Shown here: one piece after another, positions 1-64,000 of the stretch
Position numbering within the stretch: the first letter of the stretch is position 1
How the letters are laid out: every line of letters begins with the position of its first letter
IMG/VR virus record: IMGVR_UViG_2974506496_000001
Coordinates: 32,001-96,000 of that record
DNA from: a virus
Taxonomy: Duplodnaviria; Caudoviricetes
Direction: 5' to 3' (one strand)
DNA length: 64,000 nt
Made by a program: the position numbers and the translations under genes
Notes under the pieces: model-generated
The model's input: the letters and a program-made list of their open reading frames with translations, nothing else
What the model was told of the DNA's origin: nothing
Databases searched by the model: none

Positions 1-2
1 CT

Positions 3-722
3 TCCGGTATCGATGCCTTGCGTCACCCCGGGCCGCATAACACCGGCGACACGTACTTGGTTGACAATTTTGCGTATGTCTATAACAAAATTGTCAACCG
101 CTTTGTGGTGTTGCAAGTTGATCCGGGTAACGATAACACACCGTTTGATCTCTATCCTGATGGTGCACTCGAACCCATTCCAATGCAGGGGATCTATCGC
201 CGCAGTACTGACGCCTTGCCTAGTGAACCCAATGGCTGTGGGTATGTCGTGATTGAGCAAGATGGCAGTCATGTCATCTACAATCAGTACGGATTGCGTA
301 TCGACTGCGATGTGGTGGAAACCACCGAGCGCACCGAGTCCCGCACACCGATGGTGGTGATCGGCGATAACGCGTTGCTGAGGCTTTATTACGAAGCCAA
401 CGACATGGACCCTTGTGAAGGGGATGTCTGGGTAAATGATAAACAGCTCATGACCTTCTTTGCTGGCGAATGGACGTTATTGCCCGTGGGTCGCCTCTAC
501 ACGGAACGACACCAGCCGCTGCGTGATAAAGTTCAGGCATTGCGTGAACTGATTGACAGTGGTCGGTTCAAAAGTGTGATCGATAAAGCCCGAGAGCAGG
601 AGTTTGAACGCGAGCTGGCCGAATACGACGCTGTCCTCAAACAACCCCAGCTAGAACAAGAACCCAAAGACACTTCTTTCTTTGCACCGATCAAAGCCTT
701 CTTTAAGCGTTTGATACAGTAA
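3..722 (+). CDS. hypothetical protein, probably 5'-truncated by window edge
   Basis: Frame is open from position 3 to TAA at 722; no motif recognised. Confidence 0.7.
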   Translation, partial: SGIDALRHPGPHNTGDTYLVDNFAYVYNKIVNRFVVLQVDPGNDNTPFDLYPDGALEPIPMQGIYRRSTDALPSEPNGCGYVVIEQDGSHVIYNQYGLRIDCDVVETTERTESRTPMVVIGDNALLRLYYEANDMDPCEGDVWVNDKQLMTFFAGEWTLLPVGRLYTERHQPLRDKVQALRELIDSGRFKSVIDKAREQEFERELAEYDAVLKQPQLEQEPKDTSFFAPIKAFFKRLIQ

Positions 723-742
723 AGATCGTAGATCATTTTATT

Positions 743-752
743 CCTACATTAC
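743..752 (+). promoter_or_regulatory. putative phage early promoter CCTACATTAC
   Basis: Recurs 8 times intergenically; resembles phiKZ early consensus TATATTAC. Confidence 0.65.
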
Positions 753-779
753 CAGATTGGTATAGTCATCGAGGTCATC

Positions 780-1124
780 ATGTTAGTGATACTACCCCTC
801 GGTAATTTGGCCGCACGGATTGATCGTGCGCTCCAGGTTACTGATTACGTGTTCTCTGCTGAAGAGATTGCTGAAGCTGCGGTTCATTACATCAACGGAG
901 ATGTGGACTGTGCGCTGGATCAGCTCTTTCGCAAGATCAACGCTTTAGATGAGACTTTTGTTGACTTGCCGTATAACACCCCTTCTGACCAAGTACTGAA
1001 AAAAGTGATTGGTCAGGTAGGGCGTGAAATCAATACCAATCTATTTAACCTCTATCACGACGTCTGTATCCCGCACTTTGTAAGCGCAGGAGAACATCAA
1101 GTCGTGCTAACTGTCGATATGTAG
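780..1124 (+). CDS. hypothetical protein
   Basis: ORF with GAGG SD downstream of promoter motif. Confidence 0.75.
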   Translation: MLVILPLGNLAARIDRALQVTDYVFSAEEIAEAAVHYINGDVDCALDQLFRKINALDETFVDLPYNTPSDQVLKKVIGQVGREINTNLFNLYHDVCIPHFVSAGEHQVVLTVDM

Positions 1125-1133
1125 GAGTTACCC

Positions 1134-1622
1134 ATGAGCAGTATTCATCGCGTCTTTTCCACGGACTTACAAACTATCAAAGACACTCCCGCACCGGAGC
1201 TCGAAGATAGTGTTACGGTCGCCCGGAGGATTGCCATGCAGCAACAGCATCAAACGAGTTTCCTGATACTTTTCAAAGAGCGTGCACGTCAATGCACCGA
1301 TGGCTTTGATAAGTGGCGGATGGATAAAACCAACAACCCTCTGTTTGAACAGACGGCACGCCAGCGCTTAGCGGGCATCGCCATCAACATCTACCAGGAA
1401 GTCACCGGTGAAGTGGTCAGCAGCGACACCAGGCACCAGTTGATTAAATGGGCCGAAGACAACAAAGTGATCATCATCAACCATGTGGTCGGCATGCAGC
1501 TGTGGCACCGCATGGTAAACAACACCCCGGCTGAAACCCAGCTGCAGGTGTTCAGTGGTGGTCGGCAAGCCCTGATGTTCTCTTTCAAAATCCCCGGGGC
1601 GAAGCATCCTTATCTTATATAA
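1134..1622 (+). CDS. hypothetical protein
   Basis: ORF with AGGAG SD. Confidence 0.75.
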   Translation: MSSIHRVFSTDLQTIKDTPAPELEDSVTVARRIAMQQQHQTSFLILFKERARQCTDGFDKWRMDKTNNPLFEQTARQRLAGIAINIYQEVTGEVVSSDTRHQLIKWAEDNKVIIINHVVGMQLWHRMVNNTPAETQLQVFSGGRQALMFSFKIPGAKHPYLI

Positions 1623-1628
1623 GGTGTC

Positions 1629-1961
1629 GTGATGAAGCTGCAATATCATGCTATCATCCCTATCCCCTCTATGCCGGCTATTTGTCAACAGTACGGTATT
1701 TCGCGTGAAGGGCTCGTGCGAATGGTATTGGAATACCTGGAGGGGAATGAGTATCAGATGATGAGACGCATCCAAGAACTGCCTGCTGTGACTGACCCTG
1801 ACATGACTGAAGCGGTCGTAGCCGCCGTTTCACGTGCCATGTTGGAGTTCCTGGATTCGTTACCTGAGGTTAGTACAGGCCAACATATTCGGGATATCTA
1901 TTTGATAGCAGCCCATTCATTAACCGCCCATGTCGGATTCGCTGTGTGCGATGACGAGTAG
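1629..1961 (+). CDS. hypothetical protein
   Basis: ORF in tight gene run, AAGG SD. Confidence 0.7.
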   Translation: MMKLQYHAIIPIPSMPAICQQYGISREGLVRMVLEYLEGNEYQMMRRIQELPAVTDPDMTEAVVAAVSRAMLEFLDSLPEVSTGQHIRDIYLIAAHSLTAHVGFAVCDDE

Positions 1962-1967
1962 ATTCCC

Positions 1968-2378
1968 ATGACCCTTTATAAAGAACATGTGGTGTTGTGT
2001 ATTGTCCAATCTGATGCAGCCACCGAAGCCTGGGCCGAGCTATCGCAGCTAGTTTTCGATAACCCGACTTTGATGTTTGATCAGGAAGACTTTACCCGCC
2101 TCCTTAATTTAGCGTTGGCCGATGACCGGGATGAGATGATCAAATACATCCGCACCGCCCTCACGGTCGACCTAAATATTGAGCTCATTAATTGGCTCAC
2201 AGACAGCATGCTTGACATCGCCTATGCTCTTCGCAAATCGTTACCGGTGTTAACACCCACACAACCCGGAGTTGTGGCCAAGTGTGAGTACCTGTCCCAT
2301 TGCAGGCGCAACGTCGTACTAAAAGCTACCATCCTCGAACCTTTACCTAAGGAGCATTTGACAGTTATTCACTTCTGA
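1968..2378 (+). CDS. hypothetical protein
   Basis: ORF in tight gene run. Confidence 0.7.
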   Translation: MTLYKEHVVLCIVQSDAATEAWAELSQLVFDNPTLMFDQEDFTRLLNLALADDRDEMIKYIRTALTVDLNIELINWLTDSMLDIAYALRKSLPVLTPTQPGVVAKCEYLSHCRRNVVLKATILEPLPKEHLTVIHF

Positions 2379-2452
2379 CTTTGGGAGAAGTGACCAAGGC
2401 CGTGGGGGTATAAGCCTCCACTTAAAGAACCACGACTTCGGTAAAAACCAAA

Positions 2453-3220
2453 ATGAAAACGATCAACGCGATCCTTCACACCCTCGTGCTGTTTGCACTT
2501 GTCTTCGTTGCACAATCCTCACTGGTCCACGCCTCGACATCAACTGGAAAAGCTGCCGTCCAGTTTAATCAAGCAGGGTGGGATAAATACAAATCCACAT
2601 TAACCCGAGCCTCGTTAGCATCCGGTGTACCGGTCACTGAGCTCGTGATCTTTACCTCTATTGAGTCTGACTTCGAAGCCAAGGCCCGCAACACAGCCGG
2701 GAGCAATGCAGGCGGACTGACCCAATTCATTCCAAGTACTTGGCGATCGATGGTGCGAACCCACCACAAAAAGTACGGGTTAAGTAAAAACGTGTCTCGT
2801 TTTAATGCCTATGCCAACGCGGCTATGACCGCAGAGTATATTAAGCAGAACAGGAGCCTTCTACAACAGGCACTAAAACGGGAGATCACCACTACCGATG
2901 TCTATATGGCTCACTTCCTTGGTCCGGGTACTGCAATTCAAGTCCTGAAGGCCAAAGGTAACCGCTCGATCACATCTGTTGTAAAGGCGACAAAAGGAAA
3001 TGCCCGCTTGTTTTACAACAAAGGTCGACCATTAACGGTTGCTCAGTTTAAAGCCAATATGGCCCGCAAAGTGGCTAACCACCGCCAGGTCTATAAACCC
3101 GTTGCCGTAAAGTACGCTGTACGCTACGAGGAAAACCAACGTCTCGATGCGCTTATCGCCAAAGTCAATGATAAGCCAGTACGCGTCGGGTTTAGCACCG
3201 CATACGTCAGGGAAATGTAA
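2453..3220 (+). CDS. lytic transglycosylase (SLT family) with signal peptide
   Basis: IES catalytic Glu motif, GLTQFIPSTW, YMAHFLGPG; hydrophobic N-terminus ending VHA. Confidence 0.85.
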   Translation: MKTINAILHTLVLFALVFVAQSSLVHASTSTGKAAVQFNQAGWDKYKSTLTRASLASGVPVTELVIFTSIESDFEAKARNTAGSNAGGLTQFIPSTWRSMVRTHHKKYGLSKNVSRFNAYANAAMTAEYIKQNRSLLQQALKREITTTDVYMAHFLGPGTAIQVLKAKGNRSITSVVKATKGNARLFYNKGRPLTVAQFKANMARKVANHRQVYKPVAVKYAVRYEENQRLDALIAKVNDKPVRVGFSTAYVREM

Positions 3221-3251
3221 AAGTTAACATACCTGCACGATAATATACATT

Positions 3252-3283
3252 GGGAGGGGCGCAGGTCTCTCCCTTTTATGCCG
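3252..3283 (+). terminator. hairpin + TTTTATGCCG element
   Basis: GGGAGGGG/TCTCTCCC stem after gene stop. Confidence 0.75.
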
Positions 3284-3315
3284 TTTGAATTTATTAACCC
3301 CCAAGGAGGTTGTGT

Positions 3316-3729
3316 ATGCCTGCATTATTGCGTGCCGCCAATACCAGTTGTAACACCATTGGTCATGAGTATCACTCCCCGTTAAACGAACAGGTCATCA
3401 TGATCAGCGATAACCAAATGAAAATGTTAATAGCCCTGCCTGCGAGCAAACTGAATCTATTAACACGTAATCCGGTCTACGCTGACAATGGCATTGAATC
3501 TGTGTTCGTCCATCCCTTGTTTATTGAGATAGCTGGCCTGATCCAGTTAAGTGCCTATGCCAAAGACCCCGCATGGCAGCAGCATGACCTCAGTAGCATG
3601 ATGGTCTACCTCGGGATGGTCGGGCGTAACAATGTTCGTCTGGTTGAAGTAAATGCCCACCTGGCCAGTTGCGGTATGCTCACGTTGCGCCGTAGTGCCC
3701 TTGAGTTTGCCAAACCCGTTATGTCTTAA
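3316..3729 (+). CDS. hypothetical protein
   Basis: AAGGAGG SD before ATG 3316. Confidence 0.75.
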   Translation: MPALLRAANTSCNTIGHEYHSPLNEQVIMISDNQMKMLIALPASKLNLLTRNPVYADNGIESVFVHPLFIEIAGLIQLSAYAKDPAWQQHDLSSMMVYLGMVGRNNVRLVEVNAHLASCGMLTLRRSALEFAKPVMS

Positions 3730-3774
3730 TGGACAAACACTTACTATTATCTGTTAATTAATCTGGAGTGCCTT

Positions 3775-4221
3775 ATGATTCAACCTATTAACGTTCCCGG
3801 GATGGTGATCAACCCCGAAGTCTCCCGTGAAGTGATCTTAATGACCAGTGAACAGCTGGACCGTTTCTCGATTGCTGCCTTCGACATGCTGGCGTTGGGT
3901 AATACCGTATTCAGTGGTGAGTTCGGCAGTTATGTCACACCATCGCGTGACGAGTTCATGCAGGCTTACCTGCGTCCATTGCAAGCCCCTGACTCGGTAA
4001 GGCGCTACAATGAGATCGATCAAACCCAAGTCGCCTGTCTGGTCGATTCAATTACCCGTAACGAAAAAGGTGATCTGATTGGGCGGGTGATCCCACATGG
4101 TCCGAATGGCCCGAAACTTGAAAAGCTGTTTAAAGAAAAGAAACAGAAGTTCAAAGTCTTTCCACGCCTCAAGTGGGAAAACGGCTGGAAGTTCGTGGCG
4201 TTTGATGTGGGGTATAAGTAA
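3775..4221 (+). CDS. degenerate prohead-protease (T4 gp21/S80-like) homologue
   Basis: GEFG..ID..V..I..GRV.P.GPNG..L..F.R..AFDV pattern; catalytic His/Ser apparently absent. Confidence 0.45.
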   Translation: MIQPINVPGMVINPEVSREVILMTSEQLDRFSIAAFDMLALGNTVFSGEFGSYVTPSRDEFMQAYLRPLQAPDSVRRYNEIDQTQVACLVDSITRNEKGDLIGRVIPHGPNGPKLEKLFKEKKQKFKVFPRLKWENGWKFVAFDVGYK

Positions 4222-4542
4222 ATGGTACGCGCCGATACAACCATCGCAACAAAAGGAAAGGTTGTGCGCTTGAGTGTCACCGGTTACGGGGTGATGAGCA
4301 TGGATGGGGTTATGGTAGATGATCCTAAGCAGCGCGTGAACATGCGCACCGCCCACCCCAGCCAAAGTTGTTACCCACTACCGGGTGAAAAGAAATGGTA
4401 CGAAGTTAAACGGGTAGAGCAGACAGCCAATGGTTGGTGTTATCCGGTGGTCGGGTTATTTAAGTATCCCGGTGATGCCACAAACTTTATTCAATCCCTT
4501 ATTCAGAAATACAAACTCGATCAGGAAAAACCTCATGAGTGA
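4222..4542 (+). CDS. hypothetical protein
   Basis: Abuts upstream stop codon. Confidence 0.7.
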   Translation: MVRADTTIATKGKVVRLSVTGYGVMSMDGVMVDDPKQRVNMRTAHPSQSCYPLPGEKKWYEVKRVEQTANGWCYPVVGLFKYPGDATNFIQSLIQKYKLDQEKPHE

Positions 4543-5014
4543 AATTACCGTAAAAGTTGTTGGTCCAATTCAAGCGGGTAAAACTGCAATCGCCTCTTTA
4601 TTGGACAATGCCCTGCGTGCCAATGGTATCATAGCAAAGATCCAGTCCGACTCAGCGCTGTCCTATCTGCGTGAAGCCAAGAACCACGTCCCAACCAATG
4701 TCAGTGTCACGATCATTGACGGTACCGCTGACGGGGTGCGTGAATTTGGTAACAGCGATGATGTCATTCCAATCCGCGGTCGCATCATGGGTATCGAAGT
4801 CCAACCGGTCAAATACACTCCCGCTGAAGCGACAGTGGTTGCGCTGGCCGATGCTAACGCCTTTGCCGTGTATCGCCGTGAATGGCTGAACAATGCGTCG
4901 CTGGCCGTCTGGGTGGGTGACTTCCACGTTGAGAGCGATGCCATTGACTGCGCCAACACCCTGGCTGAGAAATACGGCACCGCCGCTGACTTCCTTTATA
5001 AGGCAGGTTTGTAA
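4535..5014 (+). CDS. hypothetical protein with N-terminal Walker A-like motif
   Basis: GPIQAGKT after a beta strand; AGGA SD before ATG 4535. Confidence 0.7.
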   Translation: MSEITVKVVGPIQAGKTAIASLLDNALRANGIIAKIQSDSALSYLREAKNHVPTNVSVTIIDGTADGVREFGNSDDVIPIRGRIMGIEVQPVKYTPAEATVVALADANAFAVYRREWLNNASLAVWVGDFHVESDAIDCANTLAEKYGTAADFLYKAGL

Positions 5015-5016
5015 CC

Positions 5017-5286
5017 ATGCATCAGTTTACTCCTGAGATGAAAGAAACGTTAAACGAACTCGAGCGTGAGTTAGCCCACATTCGTTTAACGCAACCGAAC
5101 CGGATTAACACACTGATCAAAACCAAGTGTTTTAGCCTGGCCCGGAAAACAAAGTCACCGCACGTCAAACGGGTTCTGCAGTCAATTACCGCTACCCCGT
5201 TGTCGGTTGTAAAGTTAGAAGAAGTTCTGAAGCTTTACCATGAAGTGGATAGTGGTGAAGTGGAACTCTCTATTCAGCAGGTTTGA
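5017..5286 (+). CDS. hypothetical protein (similar to 63299..63619)
   Basis: C..L.R....P....LQ pattern shared. Confidence 0.65.
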   Translation: MHQFTPEMKETLNELERELAHIRLTQPNRINTLIKTKCFSLARKTKSPHVKRVLQSITATPLSVVKLEEVLKLYHEVDSGEVELSIQQV

Positions 5287-5759
5287 GGGGGGTAGAATGG
5301 CGTTGGCTTTCGATTCTTAACGAGTCGGACTTCAACGCAATGACCTTCCTCGCGGTGAAACAATACCACGCTCAGTCTATCTACTGGAAACGACTGGGTG
5401 TGGATTGGAACACCCCTAAGCCTGAGACTGTCCACAAGTTTATGGCCACCTATGTGAAGAATGCCCCGATCAAACTGATGATCCGTAACGCGGATGCGGT
5501 GATGATTGGGTTTGCACTACTCAGTACCGAACGCACGGATAAAGGACTTGTCTGTCACATCGACGAGGTGTTTATCGACGAACCCTATCGTAATAAGGGC
5601 ATTGGTAAGAAAACGCTTATTAGGATTAAACGGCACGCCGAAAAACAGAAGATCGCTGCATTGACCTTGAACGTCAGTGCTGCCAATCCCGTTCGCGCAC
5701 TTTATGAACGTATGGGGTTTGAACCAGTGCAGGTGAAATACCAGATGCGGCTGGGTTGA
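5283..5759 (+). CDS. GNAT family acetyltransferase
   Basis: IDEVFIDEPYRNKGIGK acetyl-CoA motif and NPVRALYERMGF. Confidence 0.9.
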   Translation: MRGVEWRWLSILNESDFNAMTFLAVKQYHAQSIYWKRLGVDWNTPKPETVHKFMATYVKNAPIKLMIRNADAVMIGFALLSTERTDKGLVCHIDEVFIDEPYRNKGIGKKTLIRIKRHAEKQKIAALTLNVSAANPVRALYERMGFEPVQVKYQMRLG

Positions 5760-5777
5760 CCTAGTGAGGAGTTTGTC

Positions 5778-6332
5778 GTGTCTATCTATCGCATTGAAAT
5801 CCACCCGAACGCCACCAGTGGTCTTACGGTACTTGTCAGCACGGCTGAAGGTATACGGCGGCTGGCATTAGTGGAAGGGTGTTCGGAACAGGGAGCGTTT
5901 GTAGTTATACGGGATAAGGTTATACGGTTCTATCATTGGGATGTACGACGGGAAGAAGACCGGGCGTTGTTCAATGCAGACGGTTTGGCACGGAACACAC
6001 TGGTTGGGATCGAAGCCTTGTTGTGCAAGAACAAAGATTGGGGGTTTGGTGGGACACGCTTCCTGGCGTTTATGACAGGGTGCTTAAAACACCGCTGGAA
6101 CGAGTACAGCAACACGCGGGGGTTTATCCGAGCAGAACATCATCATTTGGTGCACACTCGCGTAGATCGCCGTGAGGAGCGTGTATTCGTGACATTAGGG
6201 GATTGGGCGCAACACGCACCGTGGAACTTACGCCTGGACCGTAAAACCCCCTATTCAACGAAATTCAGAGAGGTGGTTGAACGCCTCGTCCGTCAGGAGT
6301 TCGACTTACCGGCGGTCTTTGACATTAATTAA
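5778..6332 (+). CDS. hypothetical protein
   Basis: GAGGAG SD, GTG start. Confidence 0.75.
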   Translation: MSIYRIEIHPNATSGLTVLVSTAEGIRRLALVEGCSEQGAFVVIRDKVIRFYHWDVRREEDRALFNADGLARNTLVGIEALLCKNKDWGFGGTRFLAFMTGCLKHRWNEYSNTRGFIRAEHHHLVHTRVDRREERVFVTLGDWAQHAPWNLRLDRKTPYSTKFREVVERLVRQEFDLPAVFDIN

Positions 6333-6346
6333 CCTAAGGTGCTTTC

Positions 6347-6844
6347 ATGGACATTCAACAGTACCAACCCTCTGCACAGATCCTGCATCTCGCTAATCTG
6401 TTCTGCGACTACTTCAACCAATCGCCGAATTATTATAACTTGGATTTGGGTAACCGGATCTTTGTCGAGACCAGCATCTATCCCATCACCGGGGTTGTTG
6501 ATATAACACCACAGCGGATCGAACGCCTGCAAGCGTCGCACATGACAGGTCAGCTGGCCGCTGTGGTCGATGAGCTGTTAAAACTATTTCCTAACATGCG
6601 CTATGTATCAGATGAGTGTGATGGGTTGTTGTCTTTACTGTGTAACGGACGGGCAATTGAGATGACAACTGTCAAGGGTCTCTGTCGGGGCATTGTCACC
6701 TTACGGGGTCTGGTCTGGTTAGATCGCTTTGATCACGACTACCTTAATCCTGATGCGGCGCATTATGAAGAGATGGCCAGGTTGATCAATATCCATCTGG
6801 GGATGATTAAATTCCAAGGCACCATCCTAAAAAGATTTCTTTAA
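6347..6844 (+). CDS. hypothetical protein
   Basis: ORF with AAGG SD. Confidence 0.75.
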   Translation: MDIQQYQPSAQILHLANLFCDYFNQSPNYYNLDLGNRIFVETSIYPITGVVDITPQRIERLQASHMTGQLAAVVDELLKLFPNMRYVSDECDGLLSLLCNGRAIEMTTVKGLCRGIVTLRGLVWLDRFDHDYLNPDAAHYEEMARLINIHLGMIKFQGTILKRFL

Positions 6845-6870
6845 CACAAGTATACGTAGCGAGGTCATGA

Positions 6871-7455
6871 ATGAACTACATCTACCGGGCAAACGGCCAT
6901 TTATTTGTGTTGCTCTACCACATTCCAGTTCTTGATGTCGATCCAAATAAAATGACCCATTGGGAACGGGTATTGCATTACCGTCCCTTAACGATTGCCC
7001 TCGGGGCTGAAGAAACAGCGGCGGTCGCATTCATGCCCGTTCATCTCGAACTGAGTGGCTGGTCAATGACAACCGATGAAGGTGAGTTCTACGACGGCAT
7101 CTATGTGATCTGGGAGGGTAAACTCTATCTAACACAGAACGATGAAATGTGTTTGATAGAAGAAATCCCTGCCCTGTTTCACAACCTGATGCCAAGTGCT
7201 TATCATCAGCAAATGGTGCGTTACACTCAACCGTTTGAGTTCATCAACGGGCTCGACCATCGTAAGTTACGCTCGCTAAAAGCGACAGCCGAAACCGCCA
7301 ACAGTTTCCTGCGTATGATGGATCGGTTTGAACAAGCGGTTGAGTGCCATTACATCAATGAACGCACCAACCTCATGGCGTCCACCGAGATGCCCTTGAG
7401 CTTTATTCCGCGCCAACGTGGCGCTGCTATTAACGAACCTATCGTCTTACATTAA
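6871..7455 (+). CDS. hypothetical protein
   Basis: ORF with GAGG SD. Confidence 0.75.
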   Translation: MNYIYRANGHLFVLLYHIPVLDVDPNKMTHWERVLHYRPLTIALGAEETAAVAFMPVHLELSGWSMTTDEGEFYDGIYVIWEGKLYLTQNDEMCLIEEIPALFHNLMPSAYHQQMVRYTQPFEFINGLDHRKLRSLKATAETANSFLRMMDRFEQAVECHYINERTNLMASTEMPLSFIPRQRGAAINEPIVLH

Positions 7456-7466
7456 CGGAGCCAGTC

Positions 7467-7919
7467 ATGTCAGAACAAAAACCCCTTATCCCGTTTCTCC
7501 ACTTCCAGATCGATGCATTCCGTAATTACCTGGTCGCTAATGATCTGACCCCGTACGCCGTCTTTACCTTACCTAAAGGTCTGGACCCGGTACTGGATCG
7601 CTACGCCGATCCTGCCAGTGGTCAGCTGATCCTTAACCTCAGCCCTAACTCCTGTGGTCACTACGAGATCACTGATGATGGTTATATGGTTCTGCATCAG
7701 CGTTTCTCGGGTAAAGCCCACGAAGCGTTCCTGCCGGTCCAACACCTGCTGGCCATGTATGCGCGTGAACGTCAAGACCAGGCCATGGTCTTTGCCGACA
7801 TCGAGCACACCTGCGATGATGATGTGAAATTTGTTGAAGATGAGACTGTACCGGAAGTGGATGACACTAACGTAACAGCCCTGCCCTTCAAGAAACCCAC
7901 ATTAACGGTAGTCAAGTAA
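7467..7919 (+). CDS. sspB: stringent starvation protein B (ClpXP adaptor)
   Basis: NDLTPY, GQLILNLSP, RFSG, LLAMYARE and C-terminal KPTLTVVK resembling the ClpX-binding tail. Confidence 0.88.
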   Translation: MSEQKPLIPFLHFQIDAFRNYLVANDLTPYAVFTLPKGLDPVLDRYADPASGQLILNLSPNSCGHYEITDDGYMVLHQRFSGKAHEAFLPVQHLLAMYARERQDQAMVFADIEHTCDDDVKFVEDETVPEVDDTNVTALPFKKPTLTVVK

Positions 7920-7981
7920 ATTCTATGACTGCGGTTGCGTTCGGTGAGCTTGCCTTTGTACGGTATTGAAGTTCAGCAGTC

Positions 7982-7999
7982 GGGTGGCATTTGCCACCC
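7982..7999 (+). terminator. hairpin GGGTGGCA-TT-TGCCACCC
   Basis: Perfect inverted repeat followed by T-rich sequence. Confidence 0.6.
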
Positions 8000-8042
8000 T
8001 TCTATACACAGCTTCTTTATTTTTTGTCGAAAAATAATCAGA

Positions 8043-8052
8043 CCTACATTAC
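8043..8052 (+). promoter_or_regulatory. putative early promoter CCTACATTAC
   Basis: Recurrent intergenic motif. Confidence 0.65.
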
Positions 8053-8105
8053 GTATAGGCTACAGCTAGTCTGTTGTAATTCGCATCACTAAGGCTAGGT
8101 TTACT

Positions 8106-8402
8106 ATGTCACTCATTTGCGTTGATCATCTTGTGGCGGCTTGCGCTACATTTGTTCTGCTGTTGGTGCTGGAGCGCATCATTCACAGAGACGAACCCGA
8201 CCACACCCTGATTGAACTGCTTCTTACCGCCTTCGGCATTTCAATCAGCATTCCCATCACTGTCGGTATGATTATGCTGACTTACGTGATTCTGTTGATC
8301 CGTAAGCAACCCAACGCCTTAACCAGGGCGAGCTATTTCCCGGTGGAGATCCTGCGTCTTATTACCCGCAATCGCTTCAGGCGAAAACCCTCTATTCTCT
8401 AA
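8106..8402 (+). CDS. small membrane protein
   Basis: Two hydrophobic segments, basic C-terminus. Confidence 0.7.
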   Translation: MSLICVDHLVAACATFVLLLVLERIIHRDEPDHTLIELLLTAFGISISIPITVGMIMLTYVILLIRKQPNALTRASYFPVEILRLITRNRFRRKPSIL

Positions 8403-8411
8403 CTTACTTCT

Positions 8412-8442
8412 GGGGTGAGTGAAAACTCACCCTTTATGCCGG
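8412..8442 (+). terminator. hairpin + TTTATGCCGG element
   Basis: GGGTGAGT-GAAA-ACTCACCC. Confidence 0.8.
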
Positions 8443-8503
8443 CGTGTTTAAAACAACTAAACTGCGCCATTATTTAGACACCGTTAATTAAAGGAATACT
8501 GTT

Positions 8504-9055
8504 ATGTCTGTTGTCGACAAATTCAAGAACTGGAAAGCGAACAAGCGCATCGCGTTGCTCGAAGAACTGCTGGAGGTTCACTACTCAATCGGCGATGTGG
8601 TGAGTTACCCAGATCCACCGGCGTTCGAAGTCTGCTGGCATGACACACCGGACTCGATTCACCGGGCACGCTGGACAGGTGTGGCTGAAGCCACCGGCAT
8701 GACGTATGACGATTTCTTCAAAGCCACGCGCGTAGGTCAGCTGCACGATACCTCAAACGTTGAAATCACCGGTGAACAAGAAGTCACGGATATGCAAACC
8801 CAGGGTTGCTATGCCTTCTGTAACTGGCTGACGAATGAGATCCACATCTGGCTGGGTGATCTGCCGTATGATGACCCGCGCACGGAAGAGATCCTGCACA
8901 CCATGATCGCCAGTGAGATCGCGCACCTCACCCCCAACCGCCATCGTAATGAACAGCTGGAAATGTACCGGGCGATGCAGTATGCCGTGGTAGCGCGTTC
9001 TGCCAAAGCGGTATTGGTTGATGCACTGGGCCTGCTGAAAGGAAAACAGGTATGA
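8504..9055 (+). CDS. hypothetical protein, zincin-like with altered HExxH (SEIAH)
   Basis: G.YAF....EIHIW...TMIASEIAH. Confidence 0.55.
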   Translation: MSVVDKFKNWKANKRIALLEELLEVHYSIGDVVSYPDPPAFEVCWHDTPDSIHRARWTGVAEATGMTYDDFFKATRVGQLHDTSNVEITGEQEVTDMQTQGCYAFCNWLTNEIHIWLGDLPYDDPRTEEILHTMIASEIAHLTPNRHRNEQLEMYRAMQYAVVARSAKAVLVDALGLLKGKQV

Positions 9056-9369
9056 AGAAGGAGCTCTTCACGGTTGTTACCATTGCAGGCGAAGTTAAAA
9101 CCCCGATCACGGTGTTTGTTCCGGAGCACGACTACGACATCAATCAACGGGTAGATCTGGTGGCTGCGTGTTATGACCGTCGCCACAAACAAACACCCAT
9201 CAGCAAAGAACACAAAGCATTGGTTACTGACTTACTGGCGCAGATGCGCGAGAAGCTTAACACCGCGATTACACTCGGGGAAGATGTTGTGCTGGTCTCA
9301 GGCGATGTCTCATTGAAGTACCGGGTTTACCTCAGTACTTTTAAAGGGACGACCTATGTTGAGACATGA
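9052..9369 (+). CDS. hypothetical protein (tandem paralog A)
   Basis: Similar along its length to 9356..9670. Confidence 0.75.
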   Translation: MKKELFTVVTIAGEVKTPITVFVPEHDYDINQRVDLVAACYDRRHKQTPISKEHKALVTDLLAQMREKLNTAITLGEDVVLVSGDVSLKYRVYLSTFKGTTYVET

Positions 9370-9670
9370 GTTGATTACTTCAGTAGCAGTCAACGGCAAG
9401 GAGTATTCGCCGATTGTCTGCCCACTGGCTAAAGGACCGGATTACAGCCGGGCGTTTGGTGCGTTGCATAAAGCGTATCGGGATGCTGCGACTTACGGCA
9501 GTCAGATCATCACGGAGCCGTATGTCAAAACCATTTGCGGGTTGATCGATCAAATCCAAACTGATCTGGCTGCAGGTGTCGATTTCACCGAGACCCGTAA
9601 AGTCAGTGACGGTGAAGTGGCAATCAGTTATCACATCACTGTTCGTACGCTCCCGCGCCACGGCAGTTAA
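9356..9670 (+). CDS. hypothetical protein (tandem paralog B)
   Basis: Similar to 9052..9369 (EL.T.V...G...PI). Confidence 0.75.
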   Translation: MLRHELITSVAVNGKEYSPIVCPLAKGPDYSRAFGALHKAYRDAATYGSQIITEPYVKTICGLIDQIQTDLAAGVDFTETRKVSDGEVAISYHITVRTLPRHGS

Positions 9671-9736
9671 TGACCTCACCCAATCAGTGCAGCCGCTGGT
9701 TGGGTTTTCTTACGCTTCATTATAAAGGAAGACATC

Positions 9737-10366
9737 ATGGGTTGGTTTAATAAACAGAAAGCTACACCGGTAGCTGAAGACACTCCCACGACAGACAAGC
9801 AAGACAGTGCCGACTACCCGTGGGGTGCAACGTATCGCCAACGGCTAATGACACATGCTCGTTCACTATTGACCGTTGATGAACAACAACCCCTGCGTTC
9901 TGGCGAAGCCGGTAAGTTGATCGTTTTTAACGGCGTGGGTTTCTTGATTCGGGGTGAATCGGCCAACATTCCTGATTTGGCTTACATGCACTATCTGGAA
10001 GAAATGTGGAACTGGTTGTTGCGCTGTAATGGAATCGAGCAAAAGCACGGGGGTGTCGTGCCTCGGGCTGAGGTGATTCGCCGTTACGATATCGGCGGGG
10101 TAGCTGAAGGGTGTGGCTATACCGTTGGGTCGCTGGAACCAATCGTACCGGCCTATACTGCCAGTAGCCTGCGTCACCGTAATGCTGCAGACGGTCTGCA
10201 TTTACTCAAAACCCTGCAGGACGTGATTCCGGTCACGGACATGCTGATGATTAGTGAACATGAGAAAGAGCTGATCCGCAATATAGAGAACTTGGGGATG
10301 AAACTGGTTTCAACACCACTCAGTCACGCCGGTCAGATATTTAGCCGAATCCGCTTTAAGGACTGA
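9737..10366 (+). CDS. hypothetical protein
   Basis: AAGGA SD. Confidence 0.75.
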   Translation: MGWFNKQKATPVAEDTPTTDKQDSADYPWGATYRQRLMTHARSLLTVDEQQPLRSGEAGKLIVFNGVGFLIRGESANIPDLAYMHYLEEMWNWLLRCNGIEQKHGGVVPRAEVIRRYDIGGVAEGCGYTVGSLEPIVPAYTASSLRHRNAADGLHLLKTLQDVIPVTDMLMISEHEKELIRNIENLGMKLVSTPLSHAGQIFSRIRFKD

Positions 10367-10371
10367 CACCG

Positions 10372-11481
10372 ATGATCTATCTGGTCTGGATTCTGATCCC
10401 CTCCTTACTACTGGTACTGCTATCCAAAGCCGTGTTCCCGCATCACATCACCTTTAAAGAGTGGTCGCTGCAGGGCGTGGCAGTTGTAGTGGGGACGGCG
10501 TTGTCTGTCTTGATACTCTATATCACTACAACGGGGATGAGTATCGATCATGAAGTCTGGAATGGCTCTGTGATCTCCAAAGCGCCGGTGCGGGTCTCCT
10601 GTACGCACGAACACCAATGTGGCGAGACGTGCTCTACCGACAGCAAGGGTAAGAAACACTGCACGCCGATCTATTGTCCGGATCATGCCTTTGATGTTGA
10701 TTGGGATGTCAAGACAACGGTCGGAATGTTTACCATTGATCGCGTAGCGTTTGATCGTCAGGGATTACGGGAACCTAAACGCTTCACTGCAGTGCAGATT
10801 GGCGAACCGGCCGCAGCGGAGAAGTACACCCGCAATTACCTGTTGCTGGACAGTGATCGCTTCAAGGCTTCAGAAGGGGTGATGGAGAAGTACAAAGGAC
10901 GGATACCGGATTATCCCTCCACGTATGACTATTACCGTTTTAACCGGGTAGTCAACACCACCAAGGATGATTTCAATTACATCAACGATTACCTGAATAA
11001 GGAACTGATTACACTCGGCGCACAAAAACAACTCAACATTGTCGTGGTAATAACCGACAAGAGTAAAGACTTCTATGAAGCCCTCCGTGAATCCTGGGAC
11101 GGTGCCCGTAAGAACGATGTGATACTCGTCTACGGCATTGACAAGGAACATCATGTGAACTGGTTTAAAGCCGATGCGTTTGCAGACGGGCAGTCAAATA
11201 TGTCGATGATCAAAACACTGAACTCGACAGCCCTTGACCGCACCCTTGATGCTGACCTCGTGCATGAACAACTTCACGTGATCCAGGAGCGTTTTACTAG
11301 ACTGCCTAATAAAACCTTCGAATACCTCAATGAAGATTTCACCCCACCGATGTGGGCAATCATCATGACGGTGCTCATTAACCTGCTACTCAATATTGGC
11401 GTGACCTGGTTCATGGTAAAAAATGAAATGGGTGAATACGCATTCATGAATGATAAAGGAAGAAGAAATGCAAGATGGTAA
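10372..11481 (+). CDS. membrane protein with Cys-rich segment and TPM-like domain
   Basis: 2 N-terminal and 1 C-terminal TM segment; QLNIVVV...W.G.RKNDVILV resembles TPM domain. Confidence 0.6.
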   Translation: MIYLVWILIPSLLLVLLSKAVFPHHITFKEWSLQGVAVVVGTALSVLILYITTTGMSIDHEVWNGSVISKAPVRVSCTHEHQCGETCSTDSKGKKHCTPIYCPDHAFDVDWDVKTTVGMFTIDRVAFDRQGLREPKRFTAVQIGEPAAAEKYTRNYLLLDSDRFKASEGVMEKYKGRIPDYPSTYDYYRFNRVVNTTKDDFNYINDYLNKELITLGAQKQLNIVVVITDKSKDFYEALRESWDGARKNDVILVYGIDKEHHVNWFKADAFADGQSNMSMIKTLNSTALDRTLDADLVHEQLHVIQERFTRLPNKTFEYLNEDFTPPMWAIIMTVLINLLLNIGVTWFMVKNEMGEYAFMNDKGRRNARW

Positions 11482-12061
11482 CAAGAAAGGGTTGTCTACT
11501 GGCGCTATTGTGGGCGTCGTCGTTGCTGGTTTCCTGGTACTGGTCGTGGCCATAGCGGGCAGTCTGTTCATGGGTTATGTCTCTGCCTCTAATGGCGGCG
11601 TGCAAGCTGAGTCACGTATTGAACAGCTGAACAAAGACTCCGAGAACGTGCTGTCGACCTCAACGATCAAGATCAAGAACATGGCTCAGATTCCGGGCAT
11701 GTATGTGAAAGATCTTAAAGAGGTGATCCGTGCGACCTTTGAAGGCCGTTATGGTAAAGACGGATCGAAAGCCGTGGTGCAGTTTATTCAGGAACAAAAC
11801 CAGCAGGTCGATTCCAAACTGTACCTGAACATTCAAAATGAGATGGCGGCTGGTCAGGATGAGTTTCGTATTGCGCAGAGCAACAAGCTTGCAGCATGTC
11901 GTAATTATGAAAACAGCCTGGGTTATTTCTGGAAAGGTATGTTCTTGAAGTGGGCGGGCTATCCGAAGAAAGACCTGAGCAAACTCTGCCAGGTGGTATC
12001 GGATGATCAGACACAGGAAGCGTTTAAGACCGGCAAGCAAAAGACCATCGAGCTGAACTAA
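11468..12061 (+). CDS. LemA-like membrane-anchored protein
   Basis: N-terminal TM, helical body, LYLNIQNEM...YENSL..FW...AGYP matches LemA pattern. Confidence 0.6.
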   Translation: MQDGNKKGLSTGAIVGVVVAGFLVLVVAIAGSLFMGYVSASNGGVQAESRIEQLNKDSENVLSTSTIKIKNMAQIPGMYVKDLKEVIRATFEGRYGKDGSKAVVQFIQEQNQQVDSKLYLNIQNEMAAGQDEFRIAQSNKLAACRNYENSLGYFWKGMFLKWAGYPKKDLSKLCQVVSDDQTQEAFKTGKQKTIELN

Positions 12062-12101
12062 CTCACCATCGGACAGGGATGTTCTTTTAATGGAGGTCGT
12101 C

Positions 12102-12446
12102 ATGCCTTTTATTCGATTCAAAGCAAAAGAGATTAAACATACTGCGGACGCCGTAACAAGTCTGAAGCGGTTCTTTGGTCTGATTGATAAAAATATCGAT
12201 GCGGTCAAGATCGTTGCAGCGTTTCAAACCGTAGATACCCACAACGAACCCCTGCTGGAAAACTCGTTGTTGATTATCACACGGATGCCAGACGGGACGA
12301 AACGTTTCACCAGTATCTGGAACGCGAAGTTTAAAGAAGAACTTGCTGCATTTAAACCTGAACTCGTTGGTGAAGTCCGATCGTTCAGACTCGATAATCA
12401 GTTGTATATGGACGGCAATGAGGATAACCCACTTAAAAGGTTTTAG
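12102..12446 (+). CDS. hypothetical protein
   Basis: GGAGG SD before ATG 12102. Confidence 0.7.
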   Translation: MPFIRFKAKEIKHTADAVTSLKRFFGLIDKNIDAVKIVAAFQTVDTHNEPLLENSLLIITRMPDGTKRFTSIWNAKFKEELAAFKPELVGEVRSFRLDNQLYMDGNEDNPLKRF

Positions 12447-12487
12447 TTACCCCAGTTAACCGTGCCGTTTTTATAAAGGTCGTTATC

Positions 12488-13726
12488 ATGTCAAACATTA
12501 TTGAATTAGAAGGCAAGCAGGTTCCCATCAAGATGTGGACGAAGTTTGTTCCAGTGGAAGAACGTGCCCAACAGCAATTACTAAACTTGAGTGAGTTACC
12601 TTTCATCTTCAAACATCTCGCCGTGATGCCTGATGTACACTGGGGAATGGGCGCGACCATTGGTTCGGTTATTGCGACTAAAGGTGCGATTATTCCTGCT
12701 GCAGTGGGTGTTGATATTGGTTGTGGGATGATTGCCCAACAAACCTCGCTGGTTGCTGCTGACCTGCCAGATAACCTCGGTGCTTTGCGCAGTCGTATTG
12801 AAGCAGGCATCCCGCATGGACGTACCGATAACGGCGGTGCAAACGATCGCGGTGCCTGGGGTGATGAGTTCGCCATGGGCTTAGACGATGTGCACCGTGA
12901 AGCATTGCTGGTTCTTCAGCAACGTTTAGTGGCTATTGTGGCTAAGCACCCGAAGCTCACCAAAGCAGCAGGTAAGTTCACCAAACATACTGGCACACTG
13001 GGTAGTGGTAACCACTTCGTTGAAATCTGTTTAGACGAAGAGCAACGCGTTTGGGTAATGCTGCATTCAGGTTCACGTGGTATCGGTAACACCATCGGTA
13101 AATACTTCATCGAGAAAGCCAAAGAAGAGATGAACCGTTTCTTCGTCCATTTAGTTGACCAAGATCTGGCGTATCTCCCAGAAGGCTCTCAGTATTACGA
13201 TGACTACTTGCAAGCGGTGCAATGGGCACAAGACTTTGCAGCGCTCAATCGTGCGGTGATGCTGAGTGCGACACTGAAGGCATTGCACAGTACCGTGGCT
13301 AAGCCATTCACTGAAAGCACTATTGCGGTTAACTGTCACCACAACTATGTCGCAATGGAAAACCATTTTGATACCAATGTCCTGGTCACCCGTAAAGGTG
13401 CAGTGCGGGCGCGTGTAGGTGATCTGGCGATTATCCCGGGTAGTATGGGCGCGAAGTCGTTTATTGTCGAAGGGTTGGGTAACCAGGAAAGCTTCTGTTC
13501 GTGTTCGCATGGTGCTGGTCGTTTACTGTCGCGCTCAGCAGCAGTGAAACAATTCAGTCTGGAAGACCATATCCGTGATACCGAGGGTGTGGAATGCCGT
13601 AAAGATAAAGACGTCCTTGATGAAACACCGAAGGCGTATAAGTCGATTGAAGACGTGATGCGTTCACAAGACGATTTGGTGAAAATCAAATATACCCTGA
13701 AACAGATCCTTTGTGTAAAAGGTTAA
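12488..13726 (+). CDS. rtcB: RtcB RNA 3'-phosphate/2',3'-cyclic phosphate ligase
   Basis: MPDVH.G.G, VGVDIGCG, GTLGSGNHFVE, HSGSRG, HHNY, PGSMG, SCSHGAGR, DETP.AYK. Confidence 0.97.
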   Translation: MSNIIELEGKQVPIKMWTKFVPVEERAQQQLLNLSELPFIFKHLAVMPDVHWGMGATIGSVIATKGAIIPAAVGVDIGCGMIAQQTSLVAADLPDNLGALRSRIEAGIPHGRTDNGGANDRGAWGDEFAMGLDDVHREALLVLQQRLVAIVAKHPKLTKAAGKFTKHTGTLGSGNHFVEICLDEEQRVWVMLHSGSRGIGNTIGKYFIEKAKEEMNRFFVHLVDQDLAYLPEGSQYYDDYLQAVQWAQDFAALNRAVMLSATLKALHSTVAKPFTESTIAVNCHHNYVAMENHFDTNVLVTRKGAVRARVGDLAIIPGSMGAKSFIVEGLGNQESFCSCSHGAGRLLSRSAAVKQFSLEDHIRDTEGVECRKDKDVLDETPKAYKSIEDVMRSQDDLVKIKYTLKQILCVKG

Positions 13727-13728
13727 TT

Positions 13729-14049
13729 ATGAACAAGAAAAAGCAAGTTACGATCTTTGTGGCAGGTGATGTCAATTCAGCTAAGACCACGGTCATTGCC
13801 ATTATTGAAAAGGCGCTGAAAGAAGCGGGTCTGGACACCACACTGCTTGCGCATGCAGCGGCGGATGCGGAATATTTCGTCGGTGAGAAATTAACACCAG
13901 AGCATATCTCTGCGATCAATGAGAAGGTTGAGATTTCCATTGAAGAACTCACCCGCCCAGCACCGACCAATGATGATGGCTCGCGCCCTGAGAGTTATGT
14001 GGCGATCGTACATAGCGCCGGTATTAAGATCCTTCCCCGTAACAGCTAA
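13729..14049 (+). CDS. hypothetical protein with degenerate P-loop-like N-terminus
   Basis: AGDVNSAKT; similar to 4535 N-terminus. Confidence 0.65.
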   Translation: MNKKKQVTIFVAGDVNSAKTTVIAIIEKALKEAGLDTTLLAHAAADAEYFVGEKLTPEHISAINEKVEISIEELTRPAPTNDDGSRPESYVAIVHSAGIKILPRNS

Positions 14050-14054
14050 CTCCT

Positions 14055-14082
14055 AAGAGGACTTCGGTCCTCTTTTATGCCC
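14055..14082 (+). terminator. hairpin (TTCG loop) + TTATGCC element
   Basis: AAGAGGAC-TTCG-GTCCTCTT. Confidence 0.8.
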
Positions 14083-14127
14083 GGTTTAATTGTATATAGA
14101 CACAGTACACATCAACCGAGGGCCATC

Positions 14128-15066
14128 ATGTTAGAGTTGCTGATGTTAGGACACACCACCCAAAGCGCGGGGGGTAAGCAGGAAGACATCAAGACTGACG
14201 TCTCGGGACTCATTGCAAAATATAGCAATGCAGGATCTATCAGCGCCTTAAATATCACCGTTGGCGCCAGCGCCGGACTTGCGGTATATGACAACCAATT
14301 AATCCTCATTAATCCGGGTTCGATGAGCTATTATGACATCAACACCTTTGCATTAAAGAAGAGCACAACCAACAACGTCAGTATCAGCGTTAGCTATAAT
14401 AGTGTCGCACACCAGTCAGGCAAACATTGGTGGTTTGGTCAGGATCGTGCTACCGCAGTAATTTACCATGCGGATTTAGAAACTGGGGTCATTACCAAAT
14501 ACCCTACGCCGCCGGTTAAGAAAGGTATGTTCTTTGCTTATAACGGCAGGCTCTGGTTATTAGGTGGTTGGGTAGGTACCACCAGTAATACCACGACCAT
14601 CTACAGCATCGACTACAACAATCCCGTGAGCTGGAGTAGTCAGCCTTTAAACACCCCATTACCTCGTCAGTTAGCGGGTGCATCAGCCTATTTCACCACA
14701 AATGGTTTAGTGGCGTTTGTCGGTGGCGGGGCGGTAGGTAGTTCCGGAGAGACTGATGGTACAGGTTATACCAGCGTCATGCTCTTCAATCCCGATACGT
14801 TAACCTTCACAGGCAAGACGATCTCCACACCAATGGGTGGCGGATACCACAACCCGAACTTTGTCTTCAATGATACCGCGTACCAATTTAAATACACCAA
14901 CACCGGACAGCGTTGGTCGTTAGGCGATGTCAGTCGGGAATCTAGCCTCAGTCCCGCACCGATAATTGGCGGTTACCATAACGCATTCACCATTGCAGGT
15001 CGCGTTGCTTTCTACGGGAACAGTTACTCTACCAGTCCTGTTTATCTCTACGTTTTACCAGATTAA
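14128..15066 (+). CDS. Kelch-like beta-propeller protein, putative virion/tail-associated
   Basis: YNGRLWLLGG and AFVGGG Kelch-type motifs; N-terminal MLELLM. Confidence 0.6.
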   Translation: MLELLMLGHTTQSAGGKQEDIKTDVSGLIAKYSNAGSISALNITVGASAGLAVYDNQLILINPGSMSYYDINTFALKKSTTNNVSISVSYNSVAHQSGKHWWFGQDRATAVIYHADLETGVITKYPTPPVKKGMFFAYNGRLWLLGGWVGTTSNTTTIYSIDYNNPVSWSSQPLNTPLPRQLAGASAYFTTNGLVAFVGGGAVGSSGETDGTGYTSVMLFNPDTLTFTGKTISTPMGGGYHNPNFVFNDTAYQFKYTNTGQRWSLGDVSRESSLSPAPIIGGYHNAFTIAGRVAFYGNSYSTSPVYLYVLPD

Positions 15067-15071
15067 GAACC

Positions 15072-15101
15072 GGAGAGGCGCATAGCCTCTCTCTTATGCC
15101 G
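15072..15101 (+). terminator. hairpin + CTTATGCCG element
   Basis: GGAGAGGC/GCCTCTCT stem. Confidence 0.75.
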
Positions 15102-15118
15102 TCAAAAGGAAATTAACC

Positions 15119-15529
15119 ATGCGTACACTTGTTGTTGTTTTAACTGAACCGGCTGAGAACCAATCGATTGCTCTGACTATCCGCGACCCGTATCACGAGC
15201 TTACCTTTGACAAGATCGCAGGCTGGATCGAGTCGGCTACGGGCGATAGTGTATTTCGTGACAAATTCGATTTATTGTGTAACGAACACACCCTGGAAGT
15301 TTTGGTCGATGTAGTTGATGACGGTGACACACCAACGGTGCACTTCGTCTACAGCAACACCCAGTGGAAAGATTGGGTAAAGTCAGTGGCAAAAGCTTTT
15401 GTTTACAATGACCCGCATTCTCGTAACTTCTGCACGGTGAAGGCCGCAGCCGCTTTACTGACCCGTGCGAAACCAACCCTTAGTGACCAACACAGCGATC
15501 TGCGTGGCATTGCCTACGTCGAGGAGTAA
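15119..15529 (+). CDS. hypothetical protein
   Basis: AAGGA SD. Confidence 0.75.
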   Translation: MRTLVVVLTEPAENQSIALTIRDPYHELTFDKIAGWIESATGDSVFRDKFDLLCNEHTLEVLVDVVDDGDTPTVHFVYSNTQWKDWVKSVAKAFVYNDPHSRNFCTVKAAAALLTRAKPTLSDQHSDLRGIAYVEE

Positions 15530-15531
15530 TC

Positions 15532-15963
15532 ATGGACAACAAGATTCAAGTCGTTATCTTATCGGATGATTCGTATCAGCAACGCTTCCTGTTCCTGGAA
15601 GTCCCTGTGCTCGTGAGCAACATTGATACCGACATCACCGTCCGTAAGCTTATTAATGAAGCGACAGCAAAAGGCCGCCCTGATTTTAACGTCTCTCTGA
15701 TCAGTGCAGGGATCGGTATGATTGCCGGTTCTAATAACGTTACCATGGAATACCAGATCAAAGCGAACTGCTCAGGTGCCGCCGGTGAGATCGCTGAGTA
15801 TATCCGCACCGTAGGTAACTACGAGCGGGTACAGGTAGCAACCAAACCCCACATCGCCCTGGCGATGCTGCATAACGAAGATTGGGTAGGTAAGCAAACC
15901 ATCGATCTGATGGATGCAACCCCGTTCCTGACCATTACTCCTCTTACTGAAGAGACCTGCTAA
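15532..15963 (+). CDS. hypothetical protein
   Basis: GAGGAG SD. Confidence 0.75.
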   Translation: MDNKIQVVILSDDSYQQRFLFLEVPVLVSNIDTDITVRKLINEATAKGRPDFNVSLISAGIGMIAGSNNVTMEYQIKANCSGAAGEIAEYIRTVGNYERVQVATKPHIALAMLHNEDWVGKQTIDLMDATPFLTITPLTEETC

Positions 15964-15964
15964 C

Positions 15965-16921
15965 ATGGCTGAAGTCATTAAACGCTTGCCGGGGATGAAT
16001 CACCATCCGGCATACCCTGGTATCTGGGTACCCTTCAAAGGTTATCGTCTGAAGGATTACTACGACATCAAACTGAAAACCGGTGAGGTGTATAAGTGCT
16101 GGTACCCGAACGCCACCGCCTGGTCACCCCGGGGTGAGTTAGTGGAAGGTCAGCCGGGCCGGGTAGAGGATGATGATGTGGTGGAGATCCGCCTGTTACC
16201 CGATGAAGAGATCACTGACCGTTATTGGTTCAAAGGCGAAGATCGTCTGAAGCGCAATATCGATTTCTTTGGCGATGTGTTACCGGAAGTGATTACCGCA
16301 GAAGATGGCACGGTAACCTTTAAACCGATCACCCGGCGCGTGTTTGATGAGTTGGTAACCAGTAGCTGGGATGGTGAGAAAGCGATCTGGCTACGGGAGG
16401 ATGAGTTATCCGTCGAGGAGCTCAAGACCAGGCTCTGGAGTGAGAAGGGTGATATCGATCCTGATTCGATACTGGGTCAGTCATTCACCACTTATCTGAC
16501 GCTACTCTGCACCCAAGCCAAATACGAGCTTGAGTTGCTGGAAGTACCGTGGAAGGGCAGCACATTCTACATGAACCTGATGAGCCCCACTGACTATCAG
16601 CGTGAAGCATGTCTGAATGCAGTGGTCAAGCTTGAAGAACTGGCGGCGCAGAAGCAAGCTGAAGAGCGTTTGCCTTCCACACCTTATCGTGGCGTCACGG
16701 CAGCAGGTCGTGCAGCACAACGCGCCGTGGTCACGGCAGCGGCGCATACATTGGTATCTGCCTTGGATCGTAAAGCGATAGCTGGCGCCAAGCACATGAA
16801 AGGTGATCGCTTTGTTACTAAAGGCGAAGCACGGGTAGTCGATGGTCAGAAACTGACCGGGAAGCAATTACGTAAACTGCAGAAGAAACAACGGAGGGCT
16901 GAACGTGGAACAGTCGAATGA
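15965..16921 (+). CDS. hypothetical protein with basic C-terminus
   Basis: Long ORF in gene run. Confidence 0.8.
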   Translation: MAEVIKRLPGMNHHPAYPGIWVPFKGYRLKDYYDIKLKTGEVYKCWYPNATAWSPRGELVEGQPGRVEDDDVVEIRLLPDEEITDRYWFKGEDRLKRNIDFFGDVLPEVITAEDGTVTFKPITRRVFDELVTSSWDGEKAIWLREDELSVEELKTRLWSEKGDIDPDSILGQSFTTYLTLLCTQAKYELELLEVPWKGSTFYMNLMSPTDYQREACLNAVVKLEELAAQKQAEERLPSTPYRGVTAAGRAAQRAVVTAAAHTLVSALDRKAIAGAKHMKGDRFVTKGEARVVDGQKLTGKQLRKLQKKQRRAERGTVE

Positions 16922-17213
16922 AGAAATCAAACTAATCAGTGGTGATGAAGAACGTGGCGAAGCTTCGTATTTAGTCGAAAGTGAATACGAAGCCCGTGAC
17001 GCGTATCAGCATTTCATTGAGCACTATACTGGCGATTCAATCACCGATGGCGAAGATCAGTGGCATACGGTTGCCAGTGAAGGATTCCTCAGTGACCTTG
17101 ACTATCCGGTGATTGTGATCTTCTACATCAACTGGGATCATGCTGACCGTCACGAAGTGAAGTCCGTTCCCGTCAATGGTTTGAGTGCGCTTGCGCCTCA
17201 TCTGTTCAAATAA
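16905..17213 (+). CDS. acidic hypothetical protein
   Basis: GGAGG SD, GTG start. Confidence 0.7.
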   Translation: MEQSNEEIKLISGDEERGEASYLVESEYEARDAYQHFIEHYTGDSITDGEDQWHTVASEGFLSDLDYPVIVIFYINWDHADRHEVKSVPVNGLSALAPHLFK

Positions 17214-17238
17214 GTTCCATTAACCCAAAGAGGTAATT

Positions 17239-17532
17239 ATGTCGTTCACACTGTCAAAGAAACTCGTTCCTGTTCTGCTCACCGCAAAAGACGGCCGTAA
17301 GTACGCCGTTGTTAATGGCGGTAACCGCGCCAAGCTGACCCTCGGCTTTGATGACGGGATCAGTCAGGAGGTTGCTGTGCCTTCTGAGCAGATTCCTGAA
17401 GAAGCGCGCACCAACGGCACTAAACTGTATTTCGATGCAGAAGGTGCGGTGACGGGCTGGGATGCAGCACCGGGTGGAAAGACGAAGTCAAGCACGACTG
17501 CCGGATCAATGACCATGCGTCGTCCTGGCTAA
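17239..17532 (+). CDS. hypothetical protein
   Basis: GAGG SD. Confidence 0.75.
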   Translation: MSFTLSKKLVPVLLTAKDGRKYAVVNGGNRAKLTLGFDDGISQEVAVPSEQIPEEARTNGTKLYFDAEGAVTGWDAAPGGKTKSSTTAGSMTMRRPG

Positions 17533-17538
17533 ACCATC

Positions 17539-17566
17539 AGGGGGAGGGAAACCTCCCCTTATGCCG
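17539..17566 (+). terminator. hairpin (GAAA loop) + TTATGCCG element
   Basis: GGGGAGG-GAAA-CCTCCCC. Confidence 0.8.
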
Positions 17567-17578
17567 TATGGAGGGGTT

Positions 17579-18109
17579 ATGAGTTTATTGATCTACACTG
17601 ACGGGTTGTTAATCGGGGATCGTCGGGGAACACGTAATGCAGAGCATGAGCGATTCATCCGTGACATGAAGAAGACCCATGTTTCGAAATGCAAGCGCTT
17701 AGCGTTAGGGGTGGTAGGGGAAGAGATTCATCCAACAGATCTGCCAAAGGTGATGACCTTCTTTATTAACTCGCTGACCGATCACTATCATCGTGAACAC
17801 GACGTGGGCTATACCCACAGCTATAGCGAAGAAGAGTCATTGGTAGCCGGTCTTGAGAATCGTCGTTTTATCCTGATGACAGCTGACCGGGCTTTTATCA
17901 TTAACTTCGGCTCTTTGACTGAGATCACTCACGAGCCCTGGTATTGCTCAGGTAACGGGATGGTGATGGCCGATGTCTTTCTGACTGCAGGGATGTCGCC
18001 AGGGAAAGTAATTGAAGCGGTGGCTAAACTTAACCTGGAAGTGGGGCATTCATTTACCCGTGTCGAACAGTCTCGCTTAAAACCCTTGATTAAGAAGGTG
18101 GAAGAATGA
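17579..18109 (+). CDS. HslV/proteasome-beta-like Ntn-hydrolase homologue
   Basis: MSLLIYTDGLLIGDRRGT parallels TT......LA.D.R.T; CSGNG..A...L.AG.SP..VI..VA parallels the GSG helix region. Confidence 0.55.
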   Translation: MSLLIYTDGLLIGDRRGTRNAEHERFIRDMKKTHVSKCKRLALGVVGEEIHPTDLPKVMTFFINSLTDHYHREHDVGYTHSYSEEESLVAGLENRRFILMTADRAFIINFGSLTEITHEPWYCSGNGMVMADVFLTAGMSPGKVIEAVAKLNLEVGHSFTRVEQSRLKPLIKKVEE

Positions 18110-18618
18110 GTGGCATATTCGCAGCCCAAGGGCGTAACCTGGTGTTTCCTACTCAGCTGGAGAAAAGGAGTGGGCTTTACTACACCCCGCCTCCTGAAGC
18201 GTGCTGGATGCCTTGGGGGCGTTACTTCCCGCTGTCAGCAACCAGCTTCAATATCCTCGAGCATTTCATGACCGGAGAAGATCTGCCACGGGAGAGTTCA
18301 TACTCGACGCATGTGCTCGGTATTCTGGTCACACCAAACGGACTGATCTACGAATACATCAATACCGTTGAAGGGATTAGACGGCGGGTTGTTCCTTTGG
18401 GTAAAGGCGCAGTGTATTGTCGCTCCGATGATCCATTGCTGGAAGAAGCTATGACGGCAGCGATGGTAGTGCATGATCAGCTGGTCGATGCCATTACGTT
18501 AGTGAGTAAGTCACGCAAACTGATGACCCATCAGTACAAATATACAACACTGGACAAAGTATATGCGGAAATAAAGGAACGTAAACTTGTCCTGCAGCCG
18601 CCCACGAGGAACCACTAA
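18106..18618 (+). CDS. hypothetical protein, possible degenerate Ntn-hydrolase paralog
   Basis: ATGA overlap with 17579; similar size; AMTAAM......DAI.LV helix pair. Confidence 0.45.
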   Translation: MSGIFAAQGRNLVFPTQLEKRSGLYYTPPPEACWMPWGRYFPLSATSFNILEHFMTGEDLPRESSYSTHVLGILVTPNGLIYEYINTVEGIRRRVVPLGKGAVYCRSDDPLLEEAMTAAMVVHDQLVDAITLVSKSRKLMTHQYKYTTLDKVYAEIKERKLVLQPPTRNH

Positions 18619-18648
18619 TTTAACCCCTGTTTATATAGAAAGGAAAAT

Positions 18649-19095
18649 ATGAACAACTTTATTAACGATGCTTTAGATATCATTGAACTTAACGAAAGTA
18701 GTGCACGTACTGAACTCTGCCGCAAGCAGGAAGCTTCGTTACCGGCCTATATTCTCAAACTGGCGACTAGACTTGCCAAGAAGATTACCTATGCAGTTCG
18801 CTTAATGGAGAGACGCGATGAAGGGTATGTTCGTCTTGGTACTTATAGCGATCGCTGGTTACTCTGTTTTGGTGACCGCATCAGCCGTTATGGCATGCAT
18901 ACGTCGGGTAAACATGCGCTCTATCTTACCTTGGATTGGGCTACTTTTATCCGTGACCATAAGTTATTTGACGTGGCAAATCACCTACTTCAATTGGCTC
19001 TGGGCAAGTTGCTTCCTGGGCATTGTGTGTTACTGGGCGGTGAAACACCCAAACACGAATTCGAGTTCGTGATCTGCAAACAAACAACAAAATAA
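18649..19095 (+). CDS. hypothetical protein (paralog family with 19107, possibly 21154)
   Basis: Shared C-terminal L...F.....L......L...L.....VLLG pattern. Confidence 0.7.
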   Translation: MNNFINDALDIIELNESSARTELCRKQEASLPAYILKLATRLAKKITYAVRLMERRDEGYVRLGTYSDRWLLCFGDRISRYGMHTSGKHALYLTLDWATFIRDHKLFDVANHLLQLALGKLLPGHCVLLGGETPKHEFEFVICKQTTK

Positions 19096-19106
19096 GAGAG
19101 GGCATC

Positions 19107-19526
19107 ATGCCACAGCGTGGTACAGCACCGAACTTTGCAGAATTCACACAGCAAGAACTGGCAGAGAAGGTAATCCCGATACTGCCAGATTACTGTAACC
19201 GTCTTTGTGGGGTCATGATCAGTACATGCTTTGCGCATCGCGTTGGACTTACTGACAAATCTGTACTGCGTTTTGCTGAGTATCACTTCAACCCCACGCC
19301 CGACCTAGCGCGACAAACAGACTGGTCGGTGGAAGTGCGAAGTGAGCAGTGTGTGGTTTATGAACTCAACATCCCCAAGTTTGTCCACGAGGCTGGATTG
19401 GTAAAGCAGTTTTTAGATATCCTCTCCAGTCATCTTGAACTTTATTTCACTGACAGTAAGGTACTCCTCGGCCATGTACTCCCGCCGTGCTTCCTTACTA
19501 TCCGCATTGAGAAAACAACACCATGA
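19107..19526 (+). CDS. hypothetical protein (paralog of 18649)
   Basis: See 18649. Confidence 0.7.
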   Translation: MPQRGTAPNFAEFTQQELAEKVIPILPDYCNRLCGVMISTCFAHRVGLTDKSVLRFAEYHFNPTPDLARQTDWSVEVRSEQCVVYELNIPKFVHEAGLVKQFLDILSSHLELYFTDSKVLLGHVLPPCFLTIRIEKTTP

Positions 19527-20290
19527 ATCTTTATCTCGTCTCTGACAGTCGTTATACCCCACCGGGTGATTTCTACAACAACTGGTTAGTCCACGCTAAT
19601 AGTCGTGACAGTGCCGCGATGTTGTGTAATTCACGTTGTCTGGTTGATACCTTTGAGATTGGTAGCCTGAACTACAACAACGGCGAACTGATCATGATGC
19701 ACAAGACCGTCCAGCACACGGATGAACCGCGTCTGAAGCAGAAGGTTGGGGATGCACTGTATTATCCTTTAACGGTATCACCTGACAGCAGTGCCTTTGA
19801 CCGTATCATTGGTGAGATCGTGAACAAAGCCGCCTCTCCGTTACCGGAAGGTGTCTCTGTCGATCGCCTTCTCATCAATGCTGACAGTCCTGAAGCGCTG
19901 TTCTTTATCTCGCGCCATGACTTTGGTGCATCACGTTGTTACTACAAGATCCCCAGTGAACTCGACAGCCAAATCTCTAAACTGCTGGACTTCAATAAAG
20001 GTGAGCGTATTCCCCGTACGTCTCACGAACCGGTTGTGCTCTCCTGGCGTAGTCGTCTCTCCCTCATGATCGCGCGTCAGCATGATGATGCGTACAACCA
20101 TGAGAAGCTGGAGATCTACCGTAAAATGGCATTTGATCTGGTAGCTACCGCTACCGTCGAGGATAGCGCCACGCCTGTTGCCCTCGACCCTGATCAACCG
20201 GACTTCAAAGTCTGGATGCCGGGAATTGATGAAGAGAAGATCCATCAAGCGCTGGATACGTTAGGTGCGCCACGTCAGTTAGGGGAATAG
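19523..20290 (+). CDS. hypothetical protein
   Basis: N-terminal MNLYLV..Y.....V.A.S shared with 49570. Confidence 0.75.
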   Translation: MNLYLVSDSRYTPPGDFYNNWLVHANSRDSAAMLCNSRCLVDTFEIGSLNYNNGELIMMHKTVQHTDEPRLKQKVGDALYYPLTVSPDSSAFDRIIGEIVNKAASPLPEGVSVDRLLINADSPEALFFISRHDFGASRCYYKIPSELDSQISKLLDFNKGERIPRTSHEPVVLSWRSRLSLMIARQHDDAYNHEKLEIYRKMAFDLVATATVEDSATPVALDPDQPDFKVWMPGIDEEKIHQALDTLGAPRQLGE

Positions 20291-20477
20291 CCTATTATAT
20301 AGGTTGTAACTCAATGGGATGGTGATCTTTTATCTTCCGCGGGTGAGGGTTAGAACCCGGCTGTGGCCGCATAGCCAAAGTCGGTTAATCAAAGTCGACG
20401 GATTTGGATTACCCGGCGTGACTTGTCATTGTTTCACTTTGTTCTACTACACAAACAGCTCAACTCTCTCATAATTC

Positions 20478-20508
20478 AAGGGGTGGGGTAACTCACCCCT
20501 TTATGCCG
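20478..20508 (+). terminator. hairpin + TATGCCG element
   Basis: AAGGGGTGGG-GTAA-CTCACCCCTT. Confidence 0.8.
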
Positions 20509-20523
20509 CAAGGATCTATTATC

Positions 20524-20856
20524 ATGCAGGAATTCTTCAAAAGCTACGGCACGTACTTCTTTGATGTACTCATGTTTATCATGGTGTTCGCCTGGTGTTT
20601 CTGTGGCAGTGGCGGTACACGTCATGACAAAAACAAATGGTTGCGTTACGGCGCACCTGTTGCATTTGGTCTTTTTGTTGTGCTGGTCGTCCACGGGTTT
20701 GGTGCATTTGATCGTTATCTGGAAAGGAATAAGTGCGCTGACTTACCAATAGGTGTCGGTGTAATGATTGAAGACCGCTGCTACAAGCGCGTTGATGGAC
20801 CCGTGTACATATCCGCCGACAGTACCGTGTACAAGGAGAGCAATGTACATGACTGA
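20524..20856 (+). CDS. small membrane protein
   Basis: Two TM segments; AAGGA SD. Confidence 0.7.
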   Translation: MQEFFKSYGTYFFDVLMFIMVFAWCFCGSGGTRHDKNKWLRYGAPVAFGLFVVLVVHGFGAFDRYLERNKCADLPIGVGVMIEDRCYKRVDGPVYISADSTVYKESNVHD

Positions 20857-21052
20857 TTTGTGGTTGTACATTGCAATCTTTCTGCTCTGTTATATCTGGG
20901 CATTCTTCGGTCTTCCACCTACCGGTAATAAAAGAAAGCTTTATCTGTATCCGGGAATCGTTGCAGTAGCGTTCTGTTTAGGTGTAATGGCGATTAAGAA
21001 CTGCAGTGATTCAACCACACAATATCAACCGCTGTACAACGTGCATCAATAA
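20849..21052 (+). CDS. small membrane protein
   Basis: Two TM segments; AAGGAG SD; architecture like the upstream gene. Confidence 0.65.
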   Translation: MTDLWLYIAIFLLCYIWAFFGLPPTGNKRKLYLYPGIVAVAFCLGVMAIKNCSDSTTQYQPLYNVHQ

Positions 21053-21053
21053 C

Positions 21054-21083
21054 GGGAGGAGGCTTTGGCCTCCTCTTATGCCG
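21054..21083 (+). terminator. hairpin + TATGCCG element
   Basis: GGGAGGAGGC-TTTG-GCCTCCTCT. Confidence 0.8.
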
Positions 21084-21153
21084 ACTATTCTTTTTTGGTT
21101 ATTTCCTACATCTACCCGCAAATCATTTAGCCCATTATACACTGGAGTTATTC

Positions 21154-21705
21154 ATGGAAAAGATTACGAGCGATACGATCCTTGCTAAGTTACGTGAGGT
21201 GGCAGAAACAAACAAAGAAAACCAACATCATAAACTCCGCTCAATAAGCCAAACCATGGCGTACAACATTGAAGCGATCGTCGAGCTGATTGCGTTATCG
21301 GGTGAGATGCACCTTGACCTGCTTGATCGACACAAGGTTGATGCGATCATAGAGCCGCATTACAAAGGCAATCAACGGGCTTATAGTCGATTGAGCCATA
21401 CCGCCTCTATTCATACGGGCATGGAATACCTTGCCGGCAACGCACACATCTATACCAACGACGACGGTAAAGAAGCGGTACGAATCATCTGCACCTTTAA
21501 ATTTAAGCGCGACTTCCTGCAACCTAGCTTATTACCTAAGGTACTTCACTACTGCCTGCGGGAGCTTAAGCCGCAACTTGCTGACAGTGGTGCTGTCCTC
21601 TTCCACACACAGGGTGAGCTGGAAGACCCTCGTCTTAAAGGCATTCCGGGCTGGCACGTCGACGCCAACGTCCGTGATAACTCCATTGTCATTACTTTAC
21701 GTTAA
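21154..21705 (+). CDS. hypothetical protein
   Basis: GGAG SD. Confidence 0.75.
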   Translation: MEKITSDTILAKLREVAETNKENQHHKLRSISQTMAYNIEAIVELIALSGEMHLDLLDRHKVDAIIEPHYKGNQRAYSRLSHTASIHTGMEYLAGNAHIYTNDDGKEAVRIICTFKFKRDFLQPSLLPKVLHYCLRELKPQLADSGAVLFHTQGELEDPRLKGIPGWHVDANVRDNSIVITLR

Positions 21706-21715
21706 GGAATCATAC

Positions 21716-22426
21716 ATGATCGTTGTTGTTGTTGATACTGAATCGACTGCCTTGGATGAACTCGCGGGTATTCTTAGTTTGTCCGCTATTCGCACTAACG
21801 TGGCTGACATGAGTTGCATCAAGCACCTGATCGGTGTGCACCAAGCCGGCAAGACGCATGACGACATCTTCCATGCCGTATTAAACCTCAATGAACAATA
21901 CGTGATGGGTCGTACCTTCTTGCAAAGCACGCAGGATTGGTGGATGAAGAAAACCACCCCGGCGGCGAAGGCTTCAGTAACCGGACCAACGCAGTCTGCA
22001 AAAGATGCTTTGACAGCATTTGTGGCTTTCATCGAAAAGGCCATTGAGGCGACGATTAACGAACGCGGGGAGAAAGCGAAGGTCCAGCTGTACTACCGTG
22101 GCGACTTCGATGCTAAAGCCATTGCGTCCCTGGCAAAAGCGGTGGGTGTTGAACTCCCGTATATCTTCAATCAGAACAAAGAGATCCGCACATATATCGA
22201 TGCCAAGCTGGACACGGATATCGGTTATATCCCGTGGCTCGGTTACCCAGAAGGACTGGGGCGTCATAGCTCACTCGATGATGTTCTAATCGATGGCTTC
22301 GAGATGGCGGTGGCCTATCGCATCAATCACCTCGAAAAGTTCGATAAAAAGTCGGTGCCGGGCGAGATCGCCAAACTGAAAGAAACGTACCCTGTTCCGG
22401 AGAAAACCCATGCAAAATCTAAATGA
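21716..22426 (+). CDS. DEDDh 3'-5' exonuclease (phage exoribonuclease-like)
   Basis: VDTES, T.DWW, RGDFD, EIRT, HSSLDD motifs. Confidence 0.8.
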   Translation: MIVVVVDTESTALDELAGILSLSAIRTNVADMSCIKHLIGVHQAGKTHDDIFHAVLNLNEQYVMGRTFLQSTQDWWMKKTTPAAKASVTGPTQSAKDALTAFVAFIEKAIEATINERGEKAKVQLYYRGDFDAKAIASLAKAVGVELPYIFNQNKEIRTYIDAKLDTDIGYIPWLGYPEGLGRHSSLDDVLIDGFEMAVAYRINHLEKFDKKSVPGEIAKLKETYPVPEKTHAKSK

Positions 22427-23132
22427 CCGTATCTTTGCCAATTATGATGGTTACATTGAAGCTATTGATGCGCATTTTAAACCTACCTATCAACTGCAGC
22501 TGGCTGAGCAAGTCATCCCGGGTGAGCAGATGGATAAGCTTGTAACCTGGATGGACCACAACGCCCATGTCAAGGGTGCAACCGTCTACCTGATGGAGTT
22601 GGTGCCTGATCTCGATAAACCGCATCCTGCACAATCAGAGATGCGTGTGTTTATTGCACTCGGTATGTTTAATCGTGAAGTCAACCCTGATTTGCCTTAC
22701 TGGTGTCATGTACATCGCCATTACCCGGTTAACCTCGCTGTCGACTTGATTGTTACTGACCTGCAAGGCGTTCCTGTAACCCATGCCGTTCTGACTGCGT
22801 TTAAGTCATTTGATCGAGCGCGTACCTACAGGGATAATCTCGGCGGTAAAGGCGGGCATCAACCGCATCACGAAATCCATACTGGCATTATTGACCAAAG
22901 TGGTAAGGTGATCTTCGAAGCCTACGGGAATATCAACTGGCATACCAAGAATGCCATTCGTCTGCTGGCCGAACGACAGATCCTGCAGGAAGATACCGAG
23001 TTGTCAGCGGTGTGGTTACTGGCGGGTTTAAAAGCAGGTGTCAACTGGAAAGTCGAAGACCATGTTGACATCATGAAAGCAATTGATACTTTCCGTCCGA
23101 GGAATACCCATGATTTTAACGGCTATGTTTAA
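22410..23132 (+). CDS. hypothetical protein
   Basis: GGAG SD, overlaps upstream gene end. Confidence 0.75.
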   Translation: MQNLNDRIFANYDGYIEAIDAHFKPTYQLQLAEQVIPGEQMDKLVTWMDHNAHVKGATVYLMELVPDLDKPHPAQSEMRVFIALGMFNREVNPDLPYWCHVHRHYPVNLAVDLIVTDLQGVPVTHAVLTAFKSFDRARTYRDNLGGKGGHQPHHEIHTGIIDQSGKVIFEAYGNINWHTKNAIRLLAERQILQEDTELSAVWLLAGLKAGVNWKVEDHVDIMKAIDTFRPRNTHDFNGYV

Positions 23133-23874
23133 GAAGTGCTTTGGTGCTTCATCTGTCTATAAAGAAGATGACGGCAGCACGCGTATTACCGCCGACCAGT
23201 ATGAGCTTACGCTGGGGCGATCCTACAACCCTAAGCTTAAGCGTAAGGTAGGTCGGGGATTTGGCTTCTATGTCGAAAATGGTGAGAAGCTCGAGTTCGT
23301 CCTGCGGGGTTACTGGTTTGTGTTGATTGCCTGGAGCAAGAAGCGCAAATCACTCAAGTGGGACGAAGTGGAGAATGCACCGACCTACGGCTTCAATGTT
23401 GTCGACTCTGACTTAGCGATCTATCTGGGCAACGAATCCGCTAAGTCAGACAAACACATCAGCATGCGTAGTCGCAGCAAATACATCCCCCTGCCTTGGG
23501 CCTGGGTCTTCCATAAGCGTGAAGTGTTAACCACCCGTGACACCTGGGCTGATGTCAAAGAAGGTGCGCTGTCTCAAGAGTGGTCGTTCCCCGCCACATA
23601 CATCACCAAGCACAATGAAGTGCAAGAGTTGATGGTCGAAGCGAAGATGGAGCGCATGAGTTGGCGCCTGGCATGGCTGCCTTGGTTCGCGCCGGTTAGC
23701 AAGAAAGACCGCTCGGTAAGTTACAAGTACCACGGGAACGGCGGTAACGGAGTTGGTCACGATGCCAGTGGGTGGAAAGGCGGGGTCATCGGCGGTGGCA
23801 TTATCATGCGGGACAATGAACACAACCCGAAAGAAACATTCGACCGTTTAATTAAAGAGCAGCATTACGGCTAA
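23125..23874 (+). CDS. hypothetical protein
   Basis: ORF in gene run. Confidence 0.75.
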   Translation: MFKKCFGASSVYKEDDGSTRITADQYELTLGRSYNPKLKRKVGRGFGFYVENGEKLEFVLRGYWFVLIAWSKKRKSLKWDEVENAPTYGFNVVDSDLAIYLGNESAKSDKHISMRSRSKYIPLPWAWVFHKREVLTTRDTWADVKEGALSQEWSFPATYITKHNEVQELMVEAKMERMSWRLAWLPWFAPVSKKDRSVSYKYHGNGGNGVGHDASGWKGGVIGGGIIMRDNEHNPKETFDRLIKEQHYG

Positions 23875-23886
23875 GAAGGAAAGCAC

Positions 23887-25038
23887 ATGCGTCAGTATTT
23901 GGATGGGATTCGTTACATCTTTGAGAACGGGTCACAACGAGGGGATCGCACCGGGGTAGGTACGTTGTCGGTGTTCTCGATGAAGCAGACTTATGATCTG
24001 CGTCTGGGATTCCCACTGGTCACCAGTAAGAAAGTGCGTATCGATTTTATTATCGAAGAGCTCATCTCTTTCCTGTCGGGTAATCCCGATATGCCGGGTG
24101 TGGGTATCTGGGATGATTGGCGTGTCAAAGACGAAGTCTCTCGTGAAGTCCCGTTAGAGAACCACGAGCGTTTAAAACTCTGGGTTGAGAAGTCGGACCT
24201 GAAGTATAACGTTGCTTACCTTCAACTCAATGCGATGGGTTCTGTCGAAGCGGGTCATCGTTTCCTGGATGAGCAAGGGATTCCACGTAACAGAAAAGAA
24301 GTACTGGTAGCAGAAGGTGCACTCAATGCACCCTATGGGCCAGCGTGGCGTGCGTGGAAAGGTCGTCAGGGCGAAGTGCATGATCAGATCAGTTATCTGC
24401 TCAAGCTGCTTAAAAACAATCCTACGAGCCGTCGTATGCTATTGTCTGCCTGGGACCCGGCGAATATGCCGGATGAGTCTATCAGTCCGCAGGATAACAT
24501 CATTGATGGCAAGCCACCTCTGACTCCGTGTCATTGGGCGTTTGAGCTGTACACTGACGAAATCCTGGCAGAGGAACGCCTTGATTGGGTCGAAGCTAAT
24601 GCACCTAGTCTCTGGGAAGACTACAATGATCGTTCAGGACGTGGTCAGTGGTTAGGCGACACAGACAGTAAGCGCCTTCATGAATTCCTGGACGAAGCCG
24701 GCGTACCGAAGTATTACCTGGATCTGAAGTATCACCAACGTTCCTGTGACTATATGGTTGGCGTGCCGTATAACATCGCCAGCTATGCGGTGTTGCAGCA
24801 CATGTTCGCCGCCACCTGTAACATGATCCCGCGGATACTGGAAGCGGATATGACTAACATCCATATCTACAACTTCCACAAAACCAATGCGGTCATGCAG
24901 GCCAGTCGCAGCCCACGCGCACTACCCACTCTGAAGGTACTCGCCGCTCACGATAAGTTGGAAGACTATACGTTGGAAGACTTTGAACTCGAAGGTTATG
25001 ATCCGCATCCTTTTATTAAATATGAAAGAGCGGTCTGA
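23887..25038 (+). CDS. thyA: thymidylate synthase with two insertions
   Basis: DRTGVGT, FPLVTSKK, IWDDW, SRR, LTPCH, QRSCD..VGVPYNIASY, HIY. Confidence 0.96.
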   Translation: MRQYLDGIRYIFENGSQRGDRTGVGTLSVFSMKQTYDLRLGFPLVTSKKVRIDFIIEELISFLSGNPDMPGVGIWDDWRVKDEVSREVPLENHERLKLWVEKSDLKYNVAYLQLNAMGSVEAGHRFLDEQGIPRNRKEVLVAEGALNAPYGPAWRAWKGRQGEVHDQISYLLKLLKNNPTSRRMLLSAWDPANMPDESISPQDNIIDGKPPLTPCHWAFELYTDEILAEERLDWVEANAPSLWEDYNDRSGRGQWLGDTDSKRLHEFLDEAGVPKYYLDLKYHQRSCDYMVGVPYNIASYAVLQHMFAATCNMIPRILEADMTNIHIYNFHKTNAVMQASRSPRALPTLKVLAAHDKLEDYTLEDFELEGYDPHPFIKYERAV

Positions 25039-25070
25039 TCCACTGGTGCGTTGAAGGGAGCACAACGGTA

Positions 25071-25436
25071 ATGAAGAGAGAGTCCAGTTACACCCTGGTC
25101 TTTGGGGAAGGTAGTACTGAAGAAGATGTCAACACCCTGCGTGAGATGGTGTCACACATGCGGGGGTTGACTGGGTTGTCGCAGCTGGGGGCGTTTGAGG
25201 TGTTCGTTACCCATTATGAATTGCAACGTAAAGACGCAGGGCTAATCACCAGTAATCTTCCGGTGAATGCACAGTCGTTGTTTGATGTCAGTGATCGACA
25301 GAACTGGCTGACACCGCTGTTCACTTCCCGGGGGTTAGTGGCGTGTGATTTGTTGTTGTTACTGAAGCAAGGCAAATGGACCGGAGAACACCTCAAGGTG
25401 ACCTTTCGGGTAAAGGGTATCAGGGCGAAAGCATAA
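25071..25436 (+). CDS. hypothetical protein
   Basis: ORF with GGGAG SD. Confidence 0.7.
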   Translation: MKRESSYTLVFGEGSTEEDVNTLREMVSHMRGLTGLSQLGAFEVFVTHYELQRKDAGLITSNLPVNAQSLFDVSDRQNWLTPLFTSRGLVACDLLLLLKQGKWTGEHLKVTFRVKGIRAKA

Positions 25437-25437
25437 C

Positions 25438-25470
25438 GCATACGGAGGGGTCATTCCCTCCGCTATGCCG
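25438..25470 (+). terminator. GCATA-hairpin-CTATGCCG element
   Basis: CGGAGGG/CCCTCCG stem, extendable by GCATA/TATGC. Confidence 0.75.
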
Positions 25471-25509
25471 ATTAAGTTTTTAACAAAGTTTACTGCAGAT
25501 CTTTTCAGA

Positions 25510-25519
25510 CCTATATCAC
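25510..25519 (+). promoter_or_regulatory. putative early promoter variant CCTATATCAC
   Basis: Variant of recurrent motif with the same AGAC prefix and N4-GTGA suffix. Confidence 0.55.
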
Positions 25520-25568
25520 GTCGGTGAATAACCTTTCACTAATTAACCAATCCGTAAGGAGTTTTATC

Positions 25569-26945
25569 ATGGCTGCATTAAAATCTAAAGTTGAACTGTT
25601 TCACTGGTATCAGGAACTGAAAACTGAATTTAAAACCGGCAAGATTACCGTGTTCGAATTTGAGCGGCAAGTGCTCAGCGAAATTCTTTCCCTGACCGAT
25701 ACTGGTAAAACACCATCTACTGCCAAAATCAGTCTGGTAGTGGACATCCTTAATTCTGTGGTTTTTGATCATGTGTTTACCGCAGACGGTATCATTGACC
25801 TGGACAACATGCTCGCTCGTGAACACGTACGCAACATTTCGGAATTGACGGCAGCACGCAATAACTTTATTACCATACAAGCCCAGGCCCGTCTGAACAA
25901 AGAAAAGGAACAGACTGCGAAACCAGCAGAGCAGAAGGCGTTTGCCAAGTTTCCAACGAAAGAAGAGCTCGAATATTGGGTTAATGCCAGAAAGCTATTC
26001 CGTTATGGTAACCCCAATACGCTCGGCACTGAAGCATACCAGGAGGTTGTCAAATACTGGCATCTGGTCGATAAATATCTGGGTACATTAAAACTGGAAC
26101 TGGATCACACCGACCCTAACTACGTCGATAACATCCTGTTGATTGACTACTTTGTATCGTTGGTCGCCAAGCAAGAGGTTCCTGAGGAAGAACGCAGGCA
26201 TCTGAAAGACACACTTAGCAGTCTATATGCGTGCCCCATTAAAACCCCACACATCGATGCATTTGTCGAACGTGACCAACACCCCCTTCCAGTTAAGCCA
26301 AAACAACCACCCATCGCGCAACAAGCCATCGACCGCGCTATTGCCTGGCGTGAAGAGGAAACCAAAACAAACCATCAGCAAAAAGACATATTACGAGAAT
26401 TCGCCGATCAATACTGTCCGGTAATGGTGGCCAAGCAACATGCCACTCAGCAGTTGTTTGATTTCGTTGCTCGTGCGGTGAAACGTGTCTTGACCGCCAT
26501 TGCTCAGCCAAACAACCCGGAAGACGCCGAGATGCTGGCAAAAGGTCATGCCATCAACATTCTCAATGTTAAGCATGGTGTAATTGGTGTCAGTACCACG
26601 ATTACCAGAAACGGTCTGGTCAAGTTACGCATCTTCGCTGAACGTGAACTATGTAACGAGGACTACGGTATTCCGACTCTGTCGTATAATCAAGTCCGTC
26701 AATCACCTCATGCAACGTTCAGCATACCAATGCCGGCGCTGATAGATGGGTTCATTAACATGTGGGATATCCCTAATCAGGCCCCTCGCCATATGCATAA
26801 TAGCGTAGGCGGTATGTTGGGTAATCCCTATCCGTTACAGCAGCTTGATGGTTTGATGTCAGCTATTGCAAGAGAAGCAGCCGAGTACGGCGTTACGCCT
26901 ACTTATGGCATGATCGAAGACAGCCTTATCGTTGTGCTGCATTAA
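25569..26945 (+). CDS. hypothetical protein; N-terminal domain shared with 27009
   Basis: WY..LK....TG.I....E..V...L.SL in both. Confidence 0.8.
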   Translation: MAALKSKVELFHWYQELKTEFKTGKITVFEFERQVLSEILSLTDTGKTPSTAKISLVVDILNSVVFDHVFTADGIIDLDNMLAREHVRNISELTAARNNFITIQAQARLNKEKEQTAKPAEQKAFAKFPTKEELEYWVNARKLFRYGNPNTLGTEAYQEVVKYWHLVDKYLGTLKLELDHTDPNYVDNILLIDYFVSLVAKQEVPEEERRHLKDTLSSLYACPIKTPHIDAFVERDQHPLPVKPKQPPIAQQAIDRAIAWREEETKTNHQQKDILREFADQYCPVMVAKQHATQQLFDFVARAVKRVLTAIAQPNNPEDAEMLAKGHAINILNVKHGVIGVSTTITRNGLVKLRIFAERELCNEDYGIPTLSYNQVRQSPHATFSIPMPALIDGFINMWDIPNQAPRHMHNSVGGMLGNPYPLQQLDGLMSAIAREAAEYGVTPTYGMIEDSLIVVLH

Positions 26946-26952
26946 TTCACAC

Positions 26953-26982
26953 GGGGAGGTTTCCCTCCCCCTTTTATTTTTT
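26953..26982 (+). terminator. intrinsic terminator
   Basis: GGGGAGG/CCTCCCC plus T tract. Confidence 0.75.
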
Positions 26983-27008
26983 AATTAACCTACTGTGAGA
27001 ATTTAACC

Positions 27009-27710
27009 ATGAACAAAGAAACTTATACTACCTGGTACAATGGATTAAAAGAAAGATTGGCGACTGGGCACATTAATCAGGAACACTACGAGACACTTAT
27101 TGTTGACAATCTAAGTTCATTGATTACTCATTTCTTCAATAGTCGATACGACGATGGTCATATGTCTCTGGAGGAGCATTTTGCGTTAGTTAATCATTAT
27201 TTCGAACTGGTTGCTGATGCAGAAATATCAGAACGCAGTGCCATGCTCATGGTACGTTCTGTAGCTAGCAGTATTCAAAAGCTACCAGCGGCTAAAGCCT
27301 TCGCAGAGAAACATAACACTCCGGCGCCGTCAATTAAAGAAATTCTTGGTAGTCGACCTGGTTTACTGCGTAAGCATGCTGCCAGCACGACCGAGAAGAT
27401 GATAGGGTGTCCGGTGATCACCCAGGCCAACGAACCTGAGAACGAAGTAACCATTGACTTACCCTGGAAATTGGCATTGCACGTTTACAAAGGGTTCCTG
27501 GTAAAGGCGCTGATGTCAAAGCACGGATATAAATACAGTGATGCGTATAACTACATTACTGATCATCAGAACAAATACGACGAACTCTTGGCAGAAGTCC
27601 TCAACAACATTATTGCTAATGAGGAATCGCATCTGGTGTCGGTAGGTGGCGGCATCACTGCAGCGGGTACTGGTCTGGTGGTAAGCGGGATTATTAAGCC
27701 GGAGGAGTGA
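27009..27710 (+). CDS. protein containing an RNA polymerase beta'-like fragment
   Basis: aa ~108-206 parallels beta' region C/dock: G.LRK.....VIT...LPWKLALHVYK.FL...L. Confidence 0.55.
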   Translation: MNKETYTTWYNGLKERLATGHINQEHYETLIVDNLSSLITHFFNSRYDDGHMSLEEHFALVNHYFELVADAEISERSAMLMVRSVASSIQKLPAAKAFAEKHNTPAPSIKEILGSRPGLLRKHAASTTEKMIGCPVITQANEPENEVTIDLPWKLALHVYKGFLVKALMSKHGYKYSDAYNYITDHQNKYDELLAEVLNNIIANEESHLVSVGGGITAAGTGLVVSGIIKPEE

Positions 27711-28270
27711 TGAAAGGAGAGATAGAGACACGCTTCAGAAGACACTACGGCAACCACATTAAACGGGGTAGTGATATCGCAGTGCCTTTATACCACATTA
27801 GTCTACAGAATGACTTGGAGGGGCTATGGCGACCTAAAGCCCCTGACTCGCCATTTGATATTCCGAAGAAACCCAACATCATTACTGAAATGCCGCTCCC
27901 GCGTATCTGTGTAGCACCATCTATCGAACAGTGCTTCTGGGCAATCTATCCCAATATCTCTAAGCTCTTTGAAGAGGAAGAATACGCAGCGGTTTGTTTT
28001 GCGGTTTATCAACCGATTCTGCATGCCGGTATTGCTGTCGTGGATACCAGTACGTTAACGCAATGCCGACTAGTGCACGATGCACATATTACCGGCGAGC
28101 ATTGGTTACTTAGTGATACCACCATGTGTGTGATCGACTTTATTCAGGTTAATAACACCTCACACGGCGAGTTCGTAAAGTTCCATCCGTTTAATACCCC
28201 GGTTGGTAACGAATGGGAGCTCGCCCCTAAAAATGTTGTTTATCATTCACTTAAATTAACGGAGTTGTAA
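27707..28270 (+). CDS. putative ADP-ribosyltransferase-like protein
   Basis: LYHIS, RICVAPSI..C, VY.P, DA..TGEHW arrangement. Confidence 0.4.
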   Translation: MMKGEIETRFRRHYGNHIKRGSDIAVPLYHISLQNDLEGLWRPKAPDSPFDIPKKPNIITEMPLPRICVAPSIEQCFWAIYPNISKLFEEEEYAAVCFAVYQPILHAGIAVVDTSTLTQCRLVHDAHITGEHWLLSDTTMCVIDFIQVNNTSHGEFVKFHPFNTPVGNEWELAPKNVVYHSLKLTEL

Positions 28271-28274
28271 ATCC

Positions 28275-28919
28275 ATGGTAACTGCTAGAAAAGCTAATAA
28301 GACCTTAGGTGAGCACGCAGTGGCTCATGAGGCAGTAACACGCTTAGGTAGCAACAAGAAAGTCAAACCAGTTAAACCGCTTTGGACACTGGAGAACATC
28401 GAGGACAATCTGGTTGGTCAAGGCATCCTTGCCTACTTGAAACGCCACACGTCGTTATCGATCCGTGATATCAACACCGCGGCTAACCGCCTGACGAAGA
28501 TTGCTGATTCAGATATAAAGGAAGGGAAAGCGCGTGATTACGTGGCACGAGTTATTGGGTACAACAATTACGACGCTCTCAACGTCACCGTTCGTGCAGC
28601 GGTACCTGTGCGCAATCATGTACAACGTCGTAAAGCAAATCAGCCGGTCACAGAGTTGTTGATAGAAGACGAAGAACTGCCGCCGGTAACACGTACTGAA
28701 ATCAACCCCTTGGTGATGTTAGCCCTACAGCGTGAGATCTCTAAACGCGGCTTTCGTCTACTGGGTAAGAACTACCGGGCTTTCGTTAACAAGGATAACC
28801 CCGAGCACACCTTTACGTTGATGCAGGCGTATAACTACCTTGCCAAACAACTGGGTTATCCGGATTATCACTCTATGCCCCGTCAATACCCAATCATTAA
28901 CTTGCGCTACGTCGATTAA
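28275..28919 (+). CDS. hypothetical protein with a duplicated small helical domain
   Basis: ARDYVARVIGYNNYDAL and AYNYLAKQLGYPDYHSM. Confidence 0.7.
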   Translation: MVTARKANKTLGEHAVAHEAVTRLGSNKKVKPVKPLWTLENIEDNLVGQGILAYLKRHTSLSIRDINTAANRLTKIADSDIKEGKARDYVARVIGYNNYDALNVTVRAAVPVRNHVQRRKANQPVTELLIEDEELPPVTRTEINPLVMLALQREISKRGFRLLGKNYRAFVNKDNPEHTFTLMQAYNYLAKQLGYPDYHSMPRQYPIINLRYVD

Positions 28920-28941
28920 CCTATTGTAAGGAATAAAGAAC

Positions 28942-29691
28942 ATGACAACGACTTTCCCGAAAGAGATGAATGCTGCTTTCCATCCTGATAACGAACAAAC
29001 CACCCAGCTGTGCAAAACGATCCAGCAGATCAGCGGGGTGGAGATCAAACGTGTACATGTGGTGATGGCGATCCACCATTACAAACAAAACGATGCGGCA
29101 CATCAGCCTGACCACATGCTGGCGGTCTTAGCAGAAGCAGCCCACATCATCCAGTCGTTTCCTGACCTGGAGAAATGGCGCACCCAGATCATGTTAGGGT
29201 GTCTGTTCCATGACACCCACTGTCACATCGATCGGGATATGCACCACCTGCTAGGCGCCGAACATGCCCAAGAGGCATTACTGGAGTATGCGTGTGGTTA
29301 TGGGATGTCACGTGCGGATGTCTACCTGATCAGTCAGGCCGTACTGGAGCATCGGGCTTCCTGGAAGTACCCGCGTATTAACCCTGTATCCAACGCTGTG
29401 GCGTCTGCAGATCGTGGCTACCCTGATCTAAAGAAATACATCCGTCGTGCTGTACAGTACCGTTACAAGCGCATGGCAGTCATCAACATGAACACCATCA
29501 TCGATGAGTCGATCGAACACATGGTAGAGAAGTTCGGTGATGGCGGTTATGCCTGGGAAAGCTACCCGACGTATGCAGCGGTGATGCACGGTGATGCGAT
29601 TCAACAAGTGAAGCAACAACTGCGCAGTAAAGAAGGAAAGGCACAGCTCAAGGAGTACGCTGAACTCCACTTTGATGAGTGGGTAGAATAA
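28942..29691 (+). CDS. HD-domain phosphohydrolase
   Basis: AHQPDH, LFHD, HHLLGA, VLEHRAS, ASADR. Confidence 0.85.
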   Translation: MTTTFPKEMNAAFHPDNEQTTQLCKTIQQISGVEIKRVHVVMAIHHYKQNDAAHQPDHMLAVLAEAAHIIQSFPDLEKWRTQIMLGCLFHDTHCHIDRDMHHLLGAEHAQEALLEYACGYGMSRADVYLISQAVLEHRASWKYPRINPVSNAVASADRGYPDLKKYIRRAVQYRYKRMAVINMNTIIDESIEHMVEKFGDGGYAWESYPTYAAVMHGDAIQQVKQQLRSKEGKAQLKEYAELHFDEWVE

Positions 29692-29698
29692 GCTACGT

Positions 29699-29728
29699 GG
29701 CCGGAGGATTACCTCCGGCTGTTATGCC
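29699..29728 (+). terminator. hairpin + GTTATGCC element
   Basis: GGCCGGAGG-ATTA-CCTCCGGCT. Confidence 0.75.
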
Positions 29729-29851
29729 TGTTCTTTCTTCTTTGTAATTCTCAACACATTCGGTCTTTGTTATACAAAGGCTATAATCTTTGTCCCGAGC
29801 TAAGGGTAACGTGAACAGTTATGCTGGCTTACTTTTTAAAGGTATCTTTTC

Positions 29852-30382
29852 ATGGATGGTTTATTTAATCTCTCCTCATGGCAATCGATTTTACTTGTGG
29901 TAGTTGTACTCCTGCTGTGGGCGTATTACCAACGACTTCAACACCTGCGTCGTAAGTATCATCGCCGTAATGAACGCATGATGGCGCAGAGCGTGGTCAT
30001 GACATCCCGGCTGTTACTGAGTACCTTCTCGGAGATTGTGGAACGCGCTAAAGAGGAGGACATCTACCAGCGTGATCCTAACTCCCCGATTGCGGCAGAC
30101 CGGGCCAGTGCGATGGCCTGCTCCTCCATCTTCAGTGGGTTGTATAACCTGGTTGTGGTGCCCGTCACCACCCTTGATCCGGTGTTCAACGATTTATTGA
30201 TTACCGGTACTGAGCGGGAAGATGTTGAGGAAGGGGTCTTTGTGTCGTTTTATTTGGGTGAACAGCGTAATGATGTGGTTAGGCATTTTATACCCGACCG
30301 GTCGTTACAGGCCTTTATCACCCAAACGCGTGCCTTCAGTGCTTACCTGCGACAGGCTGCGAATACAAAACCACCACAATGA
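29852..30382 (+). CDS. N-terminally membrane-anchored protein
   Basis: Single TM followed by helical domain; architecture like 30391 and 34468. Confidence 0.75.
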   Translation: MDGLFNLSSWQSILLVVVVLLLWAYYQRLQHLRRKYHRRNERMMAQSVVMTSRLLLSTFSEIVERAKEEDIYQRDPNSPIAADRASAMACSSIFSGLYNLVVVPVTTLDPVFNDLLITGTEREDVEEGVFVSFYLGEQRNDVVRHFIPDRSLQAFITQTRAFSAYLRQAANTKPPQ

Positions 30383-30390
30383 GGTGACAC

Positions 30391-30921
30391 ATGACCAATT
30401 ATGGTTTTCTGCTGAACACAGTACTTCTGGCTTTTCTTATTTGGTTTGGTTACCGACTGCACACGTTGGTAAACAACAGCGAGAAAGCCACCCTCGCCGC
30501 TGATCATAACGCCAAGCTGCGCTTCCTGACCTATGCAGCCCGGCAGATAATGAGTGACTTGTATACGTCGCTCAATCTTCCGACGCTCACCGGGTGTGCG
30601 AAGATGTATCTACGCGATGACGGCAAGCTTGATAATATTGAAGTCATTATGCGACTCTTCATGAAAACCCATAATGAGATTATTACCAAGCTCTCCGAGG
30701 GATTGGTGTCGGATCATTTGAAGATCACCGATGTTAAAGTTACCCATGATCTGGTGACCAACGAAGTGCTCATCACACTCTTGTATCCGAATAAAGTCAC
30801 TGACATCCTGGTCTTCCATCATAACCACCTGGCGCAGGCGATCTACCAACTGGATCGATTGCAGCATCGGCTCTCAACGTTCCACAAAGCGGTGCCGAAC
30901 CGCGACCTGTACCAACTCTAA
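30391..30921 (+). CDS. N-terminally membrane-anchored protein
   Basis: Same length (176 aa) and architecture as 29852. Confidence 0.75.
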   Translation: MTNYGFLLNTVLLAFLIWFGYRLHTLVNNSEKATLAADHNAKLRFLTYAARQIMSDLYTSLNLPTLTGCAKMYLRDDGKLDNIEVIMRLFMKTHNEIITKLSEGLVSDHLKITDVKVTHDLVTNEVLITLLYPNKVTDILVFHHNHLAQAIYQLDRLQHRLSTFHKAVPNRDLYQL

Positions 30922-30924
30922 ACC

Positions 30925-30953
30925 AAGGGAGGGCTTCGGCTCTCCCTTATGCC
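30925..30953 (+). terminator. hairpin (TTCG loop) + ATGCC element
   Basis: AAGGGAGGGC-TTCG-GCTCTCCCTT. Confidence 0.8.
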
Positions 30954-31041
30954 ATCCGTTCTTCTTTTTTGGTTATTACTATGAATTGCAAGATTCACCA
31001 CGTAGTTCGTTTCACTTATTAACCCCTAAAGAGGAATAGTC

Positions 31042-32964
31042 ATGACAGATAGCACTACAGCGCAGAGCCAGACCGTGACGTTAGACCAAGTCATCGCGTC
31101 AGGCGGCCAGATTGTCTTCCTGGACAATGGGCAACTGAAAAGCTTTCCTGTCTCTCAGATCACTGACTTACTGAAAAGCGGCATGTCTACTGACGTGTTG
31201 GGTCAGGCTGATTCTCTGAGTATGTTTGGTCAAGTGGAGTCGTTCGAGGCTCTACGTAAGCTTAAGCCACAGAAAGAAGGTGCACGCATCTCTCTTCGTG
31301 GCTGGAACAAAGGCAGTTGTCTGGGTGGCGGTGAGTTCATTGGTCATCTCGTCACCAAAGATCTTAAAGCCCGTCCAGATGATGGCGGTATGATTGCAGC
31401 CGGTAGCGGGTTCTTCTGGGAACGTGTGTGCTCAGATTGCGGGCAAATGAATGTCACTCACTTCGGTGCGCTTCCTGGCGCCACTGCAGCGACTGATTGC
31501 GTGCCAGCAATGACCGCCATGCTGAACTGGAGTAATGCCAACGCTGTTGGTTTAGGAATTCAATTCCCAGCCGGTACTTTCTTCGCTTCCAGTTTAAAGT
31601 TCACCAAAGAGATCGGGTATTTCCGTATCGCCGGTAACCACATCAACTTTGGTTATTTTGCTAACACGGTATTGGTGAGTGACGCTACTGAAAACTTTAT
31701 GTTGGATGTTGCGGCCCGTCGGGTTGAGTTGGCAAACATCATCTTCCGCGGTGTGAGTACTACTGAGAAGCCGAATAAGAAAGGGATCTTTAATAACATC
31801 GTCATTGGTGGTCAGTACTTCAACATGACCTGTGTGCGGTTTGAGAAAATCGGCGGGACCTGTGTTAATCTGATCGATACTCTCGATACCAAGATGACAC
31901 AATGGTACGCGTCACAATGTACTGGTGATGTGATCGTTAACAAATGGTCCGATCGTCAGGCAGGTGGCTGGAACCATACCACTGCTGTTGAAATGACCAA
32001 CTTTAACATCCAGAAGTGTGTTGGTGGTAAAGTGTTTGACATGCAGCGCTGCGCTCAGTCGTTTATCACTAATGGCTGGATCGAGCACTGTGATGATCCA
32101 GGCGACCTGTCTAATGGTCAATGGACGGTAAATGGCCTGAGTATCGAAGATTGTAAGAAACCATTAAAGGCCTCTTACGCTCGCTTTATTGAGATCCAGC
32201 GTAACCTGCAGTCCGGGTCACGAATCGACTACTCCATTGACCCAGAGCTCGAAGAGTGGCTGAGTGAATGGGAACGCGGTCGTCTGGATATCGCCAACCA
32301 CGGCATCTTCATCGACGGTACCTTAGAGCCGGGTACGATCATGTCTCGCAACAAGCTGAGCAACAGCAGCGACAAAGCGAAATGGTTCCGGGTCGGTACC
32401 TGGTACAGCCCATCTGAAGGCGACTCCATTGACATCAACCTGGTTGGTACTGGTAACTTCCTGTCGGTCGCACCAAAGCTTGATGATATCGATGGTGTGC
32501 GTCAAGGTGGCGGTAACACCCTGATCCGTGTGCAGTTGAAGAAAGACTCCGTAGGTGCGACCTTAGAACCACATGGTTCAAGTCCCCTGCAAGCGGCGAA
32601 GATTGCCAAAGTCGGTGCCGGTAAGTTTGTGATCTACGCCCAGCTGAAACCGTATACCCGTAATGTGATCCCGGTGATTGTTGCAACCGGTGCCACGCAC
32701 TACGAAGCCGGTGTCTCTTATTACTTCCGTCCGGCGATTGCCTCGATGAGTGATGAAGAGATCGCAGCAGTGCCGGATGCGGTGGTGATTGCTGAACAGT
32801 GGTCGCTCGGTCAACTGGCCGGTGTGGGCGCCACTAACGAAGGTAACCTGATGCTGAAGAGTAAGATCGTTAACGATCACTTGCAGGTACAGGTCATGGT
32901 TAGCCAAGCACAATGGGCGAAACCAGAACTTCGTTATATCGAGCTGAAGAAAGAAGCCAAGTAA
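31042..32964 (+). CDS. AmsF/WceF-like tailspike-fold glycan-active protein (putative EPS depolymerase)
   Basis: SFEALR..KP..G.RI.LRGW...GGGEF, DDGG.IA...W.R, THFGA, FPAGTF followed by a beta-helix-like region. Confidence 0.75.
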   Translation: MTDSTTAQSQTVTLDQVIASGGQIVFLDNGQLKSFPVSQITDLLKSGMSTDVLGQADSLSMFGQVESFEALRKLKPQKEGARISLRGWNKGSCLGGGEFIGHLVTKDLKARPDDGGMIAAGSGFFWERVCSDCGQMNVTHFGALPGATAATDCVPAMTAMLNWSNANAVGLGIQFPAGTFFASSLKFTKEIGYFRIAGNHINFGYFANTVLVSDATENFMLDVAARRVELANIIFRGVSTTEKPNKKGIFNNIVIGGQYFNMTCVRFEKIGGTCVNLIDTLDTKMTQWYASQCTGDVIVNKWSDRQAGGWNHTTAVEMTNFNIQKCVGGKVFDMQRCAQSFITNGWIEHCDDPGDLSNGQWTVNGLSIEDCKKPLKASYARFIEIQRNLQSGSRIDYSIDPELEEWLSEWERGRLDIANHGIFIDGTLEPGTIMSRNKLSNSSDKAKWFRVGTWYSPSEGDSIDINLVGTGNFLSVAPKLDDIDGVRQGGGNTLIRVQLKKDSVGATLEPHGSSPLQAAKIAKVGAGKFVIYAQLKPYTRNVIPVIVATGATHYEAGVSYYFRPAIASMSDEEIAAVPDAVVIAEQWSLGQLAGVGATNEGNLMLKSKIVNDHLQVQVMVSQAQWAKPELRYIELKKEAK

Positions 32965-32988
32965 GGCAAGCGCGTTATACCGCTAACT

Positions 32989-33019
32989 GGAGGAGGGGAT
33001 TCCCCTCCTCTTTATGCCG
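32989..33019 (+). terminator. hairpin + TTTATGCCG element
   Basis: GGAGGAGGGG/CCCCTCCTCT. Confidence 0.8.
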
Positions 33020-33036
33020 CCCTAGATTTTACCAGA

Positions 33037-33046
33037 CCTATATTAC
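33037..33046 (+). promoter_or_regulatory. putative early promoter CCTATATTAC
   Basis: Contains exact TATATTAC. Confidence 0.7.
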
Positions 33047-33138
33047 CCTTGTGATCTCTGTAGAAATAAACGGAATCACCCAGTCTTATAACCCGCTGAC
33101 CAAACCGAGTGTCGGCTAAACAAAGAAGAGGAAATACC

Positions 33139-33840
33139 ATGACTACCCGTAAGATTGCCCGCTTAGACAAACTCGCTAAATTTGTAAACGACAATTTTGA
33201 TCGCGATTACAACCTACCCTTTGCGATCGAGATCGAACAGCATGAAGATAAGTGGCACGGTGTTCGATACAGCCTCAACCTGACTCAGCCAGAGTGTGAC
33301 GGCAGTCCTGTAAAAACGTTATTCCGTTCGAAGATGTTACCGGCTGAATTCGTTGGTGATCGGTTTACACGGCTAGAAGGCAGTGTGGCCGGAATGGCAT
33401 CTGGGATTGAACTCCTGGGACAAGTTGCCTGGTACTGGATGTTATCAGGGGTAAACGGCAGTGATCGCGAATTGGGCGTGCAGGTAGCGTCGATGGCCTG
33501 GGATGCCTGGACACTGGCAACCGCCATATTTGATGGCTCTAAAGCCCGTGATCTCTTCGAGCGTGACGATTTCCTTTGCCCTGGCGTAACACTGAATCAG
33601 CACGTCCTGTGCGAAAAGTTTGTCAGCATTGACCGCGAAGTATGGCTAAAGCGTCGCACTAAACTGCTCGATAATGCGGTGGTTATTGAAAGTCGTTGGA
33701 CCTTCGTAAAACAATATATCGGGGCAGGCGGTCTGGGTCATGAAGAGAAACACACTGTCGCCGAGGTTACCAAACGCAGGCAAGCACCGGCGCCTTTTGA
33801 AATTATCTTTAAGGCCAAATCGTCTCCTTTTAATCCATGA
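33139..33840 (+). CDS. hypothetical protein
   Basis: GAGG SD before ATG 33139. Confidence 0.75.
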   Translation: MTTRKIARLDKLAKFVNDNFDRDYNLPFAIEIEQHEDKWHGVRYSLNLTQPECDGSPVKTLFRSKMLPAEFVGDRFTRLEGSVAGMASGIELLGQVAWYWMLSGVNGSDRELGVQVASMAWDAWTLATAIFDGSKARDLFERDDFLCPGVTLNQHVLCEKFVSIDREVWLKRRTKLLDNAVVIESRWTFVKQYIGAGGLGHEEKHTVAEVTKRRQAPAPFEIIFKAKSSPFNP

Positions 33841-33846
33841 GAATGA

Positions 33847-33868
33847 GGAGGGGGTTTCGACCTCCTCC
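33847..33868 (+). terminator. hairpin with TTCG loop
   Basis: GGAGGGGGT-TTCG-ACCTCCTCC. Confidence 0.65.
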
Positions 33869-33902
33869 ATTATTGCTATTTTAAGTTGCAGAAAATCTAA
33901 CG

Positions 33903-33912
33903 CCTACATTAC
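33903..33912 (+). promoter_or_regulatory. putative early promoter CCTACATTAC
   Basis: Recurrent motif. Confidence 0.65.
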
Positions 33913-33957
33913 TAATGGGATAGGCCTGATCAACAATTCTAATTAAGGGAATTTGTA

Positions 33958-34428
33958 ATGAGTGAAATCACGTTTAAAGACGCGCGGTATTATGACCTGA
34001 TTACCAAAGAACAATTGCAACCTGGACACACCATCCTGCTGAGCCTCAAAGGTCAACCAGCGGGTGTCATGACCCCAGCAGTACAGTGGGCTAAAGACAA
34101 CCTGGAAAACACGGTCGTGGTGTACGGCACGGTTGACGATCTGCAATCAATCCGTAAAGAGATCAGTACTTGCGATCAACCGGTAGCTGTGGTCCTTACC
34201 GGCGGCTACCACGCAACGTATGAACTTACTCACTGGGCACGGGAAAACAACGTAGTGGTGTTCCTGGCTTCAGATACCAATGCACCGCGTCCACGTTATG
34301 CGATACTGCTCGGTACCTGTCTGATCCAGCTGACTTATGATCATACTGGTCGAGTGAGTTCTGCTACCGCCATCCGTAATCAAGCAACCGCATCAGGCTG
34401 GGTGATCGACTTCACCGCTGACGCATAA
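33958..34428 (+). CDS. hypothetical protein
   Basis: AAGGG SD. Confidence 0.75.
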   Translation: MSEITFKDARYYDLITKEQLQPGHTILLSLKGQPAGVMTPAVQWAKDNLENTVVVYGTVDDLQSIRKEISTCDQPVAVVLTGGYHATYELTHWARENNVVVFLASDTNAPRPRYAILLGTCLIQLTYDHTGRVSSATAIRNQATASGWVIDFTADA

Positions 34429-34467
34429 TCCTTTATTCATCCAATTAATTTAACCTGAGGTAATATC

Positions 34468-35073
34468 ATGCAACTTCATCAATACGTCGCCCTCTTACTC
34501 GGTGTGGGTTTAATCACGATCATTCTCGTTATGCTGGTCGGCTGGCTCGTGCTTGAGAACCAACGCAAATACGCTGCATTCCAACGGGTGCGTTACGAAA
34601 ATATGCTGCGCTATCGCCTGACCGATTTCAGCAACCAGGTGACAGCAGATCTCTCGGCCATGTTCCTGCGCTATTTACTCTCCCCGCGGGTTGGTGGTAC
34701 TGAGCGGGTGAGTGTAGAGGCAATAGCCGGTACCGTCCAGGGTATGCTGCAAGCGATCGCTGCTCACCACAACCATGAGTTTAAAAGCTCAGAGGTCGGT
34801 GATACGTTACTGGGTCTGTTGATTAAAGAGGTCTCTTATGAAACACAGAGCGACCGCATCATCTTTACCTTGACACGTCCAGGTGCCACGAACCTCACTT
34901 ATACCCTGACACACCCCGAAGCGTACGGTTCGATGCTCTGCTGTGAGCTGGAAGACTATCGCATGCGTCTGCGTGACCGCGCAACCCTGCAGATCAAGCG
35001 TGAGCTCGATCAGGCACCGCAAACGTATAAAGCCGCCTTCCCTAACTCGGAGCGGATTAATACCACTGCGTAA
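34468..35073 (+). CDS. N-terminally membrane-anchored protein
   Basis: TM plus helical domain like 29852/30391. Confidence 0.75.
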   Translation: MQLHQYVALLLGVGLITIILVMLVGWLVLENQRKYAAFQRVRYENMLRYRLTDFSNQVTADLSAMFLRYLLSPRVGGTERVSVEAIAGTVQGMLQAIAAHHNHEFKSSEVGDTLLGLLIKEVSYETQSDRIIFTLTRPGATNLTYTLTHPEAYGSMLCCELEDYRMRLRDRATLQIKRELDQAPQTYKAAFPNSERINTTA

Positions 35074-35078
35074 TAAAT

Positions 35079-35106
35079 GGGAGGCTTTGCCTCCCTTTAT
35101 TTTTTG
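35079..35106 (+). terminator. intrinsic terminator
   Basis: GGGAGGC/GCCTCCC plus T tract. Confidence 0.75.
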
Positions 35107-35172
35107 TCATTGTAGTAAATGTGTACAACTTAACTAAATCATTTAGTAAACGTAAAAAGGAAAGTCAACATC

Positions 35173-35469
35173 ATGTCAAACGAAGCCATTCTGAAAGCCC
35201 TGGAAACCATTGCCACTACATACCCAAAAGTTGAGGTGGTGTCGATTGGTGGGATTATCGCCTGCTTCGGCACGATGAAAGATGGAAAGGTAGAAACCAC
35301 GGTGTTTGGCAATCTGCCCGAGTTCACTGTCGCCAATGTGAAGAAGCTTTACAACGCGAAGTGGTCACAACGTCAATTGGGTTATATGTACGGTACATCA
35401 CAGGCCCAGATCGCTAACTTCATGAAGAACCGTGAGGTTAACGTTCCCAATACGGTAAAAGGTTATTAG
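35173..35469 (+). CDS. small protein with C-terminal helix-turn-helix
   Basis: WSQRQLGYMYGTSQAQIAN. Confidence 0.65.
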   Translation: MSNEAILKALETIATTYPKVEVVSIGGIIACFGTMKDGKVETTVFGNLPEFTVANVKKLYNAKWSQRQLGYMYGTSQAQIANFMKNREVNVPNTVKGY

Positions 35470-35470
35470 C

Positions 35471-35761
35471 ATGAAATGGTACGAACGACTGGTCGAGAGC
35501 ACGGTGCTGCGGTTTATGGCAACCTTCCTCTTAGCCTGCTTGTGGTCCCTGCTCCTTTTAAGCCAATGCTCGTTAGCGCTCGATCTCACCTTAAGCGTGA
35601 TCTCTCTGGTGATCGTGTATAACCTGCGGGATTTCTTAAAGGACTTGCACCACGGTGTTTCAACCCGTCATGACTTTGCAGGGTGGTTTGTGCTGAACGC
35701 TGCTGGCATGGCACTGCTCTCGGCAATCATTAACGCCCTGTTCATCTTACATAGACTCTAG
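35471..35761 (+). CDS. small multi-pass membrane protein
   Basis: Three hydrophobic segments. Confidence 0.7.
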   Translation: MKWYERLVESTVLRFMATFLLACLWSLLLLSQCSLALDLTLSVISLVIVYNLRDFLKDLHHGVSTRHDFAGWFVLNAAGMALLSAIINALFILHRL

Positions 35762-35769
35762 GAGCTCTC

Positions 35770-36351
35770 ATGTCAAAGAAACTCGATACCCGTAAAAGTA
35801 TGTTCCTGGCCTTGGTGTTACGCCACCGTCCCGAAGAGATCGGAATTACCCTGGATGAGAACGGCTGGGCCAAAGTCAGCGAAGTGATCACCGGGTTTAC
35901 CTTTACCGGGCGTGGGCTCTCATTACCTGAGCTTGAGATCATCGTTGAGACGGATGAGAAGAAGCGTTACCAGCTCTCTGACGATAAGTGCTATATCCGG
36001 GCCGTGCAGGGGCATTCTCACGAGAGCGTGATGAACATGCAGCTGGAAGTGGCGACACCGCCAAAGTACTTGTATCACGGCACCCAACAGATCTCCTGTG
36101 AATCGATCGAGCGACAAGGGATCTTGCGCCTTAAACGTTTATATGTCCACCTAACGGATGACATCGAAGCGGCTTGGCGCGCAGCAACTCGTAAACGAAC
36201 AGCCGGTGCAGTCTACCGAATCGACACCGAGAAGATGACGCGGATGGGCCATGTGTTCTATCGCGCTGAGAACGGGGTCTGGCTGGCGAAGCGCATTCCT
36301 TTCTCAGTCATTGAGATGGTTGATGCACATGACGAAGAAACAAGTACCTGA
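35770..36351 (+). CDS. kptA: RNA 2'-phosphotransferase (Tpt1/KptA)
   Basis: LRH.P..IG..LD..GW, D.KKRY, IRAVQGHS, LYHGT, YVHL, NGVWL. Confidence 0.95.
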   Translation: MSKKLDTRKSMFLALVLRHRPEEIGITLDENGWAKVSEVITGFTFTGRGLSLPELEIIVETDEKKRYQLSDDKCYIRAVQGHSHESVMNMQLEVATPPKYLYHGTQQISCESIERQGILRLKRLYVHLTDDIEAAWRAATRKRTAGAVYRIDTEKMTRMGHVFYRAENGVWLAKRIPFSVIEMVDAHDEETST

Positions 36352-36613
36352 GTGGTGGCACGTCCCCATGTTACCCATTGGGTTCATGATGATTTGGGTA
36401 GGATATGTAATAGGTGGGCAGTTCCTCAGTTTCTGGGGGTGTATCTGTGTCACGTTGATTTGTGGTGGGGTTTCGTACCAGCACTGCATGCGCTCAACCA
36501 AGTATCGCAAAAATTCCGTAAGCTGGTTTATCTGTTGGAATGCTTACGGTATCATCGCGTGTTTGGGTATTGGGTTTATGGTAGCGGCAATTTATCTAGG
36601 CGGAGTCAAATAA
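36329..36613 (+). CDS. small multi-pass membrane protein
   Basis: Three hydrophobic segments. Confidence 0.65.
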   Translation: MTKKQVPEWWHVPMLPIGFMMIWVGYVIGGQFLSFWGCICVTLICGGVSYQHCMRSTKYRKNSVSWFICWNAYGIIACLGIGFMVAAIYLGGVK

Positions 36614-36886
36614 GTGAAAAGTAAAACAGGCAGTAAGTTAACACGCACGTTGTTGTTTTGTTTTGGTGCTTACATCACGGGGATGTTTGCCTTGATGATG
36701 ATCCTGTCATCACAAAGCACTGCAGGCATCACTGCAGGGAACTATGACAAAATGAGCGTGGATGACTCGCCTGAGTTTATTTTAACAGATCGCAGTAATG
36801 GATGTAGATACGTCTATGACTCGGTTACCAAAACAGCCCACACTGCAACAGGCTTCGATTACTGCCTGTCGCTAAGGAAAGAATAA
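36614..36886 (+). CDS. membrane-anchored small protein
   Basis: TM segment then D...GCRY motif. Confidence 0.65.
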   Translation: MKSKTGSKLTRTLLFCFGAYITGMFALMMILSSQSTAGITAGNYDKMSVDDSPEFILTDRSNGCRYVYDSVTKTAHTATGFDYCLSLRKE

Positions 36887-36958
36887 TGGTTCGTGCTTAT
36901 CGACACTCTGAGCTGCTACGATGGCCGCATCCCGCGGCCTGCACCCGGAGTTCGTTCT

Positions 36959-37186
36959 ATGTCTATTGCAGTCAACCGTCATCACGCTAAACGTTTAAAG
37001 GCCAAACGTAAACATTACTGGAACGTCGGCGGGAAACGCCAGAACAACAAGGCGGTGGGAATTATCTTCCATACCCCGTGCAAATGCAGCTGCACTATGT
37101 GCGGTAACCAACGCAAGCATTGGGGTCGCCCGATCCAGGAAGTGAAACAAGCGGCCCGTTTTAGTGATACGGTCACTGACATTTAA
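36959..37186 (+). CDS. small basic Cys-rich (putative Zn-binding) protein
   Basis: PCKCSCTMCGN.R; GGAG SD before ATG 36959. Confidence 0.7.
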   Translation: MSIAVNRHHAKRLKAKRKHYWNVGGKRQNNKAVGIIFHTPCKCSCTMCGNQRKHWGRPIQEVKQAARFSDTVTDI

Positions 37187-37234
37187 CCATGCAAGGGGGG
37201 TTGTTGGCTCCCCTTCTTTATTTGAGGAATCCGC

Positions 37235-37600
37235 ATGAAACGCGGCTACCCATCAGGCCAACCGATTGAAGTCGAAGTCGGTGGAGTCATGTACCAATTT
37301 AACCCCCTTGAAAACATGCTGGCTGATCTGCGTGCCAATAAGTTGATCATCGTGTGTTGTAGTAATAAGAAGCGCGCCATTACCGATATCTGGATGTGCG
37401 ATGCCGAGATCGACTACTCGACGCAGTCACGCATGGAACACATCCTGGTCAGTGATCGTTGCAAGCAGTTCACCAAAGACTACGCCTTAACGCGAGTAGT
37501 GGATGTTGATAGCCGGTCATTGACGATAGCCGGTCCAGATAAAAAGATGCTGTCGATGGTGATTATGGGGGATACCCTCTACGCCGTTAAGCCAAGTTAA
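37235..37600 (+). CDS. hypothetical protein
   Basis: GAGG SD. Confidence 0.7.
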   Translation: MKRGYPSGQPIEVEVGGVMYQFNPLENMLADLRANKLIIVCCSNKKRAITDIWMCDAEIDYSTQSRMEHILVSDRCKQFTKDYALTRVVDVDSRSLTIAGPDKKMLSMVIMGDTLYAVKPS

Positions 37601-37623
37601 CAGAACAGCGGTTGGGTGCCTCT

Positions 37624-37725
37624 ATGAACAATGTTTGGCTTTTAGTAATGGCCCTTATTTATACAGCAGGGCTTATTGCCGCATGTGTGGTTGCACGCAT
37701 GGCAGTCTTTCATCATGTGATCTAA
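37624..37725 (+). CDS. 33-aa single-TM peptide (not in ORF track)
   Basis: MNNVWLLVMALIYTAGLIAACVVARMAVFHHVI fills the gap between two genes. Confidence 0.5.
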   Translation: MNNVWLLVMALIYTAGLIAACVVARMAVFHHVI

Positions 37726-37734
37726 AGGGCAATT

Positions 37735-38013
37735 ATGAGTAAAGGTACTTTGAAAGGCCTTGGTGTGGTGTTGGCGTGTCTTGTGATTGGCGTATTGCTG
37801 TTTGTTTTTGCAACCGCTGTTCAAGCTGCCGATACACCCGTTAACCCCCACTGTGTTGCCATTACTAACGACAGTACAATTACCACCCAGTGTGACGACG
37901 GTACCGTGGTCATTACCAACACCGCAACCTCGACGGTGATGGTGTGTCATGTAAGTAAAGAAACAAAAGGTCTTCCGCAATGCGTGAAAGACCGGGTTGT
38001 CATTTCTAATTAA
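37735..38013 (+). CDS. secreted/membrane-anchored Cys-containing protein
   Basis: Signal-like N-terminus ending AVQA; four Cys in the mature part. Confidence 0.7.
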
Positions 38014-38036
38014 CGTTATTCTTCGGAGCTACACAC

Positions 38037-39170
38037 ATGCAGTACAGTACCTTTAATACCACTAAAAACGATCAGATGGCTGAACCGATGTTCCTGGGTC
38101 AGTCGGTTAACGTCTCACGTTATGATCAGCAGAAGTACCCCGCGTTCGAAAAGCTGATTGAGAAACAACTTTCATTCTTCTGGCGCCCTGAAGAGGTGGA
38201 TGTTTCGCAAGACCGTATCGACTTCCAGGGGTTACCGGATCATGAGAAACACATCTTCGTGTCTAACCTGAAATACCAAACCCTGCTGGACTCGATTCAG
38301 GGTCGTAGTCCGAACGTGGCCCTGCTGCCGATCTGTTCTATCCCGGAACTCGAAACCTGGATTGAAACCTGGGCGTTCTCTGAAACGATCCACTCGCGCT
38401 CATACACCCACATCATCCGTAATATCTTTACTGACCCCTCCATCGTGTTTGATGACATCGTGACCAACGAACACATCAAAGCGCGTGCTGAGTCCGTCAC
38501 GGAGTATTACGACCAGCTGATTGAAATGACCATGTACCTCAACTTACTGGGTGAAGGTACTCATGTAATCAATGGTAAGAAAGTCGTGGTGTCGATGCGT
38601 GCTATCAAGCGTCTGGTCTACCTGTGCATCGTGTCAGTCAACGTGCTGGAAGCCATCCGCTTCTATGTCTCCTTTGCCTGCTCGTTTGCCTTTGCTGAAC
38701 GCGAGCTGATGGAAGGCAACGCCAAGATCATTAAACTGATCGCCCGTGATGAAGCCCTGCATCTGACCGGCACCCAGCACATGATCATGTTAATGAAGTC
38801 CGGTGCTGACGATGCTGAGATGGCGGAAATCGTTAAAGAGTGTGAAGCAGAAACATACGCACTCTTTAAGGACGCTGCAGAGCAGGAGAAAGACTGGGCG
38901 AACTATCTGTTCCAGGATGGGTCGATGATCGGTCTGAACAAAGAGATCGTGTGTCAGTACATCGAATACATCACCAACATCCGTATTCGCGCCATCGGTT
39001 ACGATGACATCTACGCCGGTGTCAAAGCTAACCCTATCCCGTGGATCAACTCCTGGCTGGTTTCTGACAACGTGCAACAAGCCCCTCAAGAGTCAGAGAT
39101 TACCTCGTATTTAGTAGGTCAGATCGACTCAACTGTCGATGCAGATGCGTTTGATAACTTCGAACTTTAA
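38037..39170 (+). CDS. nrdB: ribonucleotide reductase class Ia beta subunit
   Basis: [48 protein letters not shown]. Confidence 0.98.
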
Positions 39171-39227
39171 TACGTGATCAGCTTCACTCACGTAGAGGGC
39201 TGATCGCTAGCCCTTTATGGAGAGTGT

Positions 39228-40061
39228 ATGTCTGAGATAAAAGATAACCCGGATAACTGGAAAGTGATTCCGGGTTACTCACGTTATGAGATCAACGAAG
39301 TCGGCGTTGTAAGAAAGATACATAACAAGAAGGTGATGAAACAATGGCTGCGTGGTAATTATACCGCCACTGCTATCACTTCTGATAATAAGTCAACTAG
39401 TAGAATAGAATCTATTCATATTTTACTGTGCCTTACATTTATTGGTCCAAAGCCCTTACCTGAACCTGGGCACAAACTTGTTACCGCTAACCACAAGGAC
39501 GGTAACAAACTTAACAATGTGAGGTCTAATGTAGAATGGTTATCCAATTCTGGTAATATTCTGCATGCTTACAAGAACCGGCTAAATAAATCATCACAGC
39601 ACCTGCGTCTAACCAATGTGGTCTCTGGTGAAGTTGTCGACCTGCATTCTTACCGCGAATTATCCAAATGGATGGGTAATCCTAACCTGCGCGGAAGAAT
39701 GGAGTATCTGAAGTATCGTAACAAGCTTTATCAAGGCCAGTGGCGAATAGAACTTCTTGGCGAATCAGAGAAGTCTTCAGGGTCTCGTACCAGTAAACAA
39801 GTATGCGTAATGGATGTGGCTAAACGACTTGGATTGAGGGGTGGTGAGTTTGATACTTTCATCTTTAATTCCATGCATGATGCTGCAGCGGCATTAGGCG
39901 TAAGTCGCAAAGGTATTGGTCGGTCGATTAGTACCAAAGGACGCCATGTTGTAAATGGGTACGCTATATCGCTATCATTTGACGATATGACTAATATCAC
40001 TTATGACAAAGCGTATGTGGAGATTAGTCTTAAATGGGCGAAACTCAGGGGTAAGAAGTAA
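39228..40061 (+). mobile_element. free-standing NUMOD4-HNH homing endonuclease gene
   Basis: WK.IPGYSRYEIN..G.VR (NUMOD4); H.L....F, NHKDGNKLNN..SNVEW (HNH); visibly more AT-rich than nrdB. Confidence 0.9.
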
Positions 40062-40129
40062 GTTCTTATCTGGTCGGTCAGATCGACTCGAAAGTGGACG
40101 CCAACGATTTCGACGATTTCCAACTGTAA
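40061..40129 (+). pseudogene. nrdB: orphaned second copy of the nrdB 3' end
   Basis: Encodes [22 protein letters not shown] versus nrdB end [22 protein letters not shown]; no start codon. Confidence 0.9.
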
Positions 40130-40135
40130 CTGCTA

Positions 40136-40161
40136 GGCACCCATGCTTCGGTGTGGGTGCT
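40136..40161 (+). terminator. hairpin after orphan nrdB tail
   Basis: GGCACCCATGC-TTCG-GTGTGGGTGCT. Confidence 0.65.
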
Positions 40162-40177
40162 GTATAAAGGAGGATGT

Positions 40178-40774
40178 ATGGATGTAGGGCAACGCAATGT
40201 CCAGATCTCAGATCAGTATGAGATTATCGGCATGGCGGGCGTAAACTACCTGCCTTTAAAGAAGTCTTCCTCCGATACATACCGCGTGGTGTTGTGTCGG
40301 TTGGATGGGTTAGGGCGTGACAACACTAACTTGCATTATGACATCGATGATGCCTTCACTGACCACTACCGCTTTATCACCCAGCAACTCCCCTTTGCCG
40401 AATTTGATGGCAGGGATCGTGTCACCACACTCATGCAGAACTGGCAAGGCAAAGCAACCACCGAGATCATTGACAACATCTTTAGTTCAATTGATCCCGA
40501 CGCAGGCGCCTTTACGCTAGAAAGCATCAGTGTGGAAAACGGTTACCTTTATGGCGAGGTCAGATTAGCCAATAGCATTGTGGGAACGAATCTCTCCATG
40601 ATGCTGAACCATCCACGTCCCGATCAGGCGGCCATGATCTTTGGTGTTCGCTACCTGTCGGTCAATACCCGGCTTGACGGACTGCAATATGCTGATGTCA
40701 AGAAGATCTGTGCGTATGACGTGAATATCGTCAGCGAAACTGAATTAACCCAACGTCGTAACGGCGTGAAATAA
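40178..40774 (+). CDS. degenerate prohead-protease (S80-like) homologue
   Basis: AEF..ID..A..LESI.VE...YGEV...G..L..FGVR..AYDV; similar to 3775. Confidence 0.45.
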   Translation: MDVGQRNVQISDQYEIIGMAGVNYLPLKKSSSDTYRVVLCRLDGLGRDNTNLHYDIDDAFTDHYRFITQQLPFAEFDGRDRVTTLMQNWQGKATTEIIDNIFSSIDPDAGAFTLESISVENGYLYGEVRLANSIVGTNLSMMLNHPRPDQAAMIFGVRYLSVNTRLDGLQYADVKKICAYDVNIVSETELTQRRNGVK

Positions 40775-40808
40775 TGAACCGTTTAAAAGGTGCTGTGAGA
40801 ACCTATAA

Positions 40809-41426
40809 ATGAAAAGAACAAAAAATATAAAGCTTGATCGTTTTCGTAAGGCATGGAAATTTAAGAAGGTTACGCTGGCATTGATGGTGGTAACCGGATC
40901 GTTTTACCTGGTGGCGTGCGATGAGCCGCGTGATCAGCAAGTGCAGATGTATCAGAATGCGGATGACTGTAGTCGAGCTCGCCCGCAAGACAAGCAGCGC
41001 TGTTCTGATGCGTACAATAACGCTCTGCGTGAATCTGAACGTACCGCCCCGCGTTACGGATCGAAAGGAGATTGTGATGCCGAGTTTGGCTCTGACAATT
41101 GCTACCAATCCACGGCTCATAGCCCGACCTGGATGTCGTATATGGGCGGATACATGTACGGGCGCAACGGGAGTTACGCACAGCCGTTGTATTCCTCACG
41201 GGTAACGTCAAGTCCTGCCTATCACCGCTACGTCGATGCTGGCGGACGTAACTACGGCAGTGCTATCTCTGGACGCTCGATTAATACCACACGCAGCGCG
41301 TTAGCGCCCAAGCCTGTAGTCACTTCAACCATTACCCGTGGCGGGTTCGGTGCAAGCGTGGCACACATGAGTAGTTCTCATTCTTCGTCCAGTCACAGCA
41401 GTGGCGGACATTCATCTGGCGGTTAA
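40809..41426 (+). CDS. YgiB/DUF1190-like lipoprotein
   Basis: MKRTK.I...FRK, LVAC lipobox, YQNADDC, APRY....C.AEFG...C, TITRGGFG. Confidence 0.85.
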   Translation: MKRTKNIKLDRFRKAWKFKKVTLALMVVTGSFYLVACDEPRDQQVQMYQNADDCSRARPQDKQRCSDAYNNALRESERTAPRYGSKGDCDAEFGSDNCYQSTAHSPTWMSYMGGYMYGRNGSYAQPLYSSRVTSSPAYHRYVDAGGRNYGSAISGRSINTTRSALAPKPVVTSTITRGGFGASVAHMSSSHSSSSHSSGGHSSGG

Positions 41427-41435
41427 GGAACAGTA

Positions 41436-41957
41436 ATGCAAATCCCCGGTATGCCAACTTCATTTGAAGAGCTGTGCAGTATCATTGTTAAACTCGGGTT
41501 AGTTGATGCCTCGGTTGAAAAGACCACTGAGCTTTTGTGGCAGTCTGTCGAAGACCACGGCTACACCCATCGGTGGGACGACCCAGATCAAGAGATGACG
41601 TCAACAGAACGTTGGTTCAACCGCGCAGAAGAGTTGAAAATGACGTTCCATGGTGATGTTGTCGCCATGCTGGTTGATTGGTCTATTATGACGGGTCGTA
41701 TGGCTCAGTACCATAATGACATTGATTATCAGCAATATTATCGCAACTGGTTGGCTTCGCAGATCAGTGTTAAGCTACAACTCGATGAGGAAGGCGTCAC
41801 CGAAACGACCTTACATCCACCAACCTATCGCTATCTTCAAGGTGGCAAGATCTTTGTCATCAATGCAGCCACTTCTGGTAACGGTGGTGGCATCAACTAT
41901 TACACCATGTCATTAGAGGAGTATGTGAAGTACATTAAAACGCAACCGGCTATTTAA
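41436..41957 (+). CDS. hypothetical protein
   Basis: AAGGA SD. Confidence 0.75.
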   Translation: MQIPGMPTSFEELCSIIVKLGLVDASVEKTTELLWQSVEDHGYTHRWDDPDQEMTSTERWFNRAEELKMTFHGDVVAMLVDWSIMTGRMAQYHNDIDYQQYYRNWLASQISVKLQLDEEGVTETTLHPPTYRYLQGGKIFVINAATSGNGGGINYYTMSLEEYVKYIKTQPAI

Positions 41958-41990
41958 TGTAAGAGCCCGCTATCAGTAGGAGAGTTACGT

Positions 41991-42293
41991 ATGGCGAACA
42001 AAAGTGTTATCGGCGTGATCAAATACAGTCGGGTGGACAACAAAGACACCTGGACCGTCTACCAGCACGGTAAACACGTTGAGCTTTTCCAGAAAGCTTT
42101 CCAGCATCCCATCGAGGCGTTTAAGCTTCGGGATATTTCCAAAGTAGGTCGGCCTGAAGTCAGTCATGCCTCGGGCCATTATCCGATCGTTGATAACCCC
42201 AGTATCCGCGTCTTCTACGAAGATGGCAGTATCGGTGTGGGTGCGGGTGCGTTAATCAACATCATGTTGCAACAGTATCAATTAACGGAGTGA
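41991..42293 (+). CDS. hypothetical protein
   Basis: AGGAG SD. Confidence 0.7.
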   Translation: MANKSVIGVIKYSRVDNKDTWTVYQHGKHVELFQKAFQHPIEAFKLRDISKVGRPEVSHASGHYPIVDNPSIRVFYEDGSIGVGAGALINIMLQQYQLTE

Positions 42294-42297
42294 CATC

Positions 42298-42588
42298 ATG
42301 GGTAAAGTCAAAGAGATTTTGTATGGTCGCCGCGGTAGCACGGCCGGTGAGATTCTTAAGTTAGAATACATGGAGCCGTTAAACCTCACCGTCGATGAAA
42401 CAGCAAAGAAACTGAAAGTTGCAAAGTCTACCATCAGCCGGATTATTAATGGCCGTTGCCGCTTGAGCAAGCCCCTTGCCACCAAACTTGCCAAAGCGTT
42501 CGCCACTACGCCGGAATACTGGATGAACTTTGCTGACAACTGCACCAACCCCTATCCAAACTTGCGGGCCAAGGGCTGGTACAGATGA
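42298..42588 (+). CDS. higA: HigA-family antitoxin / XRE HTH protein
   Basis: GEIL..EY.EPL.L....A..L.V...TISRI.NG....LA..F.TTPEYW.N. Confidence 0.85.
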   Translation: MGKVKEILYGRRGSTAGEILKLEYMEPLNLTVDETAKKLKVAKSTISRIINGRCRLSKPLATKLAKAFATTPEYWMNFADNCTNPYPNLRAKGWYR

Positions 42589-42806
42589 ACATCGCCGAAC
42601 CCATCTATGAGGTGGAAGTCGGCAAAACGTATCTGTCACCTTCGGGCTTGCCATTCGAAGTGTTGTTCTTAGCCGCGCATGGTCAGGACTGCACGGTGCC
42701 GATGGTGGTATACCGCAACCTCACCCCGACGTACGACAAACCTGCAGGGCAGATCTGGACCACATCGGAGTCACTCTTTCTAACGCAATTCCGCGTGCCT
42801 GCGTGA
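42585..42806 (+). CDS. DUF1653-like protein
   Basis: Y....G..FEVL..A.H......MVVYR.L......W......F. Confidence 0.7.
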   Translation: MNIAEPIYEVEVGKTYLSPSGLPFEVLFLAAHGQDCTVPMVVYRNLTPTYDKPAGQIWTTSESLFLTQFRVPA

Positions 42807-42850
42807 TGCTATGGCGGTAACTGACCGTCCATCACTACAGAGGCAAGCGC

Positions 42851-43156
42851 ATGTCTACGAACGAGAACTTTCATGTATCCGATCAGGCGATTATCGATGC
42901 CATCCTGGAATACACCCGTAACGGGAAAGAACCAGCTGTAGTCAAGTACGACCCCGATGGCCCTGAAGCAGAACGCATGAGTCAGGAACATCGGATTGTC
43001 ACCTGGTTTCAAGACATCCGTACCATTGTTGACGCGGTATGTCAACGTCCAGGTTTCTCCGGGCTTAACGTGCTGAAGATCGCAACCCGTGCTATGGAAC
43101 AGGATATCATAGCACAGTCAGCGGGACCGGCATCGCCTATTAACCCTGAACTGTAG
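42851..43156 (+). CDS. hypothetical protein
   Basis: GAGG SD. Confidence 0.7.
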   Translation: MSTNENFHVSDQAIIDAILEYTRNGKEPAVVKYDPDGPEAERMSQEHRIVTWFQDIRTIVDAVCQRPGFSGLNVLKIATRAMEQDIIAQSAGPASPINPEL

Positions 43157-43177
43157 AAAATAAGAAGACTTTCACAC

Positions 43178-43435
43178 ATGCAATTAAAAGAACTGCTTAC
43201 CTGCATTCGCCCTGGTGACGTTATCACCAATACCGCCTGGCCACAGGGACGGACCTTTACCGTCTCAACGGAGTTCATGAAGTTTCATACCGGTCGTGGT
43301 ACGGATGTTCATGAACGCAATTCATGTCCAGATGGTGCGTGGCACGGTTGGTCGGTGGCAAACAAATATGCCACTGTCCTTAACCGTCGTGCAGTAGCGC
43401 AATCCCACAACCCGATCAAAGAGGACGTTTCATGA
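43178..43435 (+). CDS. hypothetical protein
   Basis: ORF in gene run. Confidence 0.65.
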   Translation: MQLKELLTCIRPGDVITNTAWPQGRTFTVSTEFMKFHTGRGTDVHERNSCPDGAWHGWSVANKYATVLNRRAVAQSHNPIKEDVS

Positions 43436-43833
43436 TTACCATTACGGACATGCACGATGAAGAAGGGTTCACTGACGAAAAGAAAGATGCGTTAGTGAAG
43501 CTTCTGCCAGAAGACAACAACGGTCTTGCACACACCTATCGTTTTACTGATGGTGCTGAAGAGAACCCGTTTGAAGGCTTCCTGATCATCGGCGCACCAA
43601 CGCTGGTTTATCACTTTATCCGCACCGGTAAGAATGACGCGGGTGAAGAGGAAGAGACCTATCTGGGCCAATACGTCCCAACGGTCGATGGTGGTGTAAT
43701 GCCAGAGAACGGTCTGGGGCAGAACCTGAGCGACAACGTGGGTACTCGCGTGGCAGAGTTCGAATCTGTTATCCGTAGCTTCCACCGTAAAGTGCTCGAG
43801 CGTCTGGGTCAGCCAGTCCCTGGCGCACGGTAA
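43432..43833 (+). CDS. hypothetical protein (paralog of 44850)
   Basis: Y.F.DG....F.GFL.I..P.L.Y...R...PEN shared. Confidence 0.75.
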   Translation: MITITDMHDEEGFTDEKKDALVKLLPEDNNGLAHTYRFTDGAEENPFEGFLIIGAPTLVYHFIRTGKNDAGEEEETYLGQYVPTVDGGVMPENGLGQNLSDNVGTRVAEFESVIRSFHRKVLERLGQPVPGAR

Positions 43834-43839
43834 GATGAC

Positions 43840-43869
43840 ACCCGGGGGTTCTCCCCGGGTTTTATGCCG
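43840..43869 (+). terminator. hairpin + TTTATGCCG element
   Basis: ACCCGGGGG/TCCCCGGGT. Confidence 0.8.
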
Positions 43870-43939
43870 TCTTTTTATTTTTTGTTACAGATTACATAGA
43901 TGGTACTTATTATACACCACTACTGAAAAGGAATACATC

Positions 43940-44845
43940 ATGTCTGAGCAAGCCGCTGTAAAACCGAAGAATTATACCAACCTGACTGTCACCATCGCCG
44001 GCAATGATCCGGTTGCTGCCACTGCTGTTGCCAGTGTGTTATCCACGTACCTGAACGAAAAGGGTCTGGCCGGTCGCCGTCTGGGTGAGAATGCTATCGC
44101 TCCTGACTTCGCCGTGCAATCTGTTGAAGGCCTGGCTGCTGACCAGAACAACAGTGTAAACGTTTCTGTTGACACCCTGACTATGGAATCCCTGCAGGGC
44201 AGAACGCAGGTTTGGGATTGGCCAACCTGGGGTGACAGCGAACAACCCTGGACCGCGCTGGTCGGTGACGAACTGCGTAACCTCTGGTCAACGTTATCCG
44301 GTGTGCAGAAACGCGCTATCTATAAAAGCCTGGCTGCACTGAACATCGTGGTGGAAGACGATGAGATGACTGAAGAGAAAGCACAGGAGATCATCAACAA
44401 CTCCGAAGTTTATGTTGATCTGCGTGATGTGCGTAACGACGGCAGTTATAACCGTGTGCTGATTGACGGCGCTGCGACCATTGAAGAACTCGACGCCATC
44501 AAGTTCATCTTCCAGACCGCGCGTGAAGGCAACCCGGTCACCCACGAAGACATCACACTGCAACAGCAGCAGGATGCCAGCAACGGCGCGCATGCAGCAC
44601 CTGAATTACCGGATGGTCGTGAGACACCAGAGCTGCCGGACACTCTCGAACCGCTGGCCAGTCCGGAATACAACCCGGAAGATTTAGAGCCGGGTACAGG
44701 CATTCCCGCGGTAAACCCAACCGACCCTTCGCTGGCACCACAAACCAAACAGCAGGCTGTGTCGTTTGACAACAGCGATAAAGCTACCCTGGCTGCTGCA
44801 CCTACTTCAGGAACCGTCCGTCCATCCGACGACATGGGAGACTAA
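43940..44845 (+). CDS. multi-domain hypothetical protein with acidic Pro-rich tail
   Basis: AAGGA SD before ATG 43940; PELPD repeated twice. Confidence 0.8.
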   Translation: MSEQAAVKPKNYTNLTVTIAGNDPVAATAVASVLSTYLNEKGLAGRRLGENAIAPDFAVQSVEGLAADQNNSVNVSVDTLTMESLQGRTQVWDWPTWGDSEQPWTALVGDELRNLWSTLSGVQKRAIYKSLAALNIVVEDDEMTEEKAQEIINNSEVYVDLRDVRNDGSYNRVLIDGAATIEELDAIKFIFQTAREGNPVTHEDITLQQQQDASNGAHAAPELPDGRETPELPDTLEPLASPEYNPEDLEPGTGIPAVNPTDPSLAPQTKQQAVSFDNSDKATLAAAPTSGTVRPSDDMGD

Positions 44846-44849
44846 GTCA

Positions 44850-45248
44850 ATGCTACCGAAGTCTGAACCAATCTCCATCTTCAGCGTCTCGAGTGTTCAA
44901 CTGACCGAAACGTCAGAAGCGCACTTTCGTAAAGAGCTGAACGAGGCAGATGCCATTCACTCTGTCTACGCCTTTAAAGATGGCTCGCAATTCGGTGCCC
45001 GCTTTAATGGCTTTCTGGTGATCACCGGCCCTATCCTGGCGTACCAGTTATTCCGGGGCAGTGAACTGGAGTCGTCTGAGTTCGTCGGCACCTTTATGTA
45101 CGGTGAAGGCGGGGAAGCGATCATCCCAGAGAACGTTAAAACGGTGTTCAGTCAATATGACCGTAACCGAGTGACCCAGTTTAAGGCATTAGCCCAAGCA
45201 CTGCACTCAGCGGTCACTGACCACATCAAAGGGGTACGGCGTGACTGA
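44850..45248 (+). CDS. hypothetical protein (paralog of 43432)
   Basis: See 43432. Confidence 0.75.
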   Translation: MLPKSEPISIFSVSSVQLTETSEAHFRKELNEADAIHSVYAFKDGSQFGARFNGFLVITGPILAYQLFRGSELESSEFVGTFMYGEGGEAIIPENVKTVFSQYDRNRVTQFKALAQALHSAVTDHIKGVRRD

Positions 45249-45945
45249 CATCACTTCAACACCAGAAGTAGCGACGGCCCTGCCGGCGTTTAAAGGGGTG
45301 TTGGGTGAACAGGTAAAAGGCTTCGGAGCAAGCCAGCTCACCGGCTGGCATATTGTGGTCGCTGATCCGACTGACCTGCCAAAGGGGGTGCAAGAAGGCC
45401 TCAGTGCTTTGGTGGGTCGCTCCAGCATCTTTACCTATCTCGGTGCCCGCTGGGTATTTGACGGCATCGGCACCGGTTACCTGCAACGCACCCGTATGGT
45501 CATTGACCCTGACACGGTTAACATCGAACAGATTGAAGACCGGTCTGCTCAACACGGTATCGTCCGGGGAAGTGAAGATCGTCGAGAGTGGAACCTGGGT
45601 AACTGGGTCGCACACCTCGGGGGTCGCATCAACCGGGATAGCTACCTGGAGTTCGGTAGTCTGTATGCATTAGATCAGATGATCAATCAGATGCATAAAT
45701 TGATGTTTCGCACCAAAGATGATGAGCTGAAGATTCACATCGTGGGCGGGTCACCTGATGATCAAAAAGTTATTGCCCTGCTGATTGGCGGTGTCTTGGA
45801 CGACTACGATGTCACCCCGAGCACCAGTCTTGGTAAACTCATTGAAGAGGCATCAGTTAATCCCCCTTCAATGGATAGCCTGAATGACACAGCGGATCAT
45901 TCGTTGCGTCTTAAAATTGAAATTAATATCGTGCCTCGTAACTGA
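45241..45945 (+). CDS. hypothetical protein
   Basis: GTG start, AGGGG SD. Confidence 0.75.
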   Translation: MTDITSTPEVATALPAFKGVLGEQVKGFGASQLTGWHIVVADPTDLPKGVQEGLSALVGRSSIFTYLGARWVFDGIGTGYLQRTRMVIDPDTVNIEQIEDRSAQHGIVRGSEDRREWNLGNWVAHLGGRINRDSYLEFGSLYALDQMINQMHKLMFRTKDDELKIHIVGGSPDDQKVIALLIGGVLDDYDVTPSTSLGKLIEEASVNPPSMDSLNDTADHSLRLKIEINIVPRN

Positions 45946-45974
45946 GGCCTTATTTCTCGTCGAAGGAAAAAGAG

Positions 45975-46622
45975 ATGGCTGACATTAACTATTACGAACT
46001 GATTCGCAACTGGGGTAAAGCCCGTAACATCATCGGTGGTGGCTCTACCCCGATCGATCAGTTCATCAAAGGCACTACGGAAGCGGCAGAGCTTTGGGCC
46101 AATGTGTTGGGTAAAGAACCCGCTAAGCTGAAAGATGACATCGGCGATACGCTGGTCTGTCTGACACAGTCTTACGGCATTGCTGGTAGTGTGGTAATTG
46201 AAGACGCAGCATCGCATGCTGACCAGTACCTGGCATCACTACGTAAAGATTACGAAGCCTACGGCGAATGGGCGCTGAAACGCTTTGCCCTGAAAGTGCT
46301 GCGCAGCATGTCTGACATCTCAACGCAGATTGAACACGCCCAGTTCGAAGCTGACCGCCATTGCCCGGACCGTCTGTCTGATGAAACTGCAGAGCTGGTA
46401 GCCGTCCTGACGGTGATTGCAGAGAACCAGGGCTGGACGCTGGAAGAGTGTCTGGAAGAAGCGTACAACGACATCAAAGACCGTAAAGGTGTAATGTTCA
46501 ACGGTGGCTTCGTAAAAGAAGCGAGCCTGTCAGTTGAGCGCGCACAAGAGATGCTGGCCTCGGGCACCGTCGGTGGCGTGGGTGCGGAATACCTGAACGG
46601 TTATATCAGCGCAAACAGCTAA
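45975..46622 (+). CDS. MazG-like NTP pyrophosphohydrolase
   Basis: W...RNI, Q..K...EAAEL, KDDIGD.LV, LEECL..AY.DIKDRKG...NG.FVKE. Confidence 0.85.
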   Translation: MADINYYELIRNWGKARNIIGGGSTPIDQFIKGTTEAAELWANVLGKEPAKLKDDIGDTLVCLTQSYGIAGSVVIEDAASHADQYLASLRKDYEAYGEWALKRFALKVLRSMSDISTQIEHAQFEADRHCPDRLSDETAELVAVLTVIAENQGWTLEECLEEAYNDIKDRKGVMFNGGFVKEASLSVERAQEMLASGTVGGVGAEYLNGYISANS

Positions 46623-46639
46623 CTGTAAATAAAGCTAAA

Positions 46640-46649
46640 CCTACATTAC
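46640..46649 (+). promoter_or_regulatory. putative early promoter CCTACATTAC abutting a terminator hairpin
   Basis: Recurrent motif. Confidence 0.65.
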
Positions 46650-46651
46650 CT

Positions 46652-46682
46652 AAGGGATAGTGAAAGCTATCCCTTTTATGCC
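46652..46682 (+). terminator. hairpin + TTATGCC element
   Basis: AAGGGATAG/CTATCCCTT. Confidence 0.8.
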
Positions 46683-46703
46683 AATTATAATTGAGGATTC
46701 AAA

Positions 46704-47084
46704 ATGAAACAGGTTGCTGCTAACGTAAATGTTCTTTCTGTTGATTATCGTTTCGGTGCTAAACAGATGGAGACCTATGCCAAGTTTATTACTGATGCGT
46801 TAACGGCGGGTCAGAAAGTCTTTATCTATGCGGATAAAGAAGCGCGGGCGAAAGTAAATGAACTCTTCCCTAAAGTCCTCGGCCAGGAGGTGATGGAGAA
46901 GGTACTTGTTCGTGCGTACCCTATTAGTGAACTGACTGCGGTTAACGTCGGGCGGGGGATGTCCAACATGTCGGCTATCTTCATCAGCGAAACCGGGCGT
47001 TATACCGATCTGATCACGAAAACGTTTTCAGTCGTCACCGGTCATGACGCACTGATTGTTGAATGCAGCGAAGTGGTGGCGTGA
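46704..47084 (+). CDS. hypothetical protein
   Basis: GAGG SD. Confidence 0.75.
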   Translation: MKQVAANVNVLSVDYRFGAKQMETYAKFITDALTAGQKVFIYADKEARAKVNELFPKVLGQEVMEKVLVRAYPISELTAVNVGRGMSNMSAIFISETGRYTDLITKTFSVVTGHDALIVECSEVVA

Positions 47085-47434
47085 TGTCAAAGGCTAAAGC
47101 AGTCTGGGATGACCTCTCATACACCCTGCTCATTCTGGGCGCGTGGCTTCTGTATATTGTCTTTGTTGGCTGGTGCGCTTATTTCTTCCCAGAGAAAACT
47201 ATCATCAAGAACGATGAGGATTTGCTGGCGTACCAGGAAGGCGATGGGCGTTTCAATCGGTTTGTTAACGAAGCATTAGAAACGGTGATTGCTGACACGG
47301 AATGTTTATACCCCATCACAATCACTAAACGCGGGCATTGGTTCTTTGCCGCAGATATGTTTACTGTTCAGAATGCCAAATGCATAAGTCAGGTTGGTCT
47401 CAATAATAACGTGACGACTACCCCGATCATTTAA
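47084..47434 (+). CDS. membrane-anchored hypothetical protein
   Basis: TGATG coupling; N-terminal TM. Confidence 0.7.
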   Translation: MSKAKAVWDDLSYTLLILGAWLLYIVFVGWCAYFFPEKTIIKNDEDLLAYQEGDGRFNRFVNEALETVIADTECLYPITITKRGHWFFAADMFTVQNAKCISQVGLNNNVTTTPII

Positions 47435-47491
47435 CCCTCAAGGGAGGTAATTCCTCCCTATCACTCATTAACCTACTTGTGGAGATTTGCC

Positions 47492-47908
47492 ATGACAACG
47501 TCGCGTACTGACTTGATTACTAGCCGGATCAAAGAAGCATTAAATGGGGTCCGGGTACAAACCAGTGAGCTGTATCATGAATCGACTGATGTCGCATCGT
47601 TCGGTGCGGTAAAAACGGTGATGTTCTTTTGGAATGTAGCTGACAATGATTTAACTGCTGAGATGGTTGAGCGTGAAATCCTGGTCCGACTACAGACCGA
47701 GAACATTTACGTGGCCTTTCACAAAACCCGCCGGCGTGAAGGGGAGCGCTTAATCGCGGCCAGCATTGCCTGTAATCCGAATAACCCGAATTACACCTAC
47801 GGCAACCTGCGGGGCTTCACCCAGATGTGGCTACAGAAAAGCTTTGGGGCAACGAAAGAACGTCTGCAGCAAAAGCAACGTGACAGCAATTTGTTTATTC
47901 GTCGTTAA
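47492..47908 (+). CDS. hypothetical protein
   Basis: GGAG SD. Confidence 0.7.
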   Translation: MTTSRTDLITSRIKEALNGVRVQTSELYHESTDVASFGAVKTVMFFWNVADNDLTAEMVEREILVRLQTENIYVAFHKTRRREGERLIAASIACNPNNPNYTYGNLRGFTQMWLQKSFGATKERLQQKQRDSNLFIRR

Positions 47909-47919
47909 TTAAGGAACGC

Positions 47920-48648
47920 GTGATGGATATTGATAATAAAAAGATCTTGGGGTTGGTGTTGAATGACTTCGTGGACATGTACATGCTACAGCTCAACAAC
48001 AAGAACCGTGATGTCTGCATCAACGAGTTAAACTCGGGGCTGTGTGGTGTAGCGGCCATGTGCGTTGGGAATGTCATGCGTGAGCGCTACGGAGCAACTG
48101 ACATCGACTGGGAGTCACACTGTTTGCACATGTGGTTGGTATTGGATGGCAAACGCTACGACACCCTTTATCCGGAAGGTTATGACGTACCGGTGGTAGA
48201 TGCCTGGTTACTGAAAGAGCAGAAATACAACAGCCATGTCATGGCCGGAGAAAGTGTCATCGATATTGAAGATAACAGTGGTTATGTAGCGGGCGGTTGG
48301 TGGGATTGTCTCTATCTCATCAAAGGCTGGTATGAACGTTACGGTATGACGCCTCCTGCTTACGTTAAACGCATGATGACTAACTTACGCGGTAATCATC
48401 TCCATCGCCGAGAGCGTCGTGCAGCGCGCCGTTACCAGCTCGTGTTGAAAGCCCCACTTCCCTCCTTTACCGATGAAGTGCGCACCAACACCGTATTGCC
48501 GATGACCCACTATTGGCACGGTGAGTTCGAAGGTAGCCAAGAGCGTGTTCTGGCACGTAAGCCGGGCATGCCGTCCGTGAAGACCTATAAAAGCTTATTG
48601 AAGTATTACCGTGAGAAAGGCGTGCCTGTCACGCAGTACTTCTGTTAA
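47920..48648 (+). CDS. putative transglutaminase/papain-like Cys-His-Asp protein
   Basis: NSGLCG..HMWL..YDT; paralog of 56077. Confidence 0.55.
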   Translation: MMDIDNKKILGLVLNDFVDMYMLQLNNKNRDVCINELNSGLCGVAAMCVGNVMRERYGATDIDWESHCLHMWLVLDGKRYDTLYPEGYDVPVVDAWLLKEQKYNSHVMAGESVIDIEDNSGYVAGGWWDCLYLIKGWYERYGMTPPAYVKRMMTNLRGNHLHRRERRAARRYQLVLKAPLPSFTDEVRTNTVLPMTHYWHGEFEGSQERVLARKPGMPSVKTYKSLLKYYREKGVPVTQYFC

Positions 48649-48677
48649 TCAACCATCTATTAAGAAGGACGCGATTT

Positions 48678-49229
48678 ATGACACTGAAGAGTAATAAACA
48701 ACTGAATGCCGAGACCCCTGAACTGCGTGACTTGGTTATCGTCATTGACGGTTTGAACATCCTGGACTTGAATCTGGCACCAGGGGCCCGTGCGCCGCGT
48801 TATAGCGTTCAACTGTCAGGCGATATGGGATTGACCGCAACCAATAAACGTGCAGTGTATGGTCATGCCGCACAATTGTTAAACGCACTCCTGGAGAGAG
48901 GGTTCTCTGCCCATGCGAACGTGTCACGTGATGATCTGGACAACGACACCGCACGTGCAACTGAAATCATGCAACAGGCGATCACTTTATTGGTTGAAAC
49001 TGGTGAAGATGTTATCGTGCGTTGCCACTCTCTGTCTATTTCAGTCACCACGGTTGATTTCGACTTGACTGAACTGCGTGTCATCAGCGATGAAGCAATG
49101 GCGAAGGTCGAGTTCCTACTGGCACAGCCGGGCGAACCGTCCGAGGCGTTAACTGAGTTGATGACCGGTAAGCGTAAGTATCTCATCCGTGAAGACCTGG
49201 ATGAGGCTGCACCGCAGTCACCAATCTAG
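48678..49229 (+). CDS. hypothetical protein with DUF1778 (TacA/AtaR)-like C-terminus
   Basis: ISDEAMAKVEFLLAQPGEPSEALTELM. Confidence 0.5.
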   Translation: MTLKSNKQLNAETPELRDLVIVIDGLNILDLNLAPGARAPRYSVQLSGDMGLTATNKRAVYGHAAQLLNALLERGFSAHANVSRDDLDNDTARATEIMQQAITLLVETGEDVIVRCHSLSISVTTVDFDLTELRVISDEAMAKVEFLLAQPGEPSEALTELMTGKRKYLIREDLDEAAPQSPI

Positions 49230-49262
49230 TAATTAAATACTAGGCAGCGTAATCATATACGT

Positions 49263-49303
49263 AAAGGGGTCTGGTGAAAGCCATATCCCTTTTGGTTATG
49301 CTG
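49263..49303 (+). terminator. hairpin + TTATGCT element followed by T tract
   Basis: Imperfect AAAGGGGT.TGG/CCA.ATCCCTTT stem. Confidence 0.65.
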
Positions 49304-49399
49304 TCTTTTTTTTTTGGTTAAGAAATACTAGCCTTCTCCATTATATGCAATTTACACGATACACTTTTCTATTTACTACATCGGCAAGAGAGATAAGAC

Positions 49400-49543
49400 A
49401 TGAGCGCACCTGAAGAATTTGATATGGACGGCCTGGAATCACTGGATCTGGAAGGCGCTGAGAAAGCGGCAGAAGAGAAAGCAGCCGGCGGTGGCGAAGC
49501 CCTGTCTGATGGCGAAGCAGATTGCGAAGGTTGCAAGATCTAA
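49400..49543 (+). CDS. 47-aa acidic peptide ending CEGCKI, resembling the NrdA C-terminal redox tail (not in ORF track)
   Basis: MSAPEEFDMDGLESLDLEGAEKAAEEKAAGGGEALSDGEADCEGCKI*; purine-rich leader; codon usage like neighbouring genes. Confidence 0.8.
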   Translation: MSAPEEFDMDGLESLDLEGAEKAAEEKAAGGGEALSDGEADCEGCKI

Positions 49544-49569
49544 ATGCTGTGATGTGAATCGGGTCTGAT

Positions 49570-49896
49570 ATGGGATCAGTTAACCGAGGAAACATCACGA
49601 ACATCTATCTTGTCCAACGCAAATCAGAGCCCCGTTACACACCGGATTCATTTATCGCTGTTGCAGCATCGACCGAAGAGGTGCTGATGATTCACCCTAG
49701 CTACTTTCAGGGAAAGAACACACCTGTGAAGTTCGACGAGGCAATGGCCGCCCTCTGGGCGAATGAGTTATCCGATAGTCCAATGGATCATCAATGGGTT
49801 ACCAATAAGAACGAGCTCGAGGTCACCTATCTGGGTGAGGCTGCGATGGAGTTCACCGGCCCCACGATCATTGAGATGTGGTACGGGTACGCCTGA
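49570..49896 (+). CDS. hypothetical protein
   Basis: NIYLV......DSF.AVA.S.EE; start uncertain. Confidence 0.65.
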   Translation: MGSVNRGNITNIYLVQRKSEPRYTPDSFIAVAASTEEVLMIHPSYFQGKNTPVKFDEAMAALWANELSDSPMDHQWVTNKNELEVTYLGEAAMEFTGPTIIEMWYGYA

Positions 49897-49902
49897 TCAT
49901 AC

Positions 49903-49931
49903 GGGGAGGCTTCGGCCTCCCTTTATGCCGG
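49903..49931 (+). terminator. hairpin (TTCG loop) + TTATGCCGG element
   Basis: GGGGAGGC-TTCG-GCCTCCCT. Confidence 0.8.
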
Positions 49932-49973
49932 TCGTTATCCTATGACTTGTATTTGGCAGGTCTGAGGTGACGT

Positions 49974-50585
49974 ATGTTTAAACGTTTCATGTTCTATCTG
50001 TTCAGTAAGTTATTTGACCATAAAGGGGAGTACACCATGTCCGAAGCAGTGAAAGATCAGCAAAGCAATGATGTTAATGCAACCAACGATGTTGAGGTGC
50101 AGCCAACACCTGCTGAGACCTCTGCACCGGAACTGGCATCTAACGATGTGGTTGCCGCACCGGAAGCCGCAGGCGACGCCCGTCCTGAAGTCCAGGATAC
50201 GGTAGAGTCGACGCCAGTGGTGATTGAACCGGCTGCAGTTGCTGAACCATCCGCACCTGTCGTGGCACCTGCTCCTGTTGTTGTACCTGCGGCTGAGCCA
50301 GCTCCCGCACCTGTAGCACCGACCACCCCGACCGACAGCGATAAGACTGAAGGCGAACCCGATACCAATCGCTTCGACCATCTGGCCAGCACCTTGAAGA
50401 GTTTACTTCAGGTAGCCGGTCATGAGCTCGACGAAGCATTTGACGATGCAGTACCTTTGGCAAAACAGATCGCTTCCAGTGACGAAGAGTTCGGTGACAA
50501 GCTGAAAGGCATCCTTGTGGTTGTCGGCCGTGAATACGGCGAAGCTTTCCATCATTTCTTCAGCTATGCGAAGAAGCACATCTAA
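49974..50585 (+). CDS. Ala/Pro/Glu-rich protein with duplicated C-terminal helical motif (alternative start 50037)
   Basis: Two SD-preceded ATGs; LK.LL...G.E..EAF......AK occurs twice. Confidence 0.75.
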   Translation: MFKRFMFYLFSKLFDHKGEYTMSEAVKDQQSNDVNATNDVEVQPTPAETSAPELASNDVVAAPEAAGDARPEVQDTVESTPVVIEPAAVAEPSAPVVAPAPVVVPAAEPAPAPVAPTTPTDSDKTEGEPDTNRFDHLASTLKSLLQVAGHELDEAFDDAVPLAKQIASSDEEFGDKLKGILVVVGREYGEAFHHFFSYAKKHI

Positions 50586-50591
50586 GAAAAC

Positions 50592-50623
50592 AGGGGGCGG
50601 GATTTCCTGCCCCTTTTATGCCG
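50592..50623 (+). terminator. hairpin + TTATGCCG element
   Basis: GGGGCGGGA/TCCTGCCCC. Confidence 0.8.
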
Positions 50624-50663
50624 ATTATCTTATAACTGACTTACATCATTAAAGGGTTTTACC

Positions 50664-51629
50664 ATGACAGTTATTCAGCACGAGGCTATTGGTTATTGCG
50701 GGCATGCCATGATGGTGCACCAAATGGAAAAAGATCAAGCAACCATTAAGCAATACGCAAAGCAGTTGGAAGGTGCCGGGCTGGAGGCGTTTGATACCCC
50801 TTCGCACAAACTGGTACTGCAGGGCATGTCTGCTCGTTACGGCGATTACATGAAGCTTGGTTCTGGTCAGGAAGGACTGGGAACAATGGTTCTGTTGGGG
50901 GTGGCTATCGGTGGCGGGGTGGCGGCATACAAGAAATTGATGCTGGCGAAAAACTCGCCGATTACAAAAGATATCAGTGATGTATTGAGTAAGGTCACTG
51001 AAACCTATACCCCGAAATGGCTCGAAGGTAAAACCTCGGTTAATAAAGATGTGACTTGCGGAAAACTGAATAAGTTATTCGGCGGGTCTGAGTTGTCAGT
51101 ACTTGATACTGCAGCCATCAAATACGCCACCCAAGCTGAACGTGAAGCAAAAACAGCCGGCGTATATTTGACAGGCGCGTGGGATAAAATAAAACCTCTG
51201 TTAGAGCGGTGGAAGAAAGCTGGTGAAGGGGAGGAGGATGAAGTCATCGAGCTAATGACTGATCTATACCCAGAGCCACCTTACTCTACTATGCCTGCTA
51301 TTCACGCCAATACCCCTGGGGGTAAAGGTGAAAAAGTTAAAGCTCTCTCAGAGGCTGAATATCCTAAAGCAGTTGCATTATTGAAAGCACTCCTGAAAGC
51401 CGCCGAAGAAGTCGACGGGATGTCTTACGATATTGCCAATAACGTTGGCTTTAAAGATCACTGGTACGATGGTATCCCGGCCGATAAACGTGGTGAGGAA
51501 CACGCATTCCAATACGGACACTACCGCTACTACCTTGACCATTGTGGCGTAAAGACATGGAACCAACACGAAACATTGATCAATGCAGCGCGCGGTGTCG
51601 AGGAATGGATCACCAAGTCATTTAAGTAA
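50664..51629 (+). CDS. putative internal head protein with propeptide
   Basis: AGLE/A and SGQE/G resemble phiKZ-type S/A/G-x-E head protease sites; flanked by hairpin elements. Confidence 0.55.
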   Translation: MTVIQHEAIGYCGHAMMVHQMEKDQATIKQYAKQLEGAGLEAFDTPSHKLVLQGMSARYGDYMKLGSGQEGLGTMVLLGVAIGGGVAAYKKLMLAKNSPITKDISDVLSKVTETYTPKWLEGKTSVNKDVTCGKLNKLFGGSELSVLDTAAIKYATQAEREAKTAGVYLTGAWDKIKPLLERWKKAGEGEEDEVIELMTDLYPEPPYSTMPAIHANTPGGKGEKVKALSEAEYPKAVALLKALLKAAEEVDGMSYDIANNVGFKDHWYDGIPADKRGEEHAFQYGHYRYYLDHCGVKTWNQHETLINAARGVEEWITKSFK

Positions 51630-51637
51630 TCGCTACG

Positions 51638-51670
51638 AGGGGAGGGATAACACCTCCCCTTTTATGCCGG
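51638..51670 (+). terminator. hairpin + TTTATGCCGG element
   Basis: AGGGGAGG/CCTCCCCT. Confidence 0.8.
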
Positions 51671-51713
51671 GCGCGGAATCGTATAGGTGCTTTTGCCAAC
51701 GAGGAATCTTATC

Positions 51714-52496
51714 GTGTTTGAAATGCTTTTAGGCGGTAGTCCGAACGGGAACTTGCCATTTGGGCAGTTGTTAGCCAAAACAACAACAGACTTTACAGTT
51801 CCTGCCGGAGTGACCGATATTTCCGGTGTTGCTATCGGTGGTGGTGGTGGTAACTCACGCGGCAATACCATTGGTGGGTCAGGGGGTGATTTACGCTGGC
51901 GTAATCACATTGCCGTTATTCCAGGTGAAGTGCTGTCACTTATTACCGGTGTGGTAACAGCTGCTGGGAAACCGGGCACCTCCAGTAAGATCATCCGTAA
52001 GTCAACCGGCGAAGTATTACTGGTCGCTAAAGGCGGTGACTCCACTGATGTATCAACACCGATCAATGGAGCTGATATAGGTGGCGGGAACGGTGGTGCT
52101 GGCACCAATCCATCAGGTGGTGGTGCTGGCGGGTATACCGGCAATGGTGGTAAAGGTGGTTCAGCTGCCGATGTTGATTCTGGTGGTGGCGGTGGTGGTG
52201 GTTCTTATACCTTCAGCGGAAACAGTTTTGGTTGTGGCGGTGGTGGTGTCTACCCTAACGGTAAAGGCGCTGATGGTGGCGCACCCCCTGTCAATACCGG
52301 CAGTCAGGCGTTTGGTGGTAAAGGGGGTTCTGGTGGTAATCCTGGTCAAAACACGAATGGGGGCTTATACGGCGGCGGCGCTGGCGCACCCATTAGGATA
52401 ACCTTTGCAACAACAGGGACTGCCGGCTGCATCAGACTCATCTGGGGTTCGGGTCGTGCTTTCCCAGCTACGAAGACCGCAGATATTACAGCATAA
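51714..52496 (+). CDS. glycine-rich domain protein, putative virion/tail-associated
   Basis: FTVPAGVT.I..VAIGGGGG, GGSGG.L...N.I.V.PGE; GTG start with GAGG SD gives MFEMLL. Confidence 0.7.
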   Translation: MFEMLLGGSPNGNLPFGQLLAKTTTDFTVPAGVTDISGVAIGGGGGNSRGNTIGGSGGDLRWRNHIAVIPGEVLSLITGVVTAAGKPGTSSKIIRKSTGEVLLVAKGGDSTDVSTPINGADIGGGNGGAGTNPSGGGAGGYTGNGGKGGSAADVDSGGGGGGGSYTFSGNSFGCGGGGVYPNGKGADGGAPPVNTGSQAFGGKGGSGGNPGQNTNGGLYGGGAGAPIRITFATTGTAGCIRLIWGSGRAFPATKTADITA

Positions 52497-52555
52497 ATGT
52501 TAAGGGATAAATAGGTTATAAATATATGAAACCCTCCCCTCATTGAGATTGAATT

Positions 52556-53134
52556 ATGGCCAAGATGACTTTCTATTACGCTTCGATGAACGCCGGCAAA
52601 TCCACTGCGTGCATTCAAGCGGGTTACAACTATTTAGAACGCGGACTGCGGGCCTTGATGATCAAGCCTGAGGTTGATAACCGCGATGACACAGAGAAGG
52701 TCAGCTCGCGCGTCGGTCTCAGTGCGAAGGCGGTTGTTTTTGACAGTGAGGTTAATCTAACCGAACTGGTATTACACCAGATGAAAACTTCCAAGGTCTC
52801 GGTGGTGCTGGTTGATGAGGCGCAGTTCCTGACACCGGATCAAGTCAAAGAGCTCAGTGACATCGCCGACTTCGAAGACATCCCCGTGGTCTGTTATGGT
52901 TTGCGTACCGATTTCCAAGGTGAACTCTTTCCTGGGTCTGCAGCCTTGATGGCTCGCTCAGATCGCCTTAAAGAACTGATCGGTGTTTGCCACTGTGGCA
53001 AGACAGCTCACTTCGTACTGCGTCGTGATGACAAAGGTCAGGTGGTGAAAGAAGGCGAGCAAATCCTGATTGGCGGGAATGACCGCTATGAAGCAGTGTG
53101 TCGCAAGCACCACCGCGTTGCTATGCTGAGTTAA
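52556..53134 (+). CDS. tdk: thymidine kinase
   Basis: Y.SMNAGKST, SRVG, VDEAQFL, YGLRTDF, CHCG, Y.AVCRKH. Confidence 0.97.
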   Translation: MAKMTFYYASMNAGKSTACIQAGYNYLERGLRALMIKPEVDNRDDTEKVSSRVGLSAKAVVFDSEVNLTELVLHQMKTSKVSVVLVDEAQFLTPDQVKELSDIADFEDIPVVCYGLRTDFQGELFPGSAALMARSDRLKELIGVCHCGKTAHFVLRRDDKGQVVKEGEQILIGGNDRYEAVCRKHHRVAMLS

Positions 53135-53149
53135 GCCTAAGAGGTAGGT

Positions 53150-53866
53150 ATGTTAGAAATGATAATGGCGATGCCAAAGGCGCTGATACCTAAAGCCGGT
53201 CAGCCGCTGATGGGGTTTAACTTTGATCAGGGTAAAAGCATTAGTGCACCGAGTGCAACCGCGTACTCCGGCGGGACGATTGAAACACTTAGCGCCAGTA
53301 ACGCCCTTGCGGGATATGGTCGTAGCTTGCGTTGTAATGGCACTGTCACCAACGTTACCCCGCTGAGCGCATTATCAACCCTCGGGCTGGGTGATTTCAC
53401 TTTAGAGTGTTACGCCTGGATGACCACGATTCCCAGTGCCTATTTCCAGCTCTTCCTGCTCCAGTTCGCTAACGGCAAATACCTCACCATCCGTGTGGGT
53501 GATGGCGGGTACGGCCAGCGCATGCAGGTAGGGATCGATTTAGGCAATGGCGGTAACTACTGCAGTAGCAAGACTGGTCCTTCATTGCGTAACGGCTGGC
53601 ACCATTATGCTTTTGTGCGTAAAGCCGGGAAGTGTCGCTTCTTCATTGATGGGCAGCTTCAGTTACTGGCGCTGGGCACTAGCACCACCTTTAACCTCAC
53701 TGAGTTTAACGGGAACTTTGATCTGTCGGGTAATTTGAGTTCGTTCGCTATTGGTAAAGCCAACTCCGGTGTAGGTGATATGTACATGCCTGAATTCCTC
53801 TTGTCCAATACCGCACGCTATCAAGAAACCTTTACACCACCTCCCGGTCCTATCTACCGCCCGTGA
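53150..53866 (+). CDS. LamG/concanavalin A-like domain protein, putative virion/tail-associated
   Basis: GDFTLEC, WHH.A.VR..G...FFIDG, ARY...FTPP; N-terminal MLEMIM. Confidence 0.75.
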   Translation: MLEMIMAMPKALIPKAGQPLMGFNFDQGKSISAPSATAYSGGTIETLSASNALAGYGRSLRCNGTVTNVTPLSALSTLGLGDFTLECYAWMTTIPSAYFQLFLLQFANGKYLTIRVGDGGYGQRMQVGIDLGNGGNYCSSKTGPSLRNGWHHYAFVRKAGKCRFFIDGQLQLLALGTSTTFNLTEFNGNFDLSGNLSSFAIGKANSGVGDMYMPEFLLSNTARYQETFTPPPGPIYRP

Positions 53867-53872
53867 CATTCT

Positions 53873-53900
53873 GCCAGGGTTTGTCCCTGGCTTTATGCCG
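53873..53900 (+). terminator. hairpin + TTTATGCCG element
   Basis: GCCAGGG/CCCTGGC. Confidence 0.8.
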
Positions 53901-53916
53901 CCCAAAGTATCTCAGT

Positions 53917-53926
53917 CCTACATTAC
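53917..53926 (+). promoter_or_regulatory. putative early promoter CCTACATTAC
   Basis: Recurrent motif. Confidence 0.65.
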
Positions 53927-53989
53927 CCTTGTGTAGAAAACAACATTGTTAACTTAACCTATAGTGTTTTAGCTGGGAGGTTTCTTAAG

Positions 53990-54352
53990 ATGAATCACTT
54001 ATTATTGGATGTGACCGAGAATGTCACCCCGATCACGCGCCAATTTACCAATACCGATTGGGATGGCATCCTGCGCGATGTTAGCTTGTACATCATGCGC
54101 CTTTACTGTGCCTCCCGAGTACTTGGCGAACATATTCCCCATAACCCTGCGGCGCACTTAAAGGACATTCAGTGGCGCTATGGCTTTGACCCGAATGACG
54201 GGCCGGTCTCGGTAGAGTTTGTGAAACTGTATAAATGCCTGAGTGAGGCCATCGGGCTTTATGTGACACAGACCAACCCCACTAAACTGTTAACCGTAGT
54301 ACGTGTTTCAACGGCTAACAACATTTTTCAACTGCACTTAGGATATGCCTGA
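53990..54352 (+). CDS. hypothetical protein
   Basis: GGAGG SD. Confidence 0.75.
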   Translation: MNHLLLDVTENVTPITRQFTNTDWDGILRDVSLYIMRLYCASRVLGEHIPHNPAAHLKDIQWRYGFDPNDGPVSVEFVKLYKCLSEAIGLYVTQTNPTKLLTVVRVSTANNIFQLHLGYA

Positions 54353-56061
54353 TGTCATCATTAACCACCAATGAAGTTGTTGAGCATTTAGACCAGTACG
54401 TAATTGGGCAGGTAAATGCCAAACGGGCGATCGCATTGGCGTATCGTGAACGAAGCTTGAAAGCGGAGAACAGCGGAGAAGGCTGGCGTTATATCACCCC
54501 GTCTAACATCATGATGGTCGGGCCGTCAGGCAGCGGTAAGACGGAACTGGCTAAGCAGTTAGCGGACATGACCAACTCACCTTTTGTGAAGTGCGAGATC
54601 ACCGAGTTCACACAAGTCGGTTACTACGGGCGCGACGTTAAAACCATTCTGACTGATCTGTTGAAAGAAGCCATTCGGATTGCCCCGGAGATCTGGCGGA
54701 AAGAAAACAAACCAAAACTCAGTAAAGCGAACCGTGACCTGTTGGCACTGATGCTCAAAGACCCAGAGACGTTGGATGCCTTTGCTAAAGCACTGAACAT
54801 CACCACTGATAAATGCACTGTGCCGTTTGTGGAAGAGAAGCTCCTCAACGGCACCACCCTGCGTAAGCTCAATGTGCGTTACGGTTGGCGAGCGAATCCT
54901 TTACTGGCGGCCATCGATAAGCGGGCGGATAAACCGGAGAAGGGAGAAGAAGAGCCCCCAATGGAAGATGCGGCGGCGTGGACGCAGTGGTATGTCCGCA
55001 CCAAGATGAACTTTAGCAAGCTCGGGTATTCAGGCACTGAAGACAGTCTGGTGAAAGAAGCTGCCCGCGTGTTAGAAGCGATTCCTATTAAGGATAAGAT
55101 GGAACCGGTGCTGATTGAGGTAATTGGCGAAACCCTTAATGAGAAACGCAAAAAGATCATCGCTGCCCGCGGCGCCAGTCAACCGAAACTGATTCGTCTG
55201 CTGCTGGATGAGAAAGACTACAAAGCCCTGTGCCGTAAGCTACTGGAAACAATGGGTTCCCGACTGTGGATGAAGCTTGACACCATCATCGATATCGGTG
55301 ATGCGCTGAATCAAAGCAAGAACCCACCGCCGGACTTCATTGTTAAACTGGTTGAAGAACGCGGCATTGTCTTCATTGATGAGTTCGACAAGATCTTCCT
55401 CGACAGCCGGGGCGAGAACGTCGGTAACATGGGTGTAGTGCGTGACCTGATGCCTTACCTTGATGGGGTCGTGACTGAAGTCTCTACGGTCAATGAACGT
55501 GAACGGGGTGGTGGGTTATTTGGTGAACGGAACGAGAAGTACATCATCAATACCGCTAATATCCTCTGGATCGCATCAGGTGCGTTTCATCTCGCTAAGG
55601 TGAGTGATGTACCCGCTGAGATCTTAGGACGTCTCCCTGTGCATGTGAAGCTCAATCGCTTGACTGCAGATGATCTGGAAAAGGTACTCATCAAACCCCA
55701 CGGGTCGGTCATTGCTGGCGTGACACTGTTGATGTCAGCTGAAGGGGCTGAGTTCGTTATTGATGCCGCTGCGATTCGTGCTATTGCTGACTTGGCCTAT
55801 GAGTGTAATACCGTTGGTGAGGACACCGGAGCACGTCGTCTGAAAGGCGTCTGTTTCGAGCTGTTCCGCGACATGCTCTATGGCGCATCTAATCTATTAC
55901 CTGACCAAAAGAAAGTGCACTTCACCGCAGAGCAAGTGATGGCTGAGCGTGAACGCATTCTGGCGACTGTTGAGCGCCGTAAAGAAAAACCCAAAGAAAC
56001 CGACCCTGCTCAGCGCTTTGCAAAAGCCATGAAAGAGCTCGGGACTTTGGTTAACAATTAA
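54352..56061 (+). CDS. hslU: HslU-like AAA+ ATPase
   Basis: LDQYVIGQ..AKRA.A.A, P.NI.M.GPSGSGKT, FTQVGYYGRDV, GIVFIDEFDK, EILGRLP, GARRL. Confidence 0.9.
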   Translation: MSSLTTNEVVEHLDQYVIGQVNAKRAIALAYRERSLKAENSGEGWRYITPSNIMMVGPSGSGKTELAKQLADMTNSPFVKCEITEFTQVGYYGRDVKTILTDLLKEAIRIAPEIWRKENKPKLSKANRDLLALMLKDPETLDAFAKALNITTDKCTVPFVEEKLLNGTTLRKLNVRYGWRANPLLAAIDKRADKPEKGEEEPPMEDAAAWTQWYVRTKMNFSKLGYSGTEDSLVKEAARVLEAIPIKDKMEPVLIEVIGETLNEKRKKIIAARGASQPKLIRLLLDEKDYKALCRKLLETMGSRLWMKLDTIIDIGDALNQSKNPPPDFIVKLVEERGIVFIDEFDKIFLDSRGENVGNMGVVRDLMPYLDGVVTEVSTVNERERGGGLFGERNEKYIINTANILWIASGAFHLAKVSDVPAEILGRLPVHVKLNRLTADDLEKVLIKPHGSVIAGVTLLMSAEGAEFVIDAAAIRAIADLAYECNTVGEDTGARRLKGVCFELFRDMLYGASNLLPDQKKVHFTAEQVMAERERILATVERRKEKPKETDPAQRFAKAMKELGTLVNN

Positions 56062-56076
56062 CCCTCTGGAGTTGTC

Positions 56077-56616
56077 ATGGACCACAATACCGCTCTTTGT
56101 ACGTTAAACCCGAAAGTCTTGATTCAGAATGAGTTGTATCGCTTCATTCGTCTGTATGCTTTGTTTAATGACTTGGATGTCCACGATGTGAACGCAATAA
56201 CCAAGAAGATCAATTCTGGGGATTGTGGTCTGGCGGCAATTACTGTGCACCACCTGCTAAAGGAAAAGTACAAACTGGATACGGATATCCTGATGTGCCG
56301 TAATCACTGTTGGCTGGCTTATCAGGAAGGTGAATACGATACGGCCTTTCCCGGCGGGTACACGAAACGGGTGGTGGAAGTCTGGGACGGAAGCCCGGAT
56401 GAATCCGTCCACTATTTAACCTTTCAGGAAGCGTGTGATGAATGGATGCCAATGGATGTCAAAGGGGCTTACATTGTAAAAGCCTTCTGCGCCATCACGT
56501 GGACACAGTTTCCCAAAGAGCTTCAGCATTGCTTAGACAATGCGGACGAATATGAGATGCCGGGTATTGCAGCGCAGTACGAGGCGAAATGTAAATTTGT
56601 CACTGACAAGATGTAG
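56077..56616 (+). CDS. putative transglutaminase/papain-like Cys-His-Asp protein
   Basis: NSGDCG..HCWL..YDT; paralog of 47920. Confidence 0.55.
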   Translation: MDHNTALCTLNPKVLIQNELYRFIRLYALFNDLDVHDVNAITKKINSGDCGLAAITVHHLLKEKYKLDTDILMCRNHCWLAYQEGEYDTAFPGGYTKRVVEVWDGSPDESVHYLTFQEACDEWMPMDVKGAYIVKAFCAITWTQFPKELQHCLDNADEYEMPGIAAQYEAKCKFVTDKM

Positions 56617-56623
56617 GTGAATT

Positions 56624-57163
56624 ATGTCTGACGTTATCGTTATTCCTCGTTTAAGTGTAGTAAAAGGCGGATCGTATCAGCAGGTCAGTGGTGGTGTGTT
56701 AGCACAACTGCGACTTATCCTTGGTCCGGATATCCGCAACGTTGTGTTGCATGGCGCCCAGCGCAGTCATGCTAAGTTGTTAGTGGATGCCCTGCGGGCT
56801 GAGTACGAGCCCTTTGGTGTGACGCTGCAGTTCAATGCCAAGCCGTTGTACGACACGCTGGATATCAGTTGGCCAGACAGTGATGCGGTGACGATCCTAA
56901 CCCTTCGCCCTGAAGAGTTTGATGTCGAAGCGCCGTTACGTCTGAGCCACGACACCCACATCGTGGTTATCAGCACCAAACCGATCCTGACCACCCAACT
57001 GCTCAATCTCTACGACCATGCCGTTATGAGCGGTGTGCACGTTACACTGTTCACCACTGGGTATGTTCCAGCCGGGATCGTGTTGCTTGAGCCGTTGGAA
57101 GGGTTTGTTTATCAGCCGATGATTGACAACGTTATCAAGACACGGGCGATGGCACACGTGTAA
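56624..57163 (+). CDS. hypothetical protein
   Basis: AGGT SD. Confidence 0.7.
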   Translation: MSDVIVIPRLSVVKGGSYQQVSGGVLAQLRLILGPDIRNVVLHGAQRSHAKLLVDALRAEYEPFGVTLQFNAKPLYDTLDISWPDSDAVTILTLRPEEFDVEAPLRLSHDTHIVVISTKPILTTQLLNLYDHAVMSGVHVTLFTTGYVPAGIVLLEPLEGFVYQPMIDNVIKTRAMAHV

Positions 57164-57256
57164 TTGGCGACATAATCTGCTGTTTATATGTTAACCGGCC
57201 TCCTGGTTATTCCGGGAGGCTTTTATAGCAGCATTCATTTTTTATCGAGGTTGGGT

Positions 57257-57607
57257 ATGGTTGGTATTGGCTTATCTATCTGCTTTCGTTTACGTGCAGA
57301 AGAAGTCGACCCTTTCTTGGTGGGGGTGTGTAATTACGATGTCCTGATCACCGAGGAGCGGGTGCCCAGTTTATTGAAAGAGTTGGAGGGGATGTTTAAG
57401 CGGGTGATGTATCGTTACGATCATCAGTGTGATTTCAAACTGGAAGGTAACCTGCTGGAGATCGTGTTGCCGTTTCACCCTAACCCGTTTGAAGGAAAGC
57501 TTGCACCGGCAATCACCGTGCGCATCCCTAAAGATGTGAACTATGCGGTGAATGGATGTATGAAAGAAACCCATGAAGTGTTGTATCCGCTGACCAAAGC
57601 AGCTTAA
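57257..57607 (+). CDS. hypothetical protein
   Basis: GAGG SD before ATG 57257. Confidence 0.7.
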   Translation: MVGIGLSICFRLRAEEVDPFLVGVCNYDVLITEERVPSLLKELEGMFKRVMYRYDHQCDFKLEGNLLEIVLPFHPNPFEGKLAPAITVRIPKDVNYAVNGCMKETHEVLYPLTKAA

Positions 57608-57619
57608 AGAATTTATAAA

Positions 57620-57629
57620 CCTACATTAC
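57620..57629 (+). promoter_or_regulatory. putative early promoter CCTACATTAC
   Basis: Recurrent motif. Confidence 0.65.
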
Positions 57630-57666
57630 TCTCGTGATGTAAGATAATTAACTAAGTGGGTGCATT

Positions 57667-58284
57667 ATGGCCTGGAATGGGTATGTCCTGGAATTCTTGG
57701 GCAATGACCTCGGGAAGTATTACCTGGGAATCAGTAACATCGATGCTAAGCAGCAAGATGAGTTGATGCTTGCAGCATTGCGTGCCGGTGGTCCTGCGCT
57801 ACCAGTAGAGATCCAAACAGCCTATAAACAGATGGCTGAGAAAGAAGTCTTGCTGTTTACCCATGTTCCGTTTAATGCGGAGTATGCGGTTGTGGAAGCC
57901 TGGCAGAATGATCACATTCATGCACAGTCTCTGAAAGCACGTCGGTTTCGATTCTCGAGTCATCGACGAGAGACACTGTTCCAATGTATCAATGCCGAAC
58001 AGATTGTCAGTAAGATAAAGCAATTGCGCAGTCGAGTGACCGTGCAAGCCGGTATCCGTTTTGATGGCTTTTATCATCCACAACTGATGATGACTGACCA
58101 ACAATGGGTGCAGGAGCTGGAGATGCTCAATCAACTGCAATCGCTTTATTATTATCTGGGCGATTTCATTGAGTTCTTTGATGAAGAGTTCAAGGAGTTC
58201 AAAGGCACCGAAAGTGTCAAGGCGTTACCTTACCGCAATCCGTATTTCATCAACTTAGGATTGCAGTTAAGTCAGATGTGTTAA
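57667..58284 (+). CDS. hypothetical protein
   Basis: First gene after promoter motif. Confidence 0.75.
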   Translation: MAWNGYVLEFLGNDLGKYYLGISNIDAKQQDELMLAALRAGGPALPVEIQTAYKQMAEKEVLLFTHVPFNAEYAVVEAWQNDHIHAQSLKARRFRFSSHRRETLFQCINAEQIVSKIKQLRSRVTVQAGIRFDGFYHPQLMMTDQQWVQELEMLNQLQSLYYYLGDFIEFFDEEFKEFKGTESVKALPYRNPYFINLGLQLSQMC

Positions 58285-58336
58285 CCCTCCTACCTTGGCC
58301 TATCATGGCCGCTTACTAAAGCAAAGAGAGATTACC

Positions 58337-58966
58337 ATGAATATCATCAACACTGTATGTGAACTGACCAACATCTCCATCGCCATCAGCATCACCCATG
58401 ATGAGGAGGTGAACTCCACCCTGGTGGCATTGGATATCAACAATGTCCCGTTCTTCAGCTACCAGTGGGGTCAGGTAACCAAAGGTCAGCGTAAAGTCCA
58501 GCTGGGTGCTACAAGCCACGGGCTGAGTGCATTGTATCTGCACCTGCATCACAATGTCATCGACAGCCGTAACACCGACATCGCCCAGTGCTATCTCACC
58601 AACCGGGATGAGATCTTAGCCGTCGTGCGAGACCTGGGTGTGATCTTCAATGGCACTGAGTGGATTGAGAAACTCGATATCTCGCATTACCGTCTGGCAA
58701 TCGAAGAGCAGTTCCCAGGGGAAACCAAAGCAGTGATGGTGCTGACCAGCAAGGGCGATGAACACCGTGCGGCGTACACTTTCACTGCTAACAATTTAGG
58801 TGACCTTATGGGGACCGGGATCAAGCGGGGTGAAACGGTGGTGTTAAGCGGACATAACAGCCGGTTTGTTCACGACTACGCATCCACTGTAGTGCCGCCT
58901 CAGATCAGCGATGTCATCAGCAGTCATGCCGATACATTGAAAGCCCGTTTTCCGGCGTTAGTTTAA
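58337..58966 (+). CDS. hypothetical protein
   Basis: GAGAG SD before ATG 58337. Confidence 0.75.
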   Translation: MNIINTVCELTNISIAISITHDEEVNSTLVALDINNVPFFSYQWGQVTKGQRKVQLGATSHGLSALYLHLHHNVIDSRNTDIAQCYLTNRDEILAVVRDLGVIFNGTEWIEKLDISHYRLAIEEQFPGETKAVMVLTSKGDEHRAAYTFTANNLGDLMGTGIKRGETVVLSGHNSRFVHDYASTVVPPQISDVISSHADTLKARFPALV

Positions 58967-58999
58967 TCTCCCCTTTTCCTTCTATTTAGAGAAACCGTT

Positions 59000-60640
59000 A
59001 TGCACATTCAAGATATGACCTTCCGCATTCTCGTGGCTACCGATACCGCTGTTTCATCTACCGGGAACGTTTTGTATCTCGTTAATCAAAATGATGAGGT
59101 GGTCATCGAACACTCCATCACCGATGAAACATTAAACGACATCAGTAATGGCGGGGATTACGATAGCGACGAGTTTAAGAAAGCGGCGGCGGCTTATCTG
59201 TATACTTGTTACTTGTATACGCGCGACTACCCTGAAGGTAAAGGTGCGGCAAGCTATGACTTCCATCGCACTGCAGGTATTATTCTGATGCAGTTTGTTG
59301 AAGAAGAAAGTCTTGGTGAATTCGAACCCGATGACTGGAACCTGGCAGAGGTCATGGTCCCTGGGTTACCAGAAAGCACCCGGGCCTTCGTATTCAGTAA
59401 TGACGGCTCTGACATTAACATCCGTATCTATCGTCAAGACCGTGGGTTGGTGAACGATCGTCTGTTCACCTATGGTGATGAAGAGACGGTTCCTTCTATT
59501 GAAGAGATGCTTGCGCAATGGGATGCTGATGTCGCTCCTACCGCCGATCCGGTACAGGAAAACGCAGCCAGCATCTCGTTTGGCGACGTCTCCTTTATTT
59601 ACACCCTGGACATGAGCAAGGAAGGACGCGAGCAACGTAAAGCTATCATGCAGGTGGTAATTGGTGAGCGCCTGGTGGCACAGCAGAAAGTCCATGAGAA
59701 CACCCAACCGCTCATGTATTACATGATGGAAGTGTTCAACATGCTGGCGCTGCGCATGACAGTGGGTCCGGTAGAAGGCATTAATGCTCAAGACCGGGTA
59801 ACCTTACTGACGGCTATCAGCGGGTTTGTGGGCGGGCATTTAGCGATGCCTGATCAGGTGCAAATCGCAGAAGGTATGCAGTACATGCACGAAGGTGCGA
59901 TCAGTGATGAGGTAACCTACATGGTTTCACATCAGTTGATTGCCGACAACCATCTGCGGGCAACCTACCAGTTCAATACCGTGGTCGATGAAACGATGCG
60001 TCGTTCAATCACCATGTGTGATGAAGTGAGCTACCTGGAAAACCCGATGAGTCCACAGGCGTTCTTCACTGCGTATCAGGCAGACCTCAGTCGTGAGCTG
60101 AAACTATCTCGGTTGTTTGACATCGCAATGATTGCGGCCATCGATCGGGGTCAGGGTCTCGGTAAAGATAACGAACTGCTGTACCGTATCAAAGAAGACA
60201 TGAAGTACTTCAAAGAGATGACACTGCATTCACCGGTGATCATGGGACGGAAAACGTATGAGTCGTTACCGAACCCGTTGGTAGATCGCCTGAACATCGT
60301 TATCACTACTGCTCCGACCAACACCTATACCACCCGCTCAGGTGTGGTGTTCGTCAACAGCAAAGAAGAAGCCCTGCTGCACGCGAAGGGTTATCTGGCT
60401 GAACACGGCGGTGATAAGATCTGGATTATCGGGGGTGCGAGTATCTATGCTGCATTCCTGCCAGATGCCAAAGAGATCCACCTGACCACCATCGGTACTG
60501 AACGTGAAGATGCTGATACGTTCTTCCCGGAAGTTGATCTGCGTCAGTTTAACGCTGCACGTCAGTTTGAGGAAGACCAGGTGTTCGAGCGTGAAGGTGA
60601 AACCTTTGGCTACAACCGCGTCATCCTGACCCGTAAGTAA
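59000..60640 (+). CDS. folA: dihydrofolate reductase fused to a ~374-aa unknown N-terminal region
   Basis: From 60122: IAA...GLG..N.L...KEDM..FK..T....VIMGRKTYES, R.NIV.T, IIGGA.IY, ADTFFP. Confidence 0.9.
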   Translation: MHIQDMTFRILVATDTAVSSTGNVLYLVNQNDEVVIEHSITDETLNDISNGGDYDSDEFKKAAAAYLYTCYLYTRDYPEGKGAASYDFHRTAGIILMQFVEEESLGEFEPDDWNLAEVMVPGLPESTRAFVFSNDGSDINIRIYRQDRGLVNDRLFTYGDEETVPSIEEMLAQWDADVAPTADPVQENAASISFGDVSFIYTLDMSKEGREQRKAIMQVVIGERLVAQQKVHENTQPLMYYMMEVFNMLALRMTVGPVEGINAQDRVTLLTAISGFVGGHLAMPDQVQIAEGMQYMHEGAISDEVTYMVSHQLIADNHLRATYQFNTVVDETMRRSITMCDEVSYLENPMSPQAFFTAYQADLSRELKLSRLFDIAMIAAIDRGQGLGKDNELLYRIKEDMKYFKEMTLHSPVIMGRKTYESLPNPLVDRLNIVITTAPTNTYTTRSGVVFVNSKEEALLHAKGYLAEHGGDKIWIIGGASIYAAFLPDAKEIHLTTIGTEREDADTFFPEVDLRQFNAARQFEEDQVFEREGETFGYNRVILTRK

Positions 60641-60695
60641 TTTAACCCCCTGGGGAGGCAACTCCCCATTCTTGTCTATAAAGGAAACATTTCTC

Positions 60696-61328
60696 ATGGC
60701 GATTGAAAAAGCAGCAGTACCGGCAAACGTAGTCGAGATCACTGGCAAGACCCTGGACCAGGCCCGCGGTGATATCCCGAACGCTATCATGTTACTGGAC
60801 AGCAATACGGTCGATGTGCGCTACACCCCAGCATTCAATAAACTGCCTGCTGATCTGCAACACGTCATCCTGGTTGCACAGATCGGCAACCCAGTAATCT
60901 CATTAGAGCGCCCACTGGATGCGACCGGAAAGGTTGATGCAACCAACCCGAACATGGTGATTGCCGCGGCAGTGCAGCAAGATGGCCAGCCACTGGGGAT
61001 CTATCATCCAGCCTTGATGGGTCGTCTGCGTCAGATTCCAAATGGCTATCTGCTTTATACCCACTATCACACTAACAGCAAAGCAGACTTCTCTTATCCG
61101 GCGTTTGAGAAAGCCTTGGCGGAATATTGCATGCTGGCGTTTGCGTTAGGTACGAAAGAGCAACCGGTGGTAATTAACATGCCCGGTCTGCAATGTGCCA
61201 ATAGCTTCGTCTGGGAAGAGGTCAACGGTGAACGTGTCCCAACACTGAGCCCGCGTCATCTTGAGCGTGTGAAAGAAGTGATTGCTAACACCATGTTCGC
61301 CGGGTCAACTGTTTATCTGGTGTTGTGA
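60696..61328 (+). CDS. divergent macrodomain-like protein
   Basis: I.G..LD N-terminus; LYT.Y....F.Y.AF..AL; I.MPGL.C....W....V..VI. Confidence 0.45.
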   Translation: MAIEKAAVPANVVEITGKTLDQARGDIPNAIMLLDSNTVDVRYTPAFNKLPADLQHVILVAQIGNPVISLERPLDATGKVDATNPNMVIAAAVQQDGQPLGIYHPALMGRLRQIPNGYLLYTHYHTNSKADFSYPAFEKALAEYCMLAFALGTKEQPVVINMPGLQCANSFVWEEVNGERVPTLSPRHLERVKEVIANTMFAGSTVYLVL

Positions 61329-61519
61329 TGAAAGCGTGTCCGCTCTGTGCTTCATCGGCTAAGACCTACAAATACGCGTTAGTGTTCTGGGGTGTGCGTT
61401 GTACCAGTTGCATGCTGTTCCTCAAAGATATGAACACCTCTGAGGCAGCGGCTATTCGTCAGTGGGATACACGCATTACCCCCGAAGAGAAAGCAGCAAA
61501 GAAACGCAAGAAAGCTTAA
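61328..61519 (+). CDS. Lar-family restriction alleviation-like zinc ribbon
   Basis: CPLC...V.C..C....EAAAI..WDTR. Confidence 0.7.
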   Translation: MKACPLCASSAKTYKYALVFWGVRCTSCMLFLKDMNTSEAAAIRQWDTRITPEEKAAKKRKKA

Positions 61520-61540
61520 CCCCTGGATAAAGGAGTCGTC

Positions 61541-61855
61541 GTGCTGAAAAGAACAGTACTGAGTTTGGTCACCTGCTTTATGCTATCGGGCTGCGGAATG
61601 GCAGAATCCGAAGATGTGCCGGTCAAATCGGTTGAGGGTGTTGTGATCAGCGATGAGGTCTGTCAAGTCGGTCAAAAGTGCGAGGCAGTGATTGCCCGCG
61701 ATCAAACCGCCTGGACATACCAGATTGCAGAAGGGCCTTTTAAGAAAGGCACGGTGCTTTATAAAGCGTGTGCATATCACCGTACACACGAGCGCTGCAG
61801 TTCGGTCTGGTCACCCACTCCCGATCGGTTTATTCCGCCGGAGTCAAAGAACTAA
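61541..61855 (+). CDS. lipoprotein
   Basis: LSGC lipobox; AAGGAG SD. Confidence 0.75.
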   Translation: MLKRTVLSLVTCFMLSGCGMAESEDVPVKSVEGVVISDEVCQVGQKCEAVIARDQTAWTYQIAEGPFKKGTVLYKACAYHRTHERCSSVWSPTPDRFIPPESKN

Positions 61856-61915
61856 GTTGTAACCACGGCGTGTCATGCGCCGTTTTAATTTAACCCTGCT
61901 GTAAGGTAATTCACC

Positions 61916-63004
61916 ATGAAAGACTCAGAACACCAAGATACTACAATTGATAATGTCTCTCAGTATGCGGGAGAACTGGCGGACCTGATTGAAGAGTTTG
62001 TGGCAGACCGATTTACCTTAATGGATGATGCGGTTCTTGAATCCCTTTATGCCGACTTACCGGATGTCACCTATTTGAAAGGTGTGGTGAAAGGCTTACG
62101 TCGAAACCTGATGCGACAGGCAGCATCGATCAATGTCGAAGACGCATACCCGAAAGTTATGCTGTTTAAAGAACAACCGTTAACCGCTGAGGATATCAAA
62201 GAGATTATCCAGGCCGATTGCCCGGACATGCCGGCGGATGAAGTTACACAAACCGTAACAGAAGTCATGACGGCAACTGATGAAGACGACGATGACGATA
62301 ATAGCGAAGCGCTGCGTCTACGGGAAAGCAACAAACTCGAACATATCCCAAGCCTTGATGAACTCATGCAAGCGGATGGGAAAGGCTGGGGTTCGGTGAG
62401 TGCGGTGATCACACCCCCGCCAGTCATTGAACCTGCTCGTCCTGCAAGACCCTCACGCGCTGAACGCTTTGGTACCTCAAACGTTGAGTTAGCTGAATTA
62501 CTGAGTCAGGCCAAGCCGGGCAGTGTGTTCTCTATTGACACCATTAAATCTGCAAAAGATAAAAACCTGGTGTTGGTGAAATCGCCCGAGACAAAACACT
62601 TTGAACCCCTGCGTCTGTTAGAGCGTTCTGATCCGCAATATTACCAATACATGTGGCCAGCATTATTCGAAGCCCTGGAGGCTGTGTTGAATGACACAAG
62701 CTTAACGGTGAATCGGATGCGTCGTCTGGATGAAGAGATGCTTGCACGCTTTGGTGATACCTTAGCTGCCGCGGTCACGACTATCCTGAGTATTGGTAAT
62801 CACGATCTGTTGATTAAAGAGAACGTCAACTATTTCATGCAGCAGTGTAATGACCGTGGACTGGATATCAAACTCTATATGGGTGCTAAGGTTTATAAGC
62901 AAGGTCGCTGGATTAACACCTGGATCGACGCAACATTACAAACCCCTAAAGGCAAGTTTATCTTTGGTACCCCGGAGGTGGATGTGGTATGGCAAGCGAA
63001 ATGA
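61916..63004 (+). CDS. acidic hypothetical protein; C-terminal domain shared with 62989
   Basis: W....L.TPKG.F.FG versus W....I.TKKG.I.YG. Confidence 0.8.
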   Translation: MKDSEHQDTTIDNVSQYAGELADLIEEFVADRFTLMDDAVLESLYADLPDVTYLKGVVKGLRRNLMRQAASINVEDAYPKVMLFKEQPLTAEDIKEIIQADCPDMPADEVTQTVTEVMTATDEDDDDDNSEALRLRESNKLEHIPSLDELMQADGKGWGSVSAVITPPPVIEPARPARPSRAERFGTSNVELAELLSQAKPGSVFSIDTIKSAKDKNLVLVKSPETKHFEPLRLLERSDPQYYQYMWPALFEALEAVLNDTSLTVNRMRRLDEEMLARFGDTLAAAVTTILSIGNHDLLIKENVNYFMQQCNDRGLDIKLYMGAKVYKQGRWINTWIDATLQTPKGKFIFGTPEVDVVWQAK

Positions 63005-63306
63005 TTGAATGGGAAAAGCTCTTTAACTCGCTAAAGGCGATTGAACAAAGCGACCAGGTCTGTGATTTACCGACGCGCAATCTGTCGGTCATGATGGCAC
63101 AGCGGCGCCTCAAGGCTGGATTGCAACGCTCAGTGAAACGGGTGGACGCGATCATGAGCGCACAGGTACAAACCGACGAAGCGTACGATGAACTGATGCA
63201 TCGACTGCAAGTGCTGGCATTGCCTGTCACTGTGACGCGCTTTACCGGTGGGAAGTGGAATCATGGAGTGATCAGAACCAAGAAAGGTACGATCATGTAT
63301 GGTTAG
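62989..63306 (+). CDS. hypothetical protein
   Basis: See 61916. Confidence 0.7.
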   Translation: MASEMIEWEKLFNSLKAIEQSDQVCDLPTRNLSVMMAQRRLKAGLQRSVKRVDAIMSAQVQTDEAYDELMHRLQVLALPVTVTRFTGGKWNHGVIRTKKGTIMYG

Positions 63307-63619
63307 AAATAACGTTGTCTCTATTTATAAACCGACGTTTCGTAAACGTCTCGCTGTCGACCCGATGGTAGTCATCACCGAGTTGCAGCATGTCTTTACA
63401 GTGATTGAACTGTGTAAAGCATCTAACAAATATGACCATCGTGTGTATGGTAAATTGCTGAAAGATGAGGTACAATTAGTTCGTGACTGTGCAGCGGTGC
63501 TTGTACGACATGTGCAGACACCATCCATCGTGCAGATGTTGCAAACCGCAATTACCCACGAGAAGCCGGTTGAGTTGATTGCAGCCCGACACGGTGAGTT
63601 TTTACAATTGATAAATTAA
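63299..63619 (+). CDS. hypothetical protein (similar to 5017)
   Basis: AAGG SD. Confidence 0.7.
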   Translation: MVRNNVVSIYKPTFRKRLAVDPMVVITELQHVFTVIELCKASNKYDHRVYGKLLKDEVQLVRDCAAVLVRHVQTPSIVQMLQTAITHEKPVELIAARHGEFLQLIN

Positions 63620-63645
63620 CCCCTGAGTATAAGGAAAATAAAAAT

Positions 63646-63936
63646 ATGGCTAAGAAGATTACCGCAGCAGCTTTAGAGAAAGACATCTTTGATCACGAAG
63701 GCATCCGTGTCATCTTCCGTGTACCAACTGGTAAGCGCATTGCTGAACAGAAATACACTGAAGTCTTCACGAATCGTTCGCCAAAGAACTACACGTTAAA
63801 AACCTTACGCGAACGCATTGTCCGTGTGGTGGGTGAGAACATTGAGTTCTCCATCATCACAGGCGGCGGTGAGATCGCAAACGGCAATTACAAGATCGGT
63901 AACTTACGCACCACCTACGAAGTAATCGAAGAGTAA
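63646..63936 (+). CDS. hypothetical protein
   Basis: AAGGA SD. Confidence 0.75.
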   Translation: MAKKITAAALEKDIFDHEGIRVIFRVPTGKRIAEQKYTEVFTNRSPKNYTLKTLRERIVRVVGENIEFSIITGGGEIANGNYKIGNLRTTYEVIEE

Positions 63937-63940
63937 TAGA

Positions 63941-63993
63941 CGGCATAAGAGGAGGAGCAAACGCTCCTCCTCTGTTTATGCTGCTTTTTTTTT
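63941..63993. terminator. bidirectional hairpin element CGGCATAA-hairpin-TTTATGCTG
   Basis: Reads hairpin+TTATGCCG on the minus strand and hairpin+TTTATGCTG plus T tract on the plus strand. Confidence 0.8.
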
Positions 63994-64000
63994 ATCCTGC

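What the first reader, a model, noticed from the sequence alone, without database searches (positions are those of the whole stretch)
27330..27626. Isolated RNA polymerase beta' fragment embedded in an accessory protein
Seen: aa ~108-206 of 27009..27710 read SIKEILGSRPGLLRKHAAST..MIGCPVIT...IDLPWKLALHVYKGFLVKALMSKHG...YDELLAEVLNNII. By eye this parallels bacterial beta' [30 protein letters not shown]...GLPKKMALELFKPFIYGKL...DILDEVI (region C/switch 2 plus dock). It stops before NRAPTLH and has no NADFDGD. The N-terminal domain is shared with neighbouring 25569, which follows an early-promoter motif. Inference: a captured RNAP module reused as a decoy or regulator.
Basis: partly seen in the sequence, partly recalled or inferred. 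Interest (0 to 1): 0.72.

Follow-up and report, generated by a model that had tools for sequence, protein, structure and literature searches.

The report
Truncated dead copy of phage RNA polymerase subunit
An Erwinia jumbo phage carries, besides its complete RNA polymerase genes, a short, fast-evolving but clearly selected extra copy of the middle third of one polymerase subunit that has lost the catalytic part and gained an almost invariant glycine-rich tail, so it probably works as a binding or regulatory protein rather than as a polymerase.

Summary
ORF 27009-27710 (233 aa) of this Agricanvirus jumbo phage (99.6% identical to Desertfox and Deimos-Minion) is homologous to the N-terminal beta' subunit of the phage non-virion RNA polymerase (phiKZ gp55 family). 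Support: PHROG E 4e-17, PDB phmmer E 1.6e-5, profile-profile E 2.9e-23, and a dock-domain structural match (Z 9.5, rmsd 1.6 A).

It has no Zn ribbon, no lid segment, no RNPxL motif and no NADFDGD. The framing needs correction. The homology covers aa 31-208, so this is a truncated paralogue, not a fragment embedded in an unrelated protein.

Both phage polymerases have complete beta'N genes elsewhere, so the protein is extra. It is confined to Agricanvirus-like phages (12 sequences including the window's, 55-98% identity, 233-270 aa). It evolves much faster than the real subunit (55% versus 96% identity to phage AH06), yet it is under purifying selection.

Its 28-residue tail (ESHLVSVGGGITAAGTGLVVSGIIKPEE) is nearly invariant (dN/dS 0.01-0.09) and occurs nowhere else except in a decayed copy of this same gene.

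The gene is translationally coupled to an ADP-ribosyltransferase-fold gene and lies 3 kb from an Acb3 anti-CBASS gene.

A function as an interface mimic or regulator is inferred, not shown. No paper I found describes it. One GenBank record labels a homologue as beta'. Another window of this scan flagged the same stretch.

The parts
26953..26980 (+). Terminator-like hairpin GGGGAGG-TTTC-CCTCCCC followed by a T-run. It closes the upstream gene (25569-26945), so the beta'-fragment gene starts a new unit.
26983..26990 (+). AATTAACC motif 18 nt upstream of the ATG. It may be a promoter or leader element of this phage. The same motif lies 20 nt upstream of gene 25569.
   Evidence: 19 copies on the + strand against 2 on the - strand of the genome, most within 30 nt upstream of start codons. 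It is not conserved upstream of the homologues in AH06, L007 or L008.
27009..27710 (+). CDS of the 233-aa truncated, catalytically dead paralogue of nvRNAP beta'N (phrog_11276; DM_73 in Deimos-Minion).
27018..27122 (+). N-terminal motif, aa 4-38 (TYTxWYxGLKxRLxxGxI..YE). It is shared with the N-terminus of the neighbouring 458-aa protein.
   Evidence: hhalign probability 70%, E 4e-5
27099..27632 (+). Region homologous to beta'N, aa 31-208, matching own beta'N 176-387. It holds pre-lid helices, clamp-helix-like helices, switch 2 (PGLLRK..PVIT) and the dock (LPWKxALHVY..). The lid block of about 21 aa is deleted.
27330..27626 (+).
27624..27707 (+). Nearly invariant glycine-rich C-terminal tail, aa 206-233 (ESHLVSVGGGITAAGTGLVVSGIIKPEE). 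It replaces the RNPxL and NADFDGD half of the double-psi beta-barrel.
   Evidence: and (96% column identity; 11-16 synonymous against 3-6 non-synonymous codon differences in the last 34 codons; dN/dS 0.01-0.09; unique in the genome).
27701..27707 (+). Shine-Dalgarno GGAGGAG for the downstream gene, formed by the last codons (P-E-E) of the fragment gene. The downstream ATG at 27710 overlaps the TGA stop by one base.
   Evidence: The same arrangement occurs in AH06 and L008; in L007 it serves an inserted 105-aa ORF.
27710..28270 (+). Downstream 186-aa gene with a predicted ADP-ribosyltransferase fold. It is translationally coupled to the fragment gene.
   Evidence: AF2 pLDDT 87; nearly all top structural hits are ARTs, Z 3-5.9; Atlas: Arr-ms 0.94; conserved H29, Y80/Y100, E130.

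Best explanation
ORF 27009-27710 encodes a non-catalytic, truncated paralogue ('pseudo-subunit') of the N-terminal beta' subunit of the phage's non-virion RNA polymerase. It keeps the middle third of that subunit: pre-lid helices, the clamp-helix-like pair, switch 2 and the dock. It has lost the Zn ribbon, the lid and the catalytic half of the double-psi beta-barrel, and it has gained an almost invariant glycine-rich tail. These points are shown.

Inferred: it cannot be part of an active polymerase. It most likely acts by protein binding, presenting beta'-type docking surfaces plus the new tail to a partner. In the real enzyme the clamp helices and dock are where the sigma-like fifth subunit and initiation factors bind. 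The candidate partner is therefore a factor that normally docks on beta'N, or the product of the coupled downstream ART-fold gene. The effect would be to modulate transcription or host takeover during infection.

The identity as a dead, selected paralogue is about 0.9 likely. The interface-mimic or regulator mechanism is about 0.35 likely.
For: Homology and extent.

Missing parts: the four Zn-ribbon Cys (two invariant, two nearly invariant), R396-N397-P398 and the DxDGD motif are invariant or nearly invariant in 33 full-length beta'N sequences. All are absent from the short protein. The invariant beta'N Arg before VIT(S) is Cys in the window's protein and varies within the family.

The protein is extra. 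The complete nvRNAP beta'N matches phiKZ gp55 with E 1.6e-67. The vRNAP beta'N-like ORF has its own switch 2, TRYPIT and GGDYDGD.

The gene is functional, not decaying. Twelve sequences including the window's (55-98% identity, 233-270 aa) have no frame breaks. dN/dS is about 0.1-0.2 where computable and 0.01-0.09 in the tail. The dock helix and the tail are the best conserved parts.

It is acidic (pI 5.8, net charge -7), so a protein partner is more likely than nucleic acid.

Published phiKZ structures place the sigma-like gp68 on gp55, with its N-terminal domain on the two clamp helices (PMC8287921, PMC7618050).

The setting is accessory and conflict-type. The fragment is 55% identical to AH06 while the true subunit is 96% identical. 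An Acb3 anti-CBASS gene lies 3 kb upstream. An ART-fold gene follows with a coupled start.
Against: No binding or expression data exist. It is not named in the main text of the crude-lysate mass spectrometry paper on RAY and Deimos-Minion (a search for 'gp73' found nothing), and that survey was shallow.

The fragment is only about 21% identical to the phage's own beta'N. Its clamp-helix-like part is among the less conserved segments (67% column identity). That argues against faithful mimicry of the real subunit.

The AF2 model is poor for switch 2 and the tail (pLDDT 24-45).

The most conserved element, the tail, has no counterpart in beta'N by profile comparison. The key function may therefore have nothing to do with polymerase surfaces.
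Confidence: 0.5

Rival explanations
1. Two-gene module. The beta' fragment is the partner of the downstream ADP-ribosyltransferase-fold enzyme. It could be an adaptor that brings the enzyme to an RNA-polymerase-related target, or a substrate-like neutraliser that restrains it, as antitoxins do for ART toxins.
For: The stop and start codons overlap, and the downstream Shine-Dalgarno lies inside the fragment's last codons in the window, AH06 and L008. The downstream protein has an ART fold with conserved H, Y and E residues. Judging by matching contig lengths, the two genes co-occur on at least six shared contigs of the clade, and also on L008. T4 Alt and ModA show that phage ARTs target RNA polymerase (PMC7824862).
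Against: In L007 a 105-aa ORF separates the two genes. The decayed copy on L010 goes straight from the fragment to the 214-aa gene. Distant homologues of the ART-fold gene occur in other phages with no beta' fragment next to them. No binding prediction could be run.
Confidence: 0.2
2. Membrane- or assembly-targeted protein. The invariant glycine-zipper-like tail (G214, A218, G222, S226 on one helical face) is a tail anchor or homo-oligomerisation element that places the beta'-like domain at a membrane or in a higher-order assembly.
For: There is a 19-21 residue uncharged stretch at the extreme C-terminus with a small-xxx-small periodicity. It is nearly invariant despite many synonymous changes.
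Against: The Kyte-Doolittle 19-residue maximum is 1.48, below the usual 1.6 threshold. The summed Hessa scale gives +4.1 kcal/mol, which is unfavourable for insertion. AF2 gives no helix there. In P0007 the tail is followed by 25 more residues.
Confidence: 0.12
3. Genuine polymerase subunit. The fragment supplies in trans a piece that one of the phage's split RNA polymerases lacks.
For: Jumbo-phage beta and beta' subunits are naturally split into several polypeptides (PMC7598289). One GenBank record (AH06_78) names the homologue 'DNA-directed RNA polymerase subunit beta''.
Against: The nvRNAP beta'N is complete over gp55 residues 21-494. The vRNAP beta'N-like ORF has its own switch 2, dock-length spacer, TRYPIT and GGDYDGD. 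The fragment evolves about ten times faster than the true subunit (55% against 96% identity to AH06). It is absent from the nearest other Erwinia, Salmonella and Proteus relatives, whose beta'N is about 60% identical.
Confidence: 0.03
4. Functionless remnant of a duplicated or captured beta'N gene on its way to loss.
For: It is truncated at both ends, has an internal deletion, lacks catalytic residues and diverges fast. It is not named in the main text of the lysate proteome paper.
Against: The open frame and length are kept in all twelve sequences, across 45% amino-acid divergence. Synonymous sites are saturated while pN is 0.23-0.32, and the tail has dN/dS of 0.01-0.09. For contrast, a truly decayed copy with a frameshifted neighbour exists on L010.
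Confidence: 0.05

Closest known systems
phiKZ gp55 family: N-terminal beta' subunit of the Chimalliviridae non-virion RNA polymerase (phrog_2987; PDB 7OGP/8QUE chain A)
   Same: The two are homologous over aa 31-208 (E 2.9e-23). They share the switch-2 motif G..RK..VIT and the dock motif LPW plus helices, and the dock superposes at 1.6 A rmsd.
   Different: The fragment is half the length. It has no Zn ribbon, no lid block, no RNPxL and no DxDGD. It has a novel invariant Gly-rich tail. It evolves much faster and occurs as a second, clade-restricted copy beside the true subunit.
Bacterial RNA polymerase beta' (E. coli RpoC residues about 290-420: clamp helices, rudder, switch 2, dock)
   Same: It has the same structural region. 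The phage's own beta'N residues 255-448 align to E. coli beta' 292-473. The fragment model matches M. tuberculosis beta' with Z 7.0.
   Different: No Pfam RNA_pol_Rpb1 domain reaches significance on the fragment. It lacks everything needed for catalysis.
Phage proteins that control transcription by occupying polymerase or sigma interfaces (for example T4 AsiA on sigma region 4), and phage ADP-ribosyltransferases acting on RNA polymerase (T4 Alt, ModA)
   Same: It is a small, non-catalytic phage protein in an accessory region next to an ART-fold gene, with a plausible role at a polymerase interface (background from PMC7824862).
   Different: The known factors are not derived from polymerase subunits. 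Here the candidate regulator is itself a polymerase-subunit paralogue, and no target is known.

Membership tests
nvRNAP beta' N-terminal subunit (phiKZ gp55 / phrog_2987) | Significant sequence homology to the family | tested here: met
   E 4.1e-17; E 1.6e-5 to 7OGP_A; hhalign E 2.9e-23
nvRNAP beta' N-terminal subunit (phiKZ gp55 / phrog_2987) | N-terminal Zn-binding ribbon (four Cys: C72 and C90 invariant, C74 and C87 nearly invariant in 33 members) | tested here: not met
   The alignment starts at own beta'N residue 176, and no Cys cluster is present in the 233-aa protein.
nvRNAP beta' N-terminal subunit (phiKZ gp55 / phrog_2987) | RNPxL motif and catalytic DxDGD loop of the double-psi beta-barrel | tested here: not met
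   The protein ends in ESHLVSVGGGITAAGTGLVVSGIIKPEE. R396, N397, P398 and the D435/D437/G438/D439 motif have no equivalents.
nvRNAP beta' N-terminal subunit (phiKZ gp55 / phrog_2987) | Lid segment (YLPxPxKxLxVxE..) between the pre-lid helices and the clamp helices | tested here: not met
   A gap of about 21 columns in the short family at this block.
nvRNAP beta' N-terminal subunit (phiKZ gp55 / phrog_2987) | Dock-domain fold | tested here: met
   Z 9.5, rmsd 1.6 A, 58 residues against 7OGP_A 311-369.
nvRNAP beta' N-terminal subunit (phiKZ gp55 / phrog_2987) | Assembly into the five-subunit polymerase | not testable with these tools
Pfam RNA_pol_Rpb1_1 / RNA_pol_Rpb1_2 (cellular beta') | Hit above the gathering threshold | tested here: not met
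   No Rpb1 family is listed for the fragment at E<=1. In the whole genome PF00623 hits only the full-length copy.
Tail-anchored membrane protein | C-terminal segment hydrophobic enough to span a membrane | tested here: inconclusive
   KD19 maximum 1.48 (<1.6) and summed Hessa +4.1 kcal/mol. Only simple scales were used, with no dedicated predictor.
ART toxin with a cognate neutralising partner (two-gene module with the downstream gene) | The adjacent, translationally coupled gene has an ADP-ribosyltransferase fold | tested here: met
   The Z scores are only 3-5.9, but nearly all the hits are ARTs.
ART toxin with a cognate neutralising partner (two-gene module with the downstream gene) | The pair is conserved wherever the ART gene occurs | tested here: not met
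   Distant homologues on L011 and L012 have no beta' fragment beside them. L007 has an ORF inserted between the two genes.

The most novel reading that the evidence does not exclude
The protein may be a natural 'half double-psi beta-barrel' carried on a beta' clamp/dock scaffold. By eye, the chain ends near the pseudo-two-fold boundary of the beta' barrel: strand PVIT, the dock insertion, then HLVSV-GGG-ITAAGTG-LVVSGII in place of ..[23 protein letters not shown]. The invariant Gly-rich strands could complete a barrel or sheet with a second copy or with a partner. That would make a polymerase-interface mimic that traps the sigma-like fifth subunit, or that directs or restrains the coupled ADP-ribosyltransferase. 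It would be a new class of phage transcription or takeover regulator built from a polymerase subunit.
Probability: 0.15. Interest if true: 0.78.

Novelty: new variant of a known kind. Interest (0 to 1): 0.5.

Why it matters
Jumbo (Chimalliviridae) phages run their own split RNA polymerases. How these enzymes are assembled, imported into the phage nucleus and switched between gene classes is still open.

A selected, catalytically dead paralogue of the beta'N subunit offers a concrete handle on that question. It retains the surfaces where the sigma-like subunit docks and carries an invariant new tail. It could reveal a regulator, an assembly or import competitor, or a partner of an ADP-ribosylating takeover enzyme.

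It also shows that a polymerase core subunit can be recycled into an accessory protein. Erwinia phage RAY, a close relative, has already been studied by GFP-fusion localisation (PMC10299810), so the idea can be tested there.

If the protein is only a fast-evolving accessory gene of unknown partner, the finding is a modest annotation improvement: 'hypothetical protein' becomes 'inactive beta'N paralogue'.

Tried and rejected
- **Foldseek of the whole model against PDB.** There was no hit at E<=0.001. The best was phiKZ nvRNAP 8QUE_A at E 0.21, with many beta' chains among the weak rows. The domain-level VIA search gave the clear dock match.
- **Tail as a degenerate [12 protein letters not shown] segment.** It is plausible by eye. 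hhalign of the tail alone against beta'N found nothing collinear (E 0.43, at the wrong place). The idea is kept only as speculation.
- **Tail as a module shared with other proteins.** The only other hit, P0012 (E 1e-13), is an artefactual gene model. It lies over a decayed phage fragment in a 4.7 Mb contig. There is no second copy in the phage genome, and the Atlas gave nothing.
- **Short hits in the big search as other natural truncated forms.** P0013, P0016, P0018, P0041, P0045, P0063, P0080 and P0149 all run on into RNPSL/NADFDG. They are cut pieces of full-length genes.
- **The 458-aa neighbour as another beta' derivative.** hhalign against beta'N gave probability 0.2%. Only a 35-residue N-terminal motif is shared with the fragment.
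- **Origin by tree.** The short family forms one long branch. It is not sister to the phage's own beta'N, and its placement is unreliable (an earlier treekit run gave no answer).
- **Pfam, NCBIfam and PADLOC.** None gave anything meaningful for the fragment.
- **Mass-spectrometry paper supplements.** They hold no entry for DM_73 or ANH52171.

Full report
**What the window is.** Megablast of window 25000-29000 finds six Erwinia amylovora jumbo-phage records at 99.1% identity or more (Desertfox, Deimos-Minion, MadMel, Rebecca; genus Agricanvirus). The window is G000:C1:32001-96000 of a 271,182-base virus record. Erwinia phage RAY is a nucleus-forming (Chimalliviridae) phage with two multisubunit RNA polymerases, one virion-borne (vRNAP) and one non-virion (nvRNAP) (PMC10299810); PMC6690015 places RAY in this phage family.

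**Checking the observation.** It is phrog_11276 ('unknown function'). It also hits phrog_2987 ('RNA polymerase beta subunit') at E 4.1e-17, aa 54-205 to profile 226-368 of 478.
- phmmer against all PDB chains finds phiKZ nvRNAP gp55 (7OGP_A) at E 1.6e-5, aa 111-204 to residues 292-385.
- tblastn against phage genomes finds full-length beta'N genes of Noxifer, AgentSmith, Phabio and others over the same stretch.
- I built a family alignment (A1, 12 sequences) and searched it as a profile against 1.8 billion representative proteins. There were 228 hits at E<=1e-3. Apart from the family's own representative and P0012, the listed hits match at the position of this region in proteins mostly 370-550 aa long. 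Eight of the nine shorter hits I inspected run on into RNPSL/NADFDG and so are pieces of full-length genes; the ninth is P0012.
- Profile-profile comparison with 33 full-length beta'N sequences (A2) gives probability 99.5% and E 2.9e-23. It aligns aa 31-208 with residues 176-387 of the phage's own beta'N.
- The AlphaFold2 model has mean pLDDT 70. It is high for aa 1-110 and 151-205 and low for 116-150 and 205-233. It superposes on 7OGP_A residues 311-369 with Z 9.5 and rmsd 1.6 A over 58 residues. It also matches M. tuberculosis beta' with Z 7.0.

The resemblance is real homology, not chance.

**Anatomy.** The phage's own full-length copy (L003:1453-2937, 495 aa) matches phiKZ gp55 over residues 21-494 (E 1.6e-67). 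Its residues 255-448 align with E. coli beta' 292-473. Mapped through this copy, the short protein has the following parts.
- aa 4-38: a short N-terminal motif shared with the neighbouring 458-aa protein (hhalign probability 70%, E 4e-5).
- aa 31-68: helices that precede the lid.
- The lid block (about 21 aa, 'YLPxPxKxLxVxE') is deleted.
- aa 69-105: a helix pair at the position of the clamp helices.
- aa 116-140: switch 2 (PGLLRK...PVIT).
- aa 146-205: the dock (EVTIELPWKxALHVYxGFLVKxL...).
- aa 206-233: the tail ESHLVSVGGGITAAGTGLVVSGIIKPEE, followed by the stop.

Absent are the first 175 residues with the four-Cys Zn ribbon, the RNPxL motif and the DxDGD loop. All of these are invariant or nearly invariant in the 33 full-length sequences. 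The invariant Arg before VIT(S) is Cys in the window's protein and varies within the family.

'Embedded in an accessory protein' is not, because three quarters of the chain is beta'N.

**It is an extra copy, not a missing piece.** A phrog_2987 search of the whole genome finds only the full-length gene at 183985-185421 and this short one. A beta'N profile with filters off also picks up ORF 127808-129661. That ORF has its own switch 2 (GKRGILQQKWGRRR..NVIT), TRYPIT and GGDYDGD, which makes it the vRNAP beta'N. Both polymerases are therefore complete without the fragment.

**Distribution and selection.**
- Homologues of similar length number eleven clusters, 55-98% identical and 233-270 aa. Most come from contigs of 89-288 kb (two from shorter contigs of 1.6 and 30 kb), and the phage AH06 record is among them.
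- Gene order is kept in AH06, L007 and L008: ThyA, a 130-aa gene, a gene of about 455 aa, the fragment, the 187-aa gene, and so on.
- tblastn finds no short form outside the seven Agricanvirus records. The next relatives (pEa_SNUABM_37/48, Salmonella SA002, Proteus phage 10) have a beta'N about 60% identical but are absent from the fragment's hit list.
- Between the window phage and AH06 the true beta'N is 96.2% identical, whereas the fragment is 55% identical. The fragment is thus a fast-evolving accessory gene.
- It is nevertheless under purifying selection. Synonymous sites are saturated (pS 0.68-0.81) while pN is 0.23-0.32, and dN/dS is about 0.1-0.2 where computable.
- Conservation is uneven. 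Column identity is 0.63-0.67 for the clamp-helix-like and switch-2 parts, 0.78 for the dock and 0.96 for the tail.
- In the last 34 codons, 11-16 differ synonymously and only 3-6 non-synonymously between genomes. The tail's dN/dS is 0.01-0.09. The constraint is therefore on the peptide, not on the DNA.
- Only the last codons (CCG GAG GAG) also serve as the Shine-Dalgarno GGAGGAG of the next gene, whose ATG overlaps the stop.

**What the tail is not.**
- It is unique in the phage genome.
- The one outside hit, P0012, is a gene model laid over a decayed, frameshifted piece of Agricanvirus-like DNA of about 750 bp inside a 4.7 Mb contig rich in reverse-transcriptase genes.
- It shows no profile similarity to the collinear RNPSL segment.
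- It is not convincingly membrane-spanning: KD19 is 1.48 and the Hessa sum is +4.1 kcal/mol.
- AlphaFold gives it no structure in the monomer.
- By eye its pattern (LVSV-GGG-I..AG.G-LVVSGII) parallels ..[21 protein letters not shown].., which would end the protein at the half-way point of the double-psi beta-barrel. That is conjecture.

**Surroundings.**
- A terminator-like hairpin with a T-run (26953-26980) closes the upstream gene.
- The motif AATTAACC lies 18 nt before the fragment's ATG and 20 nt before the ATG of gene 25569. Genome-wide it occurs 19 times on the + strand against 2 on the - strand, mostly within 30 nt upstream of start codons. It is not conserved in front of the orthologues.
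- The downstream 186-aa protein folds confidently (pLDDT 87). Almost all of its structural neighbours are ADP-ribosyltransferases, including Scabin, TreX, Arr, pertussis S1, ParT, DarT and Tpt1, at Z 3-5.9. The ESM Atlas points to Arr-type enzymes. H29, Y80/Y100 and E130 are conserved.
- More distant homologues of this ART-fold gene sit in other phages without any beta' fragment.
- A 214-aa gene of unknown function follows, then an HD phosphohydrolase-like gene.
- Three kilobases upstream lies a clear Acb3 CBASS inhibitor (PF25187, E 8e-62).

The neighbourhood looks like a host-takeover or counter-defence region.

**Mechanism.**
- Shown: this is a truncated, catalytically dead, selected paralogue of nvRNAP beta'N with a novel invariant tail. 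It is additional to complete polymerase genes and is coupled to an ART-fold gene.
- Inferred: it acts by binding.
- In phiKZ nvRNAP the sigma-like gp68 contacts gp55, and its N-terminal domain sits on the two clamp helices (PMC8287921 and PMC7618050). In cellular polymerases the clamp helices bind sigma factors (same passage of PMC7618050); that the dock likewise receives initiation factors is from my own knowledge.
- The fragment keeps these elements, is acidic (pI 5.8), and has relaxed the switch-2 basic residues. I therefore favour an interface mimic or regulator.
- Against this, its similarity to the phage's own beta'N is low (21%), and its clamp-helix-like part is variable. The dock helix and the tail are the likely business ends, and the partner could equally be the coupled ART-fold enzyme.
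- The rivals (a true subunit, a remnant, a tail anchor) are weighed in the structured fields.

**Novelty.** I found no paper that describes this protein. PHROGs lists it as unknown. Most GenBank records call it hypothetical, and one (AH06_78) labels it beta'. Another window of this scan flagged the same stretch (e1-5943740). I class it as a new variant of a known kind: an inactive, truncated paralogue of a jumbo-phage RNA polymerase subunit.

Noticed in passing
window 23110-23874 (+): The ORF just upstream of thymidylate synthase is a clear member of Pfam PF25187 'CBASS inhibitor Acb3' (E 8.2e-62, full length). It is annotated only as hypothetical in Deimos-Minion (DM_69).
   Followed up: partly
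window 27710-28270 (+): This 186-aa protein has a confident AF2 model whose structural neighbours are almost exclusively ADP-ribosyltransferases (Z 3-5.9). H29, Y80/Y100 and E130 are conserved. Distant homologues occur in other phages, for example after an SNF2 helicase on L011.
   Followed up: partly
whole genome; in the window e.g. 26983-26990 and 25541-25548: The octamer AATTAACC occurs 19 times on the + strand and 2 times on the - strand of the 271-kb genome. Most copies lie 0-30 nt upstream of start codons. It is a candidate promoter or leader element of this phage.
   Followed up: partly
L010:7290-8036: A 4.7 Mb contig of assembly GCA_054859325.1, flanked by reverse-transcriptase genes, holds about 750 bp of decayed Agricanvirus-like DNA. 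It comprises the 3' end of the beta'-fragment gene followed by a frameshifted homologue of the 214-aa gene. This is either an old insertion of phage DNA or an assembly artefact.
   Followed up: partly
L001:2775-4769 (phage AH06) versus window 23887-25038: The thymidylate synthase gene is intact in the window phage. In AH06 it is annotated in two pieces separated by an HNH homing endonuclease gene.
   Followed up: no
window 21431-22426 (+): This ORF has a Pfam Rv2179c-like 3'-5' exoribonuclease domain (E 2.7e-13).
   Followed up: no
G000:C1:127808-129661 (outside the window; L013): This is the probable vRNAP beta'N. Its catalytic loop reads GGDYDGD and it has TRYPIT in place of NRAPTLH. Pfam RNA_pol_Rpb1_2 and the phrog_2987 search do not detect it; only a filter-off profile search does.
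   Followed up: partly
window 25569-26945 and 27009-27122: The 458-aa neighbour shares a roughly 35-residue N-terminal motif (WYxGLKxxLxxGxI..FE) with the beta' fragment. The rest of that protein has no detectable relatives outside the clade and no similarity to beta'N.
   Followed up: partly

Follow-up and report, generated by a model that had tools for sequence, protein, structure and literature searches.

A putative HNH homing element that replaces the 3′ end of nrdB in an Erwinia jumbo phage

In the window (the 64,000-nucleotide stretch of phage DNA analysed here, positions 32,001 to 96,000 of the IMG/VR record IMGVR_UViG_2974506496_000001), a putative HNH homing endonuclease gene was found between two copies of the 3′ end of nrdB. 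The copy upstream of the HNH gene completes nrdB in frame and looks foreign, and the copy downstream is the displaced native end of the gene. We propose that the free-standing, I-HmuI-like HNH gene and the spare last 22 codons of nrdB together form a homing element that replaces the end of its target gene, a reading to which we assign a probability of roughly 0.8.

The HNH gene and the two tails of nrdB

The NrdB protein encoded in the window is 92% identical to NrdB of phage AH06 and 77% identical to NrdB of Pantoea. In E. coli NrdB, the C-terminal 20 residues dock on NrdA and Y356 lies on the radical path. The attached tail, with which nrdB of the window ends, retains the Tyr and the F-x-x-F-x-L anchor pattern present in all homologues. 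Attached and orphan tail have 46 of 66 nt and 16 of 21 amino acids in common, and in the conserved tail core they differ at 3 of 21 nt, all synonymous. A local translated search of the left against the right flank of the HNH gene gave E-values of about 1e-7 to 1e-9 for this repeat, and of 238 mismatched control flank pairs 1 gave a hit; the repeat is not a chance match. The orphan tail begins 2 bases past the HNH stop codon. It does not share the frame of the HNH gene, has a stop in its own frame just upstream and lacks a start codon and a ribosome-binding site; since it is out of frame and preceded by a stop, it is not translated within any long ORF. An earlier note on this DNA had described the HNH gene, the duplicated nrdB tail and a TTCG hairpin after the second copy; ORFs, translations and alignment agree with all of its coordinates, the hairpin is where it had been placed, and the HNH gene between two nrdB tail copies is a real feature of the sequence (Table 1).

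Table 1 Features of the nrdB–HNH region, in positions of the window.
Feature	Position	Strand	Basis and remarks
nrdB, class Ia ribonucleotide reductase β subunit, intact, 377 aa	38037..39170	+	ORF; Pfam PF00268 Ribonuc_red_sm, E 1e-52
nrdB patch shared with MadMel, 155 nt, 97.4% identity, sharp edges	38269..38423	+	codon alignment, mismatch map
Attached (replacement) tail with Tyr356-equivalent, NrdA-docking peptide and stop; 21 codons + stop	39105..39170	+	translation, GC3, alignment
Predicted stable RNA hairpin in the nrdB–HNH spacer	39185..39226	+	pairs most of the HNH Shine-Dalgarno sequence GGAGAG, 39219–39224
Free-standing I-HmuI-like NUMOD4/HNH putative homing endonuclease gene, 277 aa	39228..40061	+	ORF; profile match to I-HmuI
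Right junction, 12 nt, E-V-S-S in the tail frame, nrdB-like, overlaps the HNH stop	40055..40066	+	MadMel backbone E-I-T-S; N1M2 junction similar
Orphan native nrdB tail + stop, untranslated remnant	40064..40129	+	65/66 nt with MadMel; opens the 99.2% block 40064–43200
Native nrdB 3′ hairpin, 11 bp, UUCG loop, stranded along with the orphan tail	40136..40161	+	same hairpin 3′ of nrdB in MadMel and AH06

As a single sequence, the HNH protein stayed below the Pfam gathering scores, with 18.7 bits for NUMOD4 (cut-off 23.4) and 17.4 bits for HNH_3 (cut-off 24.8). A profile of nine HNH homologues matched I-HmuI (PDB 1U3E) with an E-value of 2.8e-8 across the N-terminal 120 residues, and N88, H89, N101, N110 and H113 of the HNH motif, which aligns to that of I-HmuI, are invariant in the 9 homologues. 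Three homologues (P0002–P0004) are 86%, 82% and 46% identical, and another one (P0006) carries PF13392 according to its precomputed annotation. The 271-kb record from which the window was taken holds one member of this HNH family only, and single-protein scans of IMG/VR and the JGI metagenomes for close relatives retrieved just distant HNH genes. The gene is free-standing: it is an ORF of its own with stops on both sides, has its own Shine-Dalgarno sequence and shows no Rfam match. The predicted fold of 39160–39245, around the hairpin that separates nrdB from the HNH gene, had an energy of −28.5 kcal/mol (z −3.75), and 0 of 200 shuffled sequences folded as well. By hiding the ribosome-binding site, this hairpin would probably damp translation of the HNH gene, consistent with the control by RBS-sequestering hairpins described for Aeh1 mobE and I-TevI (PMC2988022). 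A scan for σ70 promoters and terminators revealed nothing that exceeded shuffled sequences.

In T-even phages, nrdB contains a group I intron that harbours an endonuclease gene (PMC1865063, PMC2790892), and by analogy the HNH region could be an intron, or could be spliced out or bypassed in some other way, with the downstream tail as real exon 2. Too little non-coding sequence is available for this: the spacer from the nrdB stop to the HNH start measures only 57 nt, and the HNH stop is separated from the orphan tail by 2 nt. Besides, the upstream nrdB is complete, stop codon included, and therefore needs no splicing. A group I intron or spliced insert was ruled out by an Rfam scan of 38000–40400, which returned zero matches at E-values up to 1, and we give this reading next to no credence. 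The claim that the arrangement is free of introns thus holds, on the Rfam scan as well as on the complete nrdB.

Third codon positions set the attached tail apart. The GC3 value was 0.643 for the nrdB body and 0.636 for the orphan tail, compared with 0.364 for the attached tail (binomial p = 0.007) and 0.403 for the HNH gene. For Leu, the nrdB body uses CTG 19 times and TTA 3 times; for Val, GTA occurs only once. An orphan copy that resembles the nrdB body in its codons and an attached copy that does not had been claimed before, and this contrast was borne out by GC3 and by the Leu and Val codon counts. Judged by composition, the attached tail looks foreign and shares its AT-rich third positions with the HNH gene. 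The Leu that follows the Tyr is encoded by CTG in the two orphan copies (window and phage N1M2, see below) and in 4 of 5 intact HNH-free alleles compared (MadMel, AH06, Kc263 and AH04; TTG in pEt-SU), and by TTA or CTT in the two attached copies. As a source of cleavage resistance, this codon difference is a hint and nothing more.

Sister phages, the native tail and the mosaic nrdB

The window belongs to an Agricanvirus-like Erwinia jumbo phage whose nearest public records are AH06, MadMel and Deimos-Minion. MadMel and Deimos-Minion were 98.5% identical to the window over 36088–38013 and 99.2% identical over 40064–43200; the edges of the segment that is unlike MadMel lie at 38013/38014 and 40063–40067. 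Between these flanks, the window carries nrdB followed by the HNH gene, and MadMel carries a different HNH gene followed by nrdB. The orphan tail matched the nrdB end of MadMel at 65 of 66 nt, and from 40067 on the nrdB end, the hairpin and the next gene are exactly alike in both phages. In MadMel, Deimos-Minion, Desertfox and Rebecca there is no HNH gene at the 3′ site and nrdB is uninterrupted. The earlier note had predicted that HNH-less relatives end nrdB with the version found at 40064, and indeed this was so in all four phages, which also share the hairpin and the gene after it with the window. Of the two copies, the orphan is the native one. The HNH gene is thus present in one and absent from others of a group of near-identical genomes, with sharp edges and an adjoining divergent tract. 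The alignment with the sister phages and the 65/66 match of the orphan also support the claim that a cassette had entered the conserved nrdB end and had left the native tail and its hairpin stranded. Other jumbo-phage NrdBs with window-like bodies (86–95% identical) have tails that share 17–20 of 21 residues with the orphan and 15 of 21 with the attached tail.

AH06 has no HNH gene on either side of nrdB, and its tail matched each of the two copies of the window at 50 of 66 nt; being equidistant from both, it does not refute the reading of the orphan as the native tail. The first 16 codons of the AH06 nrdB end (L001, 4066–4170) had 37 of 48 nt in common with the attached tail vs 32 of 48 with the orphan, and the last 6 codons matched the orphan at 18 of 18 nt; the hairpin also matches. 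This tail might be a chimera of the kind expected if the two tail copies had recombined and the cassette had been lost, a speculative idea that builds on small numbers.

Direct repeats flanking the HNH gene could also have arisen if the nrdB 3′ end had first been duplicated in tandem within this lineage, the copies had diverged and the HNH gene had landed between them later. We consider this order of events very unlikely: the orphan has 65/66 nt in common with the sister tail, and the attached copy, with 46/66 nt and a different composition, has diverged excessively for genomes that are 99% identical.

A homing element that replaces the gene end would be expected to spread as follows. During co-infection, the nuclease would nick or cut an element-free nrdB in the conserved DNA for the start of the tail, S-Y-L-V-G-Q-I-D. 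The break would then be repaired from the element-bearing genome, with the nrdB body and the attached tail as left arm and the orphan tail and the downstream DNA as right arm. The product would be a complete nrdB that ends in the tail of the element, with the old tail and its 3′ hairpin stranded past the HNH gene. The allele of the element itself may escape cutting, its site being split by the insertion and the attached copy being spelled differently. We infer the site of cleavage, the resistance of the attached tail and the route of repair from the anatomy of the locus. The tail that had been called recoded and cleavage-resistant is, accordingly worded, a putatively resistant one; 3 differences in the 21 nt of the core may give no resistance, and the target of the nuclease could be elsewhere than in the nrdB tail. 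The overall interpretation of the earlier note, intron-free intragenic homing, is supported.

The nrdB gene of the window is itself a mosaic with respect to MadMel. In a codon alignment, the first 237 nt were 62% and columns 393–1070 were 72% identical; the patch at 38269–38423 could be retained backbone or part of a discontinuous conversion tract. Directly upstream of nrdB, MadMel encodes a paralogous HNH protein (gp90; L002, 1942–2778) with 43% amino acid identity, and the same was seen in L003. The paralogous HNH gene of MadMel-type phages sits exactly where identity to the window stops, and the 3′-end HNH gene and the 5′-end paralogue were never found together in one genome compared. One model is that nrdB was the target of homing twice, independently, and that a co-conversion tract extends into it from each of the two HNH genes. 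Under this model, the window would have imported about 1.64 kb (38424–40066) from an AH06-like donor, ~680 nt of the nrdB body included. On the other hand, the NrdB body of MadMel is an outlier in its 5′ and 3′ parts compared with a clade of seven window-like NrdBs and, therefore, the body in the window may be native and the insertion shorter; a cleaner insertion in the window and a foreign nrdB body in MadMel may be the alternative. Complete identity to the AH06 nrdB end spans the boundary of body and tail: it covers 11 residues upstream of the attached tail and residues 1–10 of the tail itself (21 aa). This speaks for an import in which the tail was accompanied by at least ~35 nt to the left of 39105. 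By the identity profiles and these alignments, the left edge of the imported DNA would lie somewhere within 38424–39105. A cassette of tail and HNH gene that restores nrdB, as described before, is supported, with the amendment that the import may also hold up to about 680 nt of the nrdB body.

Recurrence in phage N1M2 and at other genes

Klebsiella phage N1M2, a member of another genus, has nrdB, a hairpin, an HNH gene whose product is 46% identical and a second tail that starts at the same Ser-Ser-Tyr codons. The arrangement is thus found at the same site in an independent genome. A tblastn search with the tail peptide gave 532 places in 530 phage records, a collection that excludes the record of the window and its near-identical relatives, and two places per record were found only in both N1M2 accessions. 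An HNH-less relative with both tail copies in tandem was not found among these 530 records. Further, no second tail was detected in 80 IMG/VR nrdB loci, most of which have a distant nrdB with about 55% identity, and neither version of the tail was found in IMG/VR by exact-pattern matching. The 12 nt of the right junction are unlike the MadMel backbone and like the N1M2 junction, indicating that the donor already had the orphan tail and that the right crossover was just inside the orphan. Of the view that insertion of the cassette created the layout with two tails, one part stands, since the native tail was stranded; the other part does not, as N1M2 and the junction show the layout to be older than the window genome.

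The HNH ORF of N1M2 (N1M2_165; L004, 3498–4295) lacks a separate stop codon and stays open, in frame, to the end of the orphan tail, so that its predicted product carries a complete NrdA-docking peptide at the C-terminus. The HNH protein has ~30 C-terminal residues fewer than its relatives. N1M2_165, whose CDS holds 22 nrdB codons, is annotated as “hypothetical protein” in GenBank and as “HNH endonuclease” in RefSeq.

A gene for NrdA (PF02867) is absent from the 98%-complete genome of the window and from N1M2, MadMel and AH06. Therefore, the phage β subunit must use NrdA of the host, and the tail has to dock on it. This would fit a second tail that is functional, as a recombination reservoir for switching the NrdA-docking peptide or, in N1M2, as a peptide displayed on the HNH protein, and so would the N1M2 ORF that continues in frame into the orphan tail and the orphan of the window, which ends like NrdB of the Pantoea host. 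Yet the orphan of the window is out of frame, follows a stop and is without start or RBS, and its perfect match to the sister phages is explained by recency alone, and a function of the second tail appears highly improbable to us.

A screen for duplicated gene termini covered 78 IMG/VR loci with related HNH genes; in the filtered screen, 1 of 238 mismatched control flank pairs gave a hit. Two of the loci (L068, 1546–2674; L076, 1755–2893) carry an insertion past codon 15–16 of a GH108 endolysin gene, namely a related HNH gene on the opposite strand. The first 15–16 endolysin codons are duplicated and flank the HNH gene; the endolysin gene now starts with a replacement head, its original head is stranded beyond the HNH gene, and the arrangement reads like a 5′ mirror image of the nrdB case. 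In a third locus (L039, 2202–3083), the HNH gene (2495–2992) lies between a 105-aa ORF and a diverged copy of the last ~24 residues of this ORF, upstream of a primase-helicase gene. This repeat had an E-value of 5e-8 without composition correction, passed the looser first screen only and was lost with SEG filtering; the locus is likely another replacement-tail cassette. The duplicated gene ends at these three loci indicate that spare gene ends recur in this HNH family.

These findings also bear on a passive swap of modules, in which a foreign block of nrdB and HNH gene was acquired by ordinary or illegitimate recombination, the orphan is the leftover of an imprecise junction and the HNH protein, inactive or directed against another target, was not involved. 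Such a swap would account for an nrdB that is unlike that of MadMel over most of its length, beyond the tail, and jumbo-phage genomes are generally mosaic. It would not lead one to expect that a different genus, with a diverged homologous HNH gene, shows this junction at the very same codon, that gene termini are duplicated beside related HNH genes at other genes, that HNH catalytic residues are conserved or that, in the sister phages, a paralogous HNH gene marks precisely the opposite edge of the divergent tract. We regard a passive swap as unlikely and prefer a homing element that replaces the gene end.

Known systems and possible consequences

The layout is known from fungal mitochondria and from yeast, and the window adds a new example, not a new principle. 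In fungal mitochondria, mobile endonuclease ORFs (mORFs) bring in a foreign C-terminus, by which the native one is displaced; they are described for atp6 of Allomyces macrogynus and for atp6, atp9, cox2 and nad3 of Glomus (PMC3630166 and its reference 48). As in the window, the endonuclease ORF lies between two diverged C-terminal copies, the inserted foreign one in frame and the native one downstream and matching element-free relatives, and, as in N1M2, some of the ORFs share a reading frame with the gene. Unlike the window, the mORFs encode LAGLIDADG or GIY-YIG enzymes and reside in organelle genomes, whereas here an I-HmuI-like HNH enzyme is encoded by a lytic jumbo phage and only 22 codons are duplicated. 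The WHO elements of Torulaspora and Lachancea yeasts target FBA1, and each homing event gives this gene a new 3′ end (PMC7282813). They share homing without splicing, replacement of the 3′ end at each integration and an old end that is left behind, but they encode intein-like LAGLIDADG/zinc-finger nucleases, reside in nuclear genomes and leave clusters of old ends where the window has a single orphan. Cleavage by the WHO enzymes is allele-specific.

Among phages, T4-like free-standing HNH and GIY-YIG endonucleases such as MobE, SegF and SegG resemble the enzyme described here in lying beside a conserved gene of nucleotide metabolism, in their patchy distribution and in co-conversion of the flanks (PMC2790892, PMC2988022), and nrdB is the target of T4 MobE, whose own gene is intergenic (PMC2790892). 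The T4 elements differ in being intergenic and in not needing a spare gene end; a word search of one review (PMC2988022) found no word beginning with “duplicat”. Aeh1 mobE in nrdA is likewise an HNH gene inside a phage RNR gene, and there, too, coding sequence derived from the element rescues the enzyme (PMC3045599). In Aeh1, however, nrdA is split into two polypeptides that reassemble via new tails, whereas nrdB of the window stays in one piece and its old end is discarded (PMC3045599). I-HmuI of Bacillus phage SPO1 (PDB 1U3E) has the same N-terminal NUMOD4-like and HNH region and a C-terminal helix-turn-helix-like segment, but it is intron-encoded in a DNA polymerase gene; the enzyme of the window is free-standing and about 100 residues longer. 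We found no phage paper on a replacement gene end for a free-standing endonuclease in a literature coverage that was incomplete and does not prove absence.

A further idea concerns the host. The last nine residues of the orphan tail agree with those of Pantoea NrdB at 9 of 9 positions, those of the attached tail at 5 of 9. The HNH cassette could be a vehicle that exchanges host-docking tails between phages, by which a Pantoea/Erwinia-like tail was replaced by a diverged one; we consider this unlikely. If true, the tail swap could alter the capture of host NrdA and hence the fit to the host, and the N1M2 HNH protein with its complete docking peptide could bind or block host NrdA.

In sum, the nrdB locus is a clean and recent phage example, resolved to the base, of probable homing into coding sequence with neither intron nor intein. 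With an empty site in an otherwise 99%-identical genome and an occupied site in a second genus, it is directly testable by phage crosses. Two paralogous HNH genes that attack nrdB from both ends in sister phages would explain why nrdB is a mosaic although the rest of these genomes is nearly identical. Annotators should beware of short orphan gene ends that follow HNH genes, as they may be the footprints of such elements.

Follow-up and report, generated by a model that had tools for sequence, protein, structure and literature searches.

The 47-residue reading frame and its surroundings

A small open reading frame of 47 codons lies at positions 49400-49543 on the plus strand of the window, the 64,000-nucleotide stretch (positions 32,001 to 96,000 of IMG/VR record IMGVR_UViG_2974506496_000001) on which all window coordinates are based. 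It encodes a strongly acidic protein ending in DGEADCEGCKI. The window is 94–99% identical to Agricanvirus phages of Erwinia amylovora, and the 271,182-bp genome appears to be that of Erwinia phage RAY, a nucleus-forming chimallivirus reported not to degrade host DNA detectably (PMC10299810). The features of the locus are as follows.

49245 to 49315, plus strand: intrinsic terminator of the upstream gene, a long hairpin (49245-49303; fold -42 kcal/mol, z = -2.3) followed by ten T (49306-49315)
49330 to 49349, plus strand: promoter-like element, a CT-rich stretch plus a TATGC core, containing ATTATATG; a variant of the recurrent motif yCCyTTTATGCCG of this genome, its use by the phage RNA polymerase being inferred
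49386 to 49393, plus strand: purine-rich, Shine-Dalgarno-like tract 7 nt before the ATG (inferred from sequence)
49400 to 49543, plus strand: coding sequence of the 47-residue acidic microprotein (PHROG 10239), homologous to DM_112 and AH06_115 and to a 43-residue chromosomal protein of Erwinia
49412 to 49447, plus strand: residues 5-16, an acidic, amphipathic F-D-(L/M)-D-x-L motif, the presumed docking motif
49448 to 49489, plus strand: residues 17-30, an Ala/Glu/Lys-rich linker, predicted to be helical at low confidence
49517 to 49540, plus strand: residues 40-47, ADCEGCKI, the near-invariant Cys pair followed by Lys-Ile at the very C-terminus, resembling the NrdA tail (CESGACKI) and lying in a region predicted to be unstructured
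38037 to 39170, plus strand: orphan class Ia NrdB, expected to pair with host NrdA

The sequence ATTATATG occurs once in the window, at 49340-49347, and the promoter-like element containing it lies about 55 nt upstream of the ATG. Its TATGC core and the CT-rich stretch before it resemble the motif yCCyTTTATGCCG, which precedes 26 genes of this genome, including the neighbours at 46704, 49974, 50664, 51687 and 53990 (motif positions in the window are, e.g., about 46676, 49923, 50616, 51662 and 53893). Twenty-two upstream regions hold TTATGCC, against 1.5 expected. The motif often directly follows a GC-rich hairpin, so that terminator and promoter overlap, and is probably the promoter of the phage RNA polymerase. 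The gene at 49400 therefore appears to have its own phage-type promoter, although this is an inference, and none of the public sequencing runs listed as containing the locus is an RNA run. A neighbouring reading frame at 51687-52496 encodes 269 residues and is extremely rich in glycine, with GGxGG-type repeats.

That the 47-codon frame is coding is not in doubt. Its dN/dS is 0.09–0.39 against three sister phages, and the last eight codons vary only synonymously across 14 phage and host copies. Sister phages annotate the gene as a hypothetical protein (DM_112, AH06_115), and its product matches PHROG 10239 over residues 1-47 (E = 9.3e-30). An antisense frame of 87 codons (49341-49604, minus strand) overlaps the whole gene but was rejected as the gene because conservation follows the plus-strand frame. 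A naive longest-ORF caller picks this antisense frame instead, which may be why the gene was missing from the list of reading frames underlying an earlier note on this sequence. What that note observed, namely a genuine 47-codon frame behind a terminator, with an NrdA-like C-terminus, in a window that has nrdB but no nrdA, is confirmed. Its statement that E. coli NrdA ends in DDGCESGACKI is likewise correct.

Ribonucleotide reductase genes of the phage

No ribonucleotide reductase (RNR) large-subunit domain (PF02867 or PF00317) and no NrdD was found anywhere in the 271-kb genome, and the gene immediately upstream of the microprotein (48678-49229) shows no NrdA similarity. In contrast, the class Ia NrdB at 38037-39170 is 76.6% identical to E. 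coli NrdB and 74–77% identical to NrdB across Enterobacterales, and all iron ligands, Y122, W48, Y356 and the alpha-binding C-terminal tail are intact. This implies a hybrid enzyme of phage beta with host alpha. The Agricanvirus paper reports detection of this NrdB by mass spectrometry and notes an HNH endonuclease next to it. The genome encodes no thioredoxin or glutaredoxin (no match to PF00085 or PF00462). The microprotein itself has no Pfam match and thus no thioredoxin or glutaredoxin domain around its CxxC.

A microprotein family shared by phages and their hosts

A phmmer search of 1.8 billion representative proteins gave seven hits at E <= 0.001, six of which are family members of 44–208 residues ending in ADCEGCKI, whereas the seventh (P0007, 1274 residues) matches only the Ala/Glu-rich middle of the query. 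A search for longer homologues with the single peptide found nothing, a PDB sequence search returned only a chance low-complexity match, the ESM Atlas returned only unnamed small-protein clusters, all scoring below 0.9, and Pfam and NCBIfam gave nothing for the phage or the host peptide. Searches of IMG/VR and of the phage collection place the module in at least five Erwinia/Pantoea phage lineages: Agricanvirus; Wellingtonvirus (Wellington, Kwan); Rivsvirus (pEa_SNUABM_5, a 208-residue form); Sasquatchvirus and its relatives (Y3, Yoloswag-size contigs); and the 53-kb Loessnervirus phages of Erwinia and Pantoea (85–101 residues, ending in ESDCDGCKI). In five phage lineages the gene lies within about 3 kb of dNTP-metabolism genes, i.e., a MazG-like pyrophosphatase and thymidine kinase in RAY, thymidylate synthase and MazG in Wellington, dCMP deaminase and thymidylate synthase in Y3, dCMP deaminase in pEa_SNUABM_5, and thymidylate synthase in Loessnervirus.

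The shared module consists of an acidic F-(D/N/E)-(L/M/F)-D-x-(L/I) motif, an Ala/Glu/Lys linker, and (A/S)-D-C-(E/D)-G-C-K-I at the C-terminus. In an AlphaFold2 model the window peptide on its own is predicted to form one short helix (residues 17-30), with pLDDT 53–57 and no secondary structure over residues 31-47; its two cysteines thus lie within the last ten residues of an acidic segment predicted to be disordered. Some forms add unrelated N-terminal domains. Rivsvirus and Yoloswag-like phages (proteins P0002, P0008 and P0009, from records L003 and L012) fuse the module, through a very acidic linker of variable length, to a conserved N-terminal domain of about 60 residues that is predicted to fold as a small four-helix bundle (P0008 model, pLDDT about 85–91). 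This domain has no significant fold match in the PDB, and Pfam gave only sub-threshold hits.

A homologue is also encoded by the hosts, which the earlier note did not foresee. When four Erwinia genomes were scanned for the pattern C-x(2-4)-C-K-I-stop, only two loci recurred in all four: nrdA (CESGACKI) and a 43-codon chromosomal gene ending in CEGCKI. The product of the latter aligns with the phage peptides and matches PHROG 10239 (E. amylovora protein P0077, E = 9.8e-6). A profile search found 188 clusters, all labelled hypothetical, from Erwinia (including E. amylovora), Pantoea, Mixta, Serratia, Rouxiella, Sodalis, Budviciaceae and others, and 108 of 120 relatives end in CEGCKI. Among the genomes searched, the gene is present in 49 of 50 of the host's genus, 48 of 251 of the GTDB family and 4 of 301 of the order; a blastn search of complete E. 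coli genomes with the host gene, a weak test, found no match. The host gene stands alone in contexts that vary between genera and are unrelated to nucleotide metabolism, without a conserved partner or a toxin-antitoxin-like pairing. It has a plain sigma-70-like promoter, and a conserved AAATCAGTATAAAG element about 40–50 nt upstream in Erwiniaceae (host locus L118, 5820-5880, and the equivalent positions in L104, L107, L109 and L128) is probably its -10 region; no known regulator site was recognized. A scan for NrdR boxes upstream of nine host genes gave at best 8–11 of 16 positions, against 14 of 16 at nrdA, and hence no box.

Resemblance to the redox tail of the RNR alpha subunit

The disordered C-terminal Cys pair of class I alpha is reduced by thioredoxin or glutaredoxin and then re-reduces the active-site disulfide (PMC5704485, PMC9669993). 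NrdA tails across 79 Enterobacterales and Vibrionales end in (D/G)-C-(E/A)-(S/G)-G-A-C-K-I, although one of them (Photobacterium) ends in DDCTSCKI, i.e., CX2C followed by KI, and Erwinia NrdE ends in GCVSC(A/S)L. The peptide family shows the same alternation. Protein P0104 and the orthologues in pEa_SNUABM_3, _33 and _7 end in ECEGGGCKI or DECEGGACKI; the SNUABM_7 protein (DECEGGACKI) still matches PHROG 10239 (E = 5e-5), and the SNUABM_33 protein is 71% identical to Y3_038 but has ECEGGGCKI in place of ADCDGCKI. When aligned to the NrdA tail and compared with composition-matched shuffles, the CX4C variant P0104 reached p = 0.0004, whereas the typical CX2C members did not beat shuffles convincingly (p = 0.04 for the window peptide and 0.10–0.19 for host forms). 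Furthermore, a profile of the host family did not retrieve nrdA in Erwinia genomes at E <= 10.

A scan of IMG/VR for [DE]-C-E-x-G-x-C-K-I-stop found 27 contigs. Four encode true NrdA, and all four were detected as positive controls when the contigs were searched for NrdA. The other 23 carry the ending, including exact host-type DDCESGACKI, on proteins of 45–360 residues that are not RNR, and none of these 23 contigs, 13 of which are at least 92% complete, has NrdA. For example, a 57-residue phage protein on a 70-kb contig (L205, 1249-1419) joins a CPxC...CxxC zinc-ribbon-like N-terminus to an NrdA-type tail (SEDCEDGACKI), and other contigs carry the same tail on proteins of 123–360 residues with no family match. 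None of the 15 other carrier records tested has NrdA either. The absence of NrdA in carriers is, however, confounded by phylogeny and stands without a base rate, since a tblastn search with NrdA across all phages returned at least 5000 records.

Some carriers begin with a copy of the alpha-docking tail of NrdB. Among the IMG/VR carriers, L204 has LDFDDFEL, with a position-specific score of 19.9 that was reached by 0 of 3000 shuffles, L208 has DFDDFDL, and L202 and L220 score p = 0.009 and p = 0.013, respectively. The corresponding motif of the window peptide is only weakly NrdB-like (p = 0.11), and the host forms are not NrdB-like (p = 0.15–0.48).

Comparison with known systems

The closest known element is the C-terminal redox tail of class Ia RNR alpha itself (E. 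coli NrdA residues about 737-761, Cys754/Cys759). Both are acidic segments, disordered in NrdA and predicted to be so in the peptide, with a Cys pair followed by Lys-Ile at the free C-terminus, both occur in CX2C and CX4C forms, and some family members are almost letter-identical to real tails (DECEGGACKI against SDCEGGACKI). The peptide is, however, not attached to any RNR catalytic domain, and most family members have CX2C where the host NrdA has CX4C. The alpha-binding tail of NrdB, and the synthetic R2 C-terminal peptides that inhibit RNR by competing for that site, share an acidic D-(F/L)-x-D-F-x-L motif with the N-termini of some carriers (L204, L208, L202 and L220), but in the peptides this motif is N-terminal or internal and has no free carboxylate. 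Yeast Sml1, a small RNR inhibitor, reportedly competes with the R1 C-terminal CX2C domain (Zhang et al. 2007, listed in PMC5704485). Like Sml1, the peptide is small, predicted to be disordered, and would act at the step where the alpha tail regenerates the active site, but Sml1 is eukaryotic, is known to be inhibitory and is not known to carry a mimic of the Cys pair. PHROG 10239 and the 43-residue hypothetical protein of Erwinia, Pantoea, Serratia, Sodalis and relatives are catalogue entries without an assigned function. The Agricanvirus and RAY papers do not mention the gene, and literature searches for the motif, for tail mimics and for trans-acting tails found no description of a free-standing RNR tail.

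A putative trans-acting module

The analysis establishes that the frame is a genuine, free-standing and conserved gene for a strongly acidic microprotein with an N-terminal amphipathic acidic motif, a short linker predicted to be helical, and a C-terminus, predicted to be flexible, that ends in Cys-x-x-Cys-Lys-Ile, and that it is the phage copy of a family also encoded by its Erwinia hosts. Its separate expression, its binding to any partner and its redox activity are inferred from sequence alone, as is the proposal that the C-terminus functionally imitates the mobile dithiol tail of host class I alpha (NrdA, CESGACKI; NrdE, CVSC(A/S)L). In this view the free peptide would work in trans on host NrdA or on its redoxins, with the N-terminal motif helping it to dock. 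We hold this reading with about even confidence. Because the phage has NrdB but no NrdA and is reported not to degrade host DNA, we lean slightly towards the peptide sustaining host RNR turnover for phage dNTP supply, but a beta-tail-like docking motif could instead compete with NrdB, and the peptide may block turnover. Host NrdA and NrdE already have tails, so that the need for an extra one is not evident.

The interpretation offered in the earlier note is only partly supported. Its proposal of a separate peptide acting on host NrdA, or on thioredoxin and glutaredoxin, remains the best lead and is strengthened by the orthologues with NrdA-type CX4C tails, and the conservation of the terminal CxxCKI in relatives, on which the note had staked its reading, holds for most members. 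The split-enzyme model, in which the peptide is the detached and required tail of a phage or host NrdA that has lost its own Cys pair, rests on the tail resemblance alone here and is not supported: this genome and all carrier records checked lack NrdA, Erwinia NrdA (DDGCESGACKI) and NrdE retain intact Cys-pair tails, and the same Erwinia genomes hold full-length NrdA alongside the microprotein. For this system the model is regarded as refuted, and the peptide is not a fragment of nrdA but belongs to an independent family.

Of the remaining explanations, a redoxin decoy or trap, in which the tail is recognized by host thioredoxin, glutaredoxin or NrdH as if it were NrdA and occupies or drains these redoxins without acting directly on the RNR active site, draws on the same tail evidence, on the lack of thioredoxin and glutaredoxin genes in the phages, and on the fact that the flexible tail is what redoxins recognize (PMC5704485). 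It seems unlikely, since it does not explain the NrdB-tail-like motif of some carriers and since draining reductant would starve the host RNR on which these NrdA-less phages depend. Similarly unlikely is a metal-binding or partner-bridging role unrelated to RNR, in which the terminal CxxC would complete a Zn, Fe or Cu site with a second copy or with another protein and the likeness to NrdA would be convergent or due to chance. CxxC motifs commonly bind metals, a lone CxxC could equally do so here, the host gene has no RNR-linked context or NrdR box, and the profile and shuffle tests are weak for most members; yet this view does not predict exact NrdA-type endings such as DDCESGACKI among 23 independent non-RNR phage proteins, the CX2C/CX4C switching between orthologues, the invariant Lys-Ile end, or the absence of NrdA in the carriers. 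The N-terminal motif also looks like the FNLD box of class I lanthipeptide leaders (some members read DDFNLDAL), which could suggest the precursor of a ribosomally made modified peptide with a Cys-containing core. This is very unlikely, as no modification enzyme, transporter or protease is conserved beside the gene in the hosts or in the phages and no Ser or Thr is conserved in the putative core.

A broader reading, which can be put forward only tentatively, is that phages lacking their own RNR large subunit, and Erwinia-group bacteria themselves, deploy free-standing copies of the alpha redox tail, sometimes joined to a copy of the docking motif of the beta subunit, which would plug into host class Ia RNR and control the re-reduction step. 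If so, they would constitute a new class of RNR accessory factor and a new way for viruses to take over dNTP synthesis. Re-reduction of the RNR active site by the enzyme's own C-terminal tail can limit the rate of dNTP synthesis, and a diffusible tail, whether supplied by a virus or by the cell, would be a previously unrecognized control point. It would also provide natural peptide ligands for bacterial RNR, and it could explain how large phages without RNR, or with only NrdB, secure enough dNTPs, and what a core 43-residue protein of the fire-blight genus Erwinia does.
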